Assembly: GCA_046481785.1 (NCBI GenBank)
Contig: JAWOJF010000040.1
Coordinates: forward strand, 1-57,643
Source of the DNA: Ignavibacteriaceae bacterium
Lineage (GTDB): Bacteria > Bacteroidota > Ignavibacteria > Ignavibacteriales > Ignavibacteriaceae
DNA length: 57,643 nt
Direction of reading: 5' to 3'
Shown: positions 1 through 57,643 of the stretch, piece after piece
Numbering within the stretch: the first letter of the stretch is position 1
Layout: every line of letters begins with the position of its first letter
Notes under the pieces: generated by a model
Seen by the model: only the letters and a program-made list of their open reading frames with translations
The model's database searches: none
What the model was told of the DNA's origin: nothing
Position numbers and translations under genes: made by a program

Positions 1-2
1 TG

Positions 3-275
3 ACGAACAATCCCCGCAAGATCGTGGGCCTCGAGGGCTACGGCCTGCGGATCACCGGGCGTGAGCCGCTGGAGGTCGCGCCCACCGACCACAACCGCGA
101 CTACCTGGAAGCCAAGCGGAGCAAGCTGGGCCACATCCTCGACCGGGCCGTGGATCCGGCCATGGGCGACGGAACGGGCGCCGGTGGCGCTCCGCGTGTC
201 CCACGGACTGGCAACGGTGCGGGCGACGACGAACGGAAGGGCGCCCGCCTGGGCGCCGAAACGGAGGCGGGGTGA
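3..275 (+). CDS. ribA: GTP cyclohydrolase II (RibA / RibBA C-terminal part), 5'-partial at window edge
   Basis: Frame-3 translation [46 protein letters not shown] matches the conserved RibA C-terminus (TNNPKK..GL...G....R.PL.....N..YL.TK..K.GHLL). Stop TGA at 273-275. G+C is about 67-68%, unlike the rest of the window. Confidence 0.8.
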
Positions 276-276
276 A

Positions 277-654
277 ACAATTAGAAATGGTGTTGCTTAT
301 ATAGCCAAGGGCGGATTCCATCTTAATGTAAAAAAAAACGGCTCGGGATTTGCTGTAATAAATGTAACAGATCAGCCGGGTAATACCTTACATTGCCCTT
401 CAGTTGACGTTATGTTAAACTCCGTAATAAATTTTTACGGAAAGCATACTCTTGGTGTAATTATGACCGGTATGGGTAAAGACGGCCTTGAAGGAATATC
501 AAGGCTTAAGTCATTAGGCGGCTATTCTATAGTGCAGAATGAAGAAACCTGCGTGGTTTATGGAATGCCAAGAGCAGTTGTAGAGGCTGGTTTTGCAGAT
601 GCAATACTGCCTTTAGATGATATTGCTCCAACAATTAATAGGATTTTGTTATGA
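277..654 (+). CDS. cheB: CheB protein-glutamate methylesterase, C-terminal catalytic fragment only (5'-truncated at the compositional junction)
   Basis: Frame-1 translation IRNGVAYIAKGGFHL...LGVIMTGMGKDGLEG...IVQNEETCVVYGMPRAVVEAG carries CheB hallmarks (GMGxDG and vvYGMP). There is no start codon, REC domain or N-terminal catalytic part. Stop at 652-654. Confidence 0.8.
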   Translation, partial: TIRNGVAYIAKGGFHLNVKKNGSGFAVINVTDQPGNTLHCPSVDVMLNSVINFYGKHTLGVIMTGMGKDGLEGISRLKSLGGYSIVQNEETCVVYGMPRAVVEAGFADAILPLDDIAPTINRILL

Positions 655-896
655 ATGAAAATTTTGAAGAACCCTTATTTAGAGAAATTTCTTCGGGTAA
701 TTTAAAATCCGGAAATATTATTAAAGCCTCAGATGCTGAAGTTTTAGGTATTACCAAAATTACCATAGAAGAAGAGAATGAAGACGGCATAAAAGTAGTG
801 CTAAAAAAAGATGAAAATGATTCGGTTAAAGAAATTAAATTCATCTGTTCATGCGGCCATACCAAGTCAATTCTTTTAGATTATACTGAACAATAA
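651..896 (+). CDS. hypothetical small protein (81 aa), translationally coupled to cheB (ATGA overlap)
   Basis: Track ORF with ATG overlapping the cheB stop. Host-like composition. No family recognised (C-terminal FICSCGH motif). Confidence 0.45.
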   Translation: MNENFEEPLFREISSGNLKSGNIIKASDAEVLGITKITIEEENEDGIKVVLKKDENDSVKEIKFICSCGHTKSILLDYTEQ

Positions 897-971
897 GTAA
901 CAATTGGCTAAAAATAGCCATACCACCCTCAATTGTTTAACCTAAATCACACTTAATCACAATAATCCTGA

Positions 972-986
972 TGGCATTTATTTTGA
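972..986 (+). promoter_or_regulatory. candidate sigma54-type -24/-12 promoter upstream of flgB (TGGCAT-N5-TTGA)
   Basis: TGGCAT 972-977, N5, TTGA 983-986. GG-N10-G spacing is correct, but the -12 element is GA instead of GC. It lies about 35 nt upstream of the flgB GTG and leaves room for SD AAGGA at 1007-1011. Confidence 0.3.
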
Positions 987-1019
987 CCTTATCAAAATAA
1001 AAATTGAAGGATTACTGCT

Positions 1020-1397
1020 GTGTCTACAATAAAACTTTTAGAAAATCTTATTGACTACTGTGCAGTTAAAAACAATGTGGTAAGTAAAAATCTTGCAAAC
1101 ATTGGAACTGAGAACTATCAGAGGAAAGAAGTAGTTTTTAAGGATGTTCTAACATCACAGTTAAACCCGAATCTGAAAACCACTGAGGCAAGGCATATTA
1201 GCCCCGGCAATATACCGGTTGAACCGGATTTTAATGTTGTTGAAGACAGCAGCATTGATATGGTTTCCGGAATTAACAATGTGGATATTGAAAAAGAAAT
1301 GGCAGAACTTGCCGAAAATACTATTCATTTCAAATTTGCCGCAAATAAAATAGGCAGCTATTATAAAACTTTGCAGAAAGTAATTAGAGGAGAATAA
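1020..1397 (+). CDS. flgB: flagellar basal-body rod protein FlgB
   Basis: N-terminal rod motif VVSKNLANIGTENYQRKEV. GTG start. First gene of the flgBC-fliE block. Confidence 0.9.
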   Translation: MSTIKLLENLIDYCAVKNNVVSKNLANIGTENYQRKEVVFKDVLTSQLNPNLKTTEARHISPGNIPVEPDFNVVEDSSIDMVSGINNVDIEKEMAELAENTIHFKFAANKIGSYYKTLQKVIRGE

Positions 1398-1399
1398 GT

Positions 1400-1897
1400 A
1401 TGAAAATAGGTGGTAATCTTACAGGCTTTAACATCAGCGCCGAAGGCCTGAGTGTACAAAGAAAAAAAATGAACCTGATTGCAGAAAATATAGCAAATGT
1501 AGATTCAGTTAGAGATGAAAACGGCCGGCCTTACCAGAGAAAATTTTTAAAGGTTGTACAAAACGAAAAAGCTTTTTTTAACAACAGTAATGAAAATGGT
1601 ATTAGGATAAAACTTGCTGCAACCAAGGGAGACCATTTTGTTACATCTTCTGAGCCGGTTAAGATTCAGAATCCTTCAACCGGAATAGCGGCAGATGAAC
1701 TTATTGACGGAAGACGCGGAGAAATGGTTTATATGCCCGAAAATCCCGATGCAGATCCGGAAGGTTATGTTCAAATGCCAAATGTAAATATTATTACAGA
1801 AATGACAGATATGATAGCTGCTACAAGGAGCTATGAAGCAAATCTAACGGCACTTAATGCTGCTAAACAAATTGCAAAAGATTCACTGGAGATTTAA
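1400..1897 (+). CDS. flgC: flagellar basal-body rod protein FlgC
   Basis: LSVQRKKMNLIAENIANVDS... and C-terminal NIITEMTDMIAATRSYEANLTALNAAKQ are typical FlgC termini. Confidence 0.93.
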   Translation: MKIGGNLTGFNISAEGLSVQRKKMNLIAENIANVDSVRDENGRPYQRKFLKVVQNEKAFFNNSNENGIRIKLAATKGDHFVTSSEPVKIQNPSTGIAADELIDGRRGEMVYMPENPDADPEGYVQMPNVNIITEMTDMIAATRSYEANLTALNAAKQIAKDSLEI

Positions 1898-2166
1898 TGA
1901 AAATATCTACTAACAGCATTGGTAATTATACACCAAATATAAAACCAAAAACTGTACACAATGAAAAATTTAATATAGAAACTAATCAAAACTTACAGGT
2001 AAAAAATCCTTCAGTTGCCGAAAGCAGCATTACTCAGGAAGAAAAAGATTTTTTTATGGGTTTATACCCTCAAAACACCGGTGAAATTGATAGTTATCAT
2101 TTTTACCATAAATCAGGTAAAATGGCAGGTATTATTTTGGGTTCGCAAATTGACAGGAGAGGATAA
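1897..2166 (+). CDS. hypothetical 89-aa protein inserted between flgC and fliE
   Basis: Track ORF. Its start overlaps the flgC stop (TAATG), indicating tight coupling within the operon. No family recognised. Confidence 0.5.
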   Translation: MKISTNSIGNYTPNIKPKTVHNEKFNIETNQNLQVKNPSVAESSITQEEKDFFMGLYPQNTGEIDSYHFYHKSGKMAGIILGSQIDRRG

Positions 2167-2169
2167 AAA

Positions 2170-2457
2170 ATGAATGTTAATTCAATTACAAATGCGCTTC
2201 CGGGGTTAATAAAATCAGAAACCGAAAAACCATTAAAGTCCGGTTTTGAAGATATTTTTTCTAACCTTATTCAGAATGTTAACCAGGCACAAATGGACTC
2301 AAGCAAAATTACCCAGGATTTTGTAACAGGTAAAGATGTTGAACTTCATGATGTTATGATAGCCGGTGAGAAGGCAAAAACCAGTCTTGATTTGTTAATG
2401 GAAATTAGAAACAAAACAATAGATATGTACAAAGAATTAACAAGAATGCAAGCATAA
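2170..2457 (+). CDS. fliE: flagellar hook-basal body complex protein FliE
   Basis: FEDIFSNLIQNVNQAQMDS...GKDVELHDVMIAGEKAKTSLDLLMEIRNK is the typical FliE pattern. About 95 aa. Confidence 0.9.
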   Translation: MNVNSITNALPGLIKSETEKPLKSGFEDIFSNLIQNVNQAQMDSSKITQDFVTGKDVELHDVMIAGEKAKTSLDLLMEIRNKTIDMYKELTRMQA

Positions 2458-2460
2458 TAA

Positions 2461-4044
2461 ATGAACAGCAATCCATTAGAAGCAGTATTCGGTATTTTTA
2501 ATAAGCTGTCCCTCCAGCATAAAATATTAATTGGCGGAGCAATTCTTTTAACTGTAGTAATGCTTGGCATGCTTATCTTCTTCCTTAATGAACCGAGCTA
2601 CTCGGTATTGTATACAAACCTGGCTGAAGATGATGCATCCAAAGTTGTTGAAGAATTAAATGCACAAAAAATATTATTTAAAATTGAGGATAACGGTAAG
2701 ACCGTAAAGGTTCCTAAAGACAAACTTTATGAAATTAGATTAAATCTTGCGGGAAAAGGAATACCGGGCTCAGGTGTTTTAGGATATGAGATTTTTGACC
2801 AAAACACCATGGGCATGTCCGAATTTATGCAGAAACTTAATTTTAAGAGGGCCCTTGAAGGGGAACTGGCCCGGACAATAATGCAGCAGGAGGGGATAGA
2901 AGGAGTTAGAGTTCATATAGTAACTCCTCAGAAATCAGTTTTTAAAAGTGAAGAAAAGGAACCCACAGCGTCAGTTGTACTTAATTTGAAGGGGAACTAT
3001 TCTCTTTCAAAGGGAAGCATAACTGCAATACTTAACCTGGTTTCAAGCAGTGTTGAAGGCCTGCAGCCGGGGAAGGTAACACTTCTGGACTCAAAGGGCA
3101 GGCTTCTTTCAAACGACTTTGAAGATAACCCTCTGGCTTTTTCAAGTACAAAACAGTATGAAATAAAACAATCTGTTGAAAATTACCTTGCAGCAAAAGC
3201 ACAGAGTATACTTGATAATGTTGTTGGCTATGGCAATTCAATTATTCAGGTTAATGCCGATTTGAATTTTGATCAGGTTGAAAAAACAATGGAAATGTAT
3301 GATCCTGAATCGCAGGTTGCAATAAGTGAACAAACAATTAAAAGTGAAAATAGCGGGAAAAATTTAAGTGATTCATCCGGGGCTGTAAGTGAAAATTCAA
3401 CAACTAATTATGAAATAAGTAAAACGGTTGAAAGAGTTATCCAGGGATCAGGCAATGTATTACGTTTAAGTGTAGCAGCAGTTATTAACGATGTTGCTAA
3501 AGAGGTGAAAAATGGGGAAAATGTAGGTATAGTTTATGAACCCCGTACCCCGGAACAGCTTAAGAAGCTTGAAGAAATTATAAAAAATGCCGTTGGTATA
3601 GATCCTAACCGGCTGGATCAGTTTTCACTTGTAAATATATCTTTTGAAGCTAATAATATTGAGGGTGAACAAATTGAAGAACCTTCATTTTTTGACAATA
3701 TAGAAAGATTTACAAATATAATTCTGATTGTAATTGCTGCTATTGCCGGACTTTTAATACTAAAAGGCTTAATGACCAAACTGAAGAATGAGAAAATTAT
3801 AATAGGTACACTTAACCAGGATGTTTCATACCAGCCGTCACGTGTTAGCAGCGGCGGAGGGAATACGCAGATACAAGTTAAACAAAGGAAACCGTTGCTG
3901 CCTTTAGGTGATATTGAAGATGAAATTTCCGATGAGGCTATTGATAAGAAAAACAGGGAAGCAAAAATTATAAACTATGTTTCAAAAAATCCCGTTGAAG
4001 CTTCAAAACTAATAAACGCATGGATGCATGAAGATGAACTATAA
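2461..4044 (+). CDS. fliF: flagellar MS-ring protein FliF
   Basis: 527 aa. N-terminal TM segment, YscJ/FliF-like region (LYTNLAEDDASKVVEELNAQKI..., RALEGELARTI), and a C-terminal TM segment. Confidence 0.93.
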   Translation: MNSNPLEAVFGIFNKLSLQHKILIGGAILLTVVMLGMLIFFLNEPSYSVLYTNLAEDDASKVVEELNAQKILFKIEDNGKTVKVPKDKLYEIRLNLAGKGIPGSGVLGYEIFDQNTMGMSEFMQKLNFKRALEGELARTIMQQEGIEGVRVHIVTPQKSVFKSEEKEPTASVVLNLKGNYSLSKGSITAILNLVSSSVEGLQPGKVTLLDSKGRLLSNDFEDNPLAFSSTKQYEIKQSVENYLAAKAQSILDNVVGYGNSIIQVNADLNFDQVEKTMEMYDPESQVAISEQTIKSENSGKNLSDSSGAVSENSTTNYEISKTVERVIQGSGNVLRLSVAAVINDVAKEVKNGENVGIVYEPRTPEQLKKLEEIIKNAVGIDPNRLDQFSLVNISFEANNIEGEQIEEPSFFDNIERFTNIILIVIAAIAGLLILKGLMTKLKNEKIIIGTLNQDVSYQPSRVSSGGGNTQIQVKQRKPLLPLGDIEDEISDEAIDKKNREAKIINYVSKNPVEASKLINAWMHEDEL

Positions 4045-5071
4045 TTCAAAAGATATTAAAGTATCCATGGAAGATTTAACAGGAGCCCAAAAAGCAGCTC
4101 TCTTAATGATTGCTCTTGATGTGGATACTGCATCGGAAGTGTTCAAAAATCTTGATGCGGCTGAAGTAGAAACGATTTCAGCAGAAATTTCAAAAGTAAG
4201 AAATATTCCAGCTACTACCGTTAATTCAGTAATGGAAGATTTCTACAACATGATTACTGCCCGTGAATATGTGCTTGAGGGTGGTATTGACTATGCGCAG
4301 GCTGTTCTTGAAAAATCATTTGGCCTGAATAAAGCTGTTGAAATTATTGAAAAAGTAAAAGACCTGACCACACTGAGGGGTTTTGATGTATTAAAAAAGG
4401 CCGACTCTACCCAGTTGATTAATTTCCTGAATAAAGAACATCCGCAAACTATTGCTTTAATATTATCAAACCTTGACCCCGGACAAACCGCCAGCGCTTT
4501 AAAAGAACTTCCTGAGAATGTAAGAACTGATGTAGTATTCAGGATAGCGACACTTGGCAAGGTATCACCGCAGACATTAAAGCAGGTTGAAAAAGTTGTT
4601 GATGAAATGGCAGGGTTTACCATGAGCCAGGCTCTGAGCAAAATAGGGGGCACAAAAAGCCTTGCCACAATTTTAAACAGAACACCACTTTCTGTTAGTA
4701 AAGATATACTTGATAAGCTAAGCCAAAAAGACCCTGAAGTTGCTACCGAAGTTAAAAGACTGATGTTCCTGTTCGAAGATATTGTTCAGTTCCAGGATAA
4801 GGATATGCAGAAGATACTAAGAGGTATAGACAGGAAAGACCTTGCACTTGCATTAAAGATTGCGGATGATAAACTGAAGAACAAGATATTCAGCAATATG
4901 TCTGAAAGAGCTGCTGATTTGTTAAAAGAAGAACTTCAGTATATGGGTATGGTTAAATTAAAAGAAGTAGAAGCCGCTCAGGCAAGAATAATAGACTCAA
5001 TAAAAGTTCTCGAGGAATCAGGCGAAATATCCCTGAATATTCGTGGAACCAAAGATGAAGTTTATGTCTGA
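4028..5071 (+). CDS. fliG: flagellar motor switch protein FliG
   Basis: LTGAQKAALLMIAL..., EHPQTIALILS, MFLFEDI and the C-terminal torque helix region. The start may be one of several ATGs between 4028 and 4067. Confidence 0.93.
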   Translation: MKMNYNSKDIKVSMEDLTGAQKAALLMIALDVDTASEVFKNLDAAEVETISAEISKVRNIPATTVNSVMEDFYNMITAREYVLEGGIDYAQAVLEKSFGLNKAVEIIEKVKDLTTLRGFDVLKKADSTQLINFLNKEHPQTIALILSNLDPGQTASALKELPENVRTDVVFRIATLGKVSPQTLKQVEKVVDEMAGFTMSQALSKIGGTKSLATILNRTPLSVSKDILDKLSQKDPEVATEVKRLMFLFEDIVQFQDKDMQKILRGIDRKDLALALKIADDKLKNKIFSNMSERAADLLKEELQYMGMVKLKEVEAAQARIIDSIKVLEESGEISLNIRGTKDEVYV

Positions 5072-5693
5072 GAGAATCAAATTAAATATGAAACAGTCGA
5101 ATTTTTTTGTTAAGATAAAAAATCCGGCTGCTGATACTGAAGCCCCGGAGTCTAATGAAGATTTCGTACAGAAGCAGCTTCAAACCCAGTTTCAGCTTGG
5201 GTATAATAAAGGATATGAAGCAGCAACCGATGAACTTGAAAAAACATATTCCGAAAAACTGCTGAGCCGTTTAAAGGATATTCATAATGTTGCTGCAGCG
5301 CTTGAACACAAAATCCTGGAGCATGAAGAATATTATGAATCAGTAATAATTCAGTTATCTCTTATGGTTGCCGAAAAAATTATTAAAAGAGAGATTACTG
5401 ATAAGACCATTATTGATGAAGTAATGAAAGAATCCCTCAAAAAAATAATAGGGGCTAATAATGTAATTGTAAAGATAAATCCTTCGGATTTATCGGAGAT
5501 GTCATCTGAAGCCGGCCAATTAATGAATGACAGCGCCTTTACCAAAATAAAATTTGAACCTGATGACCGGATTGAACAGGGGGGATGTTTTATAGAGTCT
5601 GAGATAGGTAATGTGGATGCCCGCATATCTTCGCAGATAAATGAACTGAAAAAGAATTTAGATGCAGTCTCTTTTCATGGTACTAAAGAATGA
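5043..5693 (+). CDS. fliH: flagellar assembly protein FliH (export ATPase regulator)
   Basis: Position between fliG and fliI. C-terminal ...RIEQGGCFIESEIGNVDARISSQINELKK is FliH-like. The start is uncertain (GTG 5043, ATG 5055 or ATG 5064). Confidence 0.75.
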   Translation: MEPKMKFMSERIKLNMKQSNFFVKIKNPAADTEAPESNEDFVQKQLQTQFQLGYNKGYEAATDELEKTYSEKLLSRLKDIHNVAAALEHKILEHEEYYESVIIQLSLMVAEKIIKREITDKTIIDEVMKESLKKIIGANNVIVKINPSDLSEMSSEAGQLMNDSAFTKIKFEPDDRIEQGGCFIESEIGNVDARISSQINELKKNLDAVSFHGTKE

Positions 5694-7021
5694 ATATACA
5701 GCAACACTACATAAAGAAATTTAAACCGGTTATTTCCAGGTCGGAATTATATAAGGTAAATGGAAAAGTATCGGATGTAATTGGGTTAATTATTGTTTCA
5801 GTTGGGCCTAATGTATCGCTTGGGGAAATCTGTATTATTGTTGATAAAAGCGGTAATGAAGTCTGTAGAGCAGAAGTAGTTGGGTTTAAGGAAGGACGTG
5901 TTCTTTCAATTGCGCTTGGTGAGGTACATTCAATATCGCCTAATTGTGAAATTATTTCTACAGGAAAAAGTTTTAAAATGGCAGTAGGAAATGCACTATT
6001 GGGAAGAGTAATAGATGGGCTGGGTAATCCAATTGATGGCAAAGGCGATCTAAACTGCAGCCAGTTCAGGAATATCTATAAGGATCCGCCTAATCCTCTT
6101 ACAAGGCGAAGAATAGATACACCACTTCAGACAGGCGTCAGATCAATAGACGGCCTGCTTACAGTTGGAAAAGGGCAGCGAATAGGAATTTTTGCCGGAA
6201 GCGGTGTAGGGAAAAGTGTAACGCTGGGAATGATAGCAAGAAATACAAATGCAGATGTTAATGTAATAACATTAATTGGTGAAAGAGGCAGAGAAGTAAG
6301 AGAGTTTATTGAAAAAGATTTGGGTGAAGAAGGATTAAAACGTTCTGTTGTTGTAGTGGCAACAAGCGATAAACCATCACTTATCAGGATGAAGGGTGCT
6401 TATATAGGTACTACAATTGCGGAATATTTCAGAGAGCTGGGAATGGACGTTGTACTTATGATGGATTCGGTTACCAGGTTTGCAATGGCGCAAAGGGAAA
6501 TAGGCCTTACTATAGGTGAACCCCCGACAACCAAAGGATATACTCCTTCTGTGTTTGCTATACTTCCTAAACTTCTCGAACGGGCAGGCACAACTGATAC
6601 AGGCTCAATAACGGGTTTTTATACTGTTCTTGTAGATGGCGATGATATGAATGAACCCATTGCCGATGCAGCAAGATCTATTCTTGACGGTCATATAGTT
6701 TTATCCAGAAAGCTTGCAAATAAGGGTCAGTACCCGGCAGTTGATCCTCTCCAGAGCGTGAGCCGCGTGATGCCGGATATAACATCTTCGGAGCATAAAG
6801 CCCGTGCTTCTTCGTTTGTTGAAATACTTGCAACGTATAAAGAGGCCGAAGACCTTATAAATATTGGCGCATACGTTAAAGGCAGTAATCCGCTTATAGA
6901 TCATGCACTAAGTAAAATAAACTCCCTGCGTACTTTTCTTAAGCAGGATATGTATGACAAAGCAATTTTTCCTGAGACAATCTCTCATCTGTTCAGTTTA
7001 ATTGAACAACCGATTGACTAA
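5690..7021 (+). CDS. fliI: flagellum-specific ATPase FliI
   Basis: Walker A GSGVGKS and Walker B VLMMDSVTRFA. Full-length F1/T3SS ATPase pattern. Confidence 0.96.
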   Translation: MNIQQHYIKKFKPVISRSELYKVNGKVSDVIGLIIVSVGPNVSLGEICIIVDKSGNEVCRAEVVGFKEGRVLSIALGEVHSISPNCEIISTGKSFKMAVGNALLGRVIDGLGNPIDGKGDLNCSQFRNIYKDPPNPLTRRRIDTPLQTGVRSIDGLLTVGKGQRIGIFAGSGVGKSVTLGMIARNTNADVNVITLIGERGREVREFIEKDLGEEGLKRSVVVVATSDKPSLIRMKGAYIGTTIAEYFRELGMDVVLMMDSVTRFAMAQREIGLTIGEPPTTKGYTPSVFAILPKLLERAGTTDTGSITGFYTVLVDGDDMNEPIADAARSILDGHIVLSRKLANKGQYPAVDPLQSVSRVMPDITSSEHKARASSFVEILATYKEAEDLINIGAYVKGSNPLIDHALSKINSLRTFLKQDMYDKAIFPETISHLFSLIEQPID

Positions 7022-7027
7022 AAAATT

Positions 7028-7459
7028 ATGAAATTCGTTTACAAGTTTGACGCAATAAAAAAAATAAAAGAAATTTTTGAAAAAAGAGTTCAAAAAGAAG
7101 TAGCTGCAATTCAGCTCGAAATAGAGAAGAAGGAAGAAGAGTATAATGCTATTCTTCTGCAGAGAGTTTTGGAAAGCAAGAGAGATATGAAGCATATTTC
7201 ATCTTCTGAATTAAAGTTTCATAAAAATTATCTTGGCGTGCTCAGTAGTGAGCTTGGAAAGATCAGGAAAGAAATAGACCTGCTTGGAAAGAAAAAAGAT
7301 GAGAAACTTCTGGAGCTTATACAAAAAAGTAAAGAACATAAAATATTTAATACCCTGGAAGAAATACATTTTGAGAATTTTACACAGGAACAAAATAAAC
7401 TGGAGATGATAAGTATTGATGAAATTGCAACACAAAAATTTGCCAGGAACAAAAATTGA
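7028..7459 (+). CDS. fliJ: flagellar export chaperone-like protein FliJ
   Basis: 143-aa Lys/Glu-rich coiled-coil protein directly after fliI. The call is based on position and composition. Confidence 0.65.
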   Translation: MKFVYKFDAIKKIKEIFEKRVQKEVAAIQLEIEKKEEEYNAILLQRVLESKRDMKHISSSELKFHKNYLGVLSSELGKIRKEIDLLGKKKDEKLLELIQKSKEHKIFNTLEEIHFENFTQEQNKLEMISIDEIATQKFARNKN

Positions 7460-8109
7460 AAGATAAACTGATTTATATTGTGGCTTTTACAATGGCTTTC
7501 CTGCTTGTTACAGGCGGGTTTCTCTATCTTAACACAATATATAAAAATATTTTTGCATTCGATTTTACTCCCGTGAATGCTCAGACTGAAGAGCCTGTTG
7601 AGGACACGGATGAATCAGAACAGAAAGAGGAAACAAAACAGGAAGTAAATGAGCCTGAGATGCAGGAAGAACCGGAAGGAATACCTGTTTATATAAACAC
7701 TGATTCAATAAAAATTGCCATGCGGAAAAACAGTGCAGATTCATCCGCATTAAAAGACTCTGTTGTTGTAAAAAAAGATAAGAGTGTTGTGCTGGAGGAT
7801 TCAATTAAAAATTTGAAGCAGCAGATAAAAGAAATTGCTTCAAAAAAAGATCAAATACTGGAAGCCAAGATAGATTCGCTTAAACTGGCAAGTAAAATAT
7901 CTGTTGCAGACAGCTCATACAAAGCATGGATAAAGAAAACAGTTTCGCTCTATGAAGCAATGGATTCCAGGAAGGCTGCTAAAATAATTCTTACTTACTC
8001 CGATAATATTGCAAAGGACATCCTCTATTCAATGAAGAAAAAGAAAGCCGCTGAAATATTGGCGCAATACAGTCCCGAAACAGTAAATAGGATAACAAGT
8101 ATAAAATGA
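7456..8109 (+). CDS. YlxF/MotE/FlbB-like flagellar protein with MgtE_N-type C-terminal domain
   Basis: N-terminal TM segment. C-terminal YEAMDSRKAAKIIL..IAKDILYSMKKKKAAEILAQYSPE resembles the MgtE-N/MotE repeat. It sits between fliJ and fliK, the same position as B. subtilis ylxF. Confidence 0.6.
   Translation: MKDKLIYIVAFTMAFLLVTGGFLYLNTIYKNIFAFDFTPVNAQTEEPVEDTDESEQKEETKQEVNEPEMQEEPEGIPVYINTDSIKIAMRKNSADSSALKDSVVVKKDKSVVLEDSIKNLKQQIKEIASKKDQILEAKIDSLKLASKISVADSSYKAWIKKTVSLYEAMDSRKAAKIILTYSDNIAKDILYSMKKKKAAEILAQYSPETVNRITSIK
7980..8006 (+). promoter_or_regulatory. candidate sigma28 (FliA)-type promoter, TAAA-N15-TCCGATAA, internal to the ylxF-like gene and ~100 nt upstream of fliK
   Basis: TAAA 7980-7983, exactly 15 nt, then TCCGATAA 7999-8006. 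The consensus is TAAA-N15-GCCGATAA. Confidence 0.4.
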
Positions 8110-10421
8110 TGACATCAAACACATTAACCGCATCTGCTAATACAGCAGGCAGCCTATTCCAGATTTTTAATCTTCCAAAAGCAGGCAATTCCTCTTATTT
8201 ATTCTCAGACATTATAAAAATTATTGGCAACGAAGCAGACCCTCAAACAATTAATAACCTGCCGGGCATAACTGCATCATCAACTGCAGGAACCGCCGTG
8301 CCTGAGTTAAATATTATTGATACCTCAAAGCTTATTGGCTTGCTTTTAAAAAATATAAACGGCGAAACAGGAAAGAATGCAGAGACAAATGAAAACCTTT
8401 CCGGAGAACAGTTCTATATAAGTGAAAATGATCTAAATGACTTTATTACTTTACTTGGACTGGAAAAAACATCTGCTGTTGCTCAACAACTATCGGAAAT
8501 AGAAGTTGAAATTAGTCCCGAATTTCTTGAAAAACTCGCAAGGTTTACAGGTGGTTCAGTTAAAGATAATGGCAAACATTTATTTATTAGTCTGGATAAC
8601 AGTATTAATGATGAAAATAAGGATGATAGTGAAGTAATTCCATCGGGAAACAAAAAAATAAAAATTATTTTTAAAAAAATTGAACAGGATAATTCACTCA
8701 ATTCTTTACAACCGGAACTACTTGCAGGCGATTTTAATTATAAAATAATCCATACTTTAGAGACAACCGGTGCTGTTAACCCCGGCTTAACCGCAGAACC
8801 GGAAAAAACAATTGTTGTTTCCCCAAATGCCCAGGCAAATGGAAGCACAAAAGTTTCTGCAAAAGGCCAGGGAGTGGATCAAAAAATCCAGGTGCAAACC
8901 GGAAATATTGAATTTGAATTAACTTCCGGTGAAGATGAGATTTCCACTGTAAAAAATTCAACTGATATTGCTGCAAAGCCTGTATCAGATAGCCAGGAAT
9001 TAACAGGTAATAAGTTACCTGTTGATAAAAAACCTGTGTTTAATGTTGGTTCAAATATTAAAATAGAAAATCCTGATAAAGAAATTACTCAAGTTAATAC
9101 TAAATCAAATAATAAAGCAGAACCCGTAATTAACGTATCAACAGAAGATAGTAGTGATACAGATGTAATGACTGCTCAAAAGATTTCTATTAAGTCCGAA
9201 ATGACAGAGCCTGCCGGCGAGAAAATAAAAGTTAACATGCAGGAATCTCATACTAAACTGGTAATTAAACCTTTGCCGGATAAAACGGGAACTGAATCTG
9301 CGGAAAAAATATCCGGCAGGCAGGATACTAAAATATCTTTAACCCTTCCCGGAAAAGAGCCGGTTGAAGGTTTACAAAAAACTTCTGTAGAAAATACATC
9401 AACAAAAAATGTTTCAGTAGAAAATTCATCAACAAAGAATGTTTCAGTAGAAAATTCATCTGACAAAACCGCTCCCAAGACAGTTGAAAAAGTTTTTAGC
9501 CGCCCTCTTATTCCTAACGAAATATTAAAAGGTGAAGAAGATATAAAAACACCCGGTACCACAGCTAAGACGGTTAGTGAACTAAAGAGCCTCTACCAGG
9601 TAACCTTTGAGAAGGCGGAACCCAAAAACCCGATAAATAATGAAAAAAGCCTTCCTCATAATTTTTATACTTCAGATTATGAAGAGTTTGATAACGGACT
9701 CTTTACTGATAAGCTTCAGGCGGTTGTAAAAGAAAAGGTAATACAGGGTAAACCGGAAGAACACTCAACTAACCAGGCTACTTCTTCTGCAAAGGATGGT
9801 CTTCCGGAGAATAAGATCACTGTTAAAGAAAGCCCGGGCGATTCACAGGACAAATCTGCATCAAATAATAACTCCGGTGAAAACCATCAGGGAAATAAGC
9901 AGAATATGAAGCCAGGCAATGAGTTTATTTTAGAGCCTGTCCAGTCAAGGAATGCTTCAAATGATTCTGCTAGTACCGGTAAAACTGAACCTGTTAAAGA
10001 TTATACATTATTTAAGAATATAAATGCAAATGATCTGATTGATGAAGTTAAAAGTCTTGTTGTAAAAGGTGAAAGATCAAATGTTGTACTTAAACTTAAC
10101 CCCGGGCATCTTGGAAGTGTAAAACTGATTATTGAGATAAAAGATGCCGTGATGAATACTAAAATTGAAGTTGAGAATGAGTCGGTAAGACAAATAGTAC
10201 AAAACAATGTAGACATTTTAAAACAATCACTCCAGCAAAATGGAATACATTTAAATTCTTTTACAGTTTCCCTTACTTCACAGGAGCAGAAATCATCATC
10301 TGCAAAACCGGAACACAAGAAAAAGGGGCATACTGTAAAGAATGATATTACAATTGACGAAGAGATAAATGCCTCAGCGTCTAAAAAAATGGGTTACAAC
10401 ACGTACGAATATCTTGCTTAA
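8106..10421 (+). CDS. fliK: flagellar hook-length control protein FliK
   Basis: 771 aa. Long low-complexity Ser/Thr/Asn/Lys-rich ruler region. C-terminal Flg_hook domain (VVLKLNPGHLGSVKLIIEIKD...ENESVRQIVQNNVDILKQSLQQNGIHL). Confidence 0.88.
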   Translation: MMTSNTLTASANTAGSLFQIFNLPKAGNSSYLFSDIIKIIGNEADPQTINNLPGITASSTAGTAVPELNIIDTSKLIGLLLKNINGETGKNAETNENLSGEQFYISENDLNDFITLLGLEKTSAVAQQLSEIEVEISPEFLEKLARFTGGSVKDNGKHLFISLDNSINDENKDDSEVIPSGNKKIKIIFKKIEQDNSLNSLQPELLAGDFNYKIIHTLETTGAVNPGLTAEPEKTIVVSPNAQANGSTKVSAKGQGVDQKIQVQTGNIEFELTSGEDEISTVKNSTDIAAKPVSDSQELTGNKLPVDKKPVFNVGSNIKIENPDKEITQVNTKSNNKAEPVINVSTEDSSDTDVMTAQKISIKSEMTEPAGEKIKVNMQESHTKLVIKPLPDKTGTESAEKISGRQDTKISLTLPGKEPVEGLQKTSVENTSTKNVSVENSSTKNVSVENSSDKTAPKTVEKVFSRPLIPNEILKGEEDIKTPGTTAKTVSELKSLYQVTFEKAEPKNPINNEKSLPHNFYTSDYEEFDNGLFTDKLQAVVKEKVIQGKPEEHSTNQATSSAKDGLPENKITVKESPGDSQDKSASNNNSGENHQGNKQNMKPGNEFILEPVQSRNASNDSASTGKTEPVKDYTLFKNINANDLIDEVKSLVVKGERSNVVLKLNPGHLGSVKLIIEIKDAVMNTKIEVENESVRQIVQNNVDILKQSLQQNGIHLNSFTVSLTSQEQKSSSAKPEHKKKGHTVKNDITIDEEINASASKKMGYNTYEYLA
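9387..9460 (+). repeat. 30-bp tandem repeat (about 2.5 units) inside fliK, encoding VENxSTKNVS repeats
   Basis: Unit 1 is 9387-9416, unit 2 is 9417-9446 (2 mismatches) and the partial unit 3 starts at 9447. Protein: VENTSTKNVSVENSSTKNVSVENSSDK. Confidence 0.85.
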
Positions 10422-10442
10422 AGCAGGATAAATCGGAGAGAT

Positions 10443-10469
10443 TAAACTTTTAAAGCATTTCTCCGATAA
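10443..10469 (+). promoter_or_regulatory. candidate sigma28 (FliA)-type promoter, TAAA-N15-TCCGATAA, in the fliK-flgD spacer
   Basis: TAAA 10443-10446, 15 nt, then TCCGATAA 10462-10469. The -10 octamer is the same as at 7999-8006. It is embedded in the inverted repeat ATCGGAGA (10432-39) / TCTCCGAT (10460-67). Confidence 0.45.
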
Positions 10470-10526
10470 TAAGATGTAAAATGGTGCCTGAAGCAAAGGT
10501 ACAATGATATCAGAAAACTTTAACCA

Positions 10527-10599
10527 GAGCGGGACCTTTTAAGGACGCTCCAACCCCTGCCTAATGGCAGGCAAACTGCCCGACTGACTGAAGGCGGTT
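10527..10599 (+). promoter_or_regulatory. conserved structured leader element, copy 1 (three stem-loops), upstream of flgD
   Basis: H1 is GAGCG/CGCTC, H2 is CCTGCC/GGCAGG and H3 is AACTGCC/GGCGGTT. It is about 89% identical to 11770-11843, with compensatory changes in H3. Confidence 0.6.
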
Positions 10600-10691
10600 A
10601 ACATGAACCTTAAAGGTTAAACACTTCTGATTTCCACACTTTAGCTTACCAGGCTTATAAATCCTTAAGTTTTATTACAAGGAATATTATT

Positions 10692-11384
10692 ATGATTGAT
10701 ACAGTAAACAGTGGTTATTCCGGAACATACTCGCCAGAAGGAGCTGGAAAAAGCGAACTTGGTAAGGATGACTTCCTGAAACTTATGATAACCCAGTTGA
10801 GATATCAGGATCCTATGAACCCTTTGGACAGCAACGAATACAGTGCACAGCTTGCGCAGTTCAGCTCGCTGGAACAGCTTACCAATCTTAACGAAAATCT
10901 TACCTCTATGATTGAGGCTAACTATACTTTAACACAGTCTGTTTATAATACTATGACCACTACTTTAATTGGCAAAGAAGTAAAAGTTGATGGTAACGAA
11001 TTTAATAATAAAGGGCAGGATAGTATTGATCTGGGATTTAACTTATCTGCTGCTCCTGCAAATACAACTATTAAAATTTATAATGAATCAGGTAAGCTTG
11101 TAAGAACAATTGATGATAAGTCATTCAGCTCTGGTGATAATAAACTAAACTGGGATTTTACAGATGATTCCGGCAATGAGCTTCCCGAAGGCAAATACAG
11201 TTTTGAAGTTGAAGCAAAAGGTTACGGCGATACAAATCTTACTGTTAAAAGCTTTAAATATGGAACAATTAACAGCATTAAATATACTGAAGACGGAATT
11301 ATGCTTTTGATTAACGGAATGGAGTATCTGCCGGCAGAAATTATAGAAATAACAAATCCTTCAAACAGCGAAGGAGATAACTAA
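10692..11384 (+). CDS. flgD: flagellar hook assembly/capping protein FlgD
   Basis: GKDDFLKLMITQLRYQDPMNPLDSNEYSAQLAQFSSLEQL is the canonical FlgD N-domain. The C-terminal part is FlgD Ig-like. Confidence 0.93.
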   Translation: MIDTVNSGYSGTYSPEGAGKSELGKDDFLKLMITQLRYQDPMNPLDSNEYSAQLAQFSSLEQLTNLNENLTSMIEANYTLTQSVYNTMTTTLIGKEVKVDGNEFNNKGQDSIDLGFNLSAAPANTTIKIYNESGKLVRTIDDKSFSSGDNKLNWDFTDDSGNELPEGKYSFEVEAKGYGDTNLTVKSFKYGTINSIKYTEDGIMLLINGMEYLPAEIIEITNPSNSEGDN

Positions 11385-11385
11385 A

Positions 11386-11757
11386 ATGGCAGAGATAAAC
11401 GGGATTAAAGTTCCCTTTATACCAATAATCAGTGAGCCGGTACTTCAGAAAAAGATTAATACCGATTCTGGAGATTTTGATGCCATTTTTCAGCAGGAAC
11501 TTGAGAAAGTAAAATTCTCAAATCATGCAATGAAAAGACTTGAAACAAGAAATATACAGCTTGGCGATGAAGAAATCGGCAAAATCCAGAACGCTGTGGA
11601 ACTTGCAGAGCAGAAGGGTTCAAAAGACTCTCTGGTACTTATGAACAATACAGCTTTTATTGTTAATGTTCCTAACAGAACTGTTGTTACAGCATTGCCT
11701 GTTAATGATAGTTCGGAAAATATTTTTACAAATATAGACAGTGTAGTTTTAATATAA
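11386..11757 (+). CDS. flagellar operon protein of the TIGR02530-like family found between flgD and flgE in Firmicutes and spirochetes
   Basis: FSNHAMKRLETRNIQL....AVELAEQKGSKDSLVLMNNTAFIVNVPNRTVVTA matches my memory of that family pattern. The position is conserved. Confidence 0.6.
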   Translation: MAEINGIKVPFIPIISEPVLQKKINTDSGDFDAIFQQELEKVKFSNHAMKRLETRNIQLGDEEIGKIQNAVELAEQKGSKDSLVLMNNTAFIVNVPNRTVVTALPVNDSSENIFTNIDSVVLI

Positions 11758-11769
11758 GTAAATAATAAA

Positions 11770-11843
11770 GAGCGGGACCTTTTAAGGACGCTCCGACCCC
11801 CTGCCTGACGGCAGGAAGGCTGCCCGACTGACTGAAGGCAGCC
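11770..11843 (+). promoter_or_regulatory. conserved structured leader element, copy 2, upstream of flgE
   Basis: The first 26 nt are identical to copy 1. H3 here is GGCTGCC/GGCAGCC. It is followed by hairpin AACCT(11861-65)/AGGTT(11870-74), which encloses the flgE SD AGGAGG. Confidence 0.6.
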
Positions 11844-11877
11844 AACACAAATTAAACATAAACCTTAGGAGGTTATA

Positions 11878-13614
11878 ATGGCACTTCTTAATTCACTCTT
11901 TGCAGGCGTATCAGGTATGCGTAATCATCAGTCAATGATGGATGTTATTGGCAATAACATTGCAAACGTTAATACAATCGGGTTCAAGGGTTCAAGAATC
12001 ACCTTCAGTGATGCTTTTAACCAGTTTGTAAAAGCAGGTACAAACCCAACTGCATCAACAGGTGGTACAAATACTTTCCAGGTGGGTCTTGGTATGAAAA
12101 TAAATTCCATAGACAGGAACTGGAACCAGGGTACATTTGAAAGAACAGGGATTACAACTGATATGGCTTTGCAGGGCCCCGGAATGTTTGTTCTTAAAAG
12201 TAATGAAGAAAGATTTTATTCAAGAGCAGGTGCATTTATTTTTGATGCAGATGGTAAACTAGTTTCTCCTCAAAACGGAGCTATTGTGCAGGGCAAGGTT
12301 GCTAATAGTGATGGTGCTGTACCTCCCGGAAACAACCTTGAGGATATAGTAATTGATACGAATTTAAAACTTCCTGCAATTGCAACCGACCTGATAAAAT
12401 GGGGCGGTAATCTGAAAAGTAATTCCGAGTTAACCAGGTCAGATAATGTGGTACAAAGAGGTAATCTAAATTCAAATTTTGAGGCCCCGGCTACAGCGCC
12501 AGGACCATTCGATACCCAAACTGCTATATATAATGAATTGGGTGAGAAGTATATTCTTAAAGTTACATATACTGCAACAGCAACACCTAATGAATATGAC
12601 ATGACATGGAGAGTTCTAGATGAAGAAGGCGAGCCATTCCTTCTTGATCCAACAGATCCGCTTTCTATTGATCCGGCTTATGATGGCGCTCTTCCTAATC
12701 CTATTTTATTTATTGAAAATCCTCCAAGCAGCGGAAATTTTGTTTTGGATGATACTTCAAAGGCCTATTTTGATAGTGATAGTACCGATGATAATCATGT
12801 TACTGTTCCTGGTTTTGATGCAGGATTTGATATAGAGGCAGGTTCAATTACTCAGAATGGCAGTACAACAACATTAAGTTTATCTGCTGATGGTAATAGA
12901 GAACCTAATATTGTTAGTGGTTCAGTAACAATATTCGATTCACTTGGTACATCACACCAGGTTACAATGAAATATACAAAAATTCTTGATAATACCTGGA
13001 TCTGGAGTGCTTCGATACCCGGTATAAGCACTGATAACGGTCTTGCAGTGGATTCAACAGGAACAATTACATTTAACTCTGATGGTACATTGGATCCGAG
13101 TAAAATTGCGCCGAATAATCCTCAGCTTACATTTACACCTGCGGGAGGTGCTAATCTTATGGTTATTGATCTCGATTTCGGAAGAGGATTTGGCGGTGTT
13201 ACACAAACTTCTTCAAGTTCAGTAATTTCAGCTTTAAACCAGAATGGTTCAGCATCAGCTTCATTATCAAACATAAATATTGACCAGTATGGACACATTG
13301 TAGGTATATTCTCTAACGGTAATTCAAGAACCCTTGCACAGGTAATGGTAGCAACTTTTGCAAACCTTAACGGTTTAATAAGTGTTGGCGATAACCTCTT
13401 TTCATCATATGCTAACTCAGGGGATCCCAGAATAGCATCGCTTGGTGAAGAAAGCGGCACTACTGTTCAATCAGGTGCTCTTGAGCAATCCAATGTAGAC
13501 CTTAGTGAAGAGTTTACAAAAATGATAGTATCGCAGAGGGGTTTCCAGGCTAATGCCAGGGTAATTTCAACTGCAGATACTTTACTCCAGGAAATAACAA
13601 ATCTGATCAGATAA
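11878..13614 (+). CDS. flgE: flagellar hook protein FlgE
   Basis: N-terminal ALLNSLFAGVSGMRNHQSMMDVIGNNIANVNTIGFK. C-terminal ALEQSNVDLSEEFTKMIVSQRGFQANARVISTADTLLQEI. Confidence 0.95.
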   Translation: MALLNSLFAGVSGMRNHQSMMDVIGNNIANVNTIGFKGSRITFSDAFNQFVKAGTNPTASTGGTNTFQVGLGMKINSIDRNWNQGTFERTGITTDMALQGPGMFVLKSNEERFYSRAGAFIFDADGKLVSPQNGAIVQGKVANSDGAVPPGNNLEDIVIDTNLKLPAIATDLIKWGGNLKSNSELTRSDNVVQRGNLNSNFEAPATAPGPFDTQTAIYNELGEKYILKVTYTATATPNEYDMTWRVLDEEGEPFLLDPTDPLSIDPAYDGALPNPILFIENPPSSGNFVLDDTSKAYFDSDSTDDNHVTVPGFDAGFDIEAGSITQNGSTTTLSLSADGNREPNIVSGSVTIFDSLGTSHQVTMKYTKILDNTWIWSASIPGISTDNGLAVDSTGTITFNSDGTLDPSKIAPNNPQLTFTPAGGANLMVIDLDFGRGFGGVTQTSSSSVISALNQNGSASASLSNINIDQYGHIVGIFSNGNSRTLAQVMVATFANLNGLISVGDNLFSSYANSGDPRIASLGEESGTTVQSGALEQSNVDLSEEFTKMIVSQRGFQANARVISTADTLLQEITNLIR

Positions 13615-13632
13615 TTTTCATGATCAACCTCT

Positions 13633-13662
13633 GGCGGGATAGCAGTATCCCGCCTTTTTTTT
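13633..13662 (+). terminator. Rho-independent terminator after flgE
   Basis: GGCGGGAT (13633-40), loop AGCAGT, ATCCCGCC (13647-54), then T8 (13655-62). Confidence 0.85.
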
Positions 13663-13875
13663 GTAGCACAGGCTTTAGCCTGTGTTTTTTTTTGTGAGCA
13701 AGTTAAACCCCGAAATTATCCAGCACGGGCTTTAGCCTGTGATGTTTGTAAAGCAGGCCGGGCGGGTACATATGAACATCTTAATTCTCTTAAAAATCAG
13801 TCCTTTTCACAGGCTAAGGCTTGTGCTGCATAATTTCCAGTTGTTTTCTGTTCACAGGCTAAAGCCTGTGCTACA
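13662..13875. repeat. nested inverted array of four REP/BIME-like palindromic units (A, B, C', D'); possibly MITE-like
   Basis: A (13662-84, TGTAGCACAGGCTTTAGCCTGTG) is the perfect reverse complement of D (13853-75). B (13712-41) is about 87% identical to the reverse complement of C (13808-38). Each unit is itself a CACAGGCT..AGCCTGTG hairpin. Confidence 0.8.
13667..13693 (+). terminator. second hairpin plus T9 (palindromic unit A acting as a back-up terminator)
   Basis: CACAGGCT (13667-74), TT, AGCCTGTG (13677-84), followed by T9 (13685-93). Confidence 0.6.
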
Positions 13876-13884
13876 ATCTCCAAT

Positions 13885-13892
13885 TGTATAAT
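13885..13892 (+). promoter_or_regulatory. candidate extended -10 element (TGTATAAT) upstream of fliL
   Basis: Perfect TGnTATAAT 87 nt upstream of the fliL ATG. No good -35 element. Promoter rules for this lineage are unknown. Confidence 0.25.
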
Positions 13893-13978
13893 AATAGCCA
13901 ATTCTTCTAATAAATCATTAAAAAAACGTTGATATTTTGTTATTTCTTTATGGCACATCAGTTGAATTGACTTAGCGT

Positions 13979-14536
13979 ATGGCAAATGAAGAAATCATAG
14001 AAAAACCCGTAGAAAAAAAGCTTGAAGATAGTTTTGTGGCTGAAAAACCTAAAAAGTTTAATTCAAAAATACTTATTATAGGTCTGCCCATCTTTATAGT
14101 TCAACTGGTAGTTGTTTATTTTTTAACCGCTAATTTTTTACTCAGCAAAATTACAAAACCTGATATTGATACAATTTCAAAGGACAGTTCGGCTGTATCT
14201 AAAACAACCGATGCCGGTTCTTCAAAGGAACTGGGTAAACATATTTTCCTGATTGAGGATATAGTTGTAAATCCAGCCGATACCGAAGGTAAAAGACTGC
14301 TTCTTACATCTGTAGGTTTTGACCTTCAGGAAGAAACTGCTATACAGGACTATAAATCAAAAGAAGTACTTCTTAAAGACGCAATTGTTACTACTCTATC
14401 AAGTAAATCATTAATGCAGTTAAGCAATACTTCTTTTAAAGATTCCATTAAAAGTGAAATTATTACAAGGGTAAAATCACTTATTCCGGGAAGTAAATTA
14501 AATACAGTTTACATTAGTAAATATATTCTTCAATAA
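13979..14536 (+). CDS. fliL: flagellar basal body-associated protein FliL
   Basis: Single N-terminal TM segment, then ...IFLIEDIVVNPADTEGKRLLLTSVGFDL... typical of FliL. It precedes fliM. Confidence 0.85.
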   Translation: MANEEIIEKPVEKKLEDSFVAEKPKKFNSKILIIGLPIFIVQLVVVYFLTANFLLSKITKPDIDTISKDSSAVSKTTDAGSSKELGKHIFLIEDIVVNPADTEGKRLLLTSVGFDLQEETAIQDYKSKEVLLKDAIVTTLSSKSLMQLSNTSFKDSIKSEIITRVKSLIPGSKLNTVYISKYILQ

Positions 14537-14545
14537 AGGTTTATA

Positions 14546-15532
14546 ATGGCAGAAGTTTTATCCCAGCAAGAGATAGACCAATTACTTAATAAAGTAAAAA
14601 GTGGTGACGAGCAGCCTGCGGGGCCTACTATTCAGGAGGAAGCTTCCTTATATGACTTCAGGCTTCCAAACAGAATATCAAAAAATCAGCTTAGAACCTT
14701 ACGCAATATTCATGATAATTTTGCCGAAAGTTTCAGCTCTTTTCTTGTAACAAAACTTCAATCTATTGTAAGCATAAACGTAACTTCCATTGACCAGATA
14801 TACTATTCTGAATATGTACTCTCTGTTTCAAACCCCGGATGTTTGTACACTTTTGAATTAAAAGATACCGATATAAAAGGTATTCTTGAGCTAAACCTTG
14901 ATCTTGCATTAAGCCTTGTAGACAGAATGCTGGGCGGAAACGGCCTTGGCTCCAAACAGGTTAAGATAATAACACCTATTGAGCAAAAAGTGCTTTTTCC
15001 GATAATTGAAAAGATAATGTACGATCTTAAGAAGGTCTGGCAGGTTGTTGATAACTATGATTTCAGAATAGAAAGATTTGAATCGGACATTGATTTTGCA
15101 CAGATAACATCACAGAACGAATCAGTACTGCTTATTTCCTTTGAAATTCTTGTTGGAGAGCAGTCATTTCTTATGAACGTTTGTTTTGCCACATTTGCTT
15201 TTGACACTGTACTTTCAAAGTTATCTTCTCAAAAGCTTTCAACAATTCGTCCTACCAAATACAATGGAATAACGGCAAGAGATCTGATAAAATCTCATTT
15301 AGATAAAACATTTTTGCCTGTTACAGTTGAGTTTGGGTCAACAAAGATAACCGTGGATGAATTACTAAATCTTACAAAAGGTGACATTCTTAAGTTAAGC
15401 AATAAAATATCAGATGATCATTTGGTAAAAGTTGGAAATAAAAAAATGTTTTATGGTAAAATTGGTGTTGTAAATAAAAACAAAGCAATTAAAATCAATA
15501 AAAGAATATTAGCAAATAATAAAGACGAATAA
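14546..15532 (+). CDS. fliM: flagellar motor switch protein FliM
   Basis: N-terminal CheY-P binding peptide LSQQEIDQLL. FliM middle domain and C-terminal SpoA-like domain. Confidence 0.93.
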   Translation: MAEVLSQQEIDQLLNKVKSGDEQPAGPTIQEEASLYDFRLPNRISKNQLRTLRNIHDNFAESFSSFLVTKLQSIVSINVTSIDQIYYSEYVLSVSNPGCLYTFELKDTDIKGILELNLDLALSLVDRMLGGNGLGSKQVKIITPIEQKVLFPIIEKIMYDLKKVWQVVDNYDFRIERFESDIDFAQITSQNESVLLISFEILVGEQSFLMNVCFATFAFDTVLSKLSSQKLSTIRPTKYNGITARDLIKSHLDKTFLPVTVEFGSTKITVDELLNLTKGDILKLSNKISDDHLVKVGNKKMFYGKIGVVNKNKAIKINKRILANNKDE

Positions 15533-15541
15533 GGTATACAA

Positions 15542-15928
15542 ATGGAAGAGAACGAAACTCCTATTTATTCCAGTACTCCAGACTCAGGAGAACCCAAAAA
15601 AGTAAAAACCGAACTTGCCGGTTTTGAGGAGCTTGATGAATCCTTTATAAAGAATAATGACTCCGACGATAAAATCAGCCTGTTAAAGGATCTTCAGCTT
15701 AATGTTTATATAGAGCTTGGCAGAACACAGATGCAGATTAAAGACATCCTTGAGCTTGAACGCGGATATGTAATTGAACTTGATAAGCTTGCAAGTGAAC
15801 CTGTTGATATTTTTGTAAACAATAAAAAAATTGCCGAAGGTGAAGTAGTTGTTATTGATAAACATTTTGGAATAAGGATAACAAACCTTTATGAGGCCTC
15901 AACACGTTCATTGAAAGGACTATATTAA
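15542..15928 (+). CDS. fliN: flagellar motor switch protein FliN
   Basis: SpoA domain [61 protein letters not shown]. Confidence 0.92.
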
Positions 15929-16293
15929 TGGGTTTTTTTGATATCCTTGGTGCTTTTGTACCTTTGATAATAATTGTTGCTCTTCTTTATGGAGTTTTAA
16001 TTTTTGTTAAAAAATATGGCTATAATCTTAAAGGAAAGGAGTTTTCCCCGCTTGATATTAAAGTTATAAGTACAAAAATGATAATGCCAAAAAGATTCAT
16101 TTCAGTTATAAAAGTTCAAGACAAACTTTTGGTACTGGGTGTAAGCGAACACTCAATAAATCTGTTGAAAGAGTTAGAGAGTGATATTGAAGACTCTAAA
16201 ACAGATAATACAGCAGAGACCTGGAATTCCGGTGTTATAAATTCAGGTGGATCTTTTTTTAATATTTTGAAAAAGAACATTGGCATTAAATGA
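15928..16293 (+). CDS. fliO: flagellar biosynthesis protein FliO/FliZ
   Basis: 121 aa with a single N-terminal TM segment, immediately upstream of and overlapping fliP. The call rests on position and topology. Confidence 0.6.
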   Translation: MGFFDILGAFVPLIIIVALLYGVLIFVKKYGYNLKGKEFSPLDIKVISTKMIMPKRFISVIKVQDKLLVLGVSEHSINLLKELESDIEDSKTDNTAETWNSGVINSGGSFFNILKKNIGIK

Positions 16294-17039
16294 AACGATA
16301 TACGATTATTTTAGCTCTTCTTCTGGTATTTATTTCAATTGAAAACACTTCTGCACAAACCCTTCCTTTCCCCAAGATTGGAATAGATGTAGGAACCGCT
16401 GACAGCGCTGAAGACGTTTCAGTTACATTGCAGTTATTACTGATGATGACTGTATTATCTTTAGCTCCGTCAATAATGATAATGACTACATCATACCTGC
16501 GGATTATTATTGTTTTTCATTTTCTTAAAAATGCACTTGGAACCCAACAAATGCCGCCCGGGCAGCTTTTAGCGGGTATTGCCTTGTTTATAACGTTTTT
16601 TATAATGGCCCCCACCTGGAACAAAGTAAATACCGAGGCTCTGAAACCTTTAATGGACGGCAAAATTTCGGTTGATTCTGCCTATAACAAAGGTATTGAA
16701 CCAATAAGAGAGTTTATGTTCAGAAATGTCCGCGATGAAGACCTTGAATTATTTTTAGGTTTGGCTTCTGTGGAAAGACCTAATAACAGGGAAGAATTAC
16801 CTACTTATGTAGTTGTACCGGCATTTGCTTTAAGCGAGCTTAGAGCAGGCTTTGTTATAGGCTTTTTCCTTTTCATCCCATTTCTTATGGTAGATATGAT
16901 TATATCAAGTATACTAATGTCAATGGGTATGATGATGCTTCCGCCTATGCTTGTGTCATTACCTTTTAAAATACTTCTTTTTATTCTTGTTGACGGCTGG
17001 AATTTAATAATCGGATCAGTAGTACGGAGTTTTTCATAA
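16290..17039 (+). CDS. fliP: flagellar export apparatus protein FliP
   Basis: Signal peptide plus LLLMMTVLSLAPSIMIMTTSYLRIIIVFHFLKNALGTQQMPP and ...PFKILLFILVDGW are FliP signatures. Confidence 0.95.
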   Translation: MKRYTIILALLLVFISIENTSAQTLPFPKIGIDVGTADSAEDVSVTLQLLLMMTVLSLAPSIMIMTTSYLRIIIVFHFLKNALGTQQMPPGQLLAGIALFITFFIMAPTWNKVNTEALKPLMDGKISVDSAYNKGIEPIREFMFRNVRDEDLELFLGLASVERPNNREELPTYVVVPAFALSELRAGFVIGFFLFIPFLMVDMIISSILMSMGMMMLPPMLVSLPFKILLFILVDGWNLIIGSVVRSFS

Positions 17040-17308
17040 TGACAGAAGAGTTAATTATTGAAGTAATTAAAGAAGCGTTTTATACATCTTTTATTATTCT
17101 ACTCCCGGTACTTGGCACATCACTGGTTGTTGGAATAATCATTTCTATTTTTCAGGCTGCAACATCAATACAGGAAATGACATTAACATTTGTTCCTAAA
17201 ATATTGATTACTGCCCTTGTTATTATTTTTATGCTACCATGGATGATGGATAAAATGGTTTCAGTAACACTAAAACTGTTTAACATGTTCAGTACAGTTG
17301 TAAAATGA
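17039..17308 (+). CDS. fliQ: flagellar export apparatus protein FliQ
   Basis: 89 aa with two TM segments. GIIISIFQAATSIQEMTLTFVPKI motif. Confidence 0.92.
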   Translation: MTEELIIEVIKEAFYTSFIILLPVLGTSLVVGIIISIFQAATSIQEMTLTFVPKILITALVIIFMLPWMMDKMVSVTLKLFNMFSTVVK

Positions 17309-18081
17309 CCGATATTCTTGTTGCCGATTTTGTAACCATATTATTGATATTCATGCGGGTATTTGCCGCTTTATATACCTCCCCGGTATTCGGACATAAA
17401 TCTATTCCTGTTATTTCACTTGTAGGGCTGGTTTTCATTATTTCTTATATAGTCTTTTTAAGTTCAAATATGCCTGAAATTACAGGGAATATTAGCTTAT
17501 GGTTCCTGTTTATTAATTCAATCAAAGAGATAATTACCGGTATTATAATCGGATTTTCCATTCACATTATTTTTTGGGGAATAAGTTATGCAGGAACATT
17601 AATTGGCTTTGATATGGGATTATCTATGGCTCAGGTAATGAATCCTATGGAACAGGTGAATAATAATGTAATAGGAGAATTAATATATACAGCATCCATT
17701 TTACTCTTTTTTATTATTAACGGACACCACTATTTCATCCAGGCACTTGTTTCCTCTTTTGATTTAGTTCCGCTGGGTAAGTTTACTGTAACAGAGCCTG
17801 TAATTTACCTGCTAATTAAATATGGTGCCGGCGTTTTTATAATTGCAGTAAAAATTGCTTCCCCTTTCCTGGTTTCTTTCTTCCTCGTACACCTTTCAGA
17901 AGGAATTATTGCAAGAGTTATTCCGCAGATGCAGGTTTTCTTTGTTACACAGCCGGTAAAAATTGCATTAGGACTTTCAATGCTTATAGCAATTATTCCT
18001 ATTTATATTTTTGTTATAAAAAATCTTCTTAAGAGCTATGAAGACAACTTATATCAACTTGTAAAAGCGATGGGTACATAA
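17305..18081 (+). CDS. fliR: flagellar export apparatus protein FliR
   Basis: 258-aa polytopic membrane protein between fliQ and flhB. FMRVFAALYTSPVFG motif. Confidence 0.9.
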   Translation: MTDILVADFVTILLIFMRVFAALYTSPVFGHKSIPVISLVGLVFIISYIVFLSSNMPEITGNISLWFLFINSIKEIITGIIIGFSIHIIFWGISYAGTLIGFDMGLSMAQVMNPMEQVNNNVIGELIYTASILLFFIINGHHYFIQALVSSFDLVPLGKFTVTEPVIYLLIKYGAGVFIIAVKIASPFLVSFFLVHLSEGIIARVIPQMQVFFVTQPVKIALGLSMLIAIIPIYIFVIKNLLKSYEDNLYQLVKAMGT

Positions 18082-19169
18082 TGGCTGCTGAGAATGAAGG
18101 ACAGGAAAAAACTGAACAGCCCTCGTCGAAAAAGCTTCATGAGTCGAGGGAAAAAGGACAGGTAGCAAAAAGCATGGAGTTAAACTCCTTTGCAATTTTT
18201 ACTTCCGGGCTGCTTCTTCTTTTTATTGCTCAAAGTTATTTGGGTGAAAAGATGTCATTTCTTGCAAAAAAAATTTTCGGTTCCCTGGACATACTTGAAA
18301 TATCTCAAGATAACCTGTTCCAGTTTTCATTTAACGGCTACATATACTACGTTACTATGCTGGGGCCTGTTTTAATTGGGTTGATTATAGTTGGCTTAAT
18401 TGTAAATATTGGCCAGGTTGGTTTTCATATAAGCTCTAAAGCCTTAAAGCCTAAAATGAAAAAGTTCAACCCAATAAGCGGCATTAAACGTATCTTTTTT
18501 TCCTCTAAATCCATAACTGAAATTCTCAAATCTATTGTTAAACTGTTTATTATTGGTTTATTCACCTACAATATACTGGATGACCTAATAGTAAGTTCTA
18601 CTAATCTTTCAAATTTAACAGTGGATGAAATTGTTAATTTTATGCTGGATTCGGCATATACCCTTTTATGGCAAATCTCGCTTGTTTATGCAGCTATTGC
18701 GGCTGCTGATTTTATTTATCAAAGATATAAGTTCAAAAAAGATATGATGATGAGCAAGCAGGAGGTTAAAGAGGAGAATAAACAAAGTGAGGGGGATCCG
18801 CAGGTTAAATCCAGGATACGAAGAGTGCAGTTTACTATGGCTAATAAACGCATGATGCAGAATATTCCACAGGCGGACGTGGTAATTACCAACCCTACCC
18901 ACTATGCAATTGCCTTAAAGTATGATATAAGTAAGAATGGTGCTCCTAAGGTACTGGCAAAAGGTATGGATGAACTTGCACTCCGTATTAAAGATATAGC
19001 AACGAAAAACAATATTTATATGCATGAAGACAGGGAATTGGCACGGGCACTTTATAAAAATTGCGAGGTTGGAGATGAAATACCTGCTTCTTTATTTAAG
19101 GCCGTGGCACAGATATTGGCTTACATTTACCAGCTAAAGAAGGCTAAAAAAAGAAAACAAATAGTATAA
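18081..19169 (+). CDS. flhB: flagellar export switch protein FlhB
   Basis: N-terminal GQEKTEQPSSKKLHESREKGQVAKS. Autocleavage motif NPTH (VVITNPTHYAIAL). Confidence 0.95.
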   Translation: MAAENEGQEKTEQPSSKKLHESREKGQVAKSMELNSFAIFTSGLLLLFIAQSYLGEKMSFLAKKIFGSLDILEISQDNLFQFSFNGYIYYVTMLGPVLIGLIIVGLIVNIGQVGFHISSKALKPKMKKFNPISGIKRIFFSSKSITEILKSIVKLFIIGLFTYNILDDLIVSSTNLSNLTVDEIVNFMLDSAYTLLWQISLVYAAIAAADFIYQRYKFKKDMMMSKQEVKEENKQSEGDPQVKSRIRRVQFTMANKRMMQNIPQADVVITNPTHYAIALKYDISKNGAPKVLAKGMDELALRIKDIATKNNIYMHEDRELARALYKNCEVGDEIPASLFKAVAQILAYIYQLKKAKKRKQIV

Positions 19170-21218
19170 TTGAATAAAATCTTTAAAAATACTGATATAA
19201 TCCTCGCTTTTGGATTGATTTTCATGCTGGGGTTAATGCTTATTCCTCTGCCCGCAGGAATGCTTGATTTTTTCCTGGCTCTTAATATTACCGCTGCTAT
19301 ACTAATTCTTATTGTATCTCTCTATATTCAATCACCCCTGGATATTTCTATTTTTCCGGGTATTTTGCTCGTTTTAACACTATTTCGTCTCTCACTTAAT
19401 ATAAGCTCTACAAGATTAATTTTACTGGATGGTTATGCCGGTGAAGTAATAGCCACCTTTGGCGAGTTTGTAGTCGGCGGCAACTTTGTTGTTGGATTTA
19501 TAATTTTTATTATACTTGTGATTATACAGTTTATAGTAATTATTAAAGGTTCGGGAAGAATATCTGAAGTTGCAGCTCGTTTTACGCTGGATGCTATGCC
19601 GGGTAAACAGATGGCTATTGATGCTGATCTTAATACAGGACTTATAACTGAACCTGAAGCTAAAGGGCGAAGAGAGAAGATTAGCAGGGAAGCTGAATTT
19701 TATGGAGCAATGGACGGTGCAAGCAAGTTTGTTAAAGGTGACGCAATTGCCGGGCTTCTGATTAATGGTATAAATATTATTGGTGGTTTTATTATCGGTA
19801 TTGCCGAAAAAGGAATGAGTTTTTCCGATGCGCTTCAGAACTACACTATTCTTACAATAGGTGATGGGCTTGTTTCGCAGATACCTGCGCTTATTATTGC
19901 TACAGCAGCCGGTTTAGTGGTTACAAGAAGTGCTGCCGGTTCGCCCCTTGATGAACAGATGAAAACACAGCTTCTTTCTAATCCAAGAGTACTTGGAACG
20001 GTTTCAGGGGCTATTTTCCTTTTTGCACTTGTTCCGGGAATGCCCTCGATACCTTTCATTATTTTAAGTGTTGCTCTTGGTGCAGGCGCTTATTTCAGGA
20101 AAAAGAAAAAAACGGCGGATAGCTTAATACCACAGGATGTAGAGTCAATTTCAGAACCGTCAGAAGAAAAAGTTGAGCAATATCTCCAGGTTGATCCTAT
20201 AGAAATTGAAATTGGCTACGGCCTTATAAGTCTTGTTGATGAAAAACAGGGGGGAAATCTTTTCCAGAAAATATCCTCTACCAGAAAGTTTATTGCTCTG
20301 GAGTATGGTTTGCTGGTGCCGCCGGTAAGGGTTCGTGACAATTTACAGTTAAATCCTAATGAATACATTATAAAACTAAAAGGAAATGTTGTTGCTTCTT
20401 ATGAAATCCATACCGACAGGTTCCTTGCTATGAATCCCGGACAGGTTAAAGAACCATTAAGCGGAATAGCAGCTCAGGATCCGGCATTCAATCTTCCAAG
20501 TTTCTGGATTTCACAAAATGAAAAAGATAAAGCTGAATTACTGGACTATACCGTGGTTGACAGTATTTCTGTTCTTTCCACACACTTGCAGGAAACACTT
20601 AAAAAGAATTTTGATAAAATTTTATCACGTCAGGCTGTTAAACAACTGCTGGAAAATCTGAAGAAAGAGTACCCTGCTGTTATTGATGAAATTAATCCTG
20701 ACGTGCTTTCTCTTGGCACAATTCAGAAGGTACTTCAGAATCTTTTAAAAGAGCTTGTGCCAATTAAGGATCTGGTACAGATACTTGAAGCTCTTATCGA
20801 TTATTCAAAAGTAACTAAAAGTATTGATGTGCTTACTGAATACGTAAGACATTCACTTGGTGAAACAATTGCCAATATGTATAAAGATAACCATGGTATA
20901 ATAAGAACAGTGGCTCTTGGAGATACCCTGGAAGGTTCTATTACCCGTGCTCTTCAAAATCAGAAAGAAGCCGCGCAGACACTTGGGTTAAACCCGGCCA
21001 CTCTTCAGATAATTCACACAAAACTTAAAAAATGCATTGAACAGTTCCGTATGCTTGGATACCCACCCGTTATAATTACATCGGCTACAATAAGGCCGTA
21101 TTTTTACCGCCTTATTAATTCAAGCTTTCAGGATACATCCATTTTATCCTATTCCGAACTTCCTTCAAATGTAGAACTAGAATTTATAGACAGAATAGAG
21201 GTTGAAAATGCAAGTTAA
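19170..21218 (+). CDS. flhA: flagellar export gate protein FlhA
   Basis: 682 aa. The TTG start is supported by a conserved N-terminus (LIPLPAGMLDFFLALNI). FHIPEP region (RISEVAARFTLDAMPGKQMAIDADL). Confidence 0.95.
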   Translation: MNKIFKNTDIILAFGLIFMLGLMLIPLPAGMLDFFLALNITAAILILIVSLYIQSPLDISIFPGILLVLTLFRLSLNISSTRLILLDGYAGEVIATFGEFVVGGNFVVGFIIFIILVIIQFIVIIKGSGRISEVAARFTLDAMPGKQMAIDADLNTGLITEPEAKGRREKISREAEFYGAMDGASKFVKGDAIAGLLINGINIIGGFIIGIAEKGMSFSDALQNYTILTIGDGLVSQIPALIIATAAGLVVTRSAAGSPLDEQMKTQLLSNPRVLGTVSGAIFLFALVPGMPSIPFIILSVALGAGAYFRKKKKTADSLIPQDVESISEPSEEKVEQYLQVDPIEIEIGYGLISLVDEKQGGNLFQKISSTRKFIALEYGLLVPPVRVRDNLQLNPNEYIIKLKGNVVASYEIHTDRFLAMNPGQVKEPLSGIAAQDPAFNLPSFWISQNEKDKAELLDYTVVDSISVLSTHLQETLKKNFDKILSRQAVKQLLENLKKEYPAVIDEINPDVLSLGTIQKVLQNLLKELVPIKDLVQILEALIDYSKVTKSIDVLTEYVRHSLGETIANMYKDNHGIIRTVALGDTLEGSITRALQNQKEAAQTLGLNPATLQIIHTKLKKCIEQFRMLGYPPVIITSATIRPYFYRLINSSFQDTSILSYSELPSNVELEFIDRIEVENAS

Positions 21219-22341
21219 AAAATTTATCGCTCCAACACTTAAAGAAGCAACATTAAATATGAAAGATGCTCTTGGAAGCGAAGCTGTAATACTTGGAACC
21301 CGCATCGTTGAAAGTGACGGCGGCTTCGGGTTAAGAAGAATGTTCGAAATTACAGCCGGTATGGAAGATGAAAAATTTGAAGAAGAGGCTGAGGGGCTGG
21401 AGGTAATCCAGAATGAAAAGTCTGTACCCAATTTTTCCCGTGAACTGAAGGAGATATCTATGAGGTTCAACAACCAGGCTGCACCGCGAAATGTAACCCC
21501 CAGGGAAAAAATAAAAATACCTGAACAAAAAATTGAAACAATGGATGGTCATCTGAGGGATTTGGTAGAAACCCTTTCTCACAAAGATGTACAAAAAGAT
21601 GTTATTGCATCTGTAGTTGCAGAATTAACGAAGTATAAAAAATTTCTGCACTCATCCAATATTGATAATTATGTACTTTCGGCTCTTTCTTCAATGATTC
21701 CTACATCAAATATTGAATTAAAGAAGTCGGGCCACCCCAGAATAATCAGTTTTGTAGGGCCCACCGGTGTTGGGAAAACTACCTGTATAGCAAAACTTGC
21801 AGTTATTGCAAAAATTCTGCACAACCTTGATGTAGGGCTGATTTCCATTGACACATATCGTCTTGGCGCTATTGACCAGTTAAAAATATTCTCAGAGATT
21901 ACAAAAACTGATCTTCTGGTTGCTTATGATCCGGATGAAGTTGAAAAACATTTACACACTTTCAGGAAAAAAGATATAATTTTTGTTGACACCGCCGGCC
22001 GAAGCCCTAAAAATACTGACCAGCTTAAAAAGACGAAAGAATTTCTTGATGTTCTTAAATCGAATGAAACATTTTTGGTCTTAAGCACCACAAGCACTAC
22101 CCGAAGCATGGCAGACGCTGCCGATAAATTCAGCCTGTTTAATTATTCATCTTTCATTTTTACTAAAATTGATGAAGCTGTAACATTTGGTAATATAATT
22201 AACCTTACTTCAGATTATAAAAAACCGGTTGCATATCTTTCAAACGGGCAGACAATACCGGATGACATTATTTCTGCTGACCCAGAGTTTATTGCTAATA
22301 TCATTTATACAGGAAATTATCTAAATGTTAGGCCAAGCTGA
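21202..22341 (+). CDS. flhF: flagellar biosynthesis SRP-type GTPase FlhF
   Basis: G1 GPTGVGKTT, DTYRLGAIDQL and G3 DTAGRS. Follows flhA. Confidence 0.92.
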   Translation: MKMQVKKFIAPTLKEATLNMKDALGSEAVILGTRIVESDGGFGLRRMFEITAGMEDEKFEEEAEGLEVIQNEKSVPNFSRELKEISMRFNNQAAPRNVTPREKIKIPEQKIETMDGHLRDLVETLSHKDVQKDVIASVVAELTKYKKFLHSSNIDNYVLSALSSMIPTSNIELKKSGHPRIISFVGPTGVGKTTCIAKLAVIAKILHNLDVGLISIDTYRLGAIDQLKIFSEITKTDLLVAYDPDEVEKHLHTFRKKDIIFVDTAGRSPKNTDQLKKTKEFLDVLKSNETFLVLSTTSTTRSMADAADKFSLFNYSSFIFTKIDEAVTFGNIINLTSDYKKPVAYLSNGQTIPDDIISADPEFIANIIYTGNYLNVRPS

Positions 22342-23155
22342 AAGGCTGATTGAACTAAAAAGCCTTTTTAATAAAAAGGAGAAGGATTTATCCGACTCTG
22401 CTATTCTTTCTTTTATCTCCGGCAAGGGGGGTACAGGAAAAACTTTTTTATCCCTTAATATTTCTCATGTATTAGCGGGAATGGGGAAAAAAGTATTATA
22501 TGTAGATTTTGACTTTAATCTGGCAAATGCGCATCTGCTTCTTGATATTAATCCTGCAAAGACCTTATTTGATTTCTTTTCCAGCAGGGCATTGTTAAAT
22601 GAAGTTATTTTTCAGTACAACGAAAACTTTCACTTAATTTTTGGTGATTCAGGGAGATCGGATTTTACAGATATAGATGATGCACAGATGAACAGATTTC
22701 TTAACCAGCTGAAAAGCTCCGGTTATGACTTTATTATATTGGATTTTCCTGCAGGTGTGGGAAAATCCTTAATTAATACGCTTTCATATACTGATTATGC
22801 AATAATGGTAGCAACCACCGATCCAACAGCGGTTATGGATGCCTATGCATTAACTAAGCTGATGAAACATGAAAAACTTCAATGCAGCAAGTATGTTATT
22901 ATTAATAAAAGCAGGAGTATAGATGAAGGGGGAATTGCCTTCAACAACCTTAATTCTGCTTCCCGTCATTTCCTGAAAGAGAACCTGGAACTTTTATCCT
23001 GTATAAGCCTTAGCAATGAAGCTTATGATTCAGTTTATTCACAGAAATTAGCTGCCGAAAATTATGAAAATTCACCTGTTTTAACCGAAATTAAAGCGGC
23101 CGCAAAGAGAATATCTGAAATCACCCATTTGGCTAATATTCACCAACCAGCCTGA
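22325..23155 (+). CDS. flhG: MinD/ParA-type ATPase FlhG (YlxH/FleN)
   Basis: Deviant Walker A SGKGGTGKTF. Follows flhF. Confidence 0.88.
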   Translation: MLGQAERLIELKSLFNKKEKDLSDSAILSFISGKGGTGKTFLSLNISHVLAGMGKKVLYVDFDFNLANAHLLLDINPAKTLFDFFSSRALLNEVIFQYNENFHLIFGDSGRSDFTDIDDAQMNRFLNQLKSSGYDFIILDFPAGVGKSLINTLSYTDYAIMVATTDPTAVMDAYALTKLMKHEKLQCSKYVIINKSRSIDEGGIAFNNLNSASRHFLKENLELLSCISLSNEAYDSVYSQKLAAENYENSPVLTEIKAAAKRISEITHLANIHQPA

Positions 23156-23190
23156 AACTTTCCTTAAATTTAACCTGAATTAGGGCTAAA

Positions 23191-23225
23191 ATAGCATACC
23201 GGAATTGGTATGCTATTTGTCTTTT
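23191..23225 (+). terminator. terminator-like hairpin after flhG
   Basis: ATAGCATACC (23191-200), loop GGAATT, GGTATGCTAT (23207-16), followed by the T-rich TTGTCTTTT. Confidence 0.5.
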
Positions 23226-23242
23226 CATAGTCAGGAGTTTTT

Positions 23243-23476
23243 ATGAACAAAATAATATTTCAAATAGGTCTTTTAATCTTTACCCTTTCAATTATGTTTT
23301 TCAGCCGAATGGATATAGCAATAGAAGAGATTTTGCTGAGAGCATTTCTTGTTTTCTTTCTGCTGACCTTTATGCTGGGTCTTATAACTATTTTGTTTAT
23401 GAAGTCAATAAGTAAAACTTCCGTAGAAAAAAGCACGGATACACCACAACAATTAGACAGGAAAGCTAAAGTATGA
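23243..23476 (+). CDS. hypothetical small membrane protein (77 aa, 2 predicted TM segments) preceding fliA
   Basis: Track ORF. Two hydrophobic segments. Its stop overlaps the fliA start (ATGA). Confidence 0.5.
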   Translation: MNKIIFQIGLLIFTLSIMFFSRMDIAIEEILLRAFLVFFLLTFMLGLITILFMKSISKTSVEKSTDTPQQLDRKAKV

Positions 23477-24099
23477 ATATTTCAGTATTATGGTCGCAGT
23501 ATAAAACTTCACCAGATGAAGATTTGAAAAAGAAAATAATGTTGAATTATTTGAAACTTGTTCATTATGTAATTCACCATAACAAATTCCTGAATTTTGA
23601 TATTCTCGATGACAGAGATTACTTCCAGTTTGGAATTGAAGGTCTTAGTGAAGCTATAGACCGTTTTGATCCGGATTACGGGACAAAGTTTGAAACATAT
23701 GCTATACAAAGGATAAGGGGAAAAATAATTGATGAGTTAAGAAAGATACAGATAAAACCCCGTTCGCTTTCTAATAACCCGGAAGATATTGTATATTCAA
23801 ATGTATCTCTTAATCATTCGTTTGATGACGATGAAGGATACATGCTGTATGAAACCATCCCTAATGATTCTGAAACTCCTACCGAAGTAACCGAAAAAAA
23901 TGAAGCAAAAGAACTGCTTGTAAAAACAATAAAAGAACTTGGTGAACGCGAACGAATGATAATTACTCTTTACTATTATGAAGAGCTGAGTTATAAAGAA
24001 ATAGCCGATGTCCTGAGCATCACAGTTTCCAGAGTTTCACAGGTTCATACAAAAATAATGGCTCAGTTAAAAAATAAATTAATGTGTCTTCATGAATAG
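23473..24099 (+). CDS. fliA: flagellar RNA polymerase sigma factor FliA (sigma28 / SigD family)
   Basis: Region 2 FGIEGLSEAIDRFDPDYGTKFETYAIQRIRGKIIDELRK. Region 4 ERERMIITLYYYEELSYKEIADVLSITVSRVSQVHTK. Confidence 0.92.
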   Translation: MNISVLWSQYKTSPDEDLKKKIMLNYLKLVHYVIHHNKFLNFDILDDRDYFQFGIEGLSEAIDRFDPDYGTKFETYAIQRIRGKIIDELRKIQIKPRSLSNNPEDIVYSNVSLNHSFDDDEGYMLYETIPNDSETPTEVTEKNEAKELLVKTIKELGERERMIITLYYYEELSYKEIADVLSITVSRVSQVHTKIMAQLKNKLMCLHE

Positions 24100-24970
24100 T
24101 AATACCGAAACTGTCGTAACAGTGAGTAATCATTATAGGGAATCTCTTCTTAGTATTAAAAATCTACCTTCTATTCCTGTTATAATGATGGAAGTAACTA
24201 AACTGCTAGGCAGCCCCAAAACAAGCGCTAATGAATTAGGCAGAGTAATAAGCAGGGACCAGGGACTTGTAGCCAAAATTCTTACAGTTGCCAACTCTCC
24301 ATTATATGGCTTACCAAGAAGAGTTTCCACAATTGAGTTTGCCATTGTTATCCTCGGGTTTGATCATATAAAAAATATTGTTATTGCTTTATCAATGATT
24401 GAAGCTTTCAAAAACAAGGACGACAGGAATTGGAACAGAAAAAAATACTGGCAGCACTCGGTATTAACAGCAGTTGCCGCAAAAAGAATAGCTGACGATT
24501 TAGGATTTGTGAAATCAGGGGAGGCCTTTACAGGCGGGCTTCTTCACGATCTCGGTATTTCAGTTATACAAAGATATTTTAATCATGAATTCAGCAGAAT
24601 TAACCGGATGGTAAGGGAAAGACAATCAGATTTTCTTAGTGCTGAAGAAAAAGTTCTTGACTTAACACATCCGGAAGTGGGAAGATATTTGCTTGAAAGA
24701 TGGAACCTTCCTAAAAGTCTTGGCGATGCTGTTTTTTATCATCATAAGCCTTCGGCTGCCGAGGATAATAACGCATTAGCTGCTATTGTTCATCTTGCCG
24801 ACTATATGACACAGAAATTTCATGATAGTCATTTACTCTGGGATGCTGATTACCAGTTGGACGAAAACATAATTGATATTCTTAACCTGGGTGATGAAAA
24901 ATATCTCCATCAGTTTATAGATACTTATCAACAATTATTCAAAAATCAAACAGATTCATTTTTAACTTAA
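24092..24970 (+). CDS. HDOD domain signalling protein (paralog 1)
   Basis: LPSIPVIMMEVTKLLGSP...ELGRVISRDQGLVAKILTVANSPLYGLPRRVSTIEFAIVILGF, ...GLLHDLG..., ...HPEVGRYLLERWNLP. It overlaps the fliA stop by 8 nt. Confidence 0.85.
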   Translation: MNSNTETVVTVSNHYRESLLSIKNLPSIPVIMMEVTKLLGSPKTSANELGRVISRDQGLVAKILTVANSPLYGLPRRVSTIEFAIVILGFDHIKNIVIALSMIEAFKNKDDRNWNRKKYWQHSVLTAVAAKRIADDLGFVKSGEAFTGGLLHDLGISVIQRYFNHEFSRINRMVRERQSDFLSAEEKVLDLTHPEVGRYLLERWNLPKSLGDAVFYHHKPSAAEDNNALAAIVHLADYMTQKFHDSHLLWDADYQLDENIIDILNLGDEKYLHQFIDTYQQLFKNQTDSFLT

Positions 24971-24986
24971 ATAAAAGTCTTATTCT

Positions 24987-25868
24987 ATGGCCACAATTAT
25001 ATTAGATCAAAAGCAGAAACGTGAAAAAACAGAGATGGTTTTGTTAAACATTTATAACCTTCCGCCTATACCCAAAGTTATGTCGGAAGTATTAAAAATG
25101 CTCGAGAACCCGTCAATCAGTACTATTGAATTAACCAAGGTTATTAGCAAGGACCAGAGTCTTGTTACAAAAATACTTTCTATTGCCAACTCTCCTTTGT
25201 TTGGATTACAGAGAAAAGTAACTTCAATAGATTTTGCAATACTGGTGCTTGGTTTCGGAGAGCTGCGAAATATAGTATCCGTTTTATCTATGGTTGAATC
25301 CTTCAGGAATAAGACAGACAAATACCTTGATCATAAGCAATTCTGGCTGCACTCATTTTTAACAGGTACTGCTACAAGGAAACTGGCCGAAGAGTTCAAG
25401 TTCCCCTTCAGCGGTGAAGCTTTTATTGCCGGGTTTCTGCATGACATGGGAGTCTCCATTATGCACAGGTATTTCCATACTAATTTTATTACAATTTCCG
25501 ATCTTCTTGATCAGGGAGTTGATCTTGCAGAGGCTGAAACGTCTGTAATTGGTATGACCCATGAGCAGATAGGGAATTTTCTTATAGAAAGATGGAATTT
25601 CCCGTTAACCCTTTGTGACGCAATTCTCCATCATCATGTACCCGGTGAATCTAAAAATAATCTTTTACTTTCATCTCTTGTACATATTGCAGATTATATG
25701 ACTAATAAACTTATGACCGGAAATTTTTCATGGGATAGAAATTTAACTGTAAGTAATGAAGCCAAAGAGGCTCTGAGATTTAACAGCGACGAAGAGTTTG
25801 ATGCTTTCGTTGAAGGTTACAGAGAAGTTTTCGCACAACAGGCCGAATCAATAAGGTTTATGAATTGA
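24987..25868 (+). CDS. HDOD domain signalling protein (paralog 2)
   Basis: The architecture and motifs match the upstream gene (LPPIPKVMSEVLKML..., SKDQSLVTKILSIANSPLFGLQRKVTSIDFAILVLGF, GFLHDMG, HEQIGNFLIERWNFP). Confidence 0.85.
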   Translation: MATIILDQKQKREKTEMVLLNIYNLPPIPKVMSEVLKMLENPSISTIELTKVISKDQSLVTKILSIANSPLFGLQRKVTSIDFAILVLGFGELRNIVSVLSMVESFRNKTDKYLDHKQFWLHSFLTGTATRKLAEEFKFPFSGEAFIAGFLHDMGVSIMHRYFHTNFITISDLLDQGVDLAEAETSVIGMTHEQIGNFLIERWNFPLTLCDAILHHHVPGESKNNLLLSSLVHIADYMTNKLMTGNFSWDRNLTVSNEAKEALRFNSDEEFDAFVEGYREVFAQQAESIRFMN

Positions 25869-27157
25869 GAGTAATTAAAGGAAATACAGCAAAATATGTT
25901 TCTTTCCACAAATCTCTTCCTACTATAAACAGGGGATTTGGCGGAAGTACAGTTGGTACGCCTGATCAGTCAGCAGCAGATTCAGCACTTGATAACAATA
26001 CTAAAGAAATATTTGAAGACATACTTTCATTTGTTTCACTTTTAAACACTGCTGAAAGCATACAAAAGATTAATCATCTTGTTTATAATGCAATTAGAAA
26101 TCATATCGGTTTTGTTGAGGCAGATTTTTTCCTGTTTGATACAAATAATACTGAGCTTGTTTCTCCGGATAATTCTGCCACCGGCGAATCAAACAGGTTT
26201 ATTAATAACGCTTATAAAGAAGGAATACTTGACTGGGCTTTTAACAGCAAGTCTCCCCGTTCAATTCCCGTTTATAATATATATTCCTTACAGGATACCC
26301 AGGGACAATGTTTAATTATACCATTGTTTGAAGGTATTATTCCAAAGGGTATTTTTTCAATAATATATAATACGGTAATTGAAAAAGACAGTAATGCAAT
26401 TAATTACATCCAGCTAATTGTCAGTTACGCATTCCAGAGGATCAGCCTGTTCCAAAAAAATGAAGAAACAAAATTAGCCTATAATTCACTTCAGGCTTAC
26501 CAGTCAAAACTTTCAAATGATTACCGTTTATTTGCTGTTGGTGAACTTGCCGGGGGTGTTCTTGAAGAAATTCTTGATCCTCTCCAGGTGATCTTTAGTA
26601 GTGTAGATTTGCTGCACACAAATAACGGAAATAAAGAAATTATTTCTTCAATTAAAAACCAGGTAAGAAAAATTGAATCAAGCGCTGATAGATTAAGAAA
26701 GTTTGCCGATAGAAACGGTTATGCTGTAATGAAGATTTTGCCATGTGATCTTAATAAGATTATAGAAAACTATTATTCAATTATTTCCTCCTCACTCGAG
26801 AAGAAACAGATTGAATGTATCCTGGACCTGGAAGAGGGACTGCCCTCTGTACTAACTCATTCGGATTTAATTAACCAGATGATGGTGAACATTTTTAGTA
26901 TGATAACTGCCGATTTTACAAGGCCGGGTGGTGTTCTAATACAGACTCAGCAAGTGAAAGATGTTATCAAATTAATTTTTATAACAACTGAAGTTGTAAC
27001 GGCACTTAATAAAAATTCAAATTCCGAAGATCCTAACTACAAAATAATTACACAGCTTGTAAACAAACATGAAGGCCAGATAGATATAAGCTCAAGTATC
27101 GAATCCGGCTCAAGAATTGAAATAAAATTTCCGTTAAAAAGAAAAATAAGATCATGA
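25865..27157 (+). CDS. histidine-kinase-like protein with degenerate H-box and ATP-binding boxes (putative pseudokinase)
   Basis: The DHp-like segment reads FAVGELAGGVLEEILDPL, where canonical kinases read ..AHEI(R/N)NPL. The C-terminus ends like HATPase_c (KHEGQIDISSSIESGSRIEIKFPL), but no DxGxG or GxGLGL boxes are seen. TTG start. Confidence 0.6.
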   Translation: MRVIKGNTAKYVSFHKSLPTINRGFGGSTVGTPDQSAADSALDNNTKEIFEDILSFVSLLNTAESIQKINHLVYNAIRNHIGFVEADFFLFDTNNTELVSPDNSATGESNRFINNAYKEGILDWAFNSKSPRSIPVYNIYSLQDTQGQCLIIPLFEGIIPKGIFSIIYNTVIEKDSNAINYIQLIVSYAFQRISLFQKNEETKLAYNSLQAYQSKLSNDYRLFAVGELAGGVLEEILDPLQVIFSSVDLLHTNNGNKEIISSIKNQVRKIESSADRLRKFADRNGYAVMKILPCDLNKIIENYYSIISSSLEKKQIECILDLEEGLPSVLTHSDLINQMMVNIFSMITADFTRPGGVLIQTQQVKDVIKLIFITTEVVTALNKNSNSEDPNYKIITQLVNKHEGQIDISSSIESGSRIEIKFPLKRKIRS

Positions 27158-27777
27158 AAAAAATAGTTATTACTCTATTTTTGTTGTCCACGCTCTGTTA
27201 TGGCGATCAGTCTATCCTGGCTTCATCTCTTGTTAACCCCGACACCATGTTTGTTGTTACGGAAAATTCACCGCTGGTTGATTCGGTTAATATTAGTGAG
27301 ATAGTAAGAAGTCAGATTGAAGCGGCTCAGATGAGCAGTGTAATATCAAGTTTAAGTTATGTAACACCCGCGAAGGAAGTAAAAACTCCTGCAAGAGCAG
27401 AACAAAAACATGAAAAAGGTTTTTTTGAAAACATCATGCATATTCTGTACGAATCTAAGCACTCGAATGTTGCAATATTTTTAGCTTCTTCCGTTTTTAT
27501 AGTCTCAATGATTTTCGGCAGGAGATATATAATAGGCTCTGTCAGCGGGTCAAAGGGGCGTTTAAGGAAAGCTGTCAATCTTATTCGTACAGAAAAGCCG
27601 GTGCGCAGAGAGAATAAAAAGCTTGAAGAATTAAGAAGAAGATTGTCAGATTCAAATAACATTCTTGAAATGTCTGACATCACAGGAAAAGCAAAAGAAC
27701 TGAGAGTAGGTAAAGGTGAATTAATACTTGCCGCAAAAGTTAAAGCGTTTCAACTTTCAAAAATTTTAAGCAGGTGA
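27154..27777 (+). CDS. hypothetical membrane protein (207 aa)
   Basis: Signal-like N-terminus and a central TM segment (VAIFLASSVFIVSMIF). The start overlaps the upstream stop. No family recognised. Confidence 0.5.
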   Translation: MKKIVITLFLLSTLCYGDQSILASSLVNPDTMFVVTENSPLVDSVNISEIVRSQIEAAQMSSVISSLSYVTPAKEVKTPARAEQKHEKGFFENIMHILYESKHSNVAIFLASSVFIVSMIFGRRYIIGSVSGSKGRLRKAVNLIRTEKPVRRENKKLEELRRRLSDSNNILEMSDITGKAKELRVGKGELILAAKVKAFQLSKILSR

Positions 27778-27781
27778 TATT

Positions 27782-28489
27782 ATGATAAAAGGAATATACC
27801 TCAGCTCACGTACGCTGGAAGTTAAGTCAAAAAATATTGATACAGTTGCAAGCAATATTGCAAACATTAATACTACCGGCTATAAAAGACAGCTCCCGTT
27901 TTCTGAAGTACTTATGACGAATGGCCAGGTAAATGTAAAACAATATACTGACTTTCGGCAGGGAGAGCTTGTGGCAACTAATAGTCCGCTTGATGCTGCA
28001 ATTGAAGGCGATGGTTATTTTACTTTAAAAACCGAAGATGGCACACAATATACACGGAACGGAAAATTTAAAATATCCAATGAAGGATTTCTGATCAATG
28101 AACAGGGTTTTAAGGTTCTTGGTCATGGGGGAGAGATAAATATCTTTGAATTTACCACACAGGATCAACAGGATATAAAAATTAAGAGTAATGGCGAGAT
28201 AAAAGTAGGTGAAACTGTAGTTGATTCTCTTCTTGTAGTAAGAATAGAGGATGAACAAAACACAGCAAGACTATCTGGCCTTAACTTTGCCGCTAATGAA
28301 GTAAATGTATCAGTGTTGAATGATGAAAACTATAAAGTTCACCAGGGATATATTGAAGGGTCAAATGTAAATCCTGTTGTTGAAATGGAATCAATGATAA
28401 GATTGAATAATGAGTATGAATCTGCCGCCAAGATGATGAAGTATCTGGATCAGTCACTGAGTCAGGCAAATCAGATTGGTAAATTATAA
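27782..28489 (+). CDS. flgF: flagellar basal-body rod protein FlgF
   Basis: N-terminal IDTVASNIANINTTGYKRQ. C-terminal GYIEGSNVNPVVEMESMIRLNNEYESAAKMM. Precedes flgG. Confidence 0.85.
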   Translation: MIKGIYLSSRTLEVKSKNIDTVASNIANINTTGYKRQLPFSEVLMTNGQVNVKQYTDFRQGELVATNSPLDAAIEGDGYFTLKTEDGTQYTRNGKFKISNEGFLINEQGFKVLGHGGEINIFEFTTQDQQDIKIKSNGEIKVGETVVDSLLVVRIEDEQNTARLSGLNFAANEVNVSVLNDENYKVHQGYIEGSNVNPVVEMESMIRLNNEYESAAKMMKYLDQSLSQANQIGKL

Positions 28490-28499
28490 AGGAGAATAA

Positions 28500-29297
28500 A
28501 TGTCAACAAGAGCATTAAGAACAGCAGCATCGGGTTTATACGCACAGCAAGTTAATATTGAGGTAATAGCAAACAATATTGCCAACGTTAACACTACCGG
28601 ATTTAAAAAGAACAAAGCTGAATTCCAGGATCTTATGTATCAGGAAGAACTGGTTAACCCGGTTACTTCAAATCTTCCGGGGGTTGAAGATACAAATATT
28701 AAAATACAGGTTGGAAATGGCGTAAAACCTTCAACTGCTCAGAAAATATTTTTACAGGGAGACATAACAGCCACAAATAATCAACTGGATGTAGCAATCC
28801 AGGGAGATGGTTTTTTTCAGATAAGAAAGCCTGATGGAAATTATGTTTATACACGCGATGGTTCTTTTAAAATTAATGCAGATGGCAGGGTGGTAACTAC
28901 TAACGGCCATACACTCGATCCTGAAGTTACACTTGACGATGATACGTTAAGCGTTATTATCAGCAGAGACGGGGTAGTTGAATCAGAACAAGCCGGCGGA
29001 GGCCGGATGGTACTGGGTAATATTGAACTAGTGAAATTTATGAACCCGGCAGGACTTAAAGCCCTGGGAGACAATCTCTATGCCGAAACAGAATCTTCCG
29101 GCCAGCCCTTAATTGGTACACCCGGAAGCAGCGGCTTTGGCGAAATTCATCAGGGTTATCTTGAATCTTCAAATGTTGATATTGTTGAGGAAATGATCTC
29201 AATGATAACTGCACAGAGAGCTTATGAAATAAATTCCAAAACTGTTAAAACGGTAGAAGAAATGATGACAATGGCCAATAACTTAAAGCAGGCATAA
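28500..29297 (+). CDS. flgG: flagellar distal rod protein FlgG
   Basis: ALRTAASGLYAQQVNIEVIANNIANVNTTGFKKNKAEFQDLMYQ and C-terminal GYLESSNVDIVEEMISMITAQRAYEINSK. Confidence 0.94.
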   Translation: MSTRALRTAASGLYAQQVNIEVIANNIANVNTTGFKKNKAEFQDLMYQEELVNPVTSNLPGVEDTNIKIQVGNGVKPSTAQKIFLQGDITATNNQLDVAIQGDGFFQIRKPDGNYVYTRDGSFKINADGRVVTTNGHTLDPEVTLDDDTLSVIISRDGVVESEQAGGGRMVLGNIELVKFMNPAGLKALGDNLYAETESSGQPLIGTPGSSGFGEIHQGYLESSNVDIVEEMISMITAQRAYEINSKTVKTVEEMMTMANNLKQA

Positions 29298-29944
29298 TGT
29301 TGCTTAACTCTTTAGTCATATTGTATCTGTTTTTTACTTCGGGTAGTAATATTTCCGAACAGGTTGATAGTTTTTTTAAAAATGCTTTAAGCGGATATGA
29401 TAGTTTTGAAGTTGAAATGATAAGTACTCCGGCTGATATAAAGAATATCAGGTTTTTATCAAATCAGTTTGAGAAGAACAAAAGTATTGTTTCTCTTCCT
29501 GCAGAAATTGAATTAAACAACGGCGAGAAGGTTAAAACCTTTCTTTCATTCCGTTTAAAGCTTTATAAGAAAGCCCTTTTTGCGGATATTACTGTAGAGC
29601 GGAACCAGGAGCTGAGGCCTGAATACTTTGTTTTTAAAAAACTTGAAGTAAACAATATAAATGGCAGCCCTGTTTTTTCAACAGAATACCTGACAAATAC
29701 TATATCTAAAAAGAGGCTCTTTCCCGGTGAAATTCTTCTTAAAGAAATGATTGCAAAAGCGCCTGTTATAACTGCCGGAAGTAAAGTAAAAGCAAATGTT
29801 ATATCCGGCACTATTTTACTGTCATTTGATGCAGTTTCAAGACAAGATGGATGTGAAAATGAAATTATCAGGATTATATCGAGAGATAAAATACTTTACA
29901 AAGCAAGAGTAATTGACTCACTTAATGTGTCAGTAATAGAATAA
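29297..29944 (+). CDS. flgA: flagellar P-ring assembly chaperone FlgA
   Basis: C-terminal SAF-like region ITAGSKVKANVISGTILLSFDAVSRQDGCENEIIRIIS..KILYKARV. Position between flgG and flgH. Confidence 0.75.
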   Translation: MLLNSLVILYLFFTSGSNISEQVDSFFKNALSGYDSFEVEMISTPADIKNIRFLSNQFEKNKSIVSLPAEIELNNGEKVKTFLSFRLKLYKKALFADITVERNQELRPEYFVFKKLEVNNINGSPVFSTEYLTNTISKKRLFPGEILLKEMIAKAPVITAGSKVKANVISGTILLSFDAVSRQDGCENEIIRIISRDKILYKARVIDSLNVSVIE

Positions 29945-29979
29945 AAAATTTCAAAATTAAGAATAAAAAAGTAAACACA

Positions 29980-30552
29980 ATGACAAAGAAAATAGTTTTA
30001 ATGATGGTATTTATAAGTACTTGTATCTTAGCTCAGGATATGAGGCAGAATTCGTACAGCTCACTTTTTTCTGATTTAAAAGCAAACAGAATAGGAGATG
30101 CTGTTACAATAATAGTAGTAGAATCTTCCCAGGCATCTAATAATGCCGAAACTTCTGCCGGTAAAAGAAGTGACCTTGGGCTTAATGTTTCAGGGAAATT
30201 AGATAAAACAGCATTGCCCGATATTGATATGAACATGGGAACAAATAATGATTTTAATGGTTCAGGTTCAACCAAAGCCTCGGGAATGATAAGAACAAAA
30301 ATCAGCGCTACAATTGATTCTGTTTTTCAAAATGGAAATATGCTCCTGAGAGGGAAAAAGAAAATTTCAATAAATGGTGAAGAGCAGACTATTGCTATAA
30401 GAGGAATAATAAGGACATCCGATATTATGTCTGATAACTCGGTTTATTCATATAATATTTCGGAAGCTGAAATTGTTATTGAAGGAAGCGGCTTAATAGA
30501 TAATGCACAAAGTCCCGGTTGGTTAACAAAATTTTTCCATTGGCTTTTTTAA
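29980..30552 (+). CDS. flgH: flagellar L-ring lipoprotein FlgH
   Basis: SLFSDLKANRIGDAVTIIVVES...NGSGSTKASGMIRTKISATIDSVFQNGNMLLRGKKKISINGEEQTIAIRGIIR. Confidence 0.93.
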   Translation: MTKKIVLMMVFISTCILAQDMRQNSYSSLFSDLKANRIGDAVTIIVVESSQASNNAETSAGKRSDLGLNVSGKLDKTALPDIDMNMGTNNDFNGSGSTKASGMIRTKISATIDSVFQNGNMLLRGKKKISINGEEQTIAIRGIIRTSDIMSDNSVYSYNISEAEIVIEGSGLIDNAQSPGWLTKFFHWLF

Positions 30553-30684
30553 GAAATATATGCAGCAAAATTTAATCATACTTTCTCATCATAATAAACA
30601 CACCTCAAAGTTTTCTCTGCTGAGTAAACAAGGTGTGTGCTTTCTCCTTATTGTGGTTAAAGAAAGCCGAAATAAGGTAATAAA

Positions 30685-31776
30685 ATGAAACAGATATTTA
30701 TAGGATTATTAATTGTCATTTCAACTTTTAATCTTTTTGCTCAGCGGGTTAAGGATATTGCCTATATAACCGGCAACACCGCAGAACAGATAATTGGATA
30801 CGGACTTGTTGTTGGCCTCTCGGGAACAGGTGATTCTCACCGGTCTTCGTTTACTATACAATCAATTGCCAGTATGATGATGAGGTTTGGAATTACTGTT
30901 CCCGAGAACGATTTAAAGACTAAGAATGTTGCTGCTGTAATGGTTACTGCAACAATAAATTCCTATCTGAAACCTGGTTCTAATTTCGATGTAACTGTTT
31001 CATCAATTGGTGATGCAACAGGTCTCCAGGGGGGAACACTTTTAATGACGCCTCTTTCCAGCATGCAGGGGGCAGTATACGGCTTTGCTCAGGGACCTAT
31101 CTCTGTTGGCGGATATAATATTACAACACCAACGGGCAACCGGTTGTCAAGAAATCACTCGCTTGCCGGCAGAGTTCCCCGCGGCGGTATTTTAAAACTG
31201 GAATTGGAAAATGATGATATACCCTCTGAAGAAGTAGTATTATATTTAAGGGAGCCCGATCTTACAACTGCCACCAATATTGTAACAGCTATTAATTCCA
31301 AGTTTGGTGAAAATACCTCATCTGCAGCAGATCCTGCTGAAATTACTATTAATGTTCCTGCTGACAGGCAATCAAATATTATTTCATTTTTATCTGAGGT
31401 TGAAAATCTTCCGGTAGAAACGGATTTTATTGCAAAGGTAGTATTAAACGAAAAAACCGGAACAGTGGTAGCCGGAAGCAATGTTAAAATTCTTCCTGTA
31501 AGTATTTCACACGGCGGCCTTAATATAACAGTAAGATCTTATCCTATAATTTCGCAGCCCGGAGCTTTTTCAAACGGTACTACTGAAATATTTAATAATA
31601 TTATTCCTTTTGCATCTCAGGATTCAACCAATGTTGTAGCCATTCAGGGAGCATCAAATGTGCAGGAAGTAGCAGCAGCATTAAACTCGCTTAAGGTTAC
31701 ACCAAAAGATATTATTGCAATATTCCAGGCACTTAAGGAAGCCGGAGCATTAATCGCTGAATTGATAATTATTTAG
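30685..31776 (+). CDS. flgI: flagellar P-ring protein FlgI
   Basis: RVKDIAYITGNTAEQIIGYGLVVGLSGTGDS... and C-terminal VTPKDIIAIFQALKEAGALIAELIII. Confidence 0.95.
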   Translation: MKQIFIGLLIVISTFNLFAQRVKDIAYITGNTAEQIIGYGLVVGLSGTGDSHRSSFTIQSIASMMMRFGITVPENDLKTKNVAAVMVTATINSYLKPGSNFDVTVSSIGDATGLQGGTLLMTPLSSMQGAVYGFAQGPISVGGYNITTPTGNRLSRNHSLAGRVPRGGILKLELENDDIPSEEVVLYLREPDLTTATNIVTAINSKFGENTSSAADPAEITINVPADRQSNIISFLSEVENLPVETDFIAKVVLNEKTGTVVAGSNVKILPVSISHGGLNITVRSYPIISQPGAFSNGTTEIFNNIIPFASQDSTNVVAIQGASNVQEVAAALNSLKVTPKDIIAIFQALKEAGALIAELIII

Positions 31777-31793
31777 TAAAAGTATGGTAATGT

Positions 31794-32624
31794 ATGGAAC
31801 TACGCGTAACAAACGGAAATAATCATTTTAGTCATACTCCCGAAATAAAAAATAATACGGAGAATGAAAAGGGCAGTGAAGCCCGTATAGCTAAAGCAGC
31901 CCGGGACTTTGAATCGCTGTTAACCTCTATGATGCTTAAAAGCATGGCCCAGGGCAAAGAAGGCGGTTTGTTTGGAGGCGGTTCGGAAGATGGCGGTTTT
32001 GGCGGAGATTATTTTGATATGATCTTTCAGCAGGAAATTGCCTCTAAATTCTCTGAAGGTAAAGGGCTTGGAATAGCAGATATGCTTTTCAGGAAGATTA
32101 CAGGTAAACCTTTACCCAGTGATATACCTGCTATCAAACTGAATAGTTTTGAAGATGTTCCTATAAAGAACTACGATACCGGGCTTCGTTCGCTCCAGCC
32201 GGGTGAAAAATCATTAAACAGGCTCCGGCAGTATGAAAAGTATATTGATGAAGCTTCGGAAAAATTTGGTGTAAATAAAAATTTAATAAAATCGGTAATA
32301 CTTACCGAATCGGCCGCAAATGAGAAAGCGGTGTCTAAAGCTAAGGCTAAAGGCTTAATGCAGCTTATTGATTCCACTGCTTCCGATATGGGGGTAAATA
32401 ATGTTTGGAATCCGCGTGAAAACATAATGGGTGGCACTAAATATTTGTCCCAAATGCTTCGACAATATAATGGAGACTTAAAGCTTGCTTTGGCAGGCTA
32501 CAATGCCGGACCAGGGAATGTTAATAAATACAATGGAGTTCCACCTTTCGATGAAACGAAAAAATATATAACTCGTGTTATGAGCTATATGAACCATTTA
32601 AAAGAGGCAGATAATGAAGCATGA
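31794..32624 (+). CDS. flgJ: FlgJ-type rod-binding protein fused to an SLT (GH23-like) lytic transglycosylase domain
   Basis: N-terminal rod-binding motif AARDFESLLTSMMLKSM. The C-terminus carries IKSVILTESAANEKAVSKAKAKGLMQLI...LALAGYNAGPGNV (E-S, GLMQ and AYNAG SLT motifs). Confidence 0.85.
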   Translation: MELRVTNGNNHFSHTPEIKNNTENEKGSEARIAKAARDFESLLTSMMLKSMAQGKEGGLFGGGSEDGGFGGDYFDMIFQQEIASKFSEGKGLGIADMLFRKITGKPLPSDIPAIKLNSFEDVPIKNYDTGLRSLQPGEKSLNRLRQYEKYIDEASEKFGVNKNLIKSVILTESAANEKAVSKAKAKGLMQLIDSTASDMGVNNVWNPRENIMGGTKYLSQMLRQYNGDLKLALAGYNAGPGNVNKYNGVPPFDETKKYITRVMSYMNHLKEADNEA

Positions 32625-33063
32625 AAAATTATTTTTAATGTTAAAAGGTCAGGCAGAAAACCTCAGGGTATTTCTGGAGATTATAAAATTACAGCAGGAA
32701 TCACTGGTTAACAATAATAGTGAAAATCTGGATGTATCCGTTAGCAATGAAGAACAGCTTTTTCTTGAGATAAACCAGCTTCAAAAAAGCATAATAAAAG
32801 AAATTAAACGGATTGATGCAGATGAGCAACTGGAATTAAGAGAATACAAGCTTTCTGAGCTGGTTAGAGTTTTTGCCAGAACCAGCGAACCGGACTTAAA
32901 GAAGATAATTGCAGTCAGAAAGAAGATAACTGAGTACATTAAAGAAATCAGCAGGCTAAATTTTCAAAACAGTTATCTTATAGATCACTCAAGACAGCTC
33001 ATAAGAGAAGTGATTACCAGGGCTGCAAAAGATAAAAACGTAATTTTTGACAGGCGGGTATAA
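32614..33063 (+). CDS. FlgN-like export chaperone (position-based)
   Basis: 149-aa helical protein directly upstream of and overlapping flgK. The similarity to FlgN is weak and judged only by eye. Confidence 0.45.
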   Translation: MKHEKLFLMLKGQAENLRVFLEIIKLQQESLVNNNSENLDVSVSNEEQLFLEINQLQKSIIKEIKRIDADEQLELREYKLSELVRVFARTSEPDLKKIIAVRKKITEYIKEISRLNFQNSYLIDHSRQLIREVITRAAKDKNVIFDRRV

Positions 33064-34418
33064 TGGGTATAAGCAGGATTTTTGATTTATCAAGAAGGAG
33101 TATGGCTACATATCAGCGTGCTCTTGATATTACTGCACATAATATTGCCAATGCCTCTAATCCTGAATATTCAAGACAACAGGTGGTATTCTCTACAGAA
33201 AATCCGGAAATAACCGGCGGATTTGTTTGGGGTGCAGGTATAAAGCTTGATAGTATACAAAGGGTTAGAAATAGTCTTACTGATGCTCAGATAAGAACAA
33301 ACTATCAGGGTTATCATGATAATAAGCAAAGAACTGATCTTCTAGGCCAGGTTGAGCAGTTATTTACTGAACCTTCTGAACTTGGTTTGTCTAACCTAAT
33401 GAGTAATTTTTTCAATTCCTGGGATCAGCTTGCTGTTACACCTAACTCTATTCCTCTCAGGTCAAATGTTGTAAATGCCGCTGAACAGGTTGCTATAAAG
33501 GTAAGATCTGTTGTTGAGGGATTGGATATTATCCGCAGTGATATTCTTAAAGATGCTAAATCTAAAGTGGATTCTGTTAATAATTATATTAGGCAGGTAC
33601 AATCACTTAATAAACAGATTTTTGAATCAGAAAAAATTGGAAATAGTGCCGGTGATCTTTTGGACAGAAGAGACACTATTCTTGATGAATTAAGCAAACT
33701 TGTAAATCTTACTATCTCTTATGATAAGGATAATACTGCTTCAGTAAGTATAGGTGGAGTATTTGCAGCCGACAGGTCAAATTTTGTTGAGTTTACGCTG
33801 GAAGAAAATGGTGGAAAACTTTCAATTGAGTCAGTAGGCGGAGCCAAAGTAAACATTAGCGGCGGTGAGATGTTTGCACTGACTGAAACCTATTCTAAAT
33901 ACATTCCGGAATACCGGAATAAAGTTGATTCAATAATTAGTAGTATGGTTGAGGCTGTTAATGCCGAGCATACCAAAGGGTATTCTATTCACTCTCCGGC
34001 TTTAACCGGGATAAAGTTTTTTGAAGATTATGAAAGCGGCAATCTCAAGGTTTCACAGGATATTATAGATGATCCTAAACTAATTGCTGTCTCTGCTGAT
34101 GGAACAAACGGCAACGGCGGAATTGCTTTAAATATTGGTGCATTAATAAGTAAGCAAATACTTAACGGTACTTCCTTAAGTGATAATTATTCAAGTCTTA
34201 TAAGTAAGATTGGTAATGATGTACTTAAGGCAACACAGATTATGGAATCATCTCAACTTGTTGTTCAGCAGCTTGAAAATCAAAAATCATCTTACTCCGG
34301 TGTTTCTATTGACGAAGAAATGGCTAATGTAATCAAATTTCAAAAATCTTATGAAGCTTCTGCAAAACTTATAAAAGTTGCAGATGAAATGCTTGAAACC
34401 TTATTACAAATGGTATAA
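33063..34418 (+). CDS. flgK: flagellar hook-associated protein 1, FlgK
   Basis: N-terminal YQRALDITAHNIANASNPEYSRQ. C-terminal GVSIDEEMANVIKFQKSYEASAKLIKVADEMLETLL. Confidence 0.92.
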   Translation: MGISRIFDLSRRSMATYQRALDITAHNIANASNPEYSRQQVVFSTENPEITGGFVWGAGIKLDSIQRVRNSLTDAQIRTNYQGYHDNKQRTDLLGQVEQLFTEPSELGLSNLMSNFFNSWDQLAVTPNSIPLRSNVVNAAEQVAIKVRSVVEGLDIIRSDILKDAKSKVDSVNNYIRQVQSLNKQIFESEKIGNSAGDLLDRRDTILDELSKLVNLTISYDKDNTASVSIGGVFAADRSNFVEFTLEENGGKLSIESVGGAKVNISGGEMFALTETYSKYIPEYRNKVDSIISSMVEAVNAEHTKGYSIHSPALTGIKFFEDYESGNLKVSQDIIDDPKLIAVSADGTNGNGGIALNIGALISKQILNGTSLSDNYSSLISKIGNDVLKATQIMESSQLVVQQLENQKSSYSGVSIDEEMANVIKFQKSYEASAKLIKVADEMLETLLQMV

Positions 34419-34420
34419 AA

Positions 34421-35677
34421 ATGAGAATATCAGATATTTTAATGAATAATAGTTTTATAAATAATATTTCTAAAACTAAAGAAAGAATAAACAAACTGAG
34501 CATTCAGATTGCCACTTCAACAAGGGTTCATAAGCCCTCTGATTCCCCGGTTTCAGCGGCTAAAATTCTTAGACTGGGTACTACGATGAGCCAGAATGAT
34601 AATTATGCAAAAAATGTAGCAAACGGCCAGGCTATTGTTAATGAAACAACTTTTGCTCTAGAAGCAATGCAAACTGAAATTTCTGGTATTTTAACCAAAA
34701 TGACAGAACTGAATAACGCTGCAAACGAAACGAATTATAAAATATATGCCGAACAGATTGATCTTGCATTAAAGTCTATACTTGATGCTGCAAATTCACA
34801 GTCTGATGGAAAATATATTTTTGGCGGTACAGATCATTCTGTAATGCCGTATGGATATACCTCCGGCCAGGGAAGTATTGAGACCAAAGCAGGTGACGTT
34901 TCAGGCAAGCAGTATGTTAAAATGTCCTCTAATATTCTTCAAAAAATTAATATGACAGGTACTGAAATATTTGGCACAGTGTTAACAGGATCGGGGAACC
35001 TGGATAGTTCGGCAGCTATTGGCAGTGTTTATACAGTTAACAATACTGTTTATAATTCTTCTAAAGAAGAGTATAATCTTACATTGAATTATACTAAAAC
35101 TGCTGCTAATACTTATTCTTTAACTTATGATGTACTGGACAGTACAAGCACTTCCATTTATGCTTCTGCACCGGCGGCAGTTGAAGTTACTTTTGATCCG
35201 GCTACCGGTGAGTTTACTGCATTAAATGGCAGAGATACTTCTTTTTTAAAGATACAGGATTCTGCTCATCATCTGGATTTTAGCATTGATATGAACTTTG
35301 TTAATGAAACAAGTGCGGCAAGTTCAATTTCTTTTACCTCGAACCAAAAGACAGATATTTTTAATACTCTTTTAAGAGTCCGTAATGATTTGAATAATGG
35401 TATTAAACCATCCGATGAAGATGAGCAAATGATTAAGAACTTTAATAATTCTATCCTGGATAAAATTTCTGAAGCGGGAAATATTACAAACCAACTGGCG
35501 GCCACAGAAGAATTGTTAATTAACCAAAAATCAGTACTTCAGGGTTTAATGGCTAATGAACAGGAAGTTGATGTAGCTAAAGCAATTATGGAATTACAGA
35601 ACCAGGACTATATGCTTCAGTTGGCATATCAGGTTTCCGCAAAAATTCTTCCTAAGTCACTACTTGATTACATATGA
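34421..35677 (+). CDS. flgL: flagellar hook-associated protein 3, FlgL
   Basis: Flagellin-like N-terminus MRISD...INKLSIQIATSTRVHKPSDSPVSAAKILRL. Follows flgK. Confidence 0.85.
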   Translation: MRISDILMNNSFINNISKTKERINKLSIQIATSTRVHKPSDSPVSAAKILRLGTTMSQNDNYAKNVANGQAIVNETTFALEAMQTEISGILTKMTELNNAANETNYKIYAEQIDLALKSILDAANSQSDGKYIFGGTDHSVMPYGYTSGQGSIETKAGDVSGKQYVKMSSNILQKINMTGTEIFGTVLTGSGNLDSSAAIGSVYTVNNTVYNSSKEEYNLTLNYTKTAANTYSLTYDVLDSTSTSIYASAPAAVEVTFDPATGEFTALNGRDTSFLKIQDSAHHLDFSIDMNFVNETSAASSISFTSNQKTDIFNTLLRVRNDLNNGIKPSDEDEQMIKNFNNSILDKISEAGNITNQLAATEELLINQKSVLQGLMANEQEVDVAKAIMELQNQDYMLQLAYQVSAKILPKSLLDYI

Positions 35678-36453
35678 AAAAGGTACCGGGTTCTTTACTA
35701 GGATTATTTTTAGGCATCTTTGCTATTTTTGGAGCTTTTGTTCTTGAGGGAGGTACTTTTAAGGCTTTGTTCCTTGTTCCCCCTCTTATTATTGTTTTTG
35801 GAGGTACTTTTGCTGCCGTAATAATTGGATTCGGCCTGGAAAAGTTTGTGCAGATTTTCTATTTAATGCGAATGGCATATTTCCCTCCCATGTATAACTT
35901 AACAGACCTGATAAATAATTTTGTAGATTTTTCGATAATAACACGTAGACAAGGTTTTTTAGCATTGGAGAAAGAACTTTACAGACTTGATTATCTTTAT
36001 CCAAGAAAGTTGATAGGTTATGTTCTAGACGGTACAGATGCTGAGAACCTGCAAACAATAGCAGTGATGGAAATAAAGGCTATGCAGGAACGACACTATA
36101 CTAATATAAGCATGTTTGCTAAAATGGGCGGATATGCACCAACAATGGGTATAATTGGAACGGTAATGGGGCTTATTATGACTCTGGCAAATGCCGGAAG
36201 TGATCCAAACTCTTTAATTCATAATATAGCCACAGCATTTATTGCTACCTTATGGGGTGTTTTCAGCGCAAATATTATTTGGTTTCCTATAGGAGATAAA
36301 CTTAAAAAATGTCATCAGGAAGAGAAAAAAATGATGGAGCTTTCTTTGGAAGGGATACTGGCCTTGCAGAGTGGGGAGATACCATCGGTGTTAAAAGCAA
36401 GATTAGTAAGCCATCTCCCCCAAAAAGAACAGCTAAGAATTCTCGCTTCCTAG
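35674..36453 (+). CDS. motA: flagellar stator protein MotA, set 1 (short PomA/MotP/Bacillus-MotA-like type)
   Basis: 259 aa. MGGYAPTMGIIGTVMGLIMTLAN and ATAFIATLWGVFSANIIWFPIGDKLK (MotA/TolQ/ExbB channel motifs). Confidence 0.88.
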   Translation: MKKVPGSLLGLFLGIFAIFGAFVLEGGTFKALFLVPPLIIVFGGTFAAVIIGFGLEKFVQIFYLMRMAYFPPMYNLTDLINNFVDFSIITRRQGFLALEKELYRLDYLYPRKLIGYVLDGTDAENLQTIAVMEIKAMQERHYTNISMFAKMGGYAPTMGIIGTVMGLIMTLANAGSDPNSLIHNIATAFIATLWGVFSANIIWFPIGDKLKKCHQEEKKMMELSLEGILALQSGEIPSVLKARLVSHLPQKEQLRILAS

Positions 36454-37124
36454 ATCTTGATGAAGACCAGCATTCTGATGATAGTGAGAAGGACAGGTAT
36501 TTAATTACTTATGCCGACCTGATCACTCTCTTGCTTGGGTTGTTTATAATTCTTTATACTATTTCTAACATAGATTCAAAAAAATATCAGGCAATACTTA
36601 GCGCTTTCGGAAACACTTTTGGTAATGATAGAGAAATAGTAAATTTGAGTTCTAAAACAGGGGCTGCCGGGGTAATCCAGGTTCCCGGGCTGAAGGATAA
36701 ATTATCTGACCTTGTTGAAAGCCATGGATACGATAATTTTATTAAGCTTGAAGAAAATGAAAGAGGAATTGTTATCCATATTCTTGATCAGATCCTTTTT
36801 ACTTCAGGCAGTGCAAGGCTTGAACAGAAGTCTTTTGAAATTTTGAGTAAACTTGCCGCTATTATTAAGGAAGTTCCCAATGATATAAGGATTGAAGGGC
36901 ATACCGATAATATTCCTATTCATTCATCAGAATTTCCTTCAAACTGGCATCTATCTGTGGCAAGAGCTTTAAATACAGCATACTATTTTATTGATGTAGA
37001 AATGCTTTCGCAGGATAAGCTTTCTGTTGTAGGTTATTCAGAATATAAACCTATTGCTTCAAATGAAACTGTTGAAGACAGGGCAAAAAACAGAAGAGTT
37101 GACATTATAATAATTAAAAAGTAG
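36309..37124 (+). CDS. motB: flagellar stator protein MotB, set 1 (OmpA-like C-terminus); the only canonical start overlaps motA by 145 nt
   Basis: TM/plug region YLITYADLITLLLGLFIILY (Bacillus MotB/MotS and PomB style). OmpA-like IRIEGHTDNIP...NWHLSVARA...NRRVDIII. Confidence 0.85.
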   Translation: MSSGREKNDGAFFGRDTGLAEWGDTIGVKSKISKPSPPKRTAKNSRFLDLDEDQHSDDSEKDRYLITYADLITLLLGLFIILYTISNIDSKKYQAILSAFGNTFGNDREIVNLSSKTGAAGVIQVPGLKDKLSDLVESHGYDNFIKLEENERGIVIHILDQILFTSGSARLEQKSFEILSKLAAIIKEVPNDIRIEGHTDNIPIHSSEFPSNWHLSVARALNTAYYFIDVEMLSQDKLSVVGYSEYKPIASNETVEDRAKNRRVDIIIIKK

Positions 37125-37129
37125 AGAAA

Positions 37130-37510
37130 ATGAAAATAGTAACCTTTCAATTTGGTGAGATAGAGTTTAGTCCGGACAAAGTTATTAACTTCTCCTCCGG
37201 TATATTAGGTTTTGAAAACCTCAGGAGTTTTCTATTGATTAAAACTGAGGATGATCTTTTTTATTGGCTTAATTCTGTTGATAAGCCTGACATTGCATTC
37301 CCAATGATTGGTACAAGGGTAATAGATGAAAAATATCCTTGCGAGGAAGAGCATGAAGCTTTTGCAATTGTTACCCTTAACAGCGATCCCTTAAAAGTTA
37401 CTGCTAATCTTAAAGCCCCGGTATATATTAATCAGGAGAAGAAATCAGGTTTCCAGAGAGTTATAGACACTGATAATTATCCCGTTAACTTTAATCTTTT
37501 TATAGAATAG
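37130..37510 (+). CDS. fliW: flagellar assembly factor FliW (CsrA antagonist)
   Basis: FGEIEF..DKVINFSSGILGFENL..FLLI......FYWLNSVD.PDIAFPMI...ANLKAPVYIN is the FliW pattern. Adjacent to csrA. Confidence 0.9.
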   Translation: MKIVTFQFGEIEFSPDKVINFSSGILGFENLRSFLLIKTEDDLFYWLNSVDKPDIAFPMIGTRVIDEKYPCEEEHEAFAIVTLNSDPLKVTANLKAPVYINQEKKSGFQRVIDTDNYPVNFNLFIE

Positions 37511-37523
37511 GCGGGTAAAATTA

Positions 37524-37778
37524 ATGTTGATATTAACAAGAAGAGCAAACGAAGAAATTAAAATAAGCCCTGATATTACTATCAGGATTTTGTCTTCTTC
37601 AGACAGCCAGGTAAAAATAGGTATTGATGCCCCGCCTGATGTTCAGATATTGCGGGGTGAAATATTTGATAAAATAGTGCAGAGTACTGTTGATGCCTCA
37701 GCACAAAGTAAAATAAAAGTAAATGATGTGTCGGCCTTAAAGCTTAATAAAATTGGCGGTTCAGATGGTAAACAGTGA
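37524..37778 (+). CDS. csrA: carbon storage / translational regulator CsrA
   Basis: MLILTRRANEEIKI.PDITIRIL......VKIGIDAPPDVQILRGEI is the canonical CsrA sequence. Confidence 0.95.
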   Translation: MLILTRRANEEIKISPDITIRILSSSDSQVKIGIDAPPDVQILRGEIFDKIVQSTVDASAQSKIKVNDVSALKLNKIGGSDGKQ

Positions 37779-38493
37779 AAAATTGAAAATACTGGTTGTG
37801 GATGATTCGGATATAATCCGTTATTCTTTAAAGAATTTTTTTGAGGATTATAACCTTGATGTAATTACTTGTTTAAACGGTCTTGAAGGAATTCAAAAGG
37901 CTATTGAACATAAGCCGCGCTTAATATTTCTTGATATAATGATGCCTAATTTTGACGGTATTAAAATGCTGCAGGTTATAAAACTTCTTGATGACCTGAA
38001 AGCTATACCGGTTATAGTTATAAGCGCCAACACTGATAAAAAGAATGTTATGGCAGTTCTTGAAGCAGGAGCCGACAGGGTAATAACAAAACCTCTTCAG
38101 AAAGAAGTAATTATTAGTTACATAAGAGAGATTTTGGGAAATGATTTTCTGATTAGTGCTAAAGAAAGAAAACCTTCTTTATCTGATAAAGACAACCAGG
38201 AAATTAAAAGCCAGCTTTTGAAATTTTTTCTGCATGGTTTCGCTATTAAAGAAAAGGCAATAATAGATGCTTTTGAAACAAGGAATGTGAGTCTTTTAAA
38301 GACAGTATTCCATGAGTTAAGAGGAGTAGGCGGAACAATTGGATATCAGCGTATAACTGATATCAGTGCTGATCTTGAGAATAGTCTCAGTTCATTCAAC
38401 ATCAACTGGTTCAATCTTAAAACCAAGTGCGATGAGCTGTTTAAACTGGTTAAAGAAATTAAAGATAGTAATAAAAACCTGGTAGGGGAATAA
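37753..38493 (+). CDS. response-regulator receiver (REC) fused to an HPt phosphotransfer domain
   Basis: REC: ILVVDDSD...LIFLDIMMPNFDG...VISAN...ITKPL. C-terminal HPt-like VFHELRGVGGTIGYQRITDISADLEN. The start is ATG 37753 or ATG 37765, and both overlap the csrA 3' end. Confidence 0.8.
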   Translation: MAVQMVNSEKLKILVVDDSDIIRYSLKNFFEDYNLDVITCLNGLEGIQKAIEHKPRLIFLDIMMPNFDGIKMLQVIKLLDDLKAIPVIVISANTDKKNVMAVLEAGADRVITKPLQKEVIISYIREILGNDFLISAKERKPSLSDKDNQEIKSQLLKFFLHGFAIKEKAIIDAFETRNVSLLKTVFHELRGVGGTIGYQRITDISADLENSLSSFNINWFNLKTKCDELFKLVKEIKDSNKNLVGE

Positions 38494-39347
38494 TGCTGGT
38501 TATAGTAGGTTTTATTGTAGTAATTGTTTCTATTCTTGGCGGGTTTATGATTGCCGGGGGCAACCCTATTCTTTTACTGCAATTTGCAGAATTTATCGTA
38601 ATTGGAGGCTCTGCTATAGGCAGTGTTTTAATTGCAGCACCAATGAAACTGATAAAGAAAATTATGAGCGAGTTACCTAAAACCATCAAACAGGAACATT
38701 ACTCTAAAGAAGATTTTTTAGTATTGCTTAAATCATATAACGATCTTTTCTTAGTTGCACAAAGGGATGGCTTGCTTGCAATTGAAAGGCATATTGAAAA
38801 ACCGGAAGAAAGCGAGATACTTTCAAGAAGTAAGAAATTTATTACCAATGAAACAACAAGAAGCTTTTTTTGCGATAGTATGAAAGTTATGCTTTCCGGA
38901 GGAATCCCGCCCCATGAACTGGAGAGTTTGATGGAGGCAGAAATTGAAACCTTTGATATGGAATCCAAACCTGTTGCAGGGCAAATATCTAAAATGGGGG
39001 ATTCTCTTCCCGGCCTTGGAATAGTTGCTGCGGTACTTGGTATAATTGTAACAATGAGTTCCATTGATGATGGAGCTGCTGCCGTTGGTAAACATGTGGC
39101 AGCCGCACTTGTTGGAACCTTCCTTGGTGTACTTATGGCTTATGGGTTTGTAAATCCCCTAGCAGCTAATATTGAACATAATGTTGAAGCAAGGGTAAGG
39201 CTTCTTGAAACCATTAAAACCTGCATAACTGCTTATGCTAAAGGTAACCCTCCAATTGTTGCCGTAGAAATTGCGCGCAGAACAATTTTTTCAGATGAAA
39301 GACCTACTTTTGCTGAACTTGAAGGATTTATAAGGGCAAAAAGCTAA
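38493..39347 (+). CDS. motA: flagellar stator protein MotA, set 2 (long E. coli-MotA-like type)
   Basis: 284 aa. N-terminal GFIVVIVSILGGFMIAGGNP. PGLGIVAAVLGII and AAALVGTFLGVLMAYGFVNPLA. C-terminal PPIVAVEIARRTIFSDERPTFAELE. Confidence 0.9.
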   Translation: MLVIVGFIVVIVSILGGFMIAGGNPILLLQFAEFIVIGGSAIGSVLIAAPMKLIKKIMSELPKTIKQEHYSKEDFLVLLKSYNDLFLVAQRDGLLAIERHIEKPEESEILSRSKKFITNETTRSFFCDSMKVMLSGGIPPHELESLMEAEIETFDMESKPVAGQISKMGDSLPGLGIVAAVLGIIVTMSSIDDGAAAVGKHVAAALVGTFLGVLMAYGFVNPLAANIEHNVEARVRLLETIKTCITAYAKGNPPIVAVEIARRTIFSDERPTFAELEGFIRAKS

Positions 39348-40144
39348 TGATGGATGAAGAACGCCCACCAATAATTATAAAAAAGAAAAAAGGCGATCAT
39401 GGGCACCATGGCGGTGCGTGGAAAGTTGCTTATGCCGACTTTGTTACTGCTATGATGGCTTTGTTTATTGTTTTGTGGGTTTTAGGGCAAAGCGAAGAAG
39501 TTAAACAAGCAGTTTCAGGCTATTTTGAGGATCCTGTTGGATTCTCATCAAAAAATATGAATATGTTTGATGGAAAATCAAATGAAATGATTAATTTAGA
39601 TATAGAAGAAATTGTGAAAAGGGAAAAGGAACGTATTGAACATGAGAAAAAGCTGGAGGCAGAAAAAGAAAAACTAAAACAGATGGGAAAAGAAATTGTT
39701 CAGGAGCTGGCGCAAAATCCCGATTTTACTGGCTTGATTGATCAGGTAAAAATTGAGATTATTGATGAGGGGTTAAGAATTGAACTTATGGAAGGTGCTG
39801 ATGATATCTTTTTTGAAGTTGGAACTGCATTATTAAAGCAGAAGGCCGGACTTCTAATTCAAAAAATTGGCAATAGTTTATCAAAGCTGCCAAATAAAAT
39901 TGTAGTTGAAGGGCATACTGATTCACGCCCTTACCAGGGAAACGGGTTAGGTTACACTAATTTTGAGTTAAGTGCCGACAGAGCCAATGCTGCAAGAAAA
40001 GAATTGGCCGGAAGCAAATTAACGGAAGTACAAATGGCTGAGATACGTGGTTATGCCGACAGGAGATTGAGGGATAAACAAGATCCTTATAGTTTGGTTA
40101 ATAGAAGGATAAGTATTATTGTTAAATTTTTAACTAAAAGATGA
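39347..40144 (+). CDS. motB: flagellar stator protein MotB, set 2 (E. coli-MotB-like)
   Basis: HGGAWKVAYADFVTAMMALFIVLWVL (conserved Asp in YADF). OmpA-like VVEGHTDSRPY...NFELSADRANAARKEL...NRRISIIV. Confidence 0.92.
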   Translation: MMDEERPPIIIKKKKGDHGHHGGAWKVAYADFVTAMMALFIVLWVLGQSEEVKQAVSGYFEDPVGFSSKNMNMFDGKSNEMINLDIEEIVKREKERIEHEKKLEAEKEKLKQMGKEIVQELAQNPDFTGLIDQVKIEIIDEGLRIELMEGADDIFFEVGTALLKQKAGLLIQKIGNSLSKLPNKIVVEGHTDSRPYQGNGLGYTNFELSADRANAARKELAGSKLTEVQMAEIRGYADRRLRDKQDPYSLVNRRISIIVKFLTKR

Positions 40145-40542
40145 AAAAGAAAATTATTGTAGTTGAAGACGACCCGTTTTCACAAAATTTTTATAGTATA
40201 ATTCTAAATAAATCAGGGTTTGAACCTATAATTCTTGAAAATGCCGATGAAGTAATTAACAGGATAAATACAGATAATATCTCTATTATTATAATGGATA
40301 TTAATCTGAAAAATACTTATTTCCAGGGAAAAAAAATTGACGGGTCAATACTTTCTAAAATGATTAAGGCTGATGATAAATTAAGTATTCCCATTCTTAT
40401 TATTACTGCTTTTTCTCCTTCAATTAAAGGGAATACTTTTTTTGAGGAGAGTTTGGCAGATGATTTTATAATTAAACCAATTATTGATTATAATACTTTG
40501 CTGCAAAAAATAAATGAGTTAATAAATAAATATGGAAAATGA
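40141..40542 (+). CDS. stand-alone receiver-domain response regulator
   Basis: IIVVEDDP...IIIMDINL...ILIITAF...IIKPI. 133 aa with no output domain. Confidence 0.8.
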   Translation: MKKKIIVVEDDPFSQNFYSIILNKSGFEPIILENADEVINRINTDNISIIIMDINLKNTYFQGKKIDGSILSKMIKADDKLSIPILIITAFSPSIKGNTFFEESLADDFIIKPIIDYNTLLQKINELINKYGK

Positions 40543-41188
40543 TAAAGTACTTGTTGTAGAAGATGAAAAAGATACACGTTTTATTCTGGAAAAGTTACTT
40601 TCTAAAAATAAGTATGAAGTTCTATGCACTAAAAATGGCTCCGAAGCACTTGAAGCATTAAAGGATTTCTCGCCTAAAGTTATTCTGGCTGACTGGACAA
40701 TGCCGGTTATGGACGGCCTTGAGCTTTGCCGTATTTTAAAAAAAGAAGAAAAGTATAAACTTATTTATTTCATTATACTTACCGCAAGGGCATCTCTTAA
40801 TGACAGGGTAACAGGCCTTGATATTGGTGCCGACGACTTTTTAGTTAAACCAATTGAAAATCAGGAATTACTTGCAAGGATACGCTCCGGTATCAGGGTT
40901 TTTAATCTGCAGAATGAATTAAAGAAAATTGAACACTCTAATGCTGTTATTGAAATGGCATGTACAATAGGGCATAAAGTAAATAATCCGCTTAGCAGCC
41001 TGGTACTTTCCTTAAAAAATATTGAAGAGGAACTGTTGTCAAAAAAGGACACCAGTTTGAACGAAGATTTGGTTATTATTAACCAGTCAATTGACCGGAT
41101 AAAGGCCCTTATTAACGATTTAATCAACCTTAGAGACCCCCGCCTTGTAGAATACATATCTGATATGAAGATGATAAAATTGGATTAA
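40532..41188 (+). CDS. REC domain fused to a HisKA/DHp-like dimerisation domain without a catalytic ATPase domain
   Basis: REC: VLVVEDEKD...ILADWTMPVMDG...ILTAR...FLVKPI. This is followed by MACTIGHKVNNPLSSLVLSL (H-box-like), and the protein ends about 70 aa later. Confidence 0.75.
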   Translation: MENDKVLVVEDEKDTRFILEKLLSKNKYEVLCTKNGSEALEALKDFSPKVILADWTMPVMDGLELCRILKKEEKYKLIYFIILTARASLNDRVTGLDIGADDFLVKPIENQELLARIRSGIRVFNLQNELKKIEHSNAVIEMACTIGHKVNNPLSSLVLSLKNIEEELLSKKDTSLNEDLVIINQSIDRIKALINDLINLRDPRLVEYISDMKMIKLD

Positions 41189-41240
41189 TCAGACTCAAAA
41201 AGCGTCCTTTTTTTTCGATAATAAGATAGAAAGGAATGCT

Positions 41241-41888
41241 GTGCTTGATAAAATTCTAAATATTACCCCAGGATCGGATTACAAAAATTCCCAATTAAAA
41301 AAAGGAAATAAGAATTTTGCGTTTTCACGCAGTATAGCATCCGCTGATACTCATGATTCATTTAGTCTTTCTCCTGCATGGACTTATATGTCCCAGCTTA
41401 ACTGGCAGATTCTTGGGCTGAAAATGCTTAAGGATGAAAAGTTAACTATTAACTTTATTGTTAATGATATAGAATTTAGAATTGTGGTTGATCTAAACGA
41501 GCTTAACAATTCTTCCACGTTTGTTTATGAACTATTGCAAAAGAAAGCCTACAATGAAATAGAAAAATATACCTTGCTGATTCTTGAGAAAAAATGTTAC
41601 AGCAATGAAAAAACTTCATCAGTAAGTGAGTTAAAAAACATCAGCCGGCTTTTTGAGCGGGTTTGGGATTTGAATTTAAATAATGAATTGAATGACGGCG
41701 AGTTTGATTTGAATACCCTTCTTTCCGATGGTTATGAAGATGTTGATACGGAAATTAACTATATCACTATATCCCTTATTACTTTCCTGGAAAAATTATT
41801 AAGTAAAACTTTTTCTTATACTCATTTATCAAATAATAACCTGTCGCCAAAACTAAAAATAAGAAAGATAAAATCTGCCAATGCTTAA
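41241..41888 (+). CDS. hypothetical protein (215 aa), overlapping the downstream histidine kinase gene
   Basis: Track ORF with a GTG start and SD-like AAAGGAA upstream. No family recognised. Confidence 0.5.
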   Translation: MLDKILNITPGSDYKNSQLKKGNKNFAFSRSIASADTHDSFSLSPAWTYMSQLNWQILGLKMLKDEKLTINFIVNDIEFRIVVDLNELNNSSTFVYELLQKKAYNEIEKYTLLILEKKCYSNEKTSSVSELKNISRLFERVWDLNLNNELNDGEFDLNTLLSDGYEDVDTEINYITISLITFLEKLLSKTFSYTHLSNNNLSPKLKIRKIKSANA

Positions 41889-43752
41889 GTATGTTAATCT
41901 TTCGGAGCTTGGTGAGAAATCCTTACATACCTCTATTCATAATTATGATTCTTTTGAAGAGTTGCCAAATACAAATCCTTTGGTAATAGTTGATATGTCT
42001 GAGATAATTGTGTATTCAAACCAGTCTTTTAAAAATATTTTTGGCAGTATTAAAGATGATAAAATTACAAGTCTTAAAAGTGAACCGGATATTGAGTATT
42101 TACTTAGGAACTTTGCACAAAGTAATTATTCAGGTATTGAGTGCGAAGTAGATGTTTTAAATACAAAGCAGATCACCAAAAATTTTTCTGTATCTGTTGA
42201 AAGAATATTTGTAAAAGGGGCAGAATATCTTGTCTTAATGTTCAAGGTTCTGGAAGATAAAATTAAGCTTGAGTTGAAACTGAATAATCTTAATCATGCT
42301 CTTGATTATGGAAATATTCCTATTATGATTATAAACGCTGAAGGAAGAATATCATATGCCACGGCTTTTTTTGATAAAATACTTGATACAAGGATTGAGC
42401 TGATTTATAATAATTTTATTCATGATGTTCTTTCAAAGTATATTAACGAACAGGAAATAAAGTCATTAGTCCAGGCAGTTAAAGAACATAAGCAATGGAA
42501 CGCCGTCATTGTCAGTGAAATTCAGAAAGAAGCTGTCCATTATTATGAACTAAAATTGCTGCCTATATACAGCTATGATAGTTCAATTAATTTTATTTTA
42601 AGCGGAAATAACATAACCGAACACATTACCAAAACTCAGATTATCAAAAAAAATGAAACACAGCTCAGGTCAATAATTAATAATATTTCCGACCTGCTTC
42701 TCCTTATAAAGTATAAAAACGGAGCCTATTATTTTGAGGATGCGAATGAAAATTTCTGCAGAACATTTGCGGTTGATAAAAAGAAAGGCAGCAAAGATCT
42801 TGATTCTGTTCTAAAGAAAAAATTCAGGACAATACTTCTTAATGAGATAGAAAAGTCAAATAATGATAAACAGAATCTTATTGAATTCAGGTATTCTGAC
42901 AGAGACAGGGACTACCTTGTTAAGGTGTCGTTTGTTATTAACAGTATTATAAATGAAATTATTTATATAGTAAGTCTAAGTGATATTACTGATCAGCTTT
43001 TATCTCAGGAGCAGTTAAAGAAAGCTTTCGAAAAGGAGAACCATTTTAACAGGCTTAAGAGTGCAATTCTTAAAAATATGTCACATGAAATACGTACTCC
43101 TTTAAATGCACTTATTGGATATTCTGAAATAATTGAAGAAGGACTGGCGCTAAAGGATTATAATGTTTTATCAGAGGTTACACATTCCTTAAAAGATATA
43201 TTAAACAGGATCCTGAACCTGTTCTCAAATATTGTGGAGGTTTCCCATATAGAATCAAACGAATTTGAATTTGAATTTTATGAACTGGATATAAATAAAA
43301 TCCTAAGGTCTGTTTATAATAAAAAACACATGGAAGCCCTGAATAAAAATCTTGAGATAAAACTTGAACTATATGATAAGGAAATTCCTATAAGAATTGA
43401 CTGGATTAAAATGGAGAAGGTGGTATTTGCACTTGTTGATAATGCCATTAAGTATACGAACGACGGCAGTGTAATTATTAAATCGGAAATCATTAATAAA
43501 CAGGCAGTGGTTTCTATCATCGATTCAGGTATTGGAATGTATAAAGATAAAATTAAAAATTTTGTAGAAGCATTTATCCAGGCTGAAGAAGGGTATACCA
43601 AATATTTTGAAGGTGCCGGGCTTGGCCTTACACTTGCATATAATTATGTGGAGAAAATGGGGGGTAAGTTCTTTATTGAGAGCGAATTAAATAAAGGTAC
43701 AATAGTGCAGATCATATTTCCTATTGCAGAAAGCAACGAAAACTCATCTTAA
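41881..43752 (+). CDS. PAS-domain sensor histidine kinase
   Basis: H-box NMSHEIRTPLNALIGYSEI, N-box DNAIKYT, G-boxes IIDSGIGM and GAGLGLTLA. The N-terminal ~380 aa are PAS-like. Confidence 0.9.
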   Translation: MLKYVNLSELGEKSLHTSIHNYDSFEELPNTNPLVIVDMSEIIVYSNQSFKNIFGSIKDDKITSLKSEPDIEYLLRNFAQSNYSGIECEVDVLNTKQITKNFSVSVERIFVKGAEYLVLMFKVLEDKIKLELKLNNLNHALDYGNIPIMIINAEGRISYATAFFDKILDTRIELIYNNFIHDVLSKYINEQEIKSLVQAVKEHKQWNAVIVSEIQKEAVHYYELKLLPIYSYDSSINFILSGNNITEHITKTQIIKKNETQLRSIINNISDLLLLIKYKNGAYYFEDANENFCRTFAVDKKKGSKDLDSVLKKKFRTILLNEIEKSNNDKQNLIEFRYSDRDRDYLVKVSFVINSIINEIIYIVSLSDITDQLLSQEQLKKAFEKENHFNRLKSAILKNMSHEIRTPLNALIGYSEIIEEGLALKDYNVLSEVTHSLKDILNRILNLFSNIVEVSHIESNEFEFEFYELDINKILRSVYNKKHMEALNKNLEIKLELYDKEIPIRIDWIKMEKVVFALVDNAIKYTNDGSVIIKSEIINKQAVVSIIDSGIGMYKDKIKNFVEAFIQAEEGYTKYFEGAGLGLTLAYNYVEKMGGKFFIESELNKGTIVQIIFPIAESNENSS

Positions 43753-43803
43753 TCTTCTCCTTATTCCTGCATAGTATCAGAAATATTGAATAGTTATTAG
43801 TTA

Positions 43804-45966
43804 CTACAGATTATTTATTATGTAGTCTGTTAACAAATAATAATAATGTTTACCGAAGCCGCCATGTTTCTTTCCGGGATAAATCATAAGATCAAATGTT
43901 TTGCTTAACCTGGTAAGCCGTTCAATCAGTTCAACTGAGTTGTGAAAATGAACATTATCATCTGATGTGCCGTGTACAATTAATAATTTGCCTGATAAAT
44001 TCCCGGCAAAATTTAAGGGGGCACTTTTTTCATAACCTTCGGGATTTAGTTCCTCATTTTGCATATAACGTTCGGTGTAAATAGCATCATAAAATTTCCA
44101 GTGAGTAACTGCCGAAACTACTGCTCCCAGTTTAAAATGTTCCGGTGCTTTTAAAAGAGCAAGTGCAGCCATATATCCGCCATAACTTGAGCCGAATATA
44201 CCAACTCTGCCGGTATCAATAAAGCCTTCTTTATCCAGGTATTTAATCCCCTCTATAATATCATTAAGCTCCCATTCCCCAAGATTTTTATAGACAAGGT
44301 GTTCAAATTCTTTTCCTCTTCCGCCGGTACCGCGGTTGTCAACAGTAAAAACAACAAAGCCTGCCTGTGCTAAATACTGATATATAAAATAGGCCCGCCC
44401 TTTCCATTTATCTTCTGCCTCCTGCGAACCAGGACCACTATAATTAAAAATAACTAAAGGATATTTTTTTGTGCTGTCAAAATCAGGAGGCTTAATAATA
44501 AAAGAATTCAGTTGAACATTATCACTGGTATTAAATTCCAGAAATTCCATTGGAGTGAAATTATAATCATTTACAAACGACATATCCGGTTTATAGAAGG
44601 TATAAATTAAATCCCCCTGTATACTAAATAGTTCAGTAGCTGTAAAACTGTTTGCCGTAGAAAATTCATCAATAAAATATTTATTGTTTAATGATAGGTT
44701 TATCCCATGAGTGCCGGGGCTTTCAGTAATCCTCTTTTTGCTGCTGCCATTTAAGTTTATAGAATAAAGATCTTTATTAAGAACCGATCTTTCATTTGAA
44801 GTATAATAAACTATTTCCAGTTCCTCATCAATTGCCAATAAATCACCTGCTTCAAAATTTCCACGGGTAATTTGATTTATAACATTACCTGCATAGTCGT
44901 AAAGGTACATATGCAGGAAGCCGTCCCTTTCAGAAGGCCATATAAACAGTTCACTGTTCTTAAGGAATGTCAGGTGATCATAAATATCAACCCAGTGCTC
45001 ATCCTCCTCAGTAATAATAACACTGGTTCTGCCTGTATTGACATCAGCAAATAAAAGCTCCAGCTTATTCTGCAGCCTGTTTAATCTTTGAATAGAAAGT
45101 ATGCCCGGGTCTGAAGTGTACTTGATCCTGGGTACATAAATATTCTTTTCAGTTCCTATATCCATCCATACCGTTTTTGTATTGCTGACATCAACTACAC
45201 CAATTTTTACTTCCGATATATTAGTTCCGACTTTAGGATATCTTTGATAATTTACATAATTGTAGAGTGAATCATATTCAACTATTGGGAAAACAGGAAC
45301 ACCGGACTGATCAAACCGCCAGAAAGCTATTCCTTTACTATCCGGTGACCACTCCCATGCTTCAATTATGCTGAACTCTTCCTCATAAACCCAGTCAAAC
45401 ACTCCGTTAAGTATAACTTCATTTCCGTCAAAAGTAAGCTGGACTTCTTTTCCTGTTTTCAGATCCGCCGCAAAAAGATTATTACCACGTACAAATCCCA
45501 CCATTGTTTCATCCGGTGAGAACTTAATATTTACCTGTTCCAGTTCAGAAGTAACATTAAGTATTACTTCTTTCCCTTTAACATCATAAACAAAAAAATC
45601 TCCCCCGTTTTTTAATGAACGTGAAGAAAGTGTTGCAGTAAAAAGAATATAATTATTTAAGGGTGACCAAATGTAATTGTCAATCAGAAAATCATTCTTG
45701 CCGAGGGCTTCCCTAATATTATCAATAGATAATAAAACACTTTCTTCCTTCAACCGGGCATCATACTGAAAAATAGATATTCCCCCGGAGGATGCATCAT
45801 AATCAAGGTATGAGAATTTATCCCCGTTATCAAACCATTGCACTGCGTCAATTTTTTTCGGGTAGAACTCACTGTTTGTAAAGATATCTTCAAGGTTAAA
45901 TTCTTGTGCCTGTGAAAAGGATTGGGAAGTAACTATGAAAGTTAGAAGAAAAAACATTTGCTTCAT
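43804..45966 (-). CDS. dipeptidyl-peptidase IV / prolyl oligopeptidase family S9B serine peptidase, secreted
   Basis: Signal peptide and DPPIV N-terminal beta-propeller region. Nucleophile elbow GIFGSSYGGYMA. HGTSDDNVH and a C-terminal His. Confidence 0.88.
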   Translation of the reverse strand: MKQMFFLLTFIVTSQSFSQAQEFNLEDIFTNSEFYPKKIDAVQWFDNGDKFSYLDYDASSGGISIFQYDARLKEESVLLSIDNIREALGKNDFLIDNYIWSPLNNYILFTATLSSRSLKNGGDFFVYDVKGKEVILNVTSELEQVNIKFSPDETMVGFVRGNNLFAADLKTGKEVQLTFDGNEVILNGVFDWVYEEEFSIIEAWEWSPDSKGIAFWRFDQSGVPVFPIVEYDSLYNYVNYQRYPKVGTNISEVKIGVVDVSNTKTVWMDIGTEKNIYVPRIKYTSDPGILSIQRLNRLQNKLELLFADVNTGRTSVIITEEDEHWVDIYDHLTFLKNSELFIWPSERDGFLHMYLYDYAGNVINQITRGNFEAGDLLAIDEELEIVYYTSNERSVLNKDLYSINLNGSSKKRITESPGTHGINLSLNNKYFIDEFSTANSFTATELFSIQGDLIYTFYKPDMSFVNDYNFTPMEFLEFNTSDNVQLNSFIIKPPDFDSTKKYPLVIFNYSGPGSQEAEDKWKGRAYFIYQYLAQAGFVVFTVDNRGTGGRGKEFEHLVYKNLGEWELNDIIEGIKYLDKEGFIDTGRVGIFGSSYGGYMAALALLKAPEHFKLGAVVSAVTHWKFYDAIYTERYMQNEELNPEGYEKSAPLNFAGNLSGKLLIVHGTSDDNVHFHNSVELIERLTRLSKTFDLMIYPGKKHGGFGKHYYYLLTDYIINNL

Positions 45967-46142
45967 TGTAAACCCTTATTAGGATAATATTTTTAAGGGG
46001 AAAAGTAAGTAATTGTTCTGAGAAAAATAATAAAGATGACATCTATTTTAAAAAGATATCATCTTTTTCATTCCTTTGTATGTGTGATAAGTCTTGTTAC
46101 GGCGGCCTGAAAAGAGAAATTTAAAGATATTAAGCCGGGTGA

Positions 46143-46180
46143 TAAAAATCCCCGCAGAGAATGTTACTGCTCTGCGGGGA
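46143..46180 (-). terminator. Rho-independent terminator downstream of the CBM9/DUF5916-like gene
   Basis: 11-bp stem TCCCCGCAGAG (46149-59) / CTCTGCGGGGA (46170-80). On the minus strand it is followed by TTTTTAT. The plus strand also has a T-run after it. Confidence 0.7.
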
Positions 46181-46287
46181 TAATGATTTTTTCGGAGTGA
46201 AAAAATGAAAAATTACATTCGGAACAGGTGAAAAGGGAGCAGGGCTGCAATGCGCAAATCCCTACTCTTCCTCTCTCCAATAAGAAA

Positions 46288-49005
46288 TTATATATTAAGC
46301 CAGTAAGTGAATTTTATCATGAAGATATTATCCGGACGTGTATTCCATATTCTTCTTACAGAATTATTAAACTGGAATTGACCAATATCTTCTGAATCTT
46401 CGCGAGTTTGTGTCCATACAAAATAAAGAACAGAACCTGGAAGGTATTCCCACCTTAAAACTGCATTACCGCGGATTGATTTATAATTAAAATCAGGATC
46501 ATCATCAATCAGCAGCGGCTGGGCAGCGCCATCACCATCCGGGTCAATTGTAATTTCATCATTTGCTTTATCTTCGATGATTGTTGAACCATTGTCACCA
46601 TATCTCATAAAATCATATGAGCGGGGGCGCAGTAGTTCCTTGTAATTCTGATACTCGCCGGAAGATATAAGGGGCTGCACATAAAGCTGCAGACTTAAAT
46701 TCGGATTAAATGTCCAGTTTAATCTTATACCTGCACCAAAAGTATTCTGATCCATTTCTGCAAAGATATACCGTTTACCGTATGTTGCCTCAGCCAGGGG
46801 ATCATCAAAAGAATCTACCCACTGTGCGAATTCATTCACTTTTGAGAAGAAGGGACTAACACTTAAAGTAATATTAGAGGCAGGTCTGAATTCAACACCA
46901 GCCTCAAGTTCCCAGTTGTATGAATAATTTGGATTTCTATAAGTAAAATATCCTGCATTAAATATTATATCTTTCCTATTATCACTGTTAGCATAAAAAT
47001 TAACCTGGTAACCGGGCTTGTTCAGAGTTAAAGGGCCGCCCCTTGTGCGCCTGTTGTTTATAGTCTCCGGATTGTAAGCAAGGTTCCATCCAAAAGAATA
47101 ATAATTAGGAAGGCGTACAAAAGCAAAATGGTAAACACCTTGCCAGGTAGTATTCCCGTCAAAATCATAATTGCGGAATACTGCGCCGCCTAATTCAACA
47201 TAACGGTAGAGATCAGTAGGATCATTCCAGTAGTACCCTGCACCTATATGAAAATTTATAACATCTGCCCTGGAAAGAAATCCCACATCATTAACATCAT
47301 ATTCAGGAGTAATTATTCCAATAGCTGTGTTAGAGAAAAAATTTCCTTTTTGTTTATTAAGAAGAATTCTGCCTGCATAACCGGTTAAAGATGTTGCTGA
47401 GCTGTCAAACCGGTTTACTTTTGAATCAGGCCGCTGAAAATAATGCTGAGAATTTTCCTGGAGAGAAATCATTCTCTCTTTTGTGCCGTAAACGTGGCTC
47501 AGCCCCATCCACCCTGTTAAGACCCATGTTTTTGAAGAATCAAGAAACGTCCATCCATCAATTCCGCCTGTATAGGCACCCTTATTAATATCTTCCCTTA
47601 TTGCATCTTCGGAAAAGCTTCTTACTGTAGTAGTTGAAATAAATCCAAGGCCATGCCTTGATTCACTAAATTCTTTTTGTCCTCTTATTATTCCATAATA
47701 ACTTAGGGGTTCAACTTCTATTTTTGATTTTTTGTCATCGGCAAAATACTCAGCTTTTTCACTTGAGGTTAATGCCTGTATAGCCCCTATATTCCAGCTA
47801 TCTCCAATTTTTCCGGTAATTTTTGCAGCACCAAGAATATGAGTTCCATTGGGATAATCTTCAAAATCATTATCTGGAGTTTCACCCTGGGGCCTTCTTC
47901 CGATTCGGCGGCTGTAAAAAAAGTTGGGTCCCGGCCAGTTAAAATTCCAATAATTTGTAGCACCGCCAAATCCAAATTCAAATAATGTTGAGCCCTCAAT
48001 AAAGAAGGGTCTCTTTTCAGAAAAAAATGTTTCAACATCACTTAAGTTAATTACAGCAGGGTCAATTTCAACTTGTCCAAAATCAGGATTTATTGTAGCA
48101 TTTAAAGTTAAGTTTGAACCAATCCCCATTTTTAAATCAGCGCCAACCCCCGGAATGTAATCTGTTCCATCATTAAAAGGATTACCAGCGTCAGGATGGG
48201 TATATTCAGCCCGGGAGGTTATATATGGTAAAATCTCTATATGGCCGGAAGGGCGTATATCTTCAAGGCCAACCAGCTCAGCAAAACGGGATACAAAACC
48301 GCTTTCATTTTTAGGCCAGTGAACCAGGTAATCAGTTTCATTTTTACGTGCTATTTCTCTTTTTAAGTTAATGCCCCATACCATGGGATCAGTTTCCCGA
48401 AATTTCAGTTGGGAAAATGGTATCTGCATTTCAGCTATCCAGCCATTTTCATTTATGCTGGTTTTACCTTCCCAAACTCCATCCCATGAATTATCATCCC
48501 AATCATCATTATATAAAACGCCGTCAAACAAAGTGCCTGCAGCAGATATGGCAAAATAATAACCGCTTCTTTTATCATTGTATGGGTCAAGGAAAATTGT
48601 AAAGCCGTCAGAACTAACACCAACATCACGGCGCGACATCCTGGCGACAATTGAATCCGGACAGGAATCAAAAAACATAGCGCCTACATAAAGGTATTTA
48701 TCATCATATGCTAACCGTATTTCGCTTCTTTCAGTTGGAAGTTCTCCGTACACAGGATCCCTTTGTGTGAAATCATCAATTATGGTGGCGTTAGTCCATA
48801 TCTTTTCAGAAAGGATTCCATCAATACTTATTGTTTCGGTTGACTTAACAGCCGTTACTTTTAGTGATGTTGTATACGGCTTATTTCCGGCGCGGAGGAC
48901 AAATGTGAGAGGTAAAATTATTATTATATATTTTAGAGCAACTATCATTCTATCCCCGTTTTTGTCTATTGTTAAATTAAAATTATCTCTCTTTCGATGA
49001 GTCAT
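46288..49005 (-). CDS. large envelope protein, CBM9/DOMON-like N-terminal domain plus DUF5916-like beta-rich region
   Basis: IDGILSEKIWTNATIIDDFTQRDPVYGELPTERSEIRLAYDDKYLYVGAMFFD resembles carbohydrate-binding family 9-like modules. The rest is Tyr/Gly/Asn-rich and beta-barrel-like. The true start is probably ATG 48948 (MIVALKYIIIILPL signal). Confidence 0.6.
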   Translation of the reverse strand: MTHRKRDNFNLTIDKNGDRMIVALKYIIIILPLTFVLRAGNKPYTTSLKVTAVKSTETISIDGILSEKIWTNATIIDDFTQRDPVYGELPTERSEIRLAYDDKYLYVGAMFFDSCPDSIVARMSRRDVGVSSDGFTIFLDPYNDKRSGYYFAISAAGTLFDGVLYNDDWDDNSWDGVWEGKTSINENGWIAEMQIPFSQLKFRETDPMVWGINLKREIARKNETDYLVHWPKNESGFVSRFAELVGLEDIRPSGHIEILPYITSRAEYTHPDAGNPFNDGTDYIPGVGADLKMGIGSNLTLNATINPDFGQVEIDPAVINLSDVETFFSEKRPFFIEGSTLFEFGFGGATNYWNFNWPGPNFFYSRRIGRRPQGETPDNDFEDYPNGTHILGAAKITGKIGDSWNIGAIQALTSSEKAEYFADDKKSKIEVEPLSYYGIIRGQKEFSESRHGLGFISTTTVRSFSEDAIREDINKGAYTGGIDGWTFLDSSKTWVLTGWMGLSHVYGTKERMISLQENSQHYFQRPDSKVNRFDSSATSLTGYAGRILLNKQKGNFFSNTAIGIITPEYDVNDVGFLSRADVINFHIGAGYYWNDPTDLYRYVELGGAVFRNYDFDGNTTWQGVYHFAFVRLPNYYSFGWNLAYNPETINNRRTRGGPLTLNKPGYQVNFYANSDNRKDIIFNAGYFTYRNPNYSYNWELEAGVEFRPASNITLSVSPFFSKVNEFAQWVDSFDDPLAEATYGKRYIFAEMDQNTFGAGIRLNWTFNPNLSLQLYVQPLISSGEYQNYKELLRPRSYDFMRYGDNGSTIIEDKANDEITIDPDGDGAAQPLLIDDDPDFNYKSIRGNAVLRWEYLPGSVLYFVWTQTREDSEDIGQFQFNNSVRRIWNTRPDNIFMIKFTYWLNI

Positions 49006-49062
49006 ATTTCAGTAAAGATTTGTAAAAAATTGTCACAATCTAAAACCTGGAAGGAGAAACTG

Positions 49063-50190
49063 TTATTTATCCAGCCTTTTTATTTCTATTTCACCATAAC
49101 TTGTATCAAGGAAAATTTTCCTGCCGCCGCCGTTAAAAGAATAAGTGGCCTTGATATTATCGTTATTTTTATTCACACTTTTACTCGTCGGAGTTAAATC
49201 ATAACGGATAAAATCCGTTTCATCATAACTGGAATGTTTACCGAATCCCCGTATCCTTACTTCAACTGTTATTTTTTCATTTTCAGCTATATATAATTTT
49301 ATATTGCCGTTATTGGTTTTTGCCCGGGATTCAGAATTTATATTCTGAAGTTCTATATGAATATCCCCTGAGCCGGATATTGCTTTTACAGATCCGTCAA
49401 CTTTATATAAATAAACACTCCCGGCCCCTGTTGATGCCTCAATACGTCCTTTTACCTGTAAGGATTTAATATTACCGCCGCCTGTATTCAGAGTTGCATC
49501 TCCATTAACATTCTTAATACTAATATTACCGCCGCCTGTGTTCAGCTTTACTTTGCCGTTTATTTCATCAACAACAATATTCCCACCGGCCGTATTAATA
49601 GCAATTGATTTACTGACATTGTTAATCCTTATATTTCCGCCTGAAGTAGAAACAGTGCCATTCCCATCAATGTTTGATAAATGTAAATCACCGCCGTAGG
49701 TTAAAATTTTCATTTCTCCCTTAATTTCCTCTGCTGTTACATCACCGCCGTATGTGTGCAGGTCGGTATATCCGCTTACTTTTTCTATAGAAATATCACC
49801 GCCTGAAGTAACACCCTTAAGACTTCCGACAAAGGAGCCCTTAACAGTAAGGTCTCCTGCCTGCGTACTCATCTCAACATAAAAATAAGACGGTACAGTA
49901 ACCTCTACATCCGAATAGTTGGAATTATTTGATCTTATTCTTACATGATTACCTGCAAATTTTACCAATAACCCATCTTCGTCCTCATCATAATCATCAT
50001 CATACCTAACAAGTACTTCGTTTTTATTCCATGTTTTAATTGATATATCGCCATAAGACAAATCAACTAAAAGATGCCCGTTTTTATTTACCTTAAAGGT
50101 CTTGGTTTTATAATTCTGACTAAAAACTGTCGCTGAGTTAATCAGAAAAAATATCATAACTATTTTTGCAACAGCACTGCACTTATTCAT
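49063..50190 (-). CDS. DUF4097-type repeat protein (putative beta-helical adhesin, LiaG/YvlB-like)
   Basis: Signal peptide and iterated GGDI/GGNI repeats (TSGGDISIEKV, TYGGDVTAEEI, TYGGDLHLSNI, TSGGNIRINNV, TAGGNIVVDEI, TGGGNISIKNV, TGGGNIKSLQV). Confidence 0.7.
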   Translation of the reverse strand: MNKCSAVAKIVMIFFLINSATVFSQNYKTKTFKVNKNGHLLVDLSYGDISIKTWNKNEVLVRYDDDYDEDEDGLLVKFAGNHVRIRSNNSNYSDVEVTVPSYFYVEMSTQAGDLTVKGSFVGSLKGVTSGGDISIEKVSGYTDLHTYGGDVTAEEIKGEMKILTYGGDLHLSNIDGNGTVSTSGGNIRINNVSKSIAINTAGGNIVVDEINGKVKLNTGGGNISIKNVNGDATLNTGGGNIKSLQVKGRIEASTGAGSVYLYKVDGSVKAISGSGDIHIELQNINSESRAKTNNGNIKLYIAENEKITVEVRIRGFGKHSSYDETDFIRYDLTPTSKSVNKNNDNIKATYSFNGGGRKIFLDTSYGEIEIKRLDK

Positions 50191-50191
50191 C

Positions 50192-51166
50192 TTACTTGCT
50201 CTCCTCTAGCACTGTTTTTGCCTGGTACCTTATATACCGGTTTTCATCAACTTTCATTTTTTCTTTAAAGACTGAGAGCTCATCCTCGCTGAATTTAGTC
50301 CCGTCTTTTTGTGCCTGCATTAAACTATTAATAGCTTCTATCCTGTTGCCGGACATTTTATCATTCATCAATACATACATAAGGGTGTTTTTTACATCTG
50401 GATTGCCGTTAAATTTACTTAGTAGTTTAATTGCCTCACGCCTTACACCCGGGTTATCATCAAACTTGGCTACAGAGATTAATGCTGCTTTTACTTCAGC
50501 ATCAACTTCTGTTTTCTGCTCAGTTCCTATAGCATTAATAGAATTTAATCTTACCCCGGGATTCTCAACATTAAGCATCGAATAAGTAAGGACATTCTTA
50601 ATTCTCTCATCGTTTATATTTCCCTTCATCCTAACAGGTTTAATTGCATCAAAAATAAATTCTATTTCGCCATCCTTTGCATCCTGATCAATAAAACGTA
50701 CATTACTTATTCGTACATCATTTTGTGCAAAAGAAAAATTATCCGAAGCATTTTCAACCATTGTTGATGTTTCGGGATTGCTGATGATCTGAACGGGGTC
50801 TGTTTTAAAGAAAATATACCCAAGGAAGAAACCCGCTGCCAGTACTGCAACACCGCCGAATGCAGCCTGGAATTTTATTGAAGAAAGGAAAGTAAAACTG
50901 CTGAGGAACTTCTTCCAGGCAGATAACTTTGTTCTTTCAGCTCTTATTGCATCTCTTAGTTCCTGCCTTACCTGGAAAAGAGTAAACTCATCAGGGTCTT
51001 CAGGTTTATGTTCAAGAAGGATAGATTTTAATCTTTTCTGTTCTTCAAACTCAATCTGGCATTCCACACAATCGTTTATATGTTTATCAAACTCTAATTG
51101 TTCATGTTTGCTTAGTTCATTATCAACCGCAAGCGGTATCCATTCTTTATATATCTGGTGTTCCAT
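50192..51166 (-). CDS. anti-sigma factor: N-terminal zf-HC2, one TM segment, extracytoplasmic HEAT-like repeats
   Basis: HINDCVECQ (H-x3-C-x2-C), TM segment FGGVAVLAAGFFLGYIFF, and repeats NPGVRLNSINAIG, DNPGVRREAIKLLSKF, GNRIEAINSL. Directly downstream of the ECF sigma gene. Confidence 0.75.
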   Translation of the reverse strand: MEHQIYKEWIPLAVDNELSKHEQLEFDKHINDCVECQIEFEEQKRLKSILLEHKPEDPDEFTLFQVRQELRDAIRAERTKLSAWKKFLSSFTFLSSIKFQAAFGGVAVLAAGFFLGYIFFKTDPVQIISNPETSTMVENASDNFSFAQNDVRISNVRFIDQDAKDGEIEFIFDAIKPVRMKGNINDERIKNVLTYSMLNVENPGVRLNSINAIGTEQKTEVDAEVKAALISVAKFDDNPGVRREAIKLLSKFNGNPDVKNTLMYVLMNDKMSGNRIEAINSLMQAQKDGTKFSEDELSVFKEKMKVDENRYIRYQAKTVLEESK

Positions 51167-51199
51167 TTCGTGCTCCGTTATTTTGACCTCATCCCCCTG

Positions 51200-51226
51200 C
51201 CCCTTCTCCTTAGTAAGGAGAAGGGG
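51200..51226. repeat. perfect 27-bp palindrome (13-bp arms) between the ECF sigma and anti-sigma genes
   Basis: CCCCTTCTCCTTA g TAAGGAGAAGGGG. GC-rich relative to its surroundings, with no flanking T-run on either strand. Confidence 0.9.
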
Positions 51227-51258
51227 AGAAAGAAAAATTTCATTTATATATGCATCAA

Positions 51259-51834
51259 CTAATAAATATTTTTAAGTAATTTTCTCATTTTATGATTTGC
51301 TTCAAACAAATACTTTTTAACCGTTCCCTCCTGGCAATCCATCATCATTGCTATTTCCTTTAGTTTATAACCTTCGTAATGTTTCATTACAAAAATCATT
51401 TTCTGTTTTGGTGATAAAGTTTCAACCGCCCTGTTTACCTGTTCAGTTATTTCAGAGCTTGAAAGATATTTTTCCGGAGAAGATTGATGAGATACTGATT
51501 CAAGAACTACCCCGCCGTTCATTTCTTCTTCATCGTACTCATCATTTATAGGAACATTAATTCTTTTTTTCCCCCTGGCGCTGTGTGTAAGGCATACGTT
51601 TGTCGTAATCCTGAAAAGCCATGTAGAAAACTCGCTCCTGAACTGGAAATTCTGCAGGCCCTTATAAACACGGATAAACACCTCCTGGTAAATATCTTTT
51701 GCATCATCTTTATTCTGAACATATTTAAGCGCCATAGATAAAACCCGTTTATCATAACGGAAAACCAATTCTTCAAATGCAGAAGAATCGCCCTGCCGGG
51801 CTTTTGTTATTAAATCAGTATCAGTAAGCGCCAT
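51259..51834 (-). CDS. ECF-type RNA polymerase sigma-70 family factor
   Basis: Region 2 DIYQEVFIRVYKGLQNFQFRSEFSTWLFRITTNVCL. Region 4 LSPKQKMIFVMKHYEGYKLKEIAMMMDCQEGTVKKYLFEANHKMRKLL. Confidence 0.9.
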   Translation of the reverse strand: MALTDTDLITKARQGDSSAFEELVFRYDKRVLSMALKYVQNKDDAKDIYQEVFIRVYKGLQNFQFRSEFSTWLFRITTNVCLTHSARGKKRINVPINDEYDEEEMNGGVVLESVSHQSSPEKYLSSSEITEQVNRAVETLSPKQKMIFVMKHYEGYKLKEIAMMMDCQEGTVKKYLFEANHKMRKLLKNIY

Positions 51835-51856
51835 TAGATTTCCAATTTCTATCCGT

Positions 51857-51882
51857 TTAGACTGGTAGATTATTAAAAGGTT
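51857..51882 (-). promoter_or_regulatory. candidate autoregulated ECF-type promoter (AAC-N17-GTCTAA)
   Basis: The minus strand reads CCAACCTTTTAATAATCTACCAGTCTAA, about 25 nt upstream of the sigma gene ATG. AAC in the -35 element and GTCTAA-like -10 elements are typical of ECF promoters. Confidence 0.35.
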
Positions 51883-51995
51883 GGTGAAAATTAGTGAAAT
51901 TCTTATGTAGGATGTGATTTTAATTGACAGGCGGTTAAATATGGCTTATAATGGTGTTTATTCAATGGTGCAGAAGTTCTTGTCGATGGATACAA

Positions 51996-53795
51996 CTAAT
52001 AAATCTTAAAAATTTTAACTGTTCCCGGTTCCATTTTAATATTTAATAAAGATTTATTTACCCCCGCAGCACTCCCAGTCTCTCCTGAAATAAGTTCCGA
52101 ATAAGCAATTTTACTTTTATTAACAGGAATATCAATTTCCTCTGGTTCATTACCAATATTAAATGATACTATAACGTGTTCGTTTTCAAATAGTCTTTCA
52201 AAAACAAAGCTGTTCTTATCATCATTTTTATAAAGGAAATTTAAAGAGCCCTCCCTTAATGCATTACTCTTATTTCTTATTGAAATAATTTTTTTATAGA
52301 ACTCAAGAAGATCTTTATCCTGTTCGACTTTATACGTCCCAAATCCTTTTTTAAACCCGGAAGAAGCAGTTATAACTTCGTTATCGTATTTCAATTCATC
52401 CCATACCATAGGTTTTCTTACATGCGGATCATCTGCACCCCACATACCAATTTCATCGCCGTAATAAATCATCGGCGCTCCGCGGCAGGTCATCATAAAT
52501 GCTAAAATAAGTTTTTGAATAGCGAATTCCTTTTTTGATGGTTTGCCGGGATTATAATCAGGGTTGCCCTCATTTGCATCCCTGTCAAAAGCTCTGCCCG
52601 GATTCAATATTCTTGAGGATAATCTTTCAGTATCATGACTATCCATAAGATTTTGAAGTATATCAATATTCTCGTAAGGATAAGTTTTATTTATCTCTTC
52701 CAGCTTTTCTATAAACTTTGAAACGGAAATCTTCTTTTGTATAAACAGGCTGTCAACAGCGTAGGCAAAATTATAATTCATCAGTGCATCAAATGCGCCG
52801 TTTTTAGAAATAAAATCAGGGGAGAGTTCCCATAACTCGCCGATAATAATTGCTTTATTATTAATAGACTTTACAAGCCTGCTCCAGTCATGCCAGAAAT
52901 CAAGGGGCACTTCCCGCGCCACATCAAGGCGCCAGCCGTCTATTCCATCCTCAGGATCGCCGTCGTTATTCGGGTCCATCCATCTTTGTGTTGAGTGAAA
53001 TATATATTGTTTCGGTGCCGGGTGAAGATCGTTTTCTGTGCGGTTAATTTCAGGGAGTGACTTTATATCCCACCACCCCTTATAATCAAACTCATCTTTT
53101 TCAGTTGCAGGATCATCAAAGGAATTAATCCTGTACCATTCCTTGTATTTTGATTCGCTCCCGTTTTTAACAACATCCCGGAAAGCCCAGAATTGCGTGC
53201 CTGTGTGATTAAAAACTCCGTCGATAATAATTTTCATCCCCCGTTTATGGGTCTCATCAATTAATTTAAGGAAAAGTTTATCGGCTTCCGTCCATTGCCA
53301 CGTTGAAGGCTTATCAGGCGTTTCAGATTCCATTAATTTATTATCACCGCCCGGATCCGGACCAAAGTTTATATCTATATGATGATAAGTTGAGCCGTCA
53401 TATTTATGGAGTGAAACAGCTTCAAAAACAGGATTGAGATAAATGGCTCCTGCACCTAATTCTTTTATATAATCCAGTTTATTAATAATTCCCTGGATAT
53501 CGCCGCCATATCTTCTGTCGTATATATCCTTAATTCTGCCGTCGGGTCCTTTCTCCCAGTCTGACGGTTCAAACCAGTTGGCTGTCCATTCCTTCACATC
53601 CCATCCGGCAGGTACCTTGCTGCTGTTTATAAAAACTTTTGCTGCATCAGGATCATTTGATTCATCGCCATTTGCAAATCTCTCCGGAAAGATCTGGTAC
53701 CAGACTATACCCTTTGCCCAGTCAGGAAAATGATTTTGTGAAAAAATAAAACCGGGAAAGTTTACTAATAAAAAAAGCAGTAGTAATGTTTTCAT
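51996..53795 (-). CDS. secreted GH13 alpha-amylase family enzyme (neopullulanase/cyclomaltodextrinase-like)
   Basis: Signal peptide. GH13 regions I DGVFNHTG, II GWRLDVAREV, III IIGELW and IV LMDSHDTER. Confidence 0.9.
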   Translation of the reverse strand: MKTLLLLFLLVNFPGFIFSQNHFPDWAKGIVWYQIFPERFANGDESNDPDAAKVFINSSKVPAGWDVKEWTANWFEPSDWEKGPDGRIKDIYDRRYGGDIQGIINKLDYIKELGAGAIYLNPVFEAVSLHKYDGSTYHHIDINFGPDPGGDNKLMESETPDKPSTWQWTEADKLFLKLIDETHKRGMKIIIDGVFNHTGTQFWAFRDVVKNGSESKYKEWYRINSFDDPATEKDEFDYKGWWDIKSLPEINRTENDLHPAPKQYIFHSTQRWMDPNNDGDPEDGIDGWRLDVAREVPLDFWHDWSRLVKSINNKAIIIGELWELSPDFISKNGAFDALMNYNFAYAVDSLFIQKKISVSKFIEKLEEINKTYPYENIDILQNLMDSHDTERLSSRILNPGRAFDRDANEGNPDYNPGKPSKKEFAIQKLILAFMMTCRGAPMIYYGDEIGMWGADDPHVRKPMVWDELKYDNEVITASSGFKKGFGTYKVEQDKDLLEFYKKIISIRNKSNALREGSLNFLYKNDDKNSFVFERLFENEHVIVSFNIGNEPEEIDIPVNKSKIAYSELISGETGSAAGVNKSLLNIKMEPGTVKIFKIY

Positions 53796-53942
53796 TTTTT
53801 ATAAAGAAAATTTAAAAGAAGTTACACAGAATTTCAGCAAAAATACACAGAGTAAACATATGCTTCACTTCGGCGATTAATCTTATATTTTCAGTCCTAA
53901 ATAATGCGTTTTTGAATCTATTTCCAAACTATCGCTAAAAAT

Positions 53943-53961
53943 GTGTAACAAAATTTTACAC
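53943..53961. promoter_or_regulatory. candidate operator: 19-bp near-palindrome GTGTAACAAAATTTTACAC in the divergent GH13 / 871-aa-gene control region
   Basis: 7 of 9 symmetric positions pair (GTGTAA..TTACAC arms). Located in a 411-bp divergent intergenic region. Confidence 0.3.
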
Positions 53962-54206
53962 TTTCCTTGTTTTAACCGGGGAAACCGGTAAAAATTACGT
54001 AACTGAATTTTATAGTATAATAAAAACTGCGATATTATTAAGTATTAGATGAGGTACAATAATTGCATCCTTTATACTGAACGAACTATCTCCCGTAAGG
54101 GAAGTACAAAAAAATATATAACTGTTCATGTATAACGATTCCTCCATGGACGTCCGCGCGGGCGTCCTGGTCTTCCCGCACATATTTTCTTCATTAAACA
54201 GAAGGG

Positions 54207-56822
54207 GTGTTTATGAGAAAAGTTCATTTCAAAAAAACAAACATTAGATTTGTTTGGTTAACAGCATTTCTTTGTTTCATTTCATTTTTCTTTATCCAGG
54301 ACAATATTTTTGCACAGGTTTCAATTAAAGAAACAGTTACTTTAAATCCAAAAATCACTACGTCTAATGGACCGGATTATGATATACTTGCATTAGATGA
54401 TTACTTATGTTTAGGTGACCAATCATTTCTTGTAATATCTGCTCCATATGAAGTTTATCAACAGTATCGTGATTCAATTATTATGCTGGAAATTATTTCA
54501 GGAAATAAATCGGCTTCCTTTTATAATATAAATTCTTATATGGGTGATACCGTCTATGTACTTTTCCGTTGGCTCGATGTTATTAGAATTCACCATGATA
54601 CCCTTGGAAGTTCAACCGCAACTATTAGAGCCACCTTAAGCAATGTTGTAAGTACTACTGATATTAATTTGTCATGTGGTGGAGGTGGTGAGGGTGAGTG
54701 TTCACTCGAGTCCTATCCGGTATTTGGTGTAAGTACTCTAAGACCGGGGGAAAGTATAATTTTGCAGGCTTCACAAATGGGATCATGTCCACCCCCGGGT
54801 CCTGATTTTTCTTACAATATCAGGATTATTCAGGGTTCCGAATACGGAACTCTTCTAAACATATATACAGGTGAAAAGGCAGATCAGTTTAACGAAATAC
54901 ACCCTTATGATCTTAGCTGGTTAGCTTTTTTGTTTTTAGCTGATGGGGAAATACCGGAGTTGGCAAAGCAAATAAAAATTCATATTGGTACAAGCGATGC
55001 ATCGATTCCTTCTTCATTATTAACACTTTCAGTAAATCCATCCATTGAGGCGGTTGTTCAGTTTATTCCGGATACTTTAGCTCCGGGTGATACTGCAAAT
55101 ATTTTAATTAAAAAGAGAAATGAAGACTTATCATTAAGTAATTTTCCACCGGAAGCAACCTTTGAAATCGGAATGCTGGATGGATGTGTAAACGGAACTA
55201 TCTTAACAGAGGCCGGAACAGGCAGCTATTTTTTCGATATCCCGCAGCCGGTTAAATTTATAGCTGCTGATAGTATAGAAGGGGATAGTGGAACAGTAAA
55301 GTTAAAAATAGGAATAGTAAATGATGGTGAAATAATAGCCACAAAAAATGTAAAGGACAATAAAAATAAAACCTTTAAATCAAATAAGAACTTATATAAA
55401 GTTGCAAAAAATTATATGGGTTCGCAAATAGAAACCTGTTTTGCAGGAGATTTTAATACGTTTGATTATTGGGTGGGGGATGTTGTTCTTGGAATTGAAA
55501 ATACACCGCAAGTGCTTCTTGGCGAAAGTAAGTATTACCAGGCTAAGTTTAATATGGAGGAAATGAAAATAAAGATTGAGGAAATTATTCCTGATGAGCA
55601 GGGTGTTCCACATCAAAAATCAGGAATGGAAGGGGATTGGGATTGGATAACCGAAAAAGATCATTGGGCGGAGGTTAATGTATGGGGAGAAAATCCAGTT
55701 GGCATTATAAGAGGCGATAAACCGGGTGTTTACTGGGAGAGGGAAAAACCAATATGGGGCAAATCCGAAACATTAGATCCGGGTTTAATAAGAATAATTG
55801 GAAGATATTGGGAAGAAGACAAGGCTTATAAGGTGAAATTAACAACATCAGGTGCGCCGCCTGAATTGGCGGCTTCAATTATTATTGAAGTGATGAAACC
55901 AGAGAAAATAACCAGTACAAAGTATAAAAAACTACCAACTACAATTAAAGATGTGGATGGTAGTAATATAAATTTAGATAATTTAATTATTGAATATGCC
56001 GGTAAATCAGGCATTTTGCCGCAAATAATAAAAGCCCAGATGCTAGAGGAAAGCACCTTTAGAGCAGCATACAGGTATGAACCATTCTCTGATGCAGCAG
56101 GAGTACAATCTGATTATCGATATACAAATAACAGATATAAAGTGAAAAGTGCCGCTGATATCGGGAGCCCTTCAATTCCAGCTACTCATACAAATGTAAG
56201 ACCCCATGATTATTGGCGATATCAGGGAACAATTTGGGATTTCTTTTATGCCCACTCATCCACCTTGAATAAAGATATTGCCGTGGGTTCCGGGGATGAT
56301 TTATATCCTCAGACAAACAGTAGGGGCAGGGTCTTGTGGTATTCAAAGCCCAGAAATAAGTGGAATGAAACTTACACTAAAACCTATACTGAACAAATTG
56401 CAAATAAAAAAAATGAAAATGAAGCAATTGATCTTGCGAGGGATGAAGCAAACAAATGGCTTAAGGAACAATACAATGGTGGCATTATGAAAACTGGGAT
56501 AGCTCAAACTCGTATGGCGGCATCATATGGCATTTTGCAAGTTACATATTACAGAGCTCTTGAAGAATATGGCTATACAGAAAACAATGATAACTATCCC
56601 GAACGTTTAAACGAAGTGGAATTCGCATTAAAATTCTGGCAAGATATTCTTTTAGGTTATTTAACAAAAGAAAAAGTTTCCTCTTCTGATAATAATGAAT
56701 ATAACTGGAGAAACGGATATGAAACAACCCTACGATATGCACTGGGAAGATATAGAGGAATTAGAACAGATAGTTATGGAGAATCCATCATTAATAATTC
56801 GAAAAAATTTAATATAGAATAA
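54207..56822 (+). CDS. large secreted hypothetical protein with a divergent lytic-transglycosylase (SLT/GH23)-like C-terminal region
   Basis: Signal-like N-terminus (FVWLTAFLCFISFFFIQDNIFA). C-terminal PQIIKAQMLEESTFRAAYRYEP (E-S motif) and RMAASYGILQVTYY (GLMQ-like). The start is GTG 54207 or, more likely, ATG 54213. Confidence 0.6.
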   Translation: MFMRKVHFKKTNIRFVWLTAFLCFISFFFIQDNIFAQVSIKETVTLNPKITTSNGPDYDILALDDYLCLGDQSFLVISAPYEVYQQYRDSIIMLEIISGNKSASFYNINSYMGDTVYVLFRWLDVIRIHHDTLGSSTATIRATLSNVVSTTDINLSCGGGGEGECSLESYPVFGVSTLRPGESIILQASQMGSCPPPGPDFSYNIRIIQGSEYGTLLNIYTGEKADQFNEIHPYDLSWLAFLFLADGEIPELAKQIKIHIGTSDASIPSSLLTLSVNPSIEAVVQFIPDTLAPGDTANILIKKRNEDLSLSNFPPEATFEIGMLDGCVNGTILTEAGTGSYFFDIPQPVKFIAADSIEGDSGTVKLKIGIVNDGEIIATKNVKDNKNKTFKSNKNLYKVAKNYMGSQIETCFAGDFNTFDYWVGDVVLGIENTPQVLLGESKYYQAKFNMEEMKIKIEEIIPDEQGVPHQKSGMEGDWDWITEKDHWAEVNVWGENPVGIIRGDKPGVYWEREKPIWGKSETLDPGLIRIIGRYWEEDKAYKVKLTTSGAPPELAASIIIEVMKPEKITSTKYKKLPTTIKDVDGSNINLDNLIIEYAGKSGILPQIIKAQMLEESTFRAAYRYEPFSDAAGVQSDYRYTNNRYKVKSAADIGSPSIPATHTNVRPHDYWRYQGTIWDFFYAHSSTLNKDIAVGSGDDLYPQTNSRGRVLWYSKPRNKWNETYTKTYTEQIANKKNENEAIDLARDEANKWLKEQYNGGIMKTGIAQTRMAASYGILQVTYYRALEEYGYTENNDNYPERLNEVEFALKFWQDILLGYLTKEKVSSSDNNEYNWRNGYETTLRYALGRYRGIRTDSYGESIINNSKKFNIE

Positions 56823-56831
56823 GGTGGAATC

Positions 56832-57643
56832 ATGAATTATTCAAAAATATTCTTAATAGTTTTTCTTATTCTCTCTGCCAATAAATTTTATACACAGAAT
56901 GATCCCGTTGAACAATATAGGCAAAATATTTCCACGTTATTAGCTCAAATGACTGGTGGGAATTTTATACTTGAGTCAACTTCTTATGGTTCTTTCGTTG
57001 CTGTAGATCCATCTGATACTAATATTTCCAACTATACTGATTACGATATTTTAGATCCTGATAGTTTGTTAAATGGATATGTTTTATTCACCGCAACGGA
57101 TACGAGCAAACCTTTCAATGAAAGACAAGGTTTTGTGGGTGTTTATAAAAATGGGATTATAAAATGGTTCTCTAATGGCGTTGATAATGGTACGAGAGGC
57201 AGATTTATTGGTATTAGGGACTTAAATAACAACGGAAGTCTTGAAATAATTACAGGTTGGATCAGCGGCTTTTCTGGTCTAACAGAACAAATTTGGATCT
57301 TCTCCTGGAATGGATCGACAGCATCAATTATCAATGAAGTTGATGAAAATGGGTATTCCGAAATTTATATGGATCCACATACCTGTGTTATTCAAGATGT
57401 TGATGGAAATGGGATTTACGAAATTTTAGGACAAAGAGTTAAAAAGGTGGATACTGAAGATGATGTAGTAGATTCTGTTGAGACAAAAGTATATAGCTGG
57501 AATGGTTCTAAATTTGGATATTGGCCGAATCCTCCGGCCTATACCCCCAACTCATTCACTGTTGCAAATAATTTAAATGCAAGTGTCCATATAAATATCA
57601 CAAGATCCGGTGATTTTTTAATTTATAATTATTCAATTCAGAA
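56832..57643 (+). CDS. secreted FG-GAP/VCBS-like repeat protein, 3'-partial (runs off the window)
   Basis: Not in the ORF track. My own translation from ATG 56832 (SD AAGGTGG) gives 270 codons with no stop. Signal peptide MNYSKIFLIVFLILSANKFYTQ. Motifs IRDLNNNGSLEIITGW and IQDVDGNGIYEILG are Ca-binding FG-GAP-like. Confidence 0.7.
   Translation, partial: MNYSKIFLIVFLILSANKFYTQNDPVEQYRQNISTLLAQMTGGNFILESTSYGSFVAVDPSDTNISNYTDYDILDPDSLLNGYVLFTATDTSKPFNERQGFVGVYKNGIIKWFSNGVDNGTRGRFIGIRDLNNNGSLEIITGWISGFSGLTEQIWIFSWNGSTASIINEVDENGYSEIYMDPHTCVIQDVDGNGIYEILGQRVKKVDTEDDVVDSVETKVYSWNGSKFGYWPNPPAYTPNSFTVANNLNASVHINITRSGDFLIYNYSIQ

Follow-up and report, generated by a model that had tools for sequence, protein, structure and literature searches.

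A conserved, covarying RNA element in the leader of the flagellar hook gene flgE, with a younger copy before flgD in an Ignavibacteriaceae bacterium

Introduction

Flagellin, through CsrA-FliW and FlbT, and FlgM are well-documented cases of post-transcriptional control in flagellar assembly. The way in which cells reach the far larger output of hook protein from within long fla/che-type operons is, to our knowledge, poorly understood outside enteric bacteria. The window analysed here, a 57.6-kb contig of an Ignavibacteriaceae bacterium, carries a 270-nt spacer between fliK and flgD (10422-10691) that holds a hairpin-rich element, and a second copy of this element lies before flgE. An earlier note on this DNA read the flgD copy as a conserved three-hairpin RNA with alternative pairings. 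This raises the questions of whether the element is real, which of its parts and which of its copies are conserved, and what it might do for the genes that follow.

Results

Two copies of a folded element in the hook gene cluster

Copy 1 occupies 10525-10602, before flgD, and copy 2 occupies 11768-11846, before flgE, on the same strand and 1.24 kb away. The two are near-identical, as the earlier note had stated, although the identity is 87% (65 of 75 columns) and not about 89%. Each half of the element is found exactly twice in the window, against none expected from 100 shuffles. Minimum-free-energy folding of either copy returned exactly the three hairpins that had been proposed, with z-scores of −3.0 and −3.4. 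On re-reading the sequence, the positions and sequences given for the three hairpins and for a small fourth one were all correct, as were those of the second copy (11770-11843) and the length of the spacer. The element is real and represents, in duplicate, a folded RNA motif typical of the region just upstream of flgE.

The first hairpin, H1 (10527-10550, + strand in copy 1), is closed by GAGCG (10527-10531) and CGCUC (10546-10550). Its interior had been described as an open 14-nt loop; the location is right, but an inner CCU/AGG stem divides it into a GGA/A internal loop and a four-nucleotide apical loop, UUUA, and this is the arrangement conserved across homologues. H1 of copy 2 (11770-11793, + strand) is identical, begins 12 nt past the stop codon of flg_new and sits in the position that we take to be ancestral. 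A covariance model of H1 only (R3) gives the copy 1 hairpin 31.9 bits. H2 pairs CCUGCC (10556-10561) with GGCAGG (10566-10571), the same stem recurring at 11800-11815 in copy 2 (both + strand), and is an optional, lineage-specific insert in the interval between H1 and H3. H3 (10574-10599, + strand) has a 7-bp stem, AACUGCC (10574-10580) with GGCGGUU (10593-10599), closing the 12-nt loop CGACUGACUGAA (CGACTGACTGAA in DNA letters). In copy 2 (11818-11843, + strand) the loop is the same and the stem is GGCUGCC/GGCAGCC, so the differences between the copies are compensatory, as had been noted. Since H2 and H3 share a stem sequence (CUGCC/GGCAG), H2 looks like a truncated duplicate of H3. Beyond H3, a small hairpin, AACCU-UAA-AGGUU (10606-10618, + strand), aligns with AACCU-UAGG-AGGUU of copy 2 (11861-11874, + strand), which contains the Shine-Dalgarno sequence AGGAGG of flgE at 11867-11872.

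The downstream genes, all on the + strand, are flgD for the hook cap protein (10692-11384; Pfam FlgD, FlgD_ig and FlgD_tudor), flg_new for a small flagellar protein of uncharacterised function (11386-11757; NCBIfam TIGR02530, 116.7 bits, and Pfam PF12611) and flgE for the hook protein (11878-13614; Pfam Flg_bb_rod, FlgE_D2 and Flg_bbr_C). Genes for FliW and CsrA are also encoded in the window. The suspected sigma-28 promoter was found as a consensus match, TAAA-N15-tCCGATAA, at 10443-10469 (+ strand), upstream of copy 1. In a regular-expression scan of the window, this pattern turned up at 7980 and 10443 only, each time on the + strand and shortly before flagellar genes. From the second match, transcription of flgD-flg_new-flgE would begin about 50 nt upstream of H1 of copy 1. 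A terminator scan, together with the sequence, places an intrinsic-terminator-like hairpin with a U-run directly after flgE (13633-13654, + strand), which would bound the flgE segment of the mRNA at its 3′ end; further hairpins lie downstream of flgE. The scan detected no terminator-like site on the + strand between 10422 and 11878.

The motif marks the flgE leader in many phyla

A covariance model built from the two window copies only (R1) found matches at the same position in other Ignavibacteria, Caldithrix, KSB1 and Marinimicrobia. A further model, R2, was searched on both strands of 80 genome loci (about 20 kb around flgD per genome, 1.4 Mb in all). Matches with E < 0.2 were obtained in 29 of the 80, all on the flgE strand and all ending 7-57 nt before the flgE start codon, and the count rises to 36 once variants with H1 alone are included. 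Searching without filters, or inspecting by eye, added L023, L041, L042, L049, L051, L066 and L072 as carriers of the motif or of H1 alone; of the five Clostridia contigs four have the motif, as does L206. Model R3 behaved similarly: flgE leaders account for 37 of its 42 matches with E ≤ 10 and for every significant match among 84 loci. One H1-like hairpin precedes a FliL-like ORF in L051. Among the groups that carry the motif are Ignavibacteria, Calditrichota, KSB1, Marinimicrobia, Fibrobacterota, Geobacteraceae and Bdellovibrionota, besides the Clostridia contigs, and Citrifermentans bremense (L045) has it as well. A hand-written regular expression for H1 was abandoned in favour of R3, as it gave hundreds of chance matches in GC-rich genomes. 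The metagenome pattern GCGGGACCN{5,9}GGACGC was not selective enough: each of the 120 loci that it brought up was a chance match on a GC-rich contig without the H3 loop.

H1 starts 0-25 nt past the flg_new stop codon in many loci, overlaps the stop in Clostridia and lies 56-103 nt from it in some others; the spacing between motif and Shine-Dalgarno sequence is variable too. Where the gap to the flgE start is as short as 7-15 nt there is no room for a promoter, so the motif is expected to lie within the flgE mRNA.

This distribution bears on whether the element is a dispersed repeat of the REP (repetitive extragenic palindrome) or MITE (miniature transposable element) type that landed twice in this operon by chance. 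Two near-identical copies so close together would suit such a repeat. The window holds just these two, however, and they lack terminal repeats and target duplications, while in more than 40 homologous loci from many phyla the motif keeps the same place with respect to flgE, and the 1.4 Mb of flagellar loci have it at no other site. We give a mobile or repetitive origin practically no weight.

H1 and H3 form a covarying core

The conserved core consists of H1 and H3, on the flgE-sense strand. H1 follows the consensus GGGCY-GGN-CC...GG-R-RGCCC with a 3×1 internal loop: a GC-rich outer stem of 5 bp, an invariant GG-N/R internal loop, an inner stem CC(Y)/(R)GG and a freely variable apex that tolerates insertions of 3-60 nt. 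H3 has a 7-bp stem of free sequence closing a 12-nt loop, nGAnnGAnnGAn, and both the loop pattern and the stem covariation hold in 32 sequences. Loop positions G11, A12, G15, A16, G19 and A20 are invariant or nearly so. The linker between H1 and H3 ranges from 0 to about 30 nt and may contain a whole hairpin. H3 itself is dispensable in some lineages, as shown by the H1-only variants L041, L049 and L072.

In the model-fitted alignment, 97.6% of cells are paired, against 34-53% in slid controls, and 14 of 15 pairs show double-sided changes. Structure-agnostic MAFFT alignments gave the same picture, with 94.8% paired and seven of eight pairs covarying for H1, and 96.4% paired for H3 against 50% in shuffles (score 1.17 versus 0.22). 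The homologous leaders are thus conserved and rich in compensatory changes, as the regulatory-RNA idea had predicted.

A palindromic operator or promoter of flgE, acting as DNA, could also produce inverted repeats here. TTGACA-like sequences, which come from conserved IDS codons of flg_new, lie just upstream, and a sigma-54-like TGGCA-N7-TGC can be read across H2 and H3 of the window copies; the latter was rejected because it depends on the non-conserved H2. Stems that stay complementary while their sequence changes freely, G-U pairs confined to the sense strand, matches that are all on the flgE strand and an apex that takes long insertions each argue against a DNA site, which we judge very unlikely. 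The element is a genuine, conserved and strand-specific structured RNA in what is predicted to be the transcribed leader of the hook genes.

H2 is optional and the proposed switch is not conserved

The three-hairpin architecture is not the conserved unit, since H2 has no counterpart in almost all homologues, the nearest relatives included (for example L201 and L204). This weighs on the idea of an attenuator or riboswitch-like switch between the three-hairpin fold and a fold joining the 3′ arm of H2 to the 5′ arm of H3. The complementarity behind it is there, GGCAG matching CUGCC in both window copies, but the switch does not follow from it: the alternative fold is 5.1 (copy 1) and 9.4 (copy 2) kcal/mol less stable, with an ensemble probability below 5e-4. 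H3 stem sequences differ among species, making the H2/H3 complementarity particular to this genome, and with H2 optional the switch is not conserved; where L014 and L013 have an H2, it is not complementary to their own H3. In transcription attenuators and terminator-antiterminator systems, one of the mutually exclusive helices is an intrinsic terminator (GC stem plus U-tract) ahead of the gene; here no terminator or U-tract follows the element. Such a switch is highly improbable.

Partners for the H3 loop were sought within RNA. Complementarity between the loop and the flgE translation-initiation region was weak (mean z = −0.16) and inconsistent in position, and a pseudoknot in cis with this region was rejected; no complement of the loop was found elsewhere in the window that could serve as a partner in trans.

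The flgD copy is a lineage-specific duplicate

The earlier emphasis on the flgD copy has to be inverted. On comparison of the loci, the flgE copy is the ancestral, widely conserved one and the flgD copy a younger, lineage-specific duplication, absent from the three nearest relatives (L201, L204 and L205). The small hairpin at 10606-10618 reads as a degenerate relic of the flgE Shine-Dalgarno hairpin, which shows that copy 1 is a duplicate of the entire flgE leader; with 74 nt separating it from the start of flgD, this hairpin does not represent the ribosome-binding site of that gene. The complete leader, H1-H2-H3 plus the now-degenerate Shine-Dalgarno hairpin, was copied into a new 270-nt spacer before flgD, behind the sigma-28-like promoter match, so that both hook-assembly genes carry the same leader.

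The motif has no match among known RNA families

As the earlier note suspected, the motif belongs to no family that we could find. A cmscan of the whole window against Rfam 15 gave no match at the gathering threshold, and in seven homologous loci its only matches were cspA and a group II intron, at other places in these loci. A permissive scan (E ≤ 10) of the leaders of the window, L211 and L045 returned only chance-level matches to unrelated eukaryotic or snoRNA models. No flgE leader motif was found in the literature, including the Breaker/Weinberg motif catalogues, with subscription journals only partly covered. The motif is apparently undescribed so far and without an Rfam family.

Among the nearest parallels is Termite-flg (RF01729; Weinberg et al. 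2010, PMC2864571), a structured RNA of termite-gut bacteria that comparative genomics revealed in what is presumed to be a flagellar 5′ UTR. Like the flgE motif, it is a conserved flagellar leader of unknown mechanism. Its seed alignment places it before flagellin genes (downstream ORF MVINHNMSA...), with a longer and unrelated sequence and structure; the seeds share nothing with H1 or H3, and cmscan found no match to it in the window or the homologous loci, even at E ≤ 10. No cmscan match was found to flg-Rhizobiales (RF01736) either, a family restricted to flagellar leaders of Rhizobiales, to which the taxa with the flgE motif are unrelated. A resemblance of H1 to SRP RNA domain IV and to GEMM-I was considered and dropped, as no cmscan match supported it. 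Nor does the core look like a kink-turn of the L7Ae/YbxF type, in which tandem sheared G-A/A-G pairs directly follow a 3-nt bulge: the bulge GGN of H1 is followed by C-G and not G-A pairs, and H3, whose sequence would allow tandem G-A pairs (loop positions 2-3 with 10-11), lacks such a bulge.

A riboswitch for a small molecule or second messenger, in which the H1 internal loop docks with the H3 loop around a ligand pocket that controls flgE translation, would account for strongly conserved unpaired nucleotides within covarying stems directly upstream of the ribosome-binding site. In some species the 5′ strand of H1 can alternatively pair with the Shine-Dalgarno sequence. Riboswitches for c-di-GMP often target flagellar genes (PMC1950547); like the flgE motif, those of classes I and II are structured leaders acting in cis, and Geobacter, Bdellovibrio and Clostridia often carry them. 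The flgE motif is much smaller, however, has a variable linker and lacks a recognisable expression platform, and the GEMM-I/II models, which describe P1/P2 with a tetraloop and its receptor and conserved junction nucleotides, found no match even at E ≤ 10 in the three leaders scanned permissively. Pairing with the Shine-Dalgarno sequence does not extend to the whole family (mean z = −0.70) and is absent in Clostridia, variants with H1 alone exist, the spacing between the two hairpins is as loose as described above, and no Rfam riboswitch family matched. We therefore consider a riboswitch improbable.

Association with TIGR02530

The motif is always preceded by a gene of the TIGR02530 family, itself located between flgD and flgE. 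Among the 80 loci, 36 have both H1 and flg_new, none has H1 only and 43 have neither, a statistic uncorrected for phylogeny; one further locus has flg_new on a contig that stops short of the leader. An intergenic RNA could travel with flg_new through gene order alone.

The N-terminus of the TIGR02530 protein is disordered and highly conserved, resembling in this respect flagellar export substrates and chaperones. Its predicted structure is of low confidence (pLDDT 66), and a search of the model against the PDB gave no fold match (best E = 0.17) and nothing pointing to RNA binding. A tblastn search of flg_new against plasmids was without a match, and nothing relevant on the function of TIGR02530 was found in published work, subscription journals being partly covered.

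Discussion

Our best explanation, to which we give a probability of roughly one half, is that the motif is a widespread 5′ leader RNA of flgE, here with a younger copy before flgD, through which a trans-acting factor would set how well the hook-gene mRNA is translated or how long it lasts. The surface recognised by this factor would consist of the unpaired purines that are invariant in H1 and H3 and held in stems of free sequence. The factor would most likely be a protein, with the TIGR02530 protein and the FliW-partnered CsrA of the window as candidates. Binding near the ribosome-binding site would tune the translation and/or stability of flgE mRNA, and here also of flgD-flg_new, and the output of hook protein could thereby be set independently of the rest of the long flagellar operon. 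Because the distance between motif and Shine-Dalgarno sequence varies, the ribosome need not simply be blocked sterically. Translational operators that bind proteins, such as ribosomal-protein leaders, the ThrRS operator and the MS2 coat-protein hairpin, likewise use short covarying hairpins with few invariant unpaired purines beside a ribosome-binding site, a likeness of architecture and not of homology, and autoregulation by TIGR02530 is a hypothesis in this context.

For CsrA, the comparison is with the CsrA-FliW control of flagellin mRNAs, Bacillus subtilis hag and Campylobacter jejuni flaA (PMC4894983, PMC6529632). That system is also a post-transcriptional flagellar checkpoint, in which CsrA recognises purine motifs of leader hairpins close to the Shine-Dalgarno sequence; its target is flagellin, whereas here it would be the hook gene, and the conserved determinants here are GG-N/R and nGAnnGAnnGAn. 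CsrA sites are expected to have two or more A(N)GGA motifs, most often placed in the loops of hairpins, one of them covering part of the Shine-Dalgarno sequence. H1 of the window has two GGA motifs, which are partly paired, and the Shine-Dalgarno hairpin carries AGGAGG in its loop and 3′ arm. Across homologues, about 7 of 40 H1 3′ strands lack GGA, and H3 has none. The view that the GGA motifs of H1 form a conserved open loop was rejected, GGA being neither invariant nor fully unpaired, and from these sequence features CsrA as the binder of the leader is only a possibility.

A possible but unlikely alternative is that the motif serves mRNA processing or stability: cleavage or a new start in the flg_new-flgE spacer would leave H1 at or near the new 5′ end as a protective stem-loop, and the flgE segment would live longer and yield more than its neighbours. 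Hook stoichiometry demands far more copies of FlgE than of FliK, FlgD or flg_new, and H1 is a GC-rich and stable hairpin. Many loci of the FCB group (Fibrobacterota-Chlorobiota-Bacteroidota) have an A/U-rich, AAUUAA-like tract ahead of H1, and the terminator-like and further hairpins stand directly 3′ of flgE. A generic 5′ stabiliser, however, needs neither an invariant GG-N/R internal loop nor a GA-periodic 12-nt loop kept across phyla.

An extra layer may exist here and in some other genomes, where the CCUU/CCUC strand of H1 can pair with the flgE Shine-Dalgarno sequence instead of its own partner. Taken as the whole function, this would make the inner helix of H1 (CCUC/GAGG or CCUU/AAGG) a decoy duplex that mimics the Shine-Dalgarno/anti-Shine-Dalgarno pair; once opened, for instance by ribosomes terminating at the flg_new stop codon, H1 would capture the flgE Shine-Dalgarno sequence and couple flgE to flg_new translation. 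The minimum-free-energy fold of 11763-11880 indeed pairs 11776-11787 with 11863-11874, the Shine-Dalgarno region, and the predicted pairing probability of the H1 5′ strand with the Shine-Dalgarno sequence is 0.87 in the window, 0.90 in L016, 1.00 in L041, 0.85 in L006 and 0.60 in L011. The closeness of H1 to the flg_new stop in many loci suits this scheme, and the Shine-Dalgarno hairpin is kept in Ignavibacteria, with the same sequence in L001, L003, L004, L201 and L204. Yet the pairing is not predicted in most Geobacteraceae, Bdellovibrionota and Clostridia, the last having an inner stem of just CC/GG; H1 is remote from the stop in the loci with the longest gaps; and H3 is left unexplained. 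As a general account of the motif it is quite unlikely.

A more specific form of control by a trans-acting protein, which we offer as a doubtful and rather unlikely proposal, is that the motif and the TIGR02530 protein constitute a previously unrecognised hook-stage checkpoint. The protein would bind H1/H3 of the flgE leader, and here also of the flgD-flg_new leader, which would amount to autoregulation. Its titration or export once the basal body is ready would then tie FlgE translation to the state of assembly. This resembles the FlgM/sigma-28 and FliW/CsrA systems but would act on the hook gene. If true, the checkpoint would be conserved from Clostridia to Ignavibacteria and Geobacter.

Whichever factor is involved, the constant pairing of the motif with TIGR02530 provides a first functional handle on this uncharacterised 'flagellar operon protein'. 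The recruitment of the same leader to flgD in this genome is a natural experiment, and it argues that the leader is a portable regulatory module. The motif is amenable to testing in cultured Citrifermentans bremense, and probably in Ignavibacterium, Melioribacter, Bdellovibrio and gut Clostridia. A compact, strongly covarying RNA element precedes flgE in at least eight phylum-level lineages, and it probably has a part in controlling hook-protein production.

The duplicated element in the flagellar operon

The setting of the element is a fla/che-type flagellar operon comprising fliI (5690-7021), fliJ (7028-7459), an unassigned ORF (7456-8109), fliK (8106-10421), flgD (10692-11384), a 123-amino-acid ORF (flg_new, 11386-11757; Pfam PF12611, NCBIfam TIGR02530) and flgE (11878-13614), with fliL and fliM downstream. 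Copy 1 (10525-10602) lies in the fliK-flgD spacer, which measures 270 nt as reported in the earlier note, all of whose coordinates were confirmed; copy 2 (11768-11846) precedes flgE. The window contains exactly two occurrences of a 25-nt H1 segment and two of a 20-nt H3 segment, all on the + strand, against none in 100 shuffles; a repeat finder saw no further copy in the window. The three-hairpin fold (copy 1: H1, 10527-10550; H2, 10556-10571; H3, 10574-10599) was predicted for both copies, with z-scores of −3.0 and −3.4, bearing out the proposal of two same-orientation copies with three stem-loops. They are indeed near-repeats, at 87% identity (65/75 columns) rather than the ~89% first given. 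The supposed 14-nt loop of H1 in fact holds an inner CCU/AGG helix of 3 bp; a GGA/A internal loop separates this helix from the 5-bp outer stem, and a tetraloop caps it.

The candidate sigma-28 promoter proposed upstream of copy 1 was recovered as a consensus-like match within the fliK-flgD spacer (10443-10469), one of only two in the window. The other, at 7980-8006 (TAAA-N15-tCCGATAA), is inside ORF 7456-8109 and precedes the fliK start by ~100 nt. The flgE-fliL spacer carries, at 13633-13875, a canonical terminator-like hairpin with a U-run (13633-13654) and, beyond it, the 18-nt palindrome CACAGGCTnnAGCCTGTG in four copies (13667, 13724, 13808 and 13853), which is absent elsewhere in the window (chance expectation, 0.07). 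At 49467-49790, in a presumed repeat-containing coding region, a 54-nt unit is present four times in tandem or nearly so, with 61-100% identity between units.

The suggestion that this is no known RNA family held when cmscan was run against Rfam. There was no match in the whole window at gathering thresholds; at E ≤ 10 the two leaders gave only chance-level matches to unrelated models, no family for the element was found at seven homologous loci, and the Clostridia and Geobacteraceae versions were likewise without one under permissive settings. Termite-flg, the sole Rfam motif of similar description, precedes flagellin genes, and its seed alignment is unrelated in sequence. The element is apparently undescribed, in that it is absent from Rfam 15 and was not found in the literature searched, whose coverage leaves out many subscription journals.

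Homologues in flgE leaders

FlgD homologues placed the window in Ignavibacteria (best named matches Ignavibacteriales and Melioribacteraceae; nearest 69% identical), and 80 GTDB loci around flgD were fetched, ~20 kb per genome. The covariance models used to search them were quickly calibrated, so their E-values are rough. A model built from the two window copies alone (R1) found homologues in related genomes, with significant matches in five Ignavibacteria loci and weaker ones in Caldithrix, KSB1, Marinimicrobia and ‘Bacteroidota’ MAGs; H2 was deleted in every one, and H1 and H3 alone align. A second model, from 14 sequences (R2), matched 29 sites in the 80 loci at E < 0.2. All 29 are on the flgE strand and, with the flgE start located by tblastn with the FlgE N-terminus, all end 7-57 nt short of it. 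The remaining match (E = 0.56) was judged noise. R2 added Kryptoniota, Chitinispirillales (Fibrobacterota), Citrifermentans bremense, other Geobacteraceae, Pelovirga, another deltaproteobacterial MAG and Bdellovibrionota. Inspection by eye and with filters off revealed the full motif in L023, H1 followed directly by the Shine-Dalgarno sequence in L041, L049 and L072, and H1 followed by a different second hairpin in L042, L051 and L066. In several FCB-group lineages (L001-L004, L007, L011, L014, L019, L029) an A/U-rich box like UUAAUUAA(Y) sits 2-25 nt upstream of H1; it may act as a −10-like element or an RNase site, or belong to the motif itself.

The motif also occurs in a ‘Bacteriophage sp.’ record (E = 1.7e-5) that carries a flg_new homologue. 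This record (L206; MT835480.1, 31633-43956, human faeces) has the gene order fliI-fliJ-fliK-flgD-flg_new-flgE-motA, as in Clostridia, with flg_new relatives that carry Ruminiclostridium or Oscillospiraceae annotations; the region looks like a Clostridia flagellar contig, bacterial rather than phage. Four of five Oscillospiraceae/Ruminococcaceae contigs contain the motif, with H1 starting at the flg_new stop codon. The Oscillospiraceae leaders of L207, L208, L210 and L211 share a CGGUUGACA box that follows H3 by about 10-20 nt and precedes the flgE Shine-Dalgarno. A possible pseudoknot between UCGGUU and the GACCGA of the H3 loop, available in L210 and L211, fails in L207 and L208.

Covariation and strand specificity

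The H1 consensus is GGGCY-GGN-CC(YY)...apex 3-60 nt...(RR)GG-R-RGCCC. The H3 stem is 7 bp long, free in sequence and closed by a C-G pair; in its loop, nGAnnGAnnGAn, G11, A12, G15, A16, G19 and A20 are invariant or nearly so. In the model-fitted alignment 97.6% of cells pair, with double-sided changes in 14/15 pairs (slid controls, 34-53%). As that alignment is biased to its own structure, the count was repeated on structure-free MAFFT alignments. H1 remained 94.8% paired, with double-sided changes in 7/8 pairs (slid controls, 36-65%), and H3, in an ungapped, loop-anchored alignment, was 96.4% paired versus 50% in shuffles (slid controls, 31-45%), with a covariation score of 1.17 versus 0.22. 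The covariation anticipated for homologous leaders is thus present in both hairpins. G-U pairs are found on the flgE-sense strand. This dependence on strand, and an apex that varies in length, speak for an RNA rather than a DNA palindrome.

Co-occurrence with TIGR02530

An H1-only model (R3) searched over 1.42 Mb gave 42 matches at E ≤ 10, 37 of them flgE leaders or the window's flgD copy and the remainder low-scoring matches in two very GC-rich loci; dispersal at random sites was not seen in these ~20-kb loci around flgD. One of the low-scoring matches is in the GC-rich, Pseudomonadota-labelled MAG L051, which also has H1 in its flgE leader (1345-1380). It is an H1-like hairpin, GGGCUGGCCCCGCGGGGGGGGCCC, at 4646-4673, and a FliL-like ORF has its Shine-Dalgarno and start ~20 nt further on; this may reflect recruitment of the leader to another flagellar gene, or chance in GC-rich DNA (E = 0.29).

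We scored flg_new in the 80 loci by tblastn with diverse flg_new queries. Both flg_new and H1 were present in 36 loci and both absent in 43; none had H1 alone, and the one with flg_new alone (L005) is not evaluable, its contig ending inside flg_new (Fisher test 5e-22, loci treated as independent of phylogeny). The motif is absent where flgE comes right after flgD. Within Ignavibacteria flg_new is 65-79% identical, versus 50-69% for FlgD. The TIGR02530 protein (window 11386-11757 and homologues P0121-P0240) has an invariant, predicted disordered N-terminal NG-x-x-VPF-x-P segment and an invariant C-terminal FTNIDSVV; the Pfam model covers its last 24 residues alone. The AlphaFold model of flg_new is mediocre and had no fold match.

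Origin of the flgD copy and of H2

The copy before flgD is absent from the three nearest relatives recovered: L201 and L204 have an 8-nt fliK-flgD gap, and L205 a 112-nt spacer without the element. In copy 1, H3 is followed by AACCUUAAAGGUU, a degenerate version of the flgE Shine-Dalgarno hairpin AACCUUAGGAGGUU that is conserved in Ignavibacteria. The flgE leader was therefore duplicated as a whole, and recently, into a new spacer, giving copy 1. H2 is also missing from all three relatives; its stem is that of H3 (CUGCC/GGCAG) and its loop resembles part of the H3 loop, suggesting a truncated duplicate of H3, which would explain their cross-complementarity. The earlier note had read this complementarity as an attenuator- or riboswitch-like switch. 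The alternative H2/H3 fold is less stable by 5.1 and 9.4 kcal/mol (probability below 5e-4), no terminator follows the element, and the switch is impossible in species without H2 or with other H3 stems.

A proposed recognition site in the hook gene leader

The element is a strand-specific, structurally constrained RNA and necessarily part of the flgE mRNA, since many loci leave no room for a promoter between it and the start codon. Pairing of the H3 loop with the initiation region was rejected, with no conserved complementarity (mean z = −0.16). In the window (probability 0.87) and in several other genomes the flgE Shine-Dalgarno has a possible partner in the pyrimidine strand of H1 (CCUU/CCUC); this pairing is not family-wide (mean z = −0.70; none in Clostridia) and may be a lineage-specific extra layer. 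A serious rival is that the flgE segment is processed and that the element stabilises it at the 5′ end, a reading favoured by the terminators that follow flgE.

We infer recognition by a trans-acting factor, of which invariant unpaired purines within freely covarying stems are a signature. Candidates are the TIGR02530 protein, which co-occurs with the motif, and CsrA with its partner FliW (fliW, 37130-37510; csrA directly after, 37524-37778), a CsrA of the flagellar partner-switch type; however, GGA, the CsrA determinant, is not an invariant feature of H1 and is missing from H3. The fliW-csrA pair comes after flgN-flgK-flgL-like-motAB genes. The factor would bind the invariant purines and, as the motif's position adjoining the ribosome-binding site suggests, would set translation of the hook gene, stability of its mRNA, or both.

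Follow-up and report, generated by a model that had tools for sequence, protein, structure and literature searches.

Post-transcriptional control of flagellin, by the FliW-CsrA partner switch, is well described. To our knowledge, control of this kind has barely been described for the hook, and none has been described in the FCB superphylum. The flagellar locus examined here raises the question of what a repeated, structured element in the leader of the hook gene flgE does, and which factor might read it. The window (the whole stretch of DNA that was analysed, 57,643 nucleotides) contains two copies of this element, the second of which is followed by a hairpin at the Shine-Dalgarno sequence (SD) of flgE. 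The features of this leader are:

11770–11843, plus strand: copy 2 of the element, in the flgE leader, comprising helices H1, H2 and H3
11770–11793, plus strand: H1 of copy 2, GAGCG-GGA-CCU-UUUA-AGG-A-CGCUC, made of an outer stem (GAGCG/CGCUC), a GGA (11775–11777) opposite an A (11788), an inner helix (CCU/AGG) and a variable tetraloop
11775–11777 and 11786–11788, plus strand: GGA motifs within H1 of copy 2
11800–11815, plus strand: H2 of copy 2, CCUGCC-UGAC-GGCAGG, an insertion outside the conserved core
11818–11843, plus strand: H3 of copy 2, a 7-bp stem (GGCUGCC and GGCAGCC) closing the 12-nt loop CGACUGACUGAA
11861–11874, plus strand: SD hairpin, AACCU (11861–11865), loop UAGG (11866–11869) and AGGUU (11870–11874)
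11867–11872, plus strand: flgE SD AGGAGG, mostly enclosed by the SD hairpin, with the flgE ATG at 11878
11878–13614, plus strand: flgE, hook protein, assigned by the NCBIfam FlgE models

The original prediction had placed a second copy of the element in the flgE leader, and its coordinates and sequence are as claimed, in what is the true leader of that gene; those of the AACCU/AGGUU hairpin, the SD and the ATG are likewise correct. NCBIfam models also confirmed the identities of flgD, the TIGR02530 protein, flgE, fliW and csrA. The two copies had been reported to share their first 26 nt, which holds when counting starts at 11769, whereas only 25 nt are identical from 11770. Across 11769–11800 they differ at one of 32 positions and their 12-nt H3 loops are identical, while the H3 stems are distinguished by two fully compensated changes (A-U to G-C, twice) and one change of U.G to U-A. 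A covariance model scored copy 2 at 71.5 bits (E = 1e-13) and copy 1 at 42.5–49.4 bits (E = 2e-7 at 42.5); the third-ranked match in the 57.6 kb reached 10.8 bits. The element is far above chance in the window.

The surrounding transcription unit and the other genes and features that bear on the element are:

10443–10470, plus strand: putative sigma-28 (FliA)-like promoter, a consensus match of the form TAAA-N16-CCGATAAT
10527–10599, plus strand: copy 1 of the element, in the flgD leader, with H1 at 10527–10550, H2 at 10556–10571 and H3 at 10574–10599
10603–10620, plus strand: degenerate SD hairpin behind copy 1, as read from the sequence, AACCU (10606–10610) and AGGUU (10614–10618), with the SD reduced to AAAGG
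10662–10683, plus strand: possible hairpin enclosing the flgD SD, UCCUU (10662–10666) and AAGGA (10679–10683), with the flgD ATG at 10692
13633–13695, plus strand: two tandem hairpins resembling intrinsic terminators, directly 3' of flgE, at the end of the flgD-flg_new-flgE unit
37130–37510, plus strand: fliW, assigned by NCBIfam FliW
37524–37778, plus strand: csrA, assigned by TIGR00202 at 70.1 bits, equal to the curated cutoff

The sigma-28-like promoter lies between fliK and flgD, 57 nt 5' of copy 1, and flagellin genes at four related loci (L100, L125, L126 and L128) have promoters of this form upstream. A terminator scan returned 3 terminator-like sites against 0.5 expected. Since the element is on the sense strand, is followed by no U-tract, has no promoter just before it and lies inside a unit framed by the sigma-28-like promoter and the tandem terminators, we place it in the mRNA. 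A sigma-54 or sigma-70 promoter just 5' of copy 2 was considered and rejected: the TTGACA/TTGCA sequences there are conserved C-terminal codons of the TIGR02530 gene, the GG expected of a -24 element is lacking, and the promoter scan does no better than chance. H3 was also rejected as an intrinsic terminator or attenuator, as it is followed by AACACAAAUUAAAC and not by a U-tract, and the terminator scan gives no hit within the leader. A search of the window for a reverse complement of the H3 loop, as a trans-acting antisense partner would provide, returned no match. Rfam 15 gave no match at gathering score anywhere in the window and, at E values up to 10 between 10400 and 11900, four noise matches of at most 17.5 bits, none of them on the sense strand of the element. 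Our literature search found no described flgE-leader or Ignavibacteria RNA motif, and the motif is absent from the motif-discovery papers searched.

Outside the window, the covariance model detected the element in about 120 Ignavibacteria genomes, one copy per locus and directly upstream of the flgE ATG. Across 122 relatives there is again one copy per locus, always 5' of flgE or of a flagellin gene. In a sample of 14 orthologous, Ignavibacteria-level loci picked by FlgD homology alone and thus blind to the RNA, the flgE-leader copy was present in every one (4/4 and 10/10). Kapabacteria and further lineages of the FCB group have diverged forms of it. Of the two copies in the window, that in front of flgE is ancestral and the flgD-leader copy is a lineage-specific duplicate; among about 200 loci examined, a copy upstream of flgD is found in the window only, and the fliK-flgD gap in relatives is about 8 nt. 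The degenerate SD hairpin behind copy 1 indicates that the duplication took in the SD-hairpin segment as well. This hairpin is overlapped by a 5-codon mini-ORF (AUG..UAA, 10603–10620), which was rejected as a leader peptide as it occurs in copy 1 only and is not conserved. The hairpin around the flgD SD is weak, appearing as a 4-bp helix in the centroid fold.

The RNA structure is real, and its conserved core is H1 plus H3. In the alignment of 118 orthologous leaders, two-sided changes were seen in all 8 H3 pairs counted and in 2 H1 pairs; the covariation score was reached by none of 500 shuffles. Every pair of the H3 stem shows compensatory change. Pair 2-23 of the H1 outer stem, for example, is AU in 77 leaders and GC in 40. 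A wider alignment of 37 sequences shows compensatory changes in 14 of 15 pairs, with two-sided changes in 5 of 5 outer and 2 of 3 inner pairs of H1. H1 of copy 2 has a fold energy of -8.0 kcal/mol, and its inner helix pairs an anti-SD-like CCU(C) strand with an SD-like (A/G)AGG strand. The element had originally been described as having three stems, but H2 is absent from 116 of the 118 aligned leaders and occurs only in the window and in L101.

Conservation is not confined to the helices. The consensus of the 12-nt H3 loop is N-GA-NN-GA-NN-GA-N, within which alignment positions G59, A60, G67 and A68 are invariant or nearly so (G59 in 116 and A60 in 118 of 118), and the loop-flanking positions 58 and 69 covary as non-Watson-Crick combinations (U.U 43, C.C 21, C.A 18, G.A 12). 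About 20 loop and bulge nucleotides are kept across distant lineages, above all those of the (GANN)2GA loop of H3. Loop and bulge nucleotides that the search pattern left free, such as G59 and A60, are (near-)invariant, which points to specific recognition rather than to a generic hairpin. A mutual-information search for tertiary contacts between H1 and H3 brought out only the helix pairs and positions 58/69. The arrangement of the H3 loop (stem-N-GA-(6 nt)-GA-N-stem) resembles the K-loop, with tandem sheared G.A pairs, a binding site of L7Ae-family proteins. The invariant GA dinucleotides would fit two sheared G.A pairs, and the covarying N.N positions beside them a neighbouring non-Watson-Crick pair; however, the central GA(C) of H3 is conserved too, and a K-loop does not need it.

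Does the SD hairpin contribute to control of flgE? With an energy of -3.6 kcal/mol (z = -0.99; 39 of 200 shuffles fold equally well), it is by itself not beyond chance, and, although proposed to sequester the SD, it is too weak to do so alone. It is nevertheless retained in most orthologous leaders within Ignavibacteria, as translational control had been predicted to require: 82% of alignment cells are paired, at least 4 bp form in 88 of 118 leaders, and two pairs have compensatory variants, e.g. AUCCU..AGGAU. The flgE leaders are also more stable, with a mean of -2.97 kcal/mol versus -1.42 kcal/mol for 58 other GGAGG-led genes from the same loci, in a comparison of sequences that are not phylogenetically independent. 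The hairpin is specific to flgE leaders and absent from the flagellin copies and from distant flgE copies of the element. Folding also predicts a competing structure:

11776–11787 with 11863–11874, plus strand: alternative pairing of 12 bp between the H1 segment GACCUUUUAAGG and CCUUAGGAGGUU, which would occlude the SD

The minimum-free-energy fold lies at -38.9 kcal/mol versus -37.3 kcal/mol for the state with H1 and the SD hairpin, and the probability of SD-H1 pairing exceeds 0.5 in 31 of 118 leaders. The alternative pairing between H1 and the SD is thus possible as a predicted structure; as a selected switch it was rejected, being competitive energetically but with covariation equal to that of shuffles.

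While the window contains no flagellin gene, the flagellin leaders of relatives proved informative. In five genomes (L100, L125, L126, L127 and L130; 51–66 bits) the first flagellin gene has the H1-H3 core in its leader, and 12 or 13 of the 15 other flagellin leaders examined form a stable hairpin whose tetraloop is AGGA (or UGGA), e.g. GCA-AGGA-UGC or GAGCA-AGGA-UGCUC. The AGGA hairpins fit the core of the CsrA SELEX consensus, CARGGAUG (PMC7652899), which makes a CsrA-type flagellar regulon plausible in the class. H1 has a similar sequence in its 3' half (AAGGACGCUC, compared with GAGCAAGGAUGCUC in the hairpins), and together the flagellin leaders lend the CsrA idea indirect support. At L127 and L130, however, adjacent flagellin paralogues carry either H1-H3 or the simple AGGA hairpin, a split that could equally reflect two different inputs. 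Other hairpins of the CsrA type (GCAAGGAYGC) are at chance level in the window.

How well does CsrA account for the element itself? Flagellin is the canonical target of FliW-CsrA, and fliW-csrA is encoded in the window as predicted (37130–37778), in the same flagellar cluster, 25 kb downstream of the element; the CsrA of the window retains R44, the GxxAP motif and a long C-terminus. The flgE leader has GGA sites at 11775–11777, at 11786–11788 (AAGGA) and, inside the SD, at 11868–11870, i.e. at least two motifs with one at the SD. All 14 leaders chosen blind to the RNA have the 5' GGA, and 13 of them have the 3' GGA. In the predicted fold, one H1 GGA forms a 3-nt internal-loop strand, most of the other is base-paired within the 3-bp inner helix, and the GGA of the SD hairpin straddles the loop and the 3' arm; by contrast, the flagellin leaders of relatives display true AGGA tetraloops. 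The H1 motifs had been suggested to lie within bridging distance for a CsrA dimer, which spans 10–63 nt (PMC7652899). This is so for the two H1 motifs, 11 nt apart, but not for the span from H1 to the GGA in the SD, which is 82 nt in the window; the median of that span is 58 nt, and 101 of 118 leaders stay within 63 nt. In 19 distant homologues the 5' bulge of H1 reads GGA in 12, GGC in 4, GGU in 2 and GGG in 1, so that 7 of the 19 have a bulge that would be unsuited to CsrA, and the 3' bulge is G instead of A in L195, L176 and L204. The strongly conserved H3 loop contains no GGA and is therefore unexplained by CsrA. A hook target had been thought to be new for CsrA; this was overstated, as flgE mRNA was enriched 68-fold in CsrA RIP-seq from C. 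jejuni, where many flagellar mRNAs bound CsrA (PMC4894983). CsrA with FliW is the leading candidate partner, with a probability that we would put a little short of even.

Most likely, the element is a translational operator for axial flagellar proteins that are made in large amounts. Acting in cis, it would set the amount of hook protein translated and, in some genomes, the output of the first flagellin; in the genome of the window it would also act on the flgD-flgE unit. A sequence-specific RNA-binding protein, for which CsrA is the best candidate, would bind the H1 GGAs and the SD hairpin and would block ribosomes, whether by its own presence there or because the CCU strand of H1 is released and pairs with the SD. 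FliW, when not occupied by unsecreted flagellin, would relieve this block, and synthesis of hook and filament subunits would then share a secretion-coupled feedback. The structure, its conservation, its positions and the genes that it accompanies were observed, whereas we infer that translation is the step controlled, which factor acts and in which direction; the scheme as a whole, with CsrA and FliW controlling translation of the hook, is somewhat more likely to be wrong in some part than right throughout.

The same leader could work in cis through a partner other than CsrA, either a flagellum-specific RNA-binding protein or a small-molecule ligand bound by a riboswitch-like, two-hairpin aptamer, and this is possible though rather unlikely. 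By binding the internal loop of H1 together with the H3 loop, the partner would lock H1 and keep its CCU strand off the SD; without a bound partner, H1 would open and its GACCUU... strand would occlude the SD. Speaking for such a partner are the roughly 20 conserved loop and bulge nucleotides, those of the GGA-free H3 loop in particular, and the variation of the third H1 bulge base (A, C, U or G) in distant homologues. The two nearly isoenergetic folds, with SD-H1 pairing favoured in about a quarter of the leaders, fit it too, as do the neighbouring flagellin paralogues with their different leader hairpins, which suggest distinct inputs. On the other hand, no protein or ligand suggests itself as the partner, the alternative pairing has no covariation beyond shuffles, the element is smaller and simpler than one would expect of an aptamer and matches no Rfam riboswitch, and both the likeness of H1 to CsrA-type hairpins and the placement in flagellin leaders fit CsrA better. 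Its fullest form, in which H1-H3 is the receptor of a regulator not yet recognised that gates translation of the hook and the first flagellin through an anti-SD/pseudo-SD switch in H1, in Ignavibacteria, Kapabacteria and other FCB-group bacteria, would in our estimate hold in about three cases out of ten.

Control need not act on translation at all. If an endoribonuclease cut the AU-rich spacer, which often contains UUAAUUAA and precedes H1 in most leaders, H1 and H3 might protect the new 5' end and, with the terminators after flgE, yield a long-lived flgE (or flagellin) segment and high subunit output. The intercistronic position of the element, with no promoter directly upstream, its association with the most abundant axial proteins only (hook and flagellin) and the tandem terminators all agree with processing or stabilisation, and CsrA itself protects flhDC mRNA from RNase E, so that leaders can act via stability (PMC7652899). 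A generic stabiliser, however, needs neither invariant loop and bulge nucleotides nor two specific hairpins, the conserved SD hairpin would go unexplained, and in the flagellin leaders and copy 1 the element lies 57–90 nt 3' of the predicted transcription start rather than at the 5' end; we regard this as improbable. Far less probable still, to the point of being nearly negligible, is that the element is repeated or mobile DNA, or a recombination substrate that deletes or inverts flgD-flg_new, with no function as RNA. Two direct copies do lie 1243 bp apart with two genes between them, and recombination had been raised in the original prediction, but the stretch of identity is only 25–26 nt, and in about 200 related loci neither a deletion nor a copy in the flgD leader is seen. 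The element has an orthologous position and strand, and its helices are kept by compensatory changes. A dispersed repeat of the REP or MITE type was likewise rejected: just two copies occur in the 57.6 kb, and elsewhere there is exactly one per locus, only 5' of flgE or flagellin.

The translational operator that we favour is closest to the flagellin leaders controlled by FliW-CsrA (B. subtilis hag, C. jejuni flaA, B. burgdorferi flaB and C. difficile fliC). It shares with them a position in the 5' leader of an abundant axial protein, an upstream hairpin combined with a second GGA site overlapping the SD, and a fliW-csrA pair among flagellar genes; H1-H3 is also found in flagellin leaders of the class, where other paralogues have textbook AGGA-loop hairpins. 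It differs in preceding flgE, in having its H1 GGAs in an internal loop and a helix instead of a hairpin loop, in its additional, strongly conserved, GGA-free H3, and in its length of about 75 nt with sequence conservation throughout the class; CsrA is here only a candidate. In C. jejuni, where flgE, flgI, flaG and flaB mRNAs are bound by CsrA, a hook mRNA is likewise a CsrA-associated target, as it is a candidate one here; the flgE signal there lies in the coding sequence by RIP-seq and no dedicated conserved leader structure has been described, whereas here there is a dedicated leader motif. CsrA sites between genes of C. jejuni polycistrons allow discoordinate regulation within operons (PMC4894983).

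Other classes of regulatory RNA offer looser parallels. RNA thermometers and translational riboswitches share an anti-SD-like strand (CCU/CCUC of H1, AACCU beside the SD) and two near-equal folds; here, by contrast, the local hairpin reaches only -3.6 kcal/mol, the long-range alternative has no covariation support and any sensor is putative. The flg-Rhizobiales RNA and the c-di-GMP-I and c-di-GMP-II riboswitches associate with flagellar genes. Like them, the element is a structured RNA 5' of flagellar genes with possible cis-regulation; unlike them, it has no match in Rfam 15 and consists of two simple hairpins, one with a GGA/A loop and one with a (GANN)2GA loop.

A structure of about 75 nt that marks the flgE leader in Ignavibacteria and recurs in flagellin leaders provides an easily mutated handle on the coordination of hook and filament. 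If CsrA binds it, the FliW-CsrA circuit takes in the hook gene by way of a binding platform that is not of the classical kind; if it does not, a new regulator or ligand awaits discovery, and a receptor for such a regulator would be a new class of cis-regulatory RNA linking axial-protein synthesis to the assembly state of the flagellum. Such experiments are feasible, as cultured strains of Melioribacter and Ignavibacterium carry the motif (L029, L039 and L061).

The first 43 kb of the contig, which has a GC content of 36%, form a single flagellar gene cluster on the forward strand. The contig was placed in Ignavibacteria because of its FlgD homologues (top match 69% identical; named matches are Ignavibacteriales or Melioribacteraceae). 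Near the element, the gene order is FliJ, an unnamed ORF, FliK, FlgD, flg_new and FlgE. The second copy of the element announced by the original prediction is indeed present in the flgE leader, is identical to copy 1 over 25 nt from 11770 (26 nt from 11769), and contains H1, H2 and H3. The features are as follows.

8106-10421, forward strand: FliK, in the flagellar cluster
10527-10550, 10556-10571 and 10574-10599, forward strand: H1, H2 and H3 of copy 1, in the flgD leader
10692-11384, forward strand: FlgD, after a 270-nt gap following FliK
11386-11757, forward strand: flg_new (TIGR02530 protein), between FlgD and FlgE
11770-11793, 11800-11815 and 11818-11843, forward strand: H1, H2 and H3 of copy 2, in the flgE leader
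11878-13614, forward strand: FlgE, after a 120-nt gap following flg_new
37130-37510, forward strand: FliW, 25 kb downstream of the flgE region
37524-37778, forward strand: CsrA, 25 kb downstream of the flgE region and adjoining FliW

The two copies share the same 12-nt H3 loop (CGACUGACUGAA), and their H3 stems differ by two A-U to G-C changes, both fully compensated. R1, a covariance model built from 118 distinct leaders, recognised the two copies and nothing else in the window (71.5 and 42.5 bits, against 10.8 for the runner-up); each of 122 related loci gave a single copy. The flgE copy is thus the orthologous, class-wide element. In four relatives picked purely by FlgD homology, the fliK-flgD gap is ~8 nt, and thus the flgD leader is absent there; their flg_new-flgE gap is ~100 nt and holds H1 and H3 without H2, then AAACCUUAGGAGGUU. 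Judging from these comparisons, the flgD-leader copy is a duplication, seen in the window only. A decayed copy of the SD hairpin (AACCUUAAAGGUU, 10606-10618) follows copy 1, and therefore the whole flgE leader was duplicated. A 5-codon mini-ORF (AUG AAC CUU AAA GGU UAA, 10603-10620) overlaps this decayed hairpin and is not conserved elsewhere. H2 is a rare insertion, found outside the window only in L101, another related locus; of the three stems predicted, all are kept in copy 2, but H2 is not class-wide. Recombination between the two repeats, also envisaged originally, is effectively excluded.

Covariation was assessed using RNAalifold and explicit pair counts over the 118 leaders. Both pairs of the H1 outer stem that vary, and each of the eight H3 pairs examined, show compensatory changes. 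Pairing holds in 95% of cells, and none of 500 shuffles attained the covariation score of 0.307 (0.168 in shuffles). Sliding the partners collapses the signal. With distant homologues included, a 37-sequence alignment, fitted to the model in a way that favours the structure, shows compensatory changes in 14 of 15 pairs, inner H1 helix included. H1 therefore consists of an outer stem, a GGA opposite an A, an inner CCU:AGG helix and a variable tetraloop. The H3 loop has the consensus N-GA-NN-GA-NN-GA-N, in which G59 is G in 116 of 118 leaders and A60 is invariant, neither being forced by the search pattern, while the positions flanking the loop covary as U.U, C.C, C.A and G.A. This pattern looks like tandem sheared G.A pairs, and the loop bears some resemblance to a K-loop.

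One genome per GTDB species was scanned for the pattern, which yielded at least 120 loci. Among the matches listed, all but two chance hits (L086 and L106) are Ignavibacteria, Melioribacteraceae, Ignavibacterium or unclassified-Bacteroidota assemblies, including cultured Melioribacter strains and an Ignavibacterium album assembly (MAG); chance hits aside, the element ends at a FlgE start in all but one of them. A metagenome scan seeded with FlgD only gave 80 loci of 56-33% identity. The element was present in 10 of the 10 Ignavibacteria-level loci reaching flgE (69-94 bits with R1, 69-85 with the second model, R2), and R2 scored E < 0.01 in 22 of 66 loci with a flgE-like start, with three more weak. 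Exact-sequence look-ups assigned L181 to Candidatus Kapabacteria, L144 to a 'Bacteroidota' MAG, and L180, a weak H1-only match, to Zixibacteria. H1 of these distant forms consists of stem, GGN, CCUC...GAGG, A or G, and stem; the three GA steps of the H3 loop are kept, and some forms have H1 only. In most FlgD-seeded loci lacking the element, flgE is the next gene after flgD, at a short distance.

The flgE SD, AGGAGG (11867-72), ends 5 nt before the ATG at 11878. As predicted, AACCU (11861-65) can pair with AGGUU (11870-74) around a UAGG loop, enclosing most of this SD. Alone, the hairpin is marginal (-3.6 kcal/mol, z = -0.99). It is nevertheless retained in orthologous flgE leaders, the check that the original prediction had set: at least 4 bp are kept in 88 of 118 leaders, 82% of cells are paired, and variants are compensated (for example AUCCU..AGGAU and AGCUU..AGGCU). 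These leaders also fold more stably (mean -2.97 kcal/mol) than 58 other GGAGG-led genes of those loci (mean -1.42 kcal/mol; Mann-Whitney p ~1e-9, uncorrected for phylogeny). The hairpin is specific to Ignavibacteria flgE leaders; flagellin copies and distant flgE copies lack it. Alternatively, a 12-bp pairing of GACCUUUUAAGG, part of H1 (11776-87), with CCUUAGGAGGUU (11863-74) can occlude the SD. The fold with this pairing has the lowest free energy (-38.9 kcal/mol, against -37.3 for H1 plus SD hairpin), but the pairing covaries no more than in shuffles, so that it stays only a possibility. Elsewhere, the Ignavibacteriaceae flgE leaders L014 (~270-310) and L112 (~860-935) carry an extra ~50-nt insert, CCCGUCU.CCUUGGCUCGA...UCGGG, between H3 and SD; the two inserts differ from each other in a compensatory manner, which suggests an additional hairpin module. 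L182 (1230-1270) is a distant flgE leader that lacks the element; its SD is contained in a perfect CCUCC-UUCG-GGAGG hairpin, 6 nt ahead of the AUG. In L149, L146 and L168, from distant lineages, an H1-like CCUC/GAGG hairpin is all that is kept. An anti-SD strand masking the SD of flgE may be a more general theme.

We also searched for transcription signals.

7980-8006: second sigma-28-type match (pair pattern TAAA-N15/16-CCGATAA), inside ORF 7456-8109, just upstream of fliK
10443-10470, forward strand: sigma-28-type match TAAA-N16-CCGATAAT, in the fliK-flgD gap, 57 nt upstream of copy 1
13633-13695: two strong tandem intrinsic-terminator-like hairpins after flgE, GGCGGGAUAGCAGUAUCCCGCC+U8 and GCACAGGCUUUAGCCUGUG+U9

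Promoters of the same sigma-28 form precede flagellin genes of relatives, and no promoter-like or terminator-like signals beyond chance were found around copy 2. From these positions, the unit here runs from the putative promoter through copy 1, flgD, flg_new and copy 2 to flgE and the predicted terminators, and copy 2 is an intercistronic leader. The 364-nt flgE-fliL gap begins with the two tandem hairpins, and the CACAGGCUnnAGCCUGUG hairpin returns in it three more times (13724-41, 13808-25 and 13853-70).

The element also occurs before flagellin genes. On the Melioribacteraceae chromosome L100, a sigma-28-like promoter is followed after 86 nt by the element and then by a flagellin gene. Eight further flagellin loci were gathered via flagellin homologues, and the covariance model found the H1-H3 core in the first flagellin gene's leader in L125, L126, L127 and L130 (51-64 bits). 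Of the 15 flagellin leaders that lack the core, 12 or 13 have, 20-40 nt ahead of a GGAGG SD, a stable hairpin of 7-9 bp closed by an AGGA (or UGGA) tetraloop, such as GAGCA-AGGA-UGCUC, UUAAGCA-AGGA-UGCUUAA and GCCUGAUA-AGGA-UAUCAGGC. Hairpins of the GCA-AGGA-UGC type are located as follows.

L125: 3799-3860
L126: 3799-3911
L127: 2387-2506
L128: 207-255, ~1340-1399 and ~2440-2506
L129: ~2440-2506
L130: ~3790-3871
L132: also present

For CsrA, the SELEX consensus is RUACARGGAUGU, its GGA being presented by a hairpin loop and a further site lying at the SD (PMC7652899); two ANGGA stem-loops occur in the flaA leader of C. jejuni (PMC4894983). By its sequence, the flagellin AGGA hairpin is a near-perfect, textbook site of the CsrA SELEX type, which suggests conserved FliW-CsrA control of flagellin in the class. 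These hairpins are similar to the 3' half of H1 (AAGGACGCUC). Both leader types coexist in one cell: on the Melioribacteraceae chromosome OZ245062.1, flgE is preceded by a full H1-H3 (L050) and flagellin by a plain AGGA hairpin (L129).

Together, these results establish a conserved, sense-strand, structured leader specific to mRNAs of abundant axial proteins. Its invariant loop and bulge bases speak for a specific partner that recognises it. CsrA is the best candidate because csrA and fliW lie in the cluster, the flagellin leaders of the class look CsrA-controlled, the element holds the same place in some of them, and the two H1 GGAs are 11 nt apart with a third in the SD hairpin, typically 58 nt away. 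The claim that a hook target would be unprecedented was overstated, flgE being enriched 68-fold in C. jejuni CsrA RIP-seq (PMC4894983). Against CsrA, however, H3 has no GGA, the H1 GGAs lie outside hairpin loops, 7 of 19 distant homologues have GGC, GGU or GGG as the H1 bulge, and adjacent flagellin paralogues bear either H1-H3 or the simple AGGA hairpin. We therefore hold CsrA-mediated translational repression through the element to be a tentative proposal, somewhat short of an even chance. That another protein or ligand acts on the same RNA is rather less probable, and to the same degree the element has a genuine chance of being the receptor of a new regulator; a role in processing or stability appears improbable. 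The element is most likely a flagellar mRNA leader under post-transcriptional control. Rfam 15 gave no match at the gathering score or at E up to 10, and the motif is not described in Rfam or in the literature searched.

Other features of the contig were recorded. Within fliK, three tandem 30-nt repeats (9380-9468) encode ...VENSSTKNVS... repeats, which fits the variable-length ruler region of a hook-length protein. A minus-strand ORF (49063-50190) has four 54-nt tandem or near-tandem repeats at 49467-49790, 61-100% identical, and looks like a repeat-containing secreted or surface protein. Lastly, the first 200 nt are 70% GC, versus 36% in the remaining contig, and ORF 61-654 has a low-complexity translation rich in Arg, Thr, Pro and Trp; an assembly artefact at the contig end, or foreign DNA, may account for this stretch (1-654).
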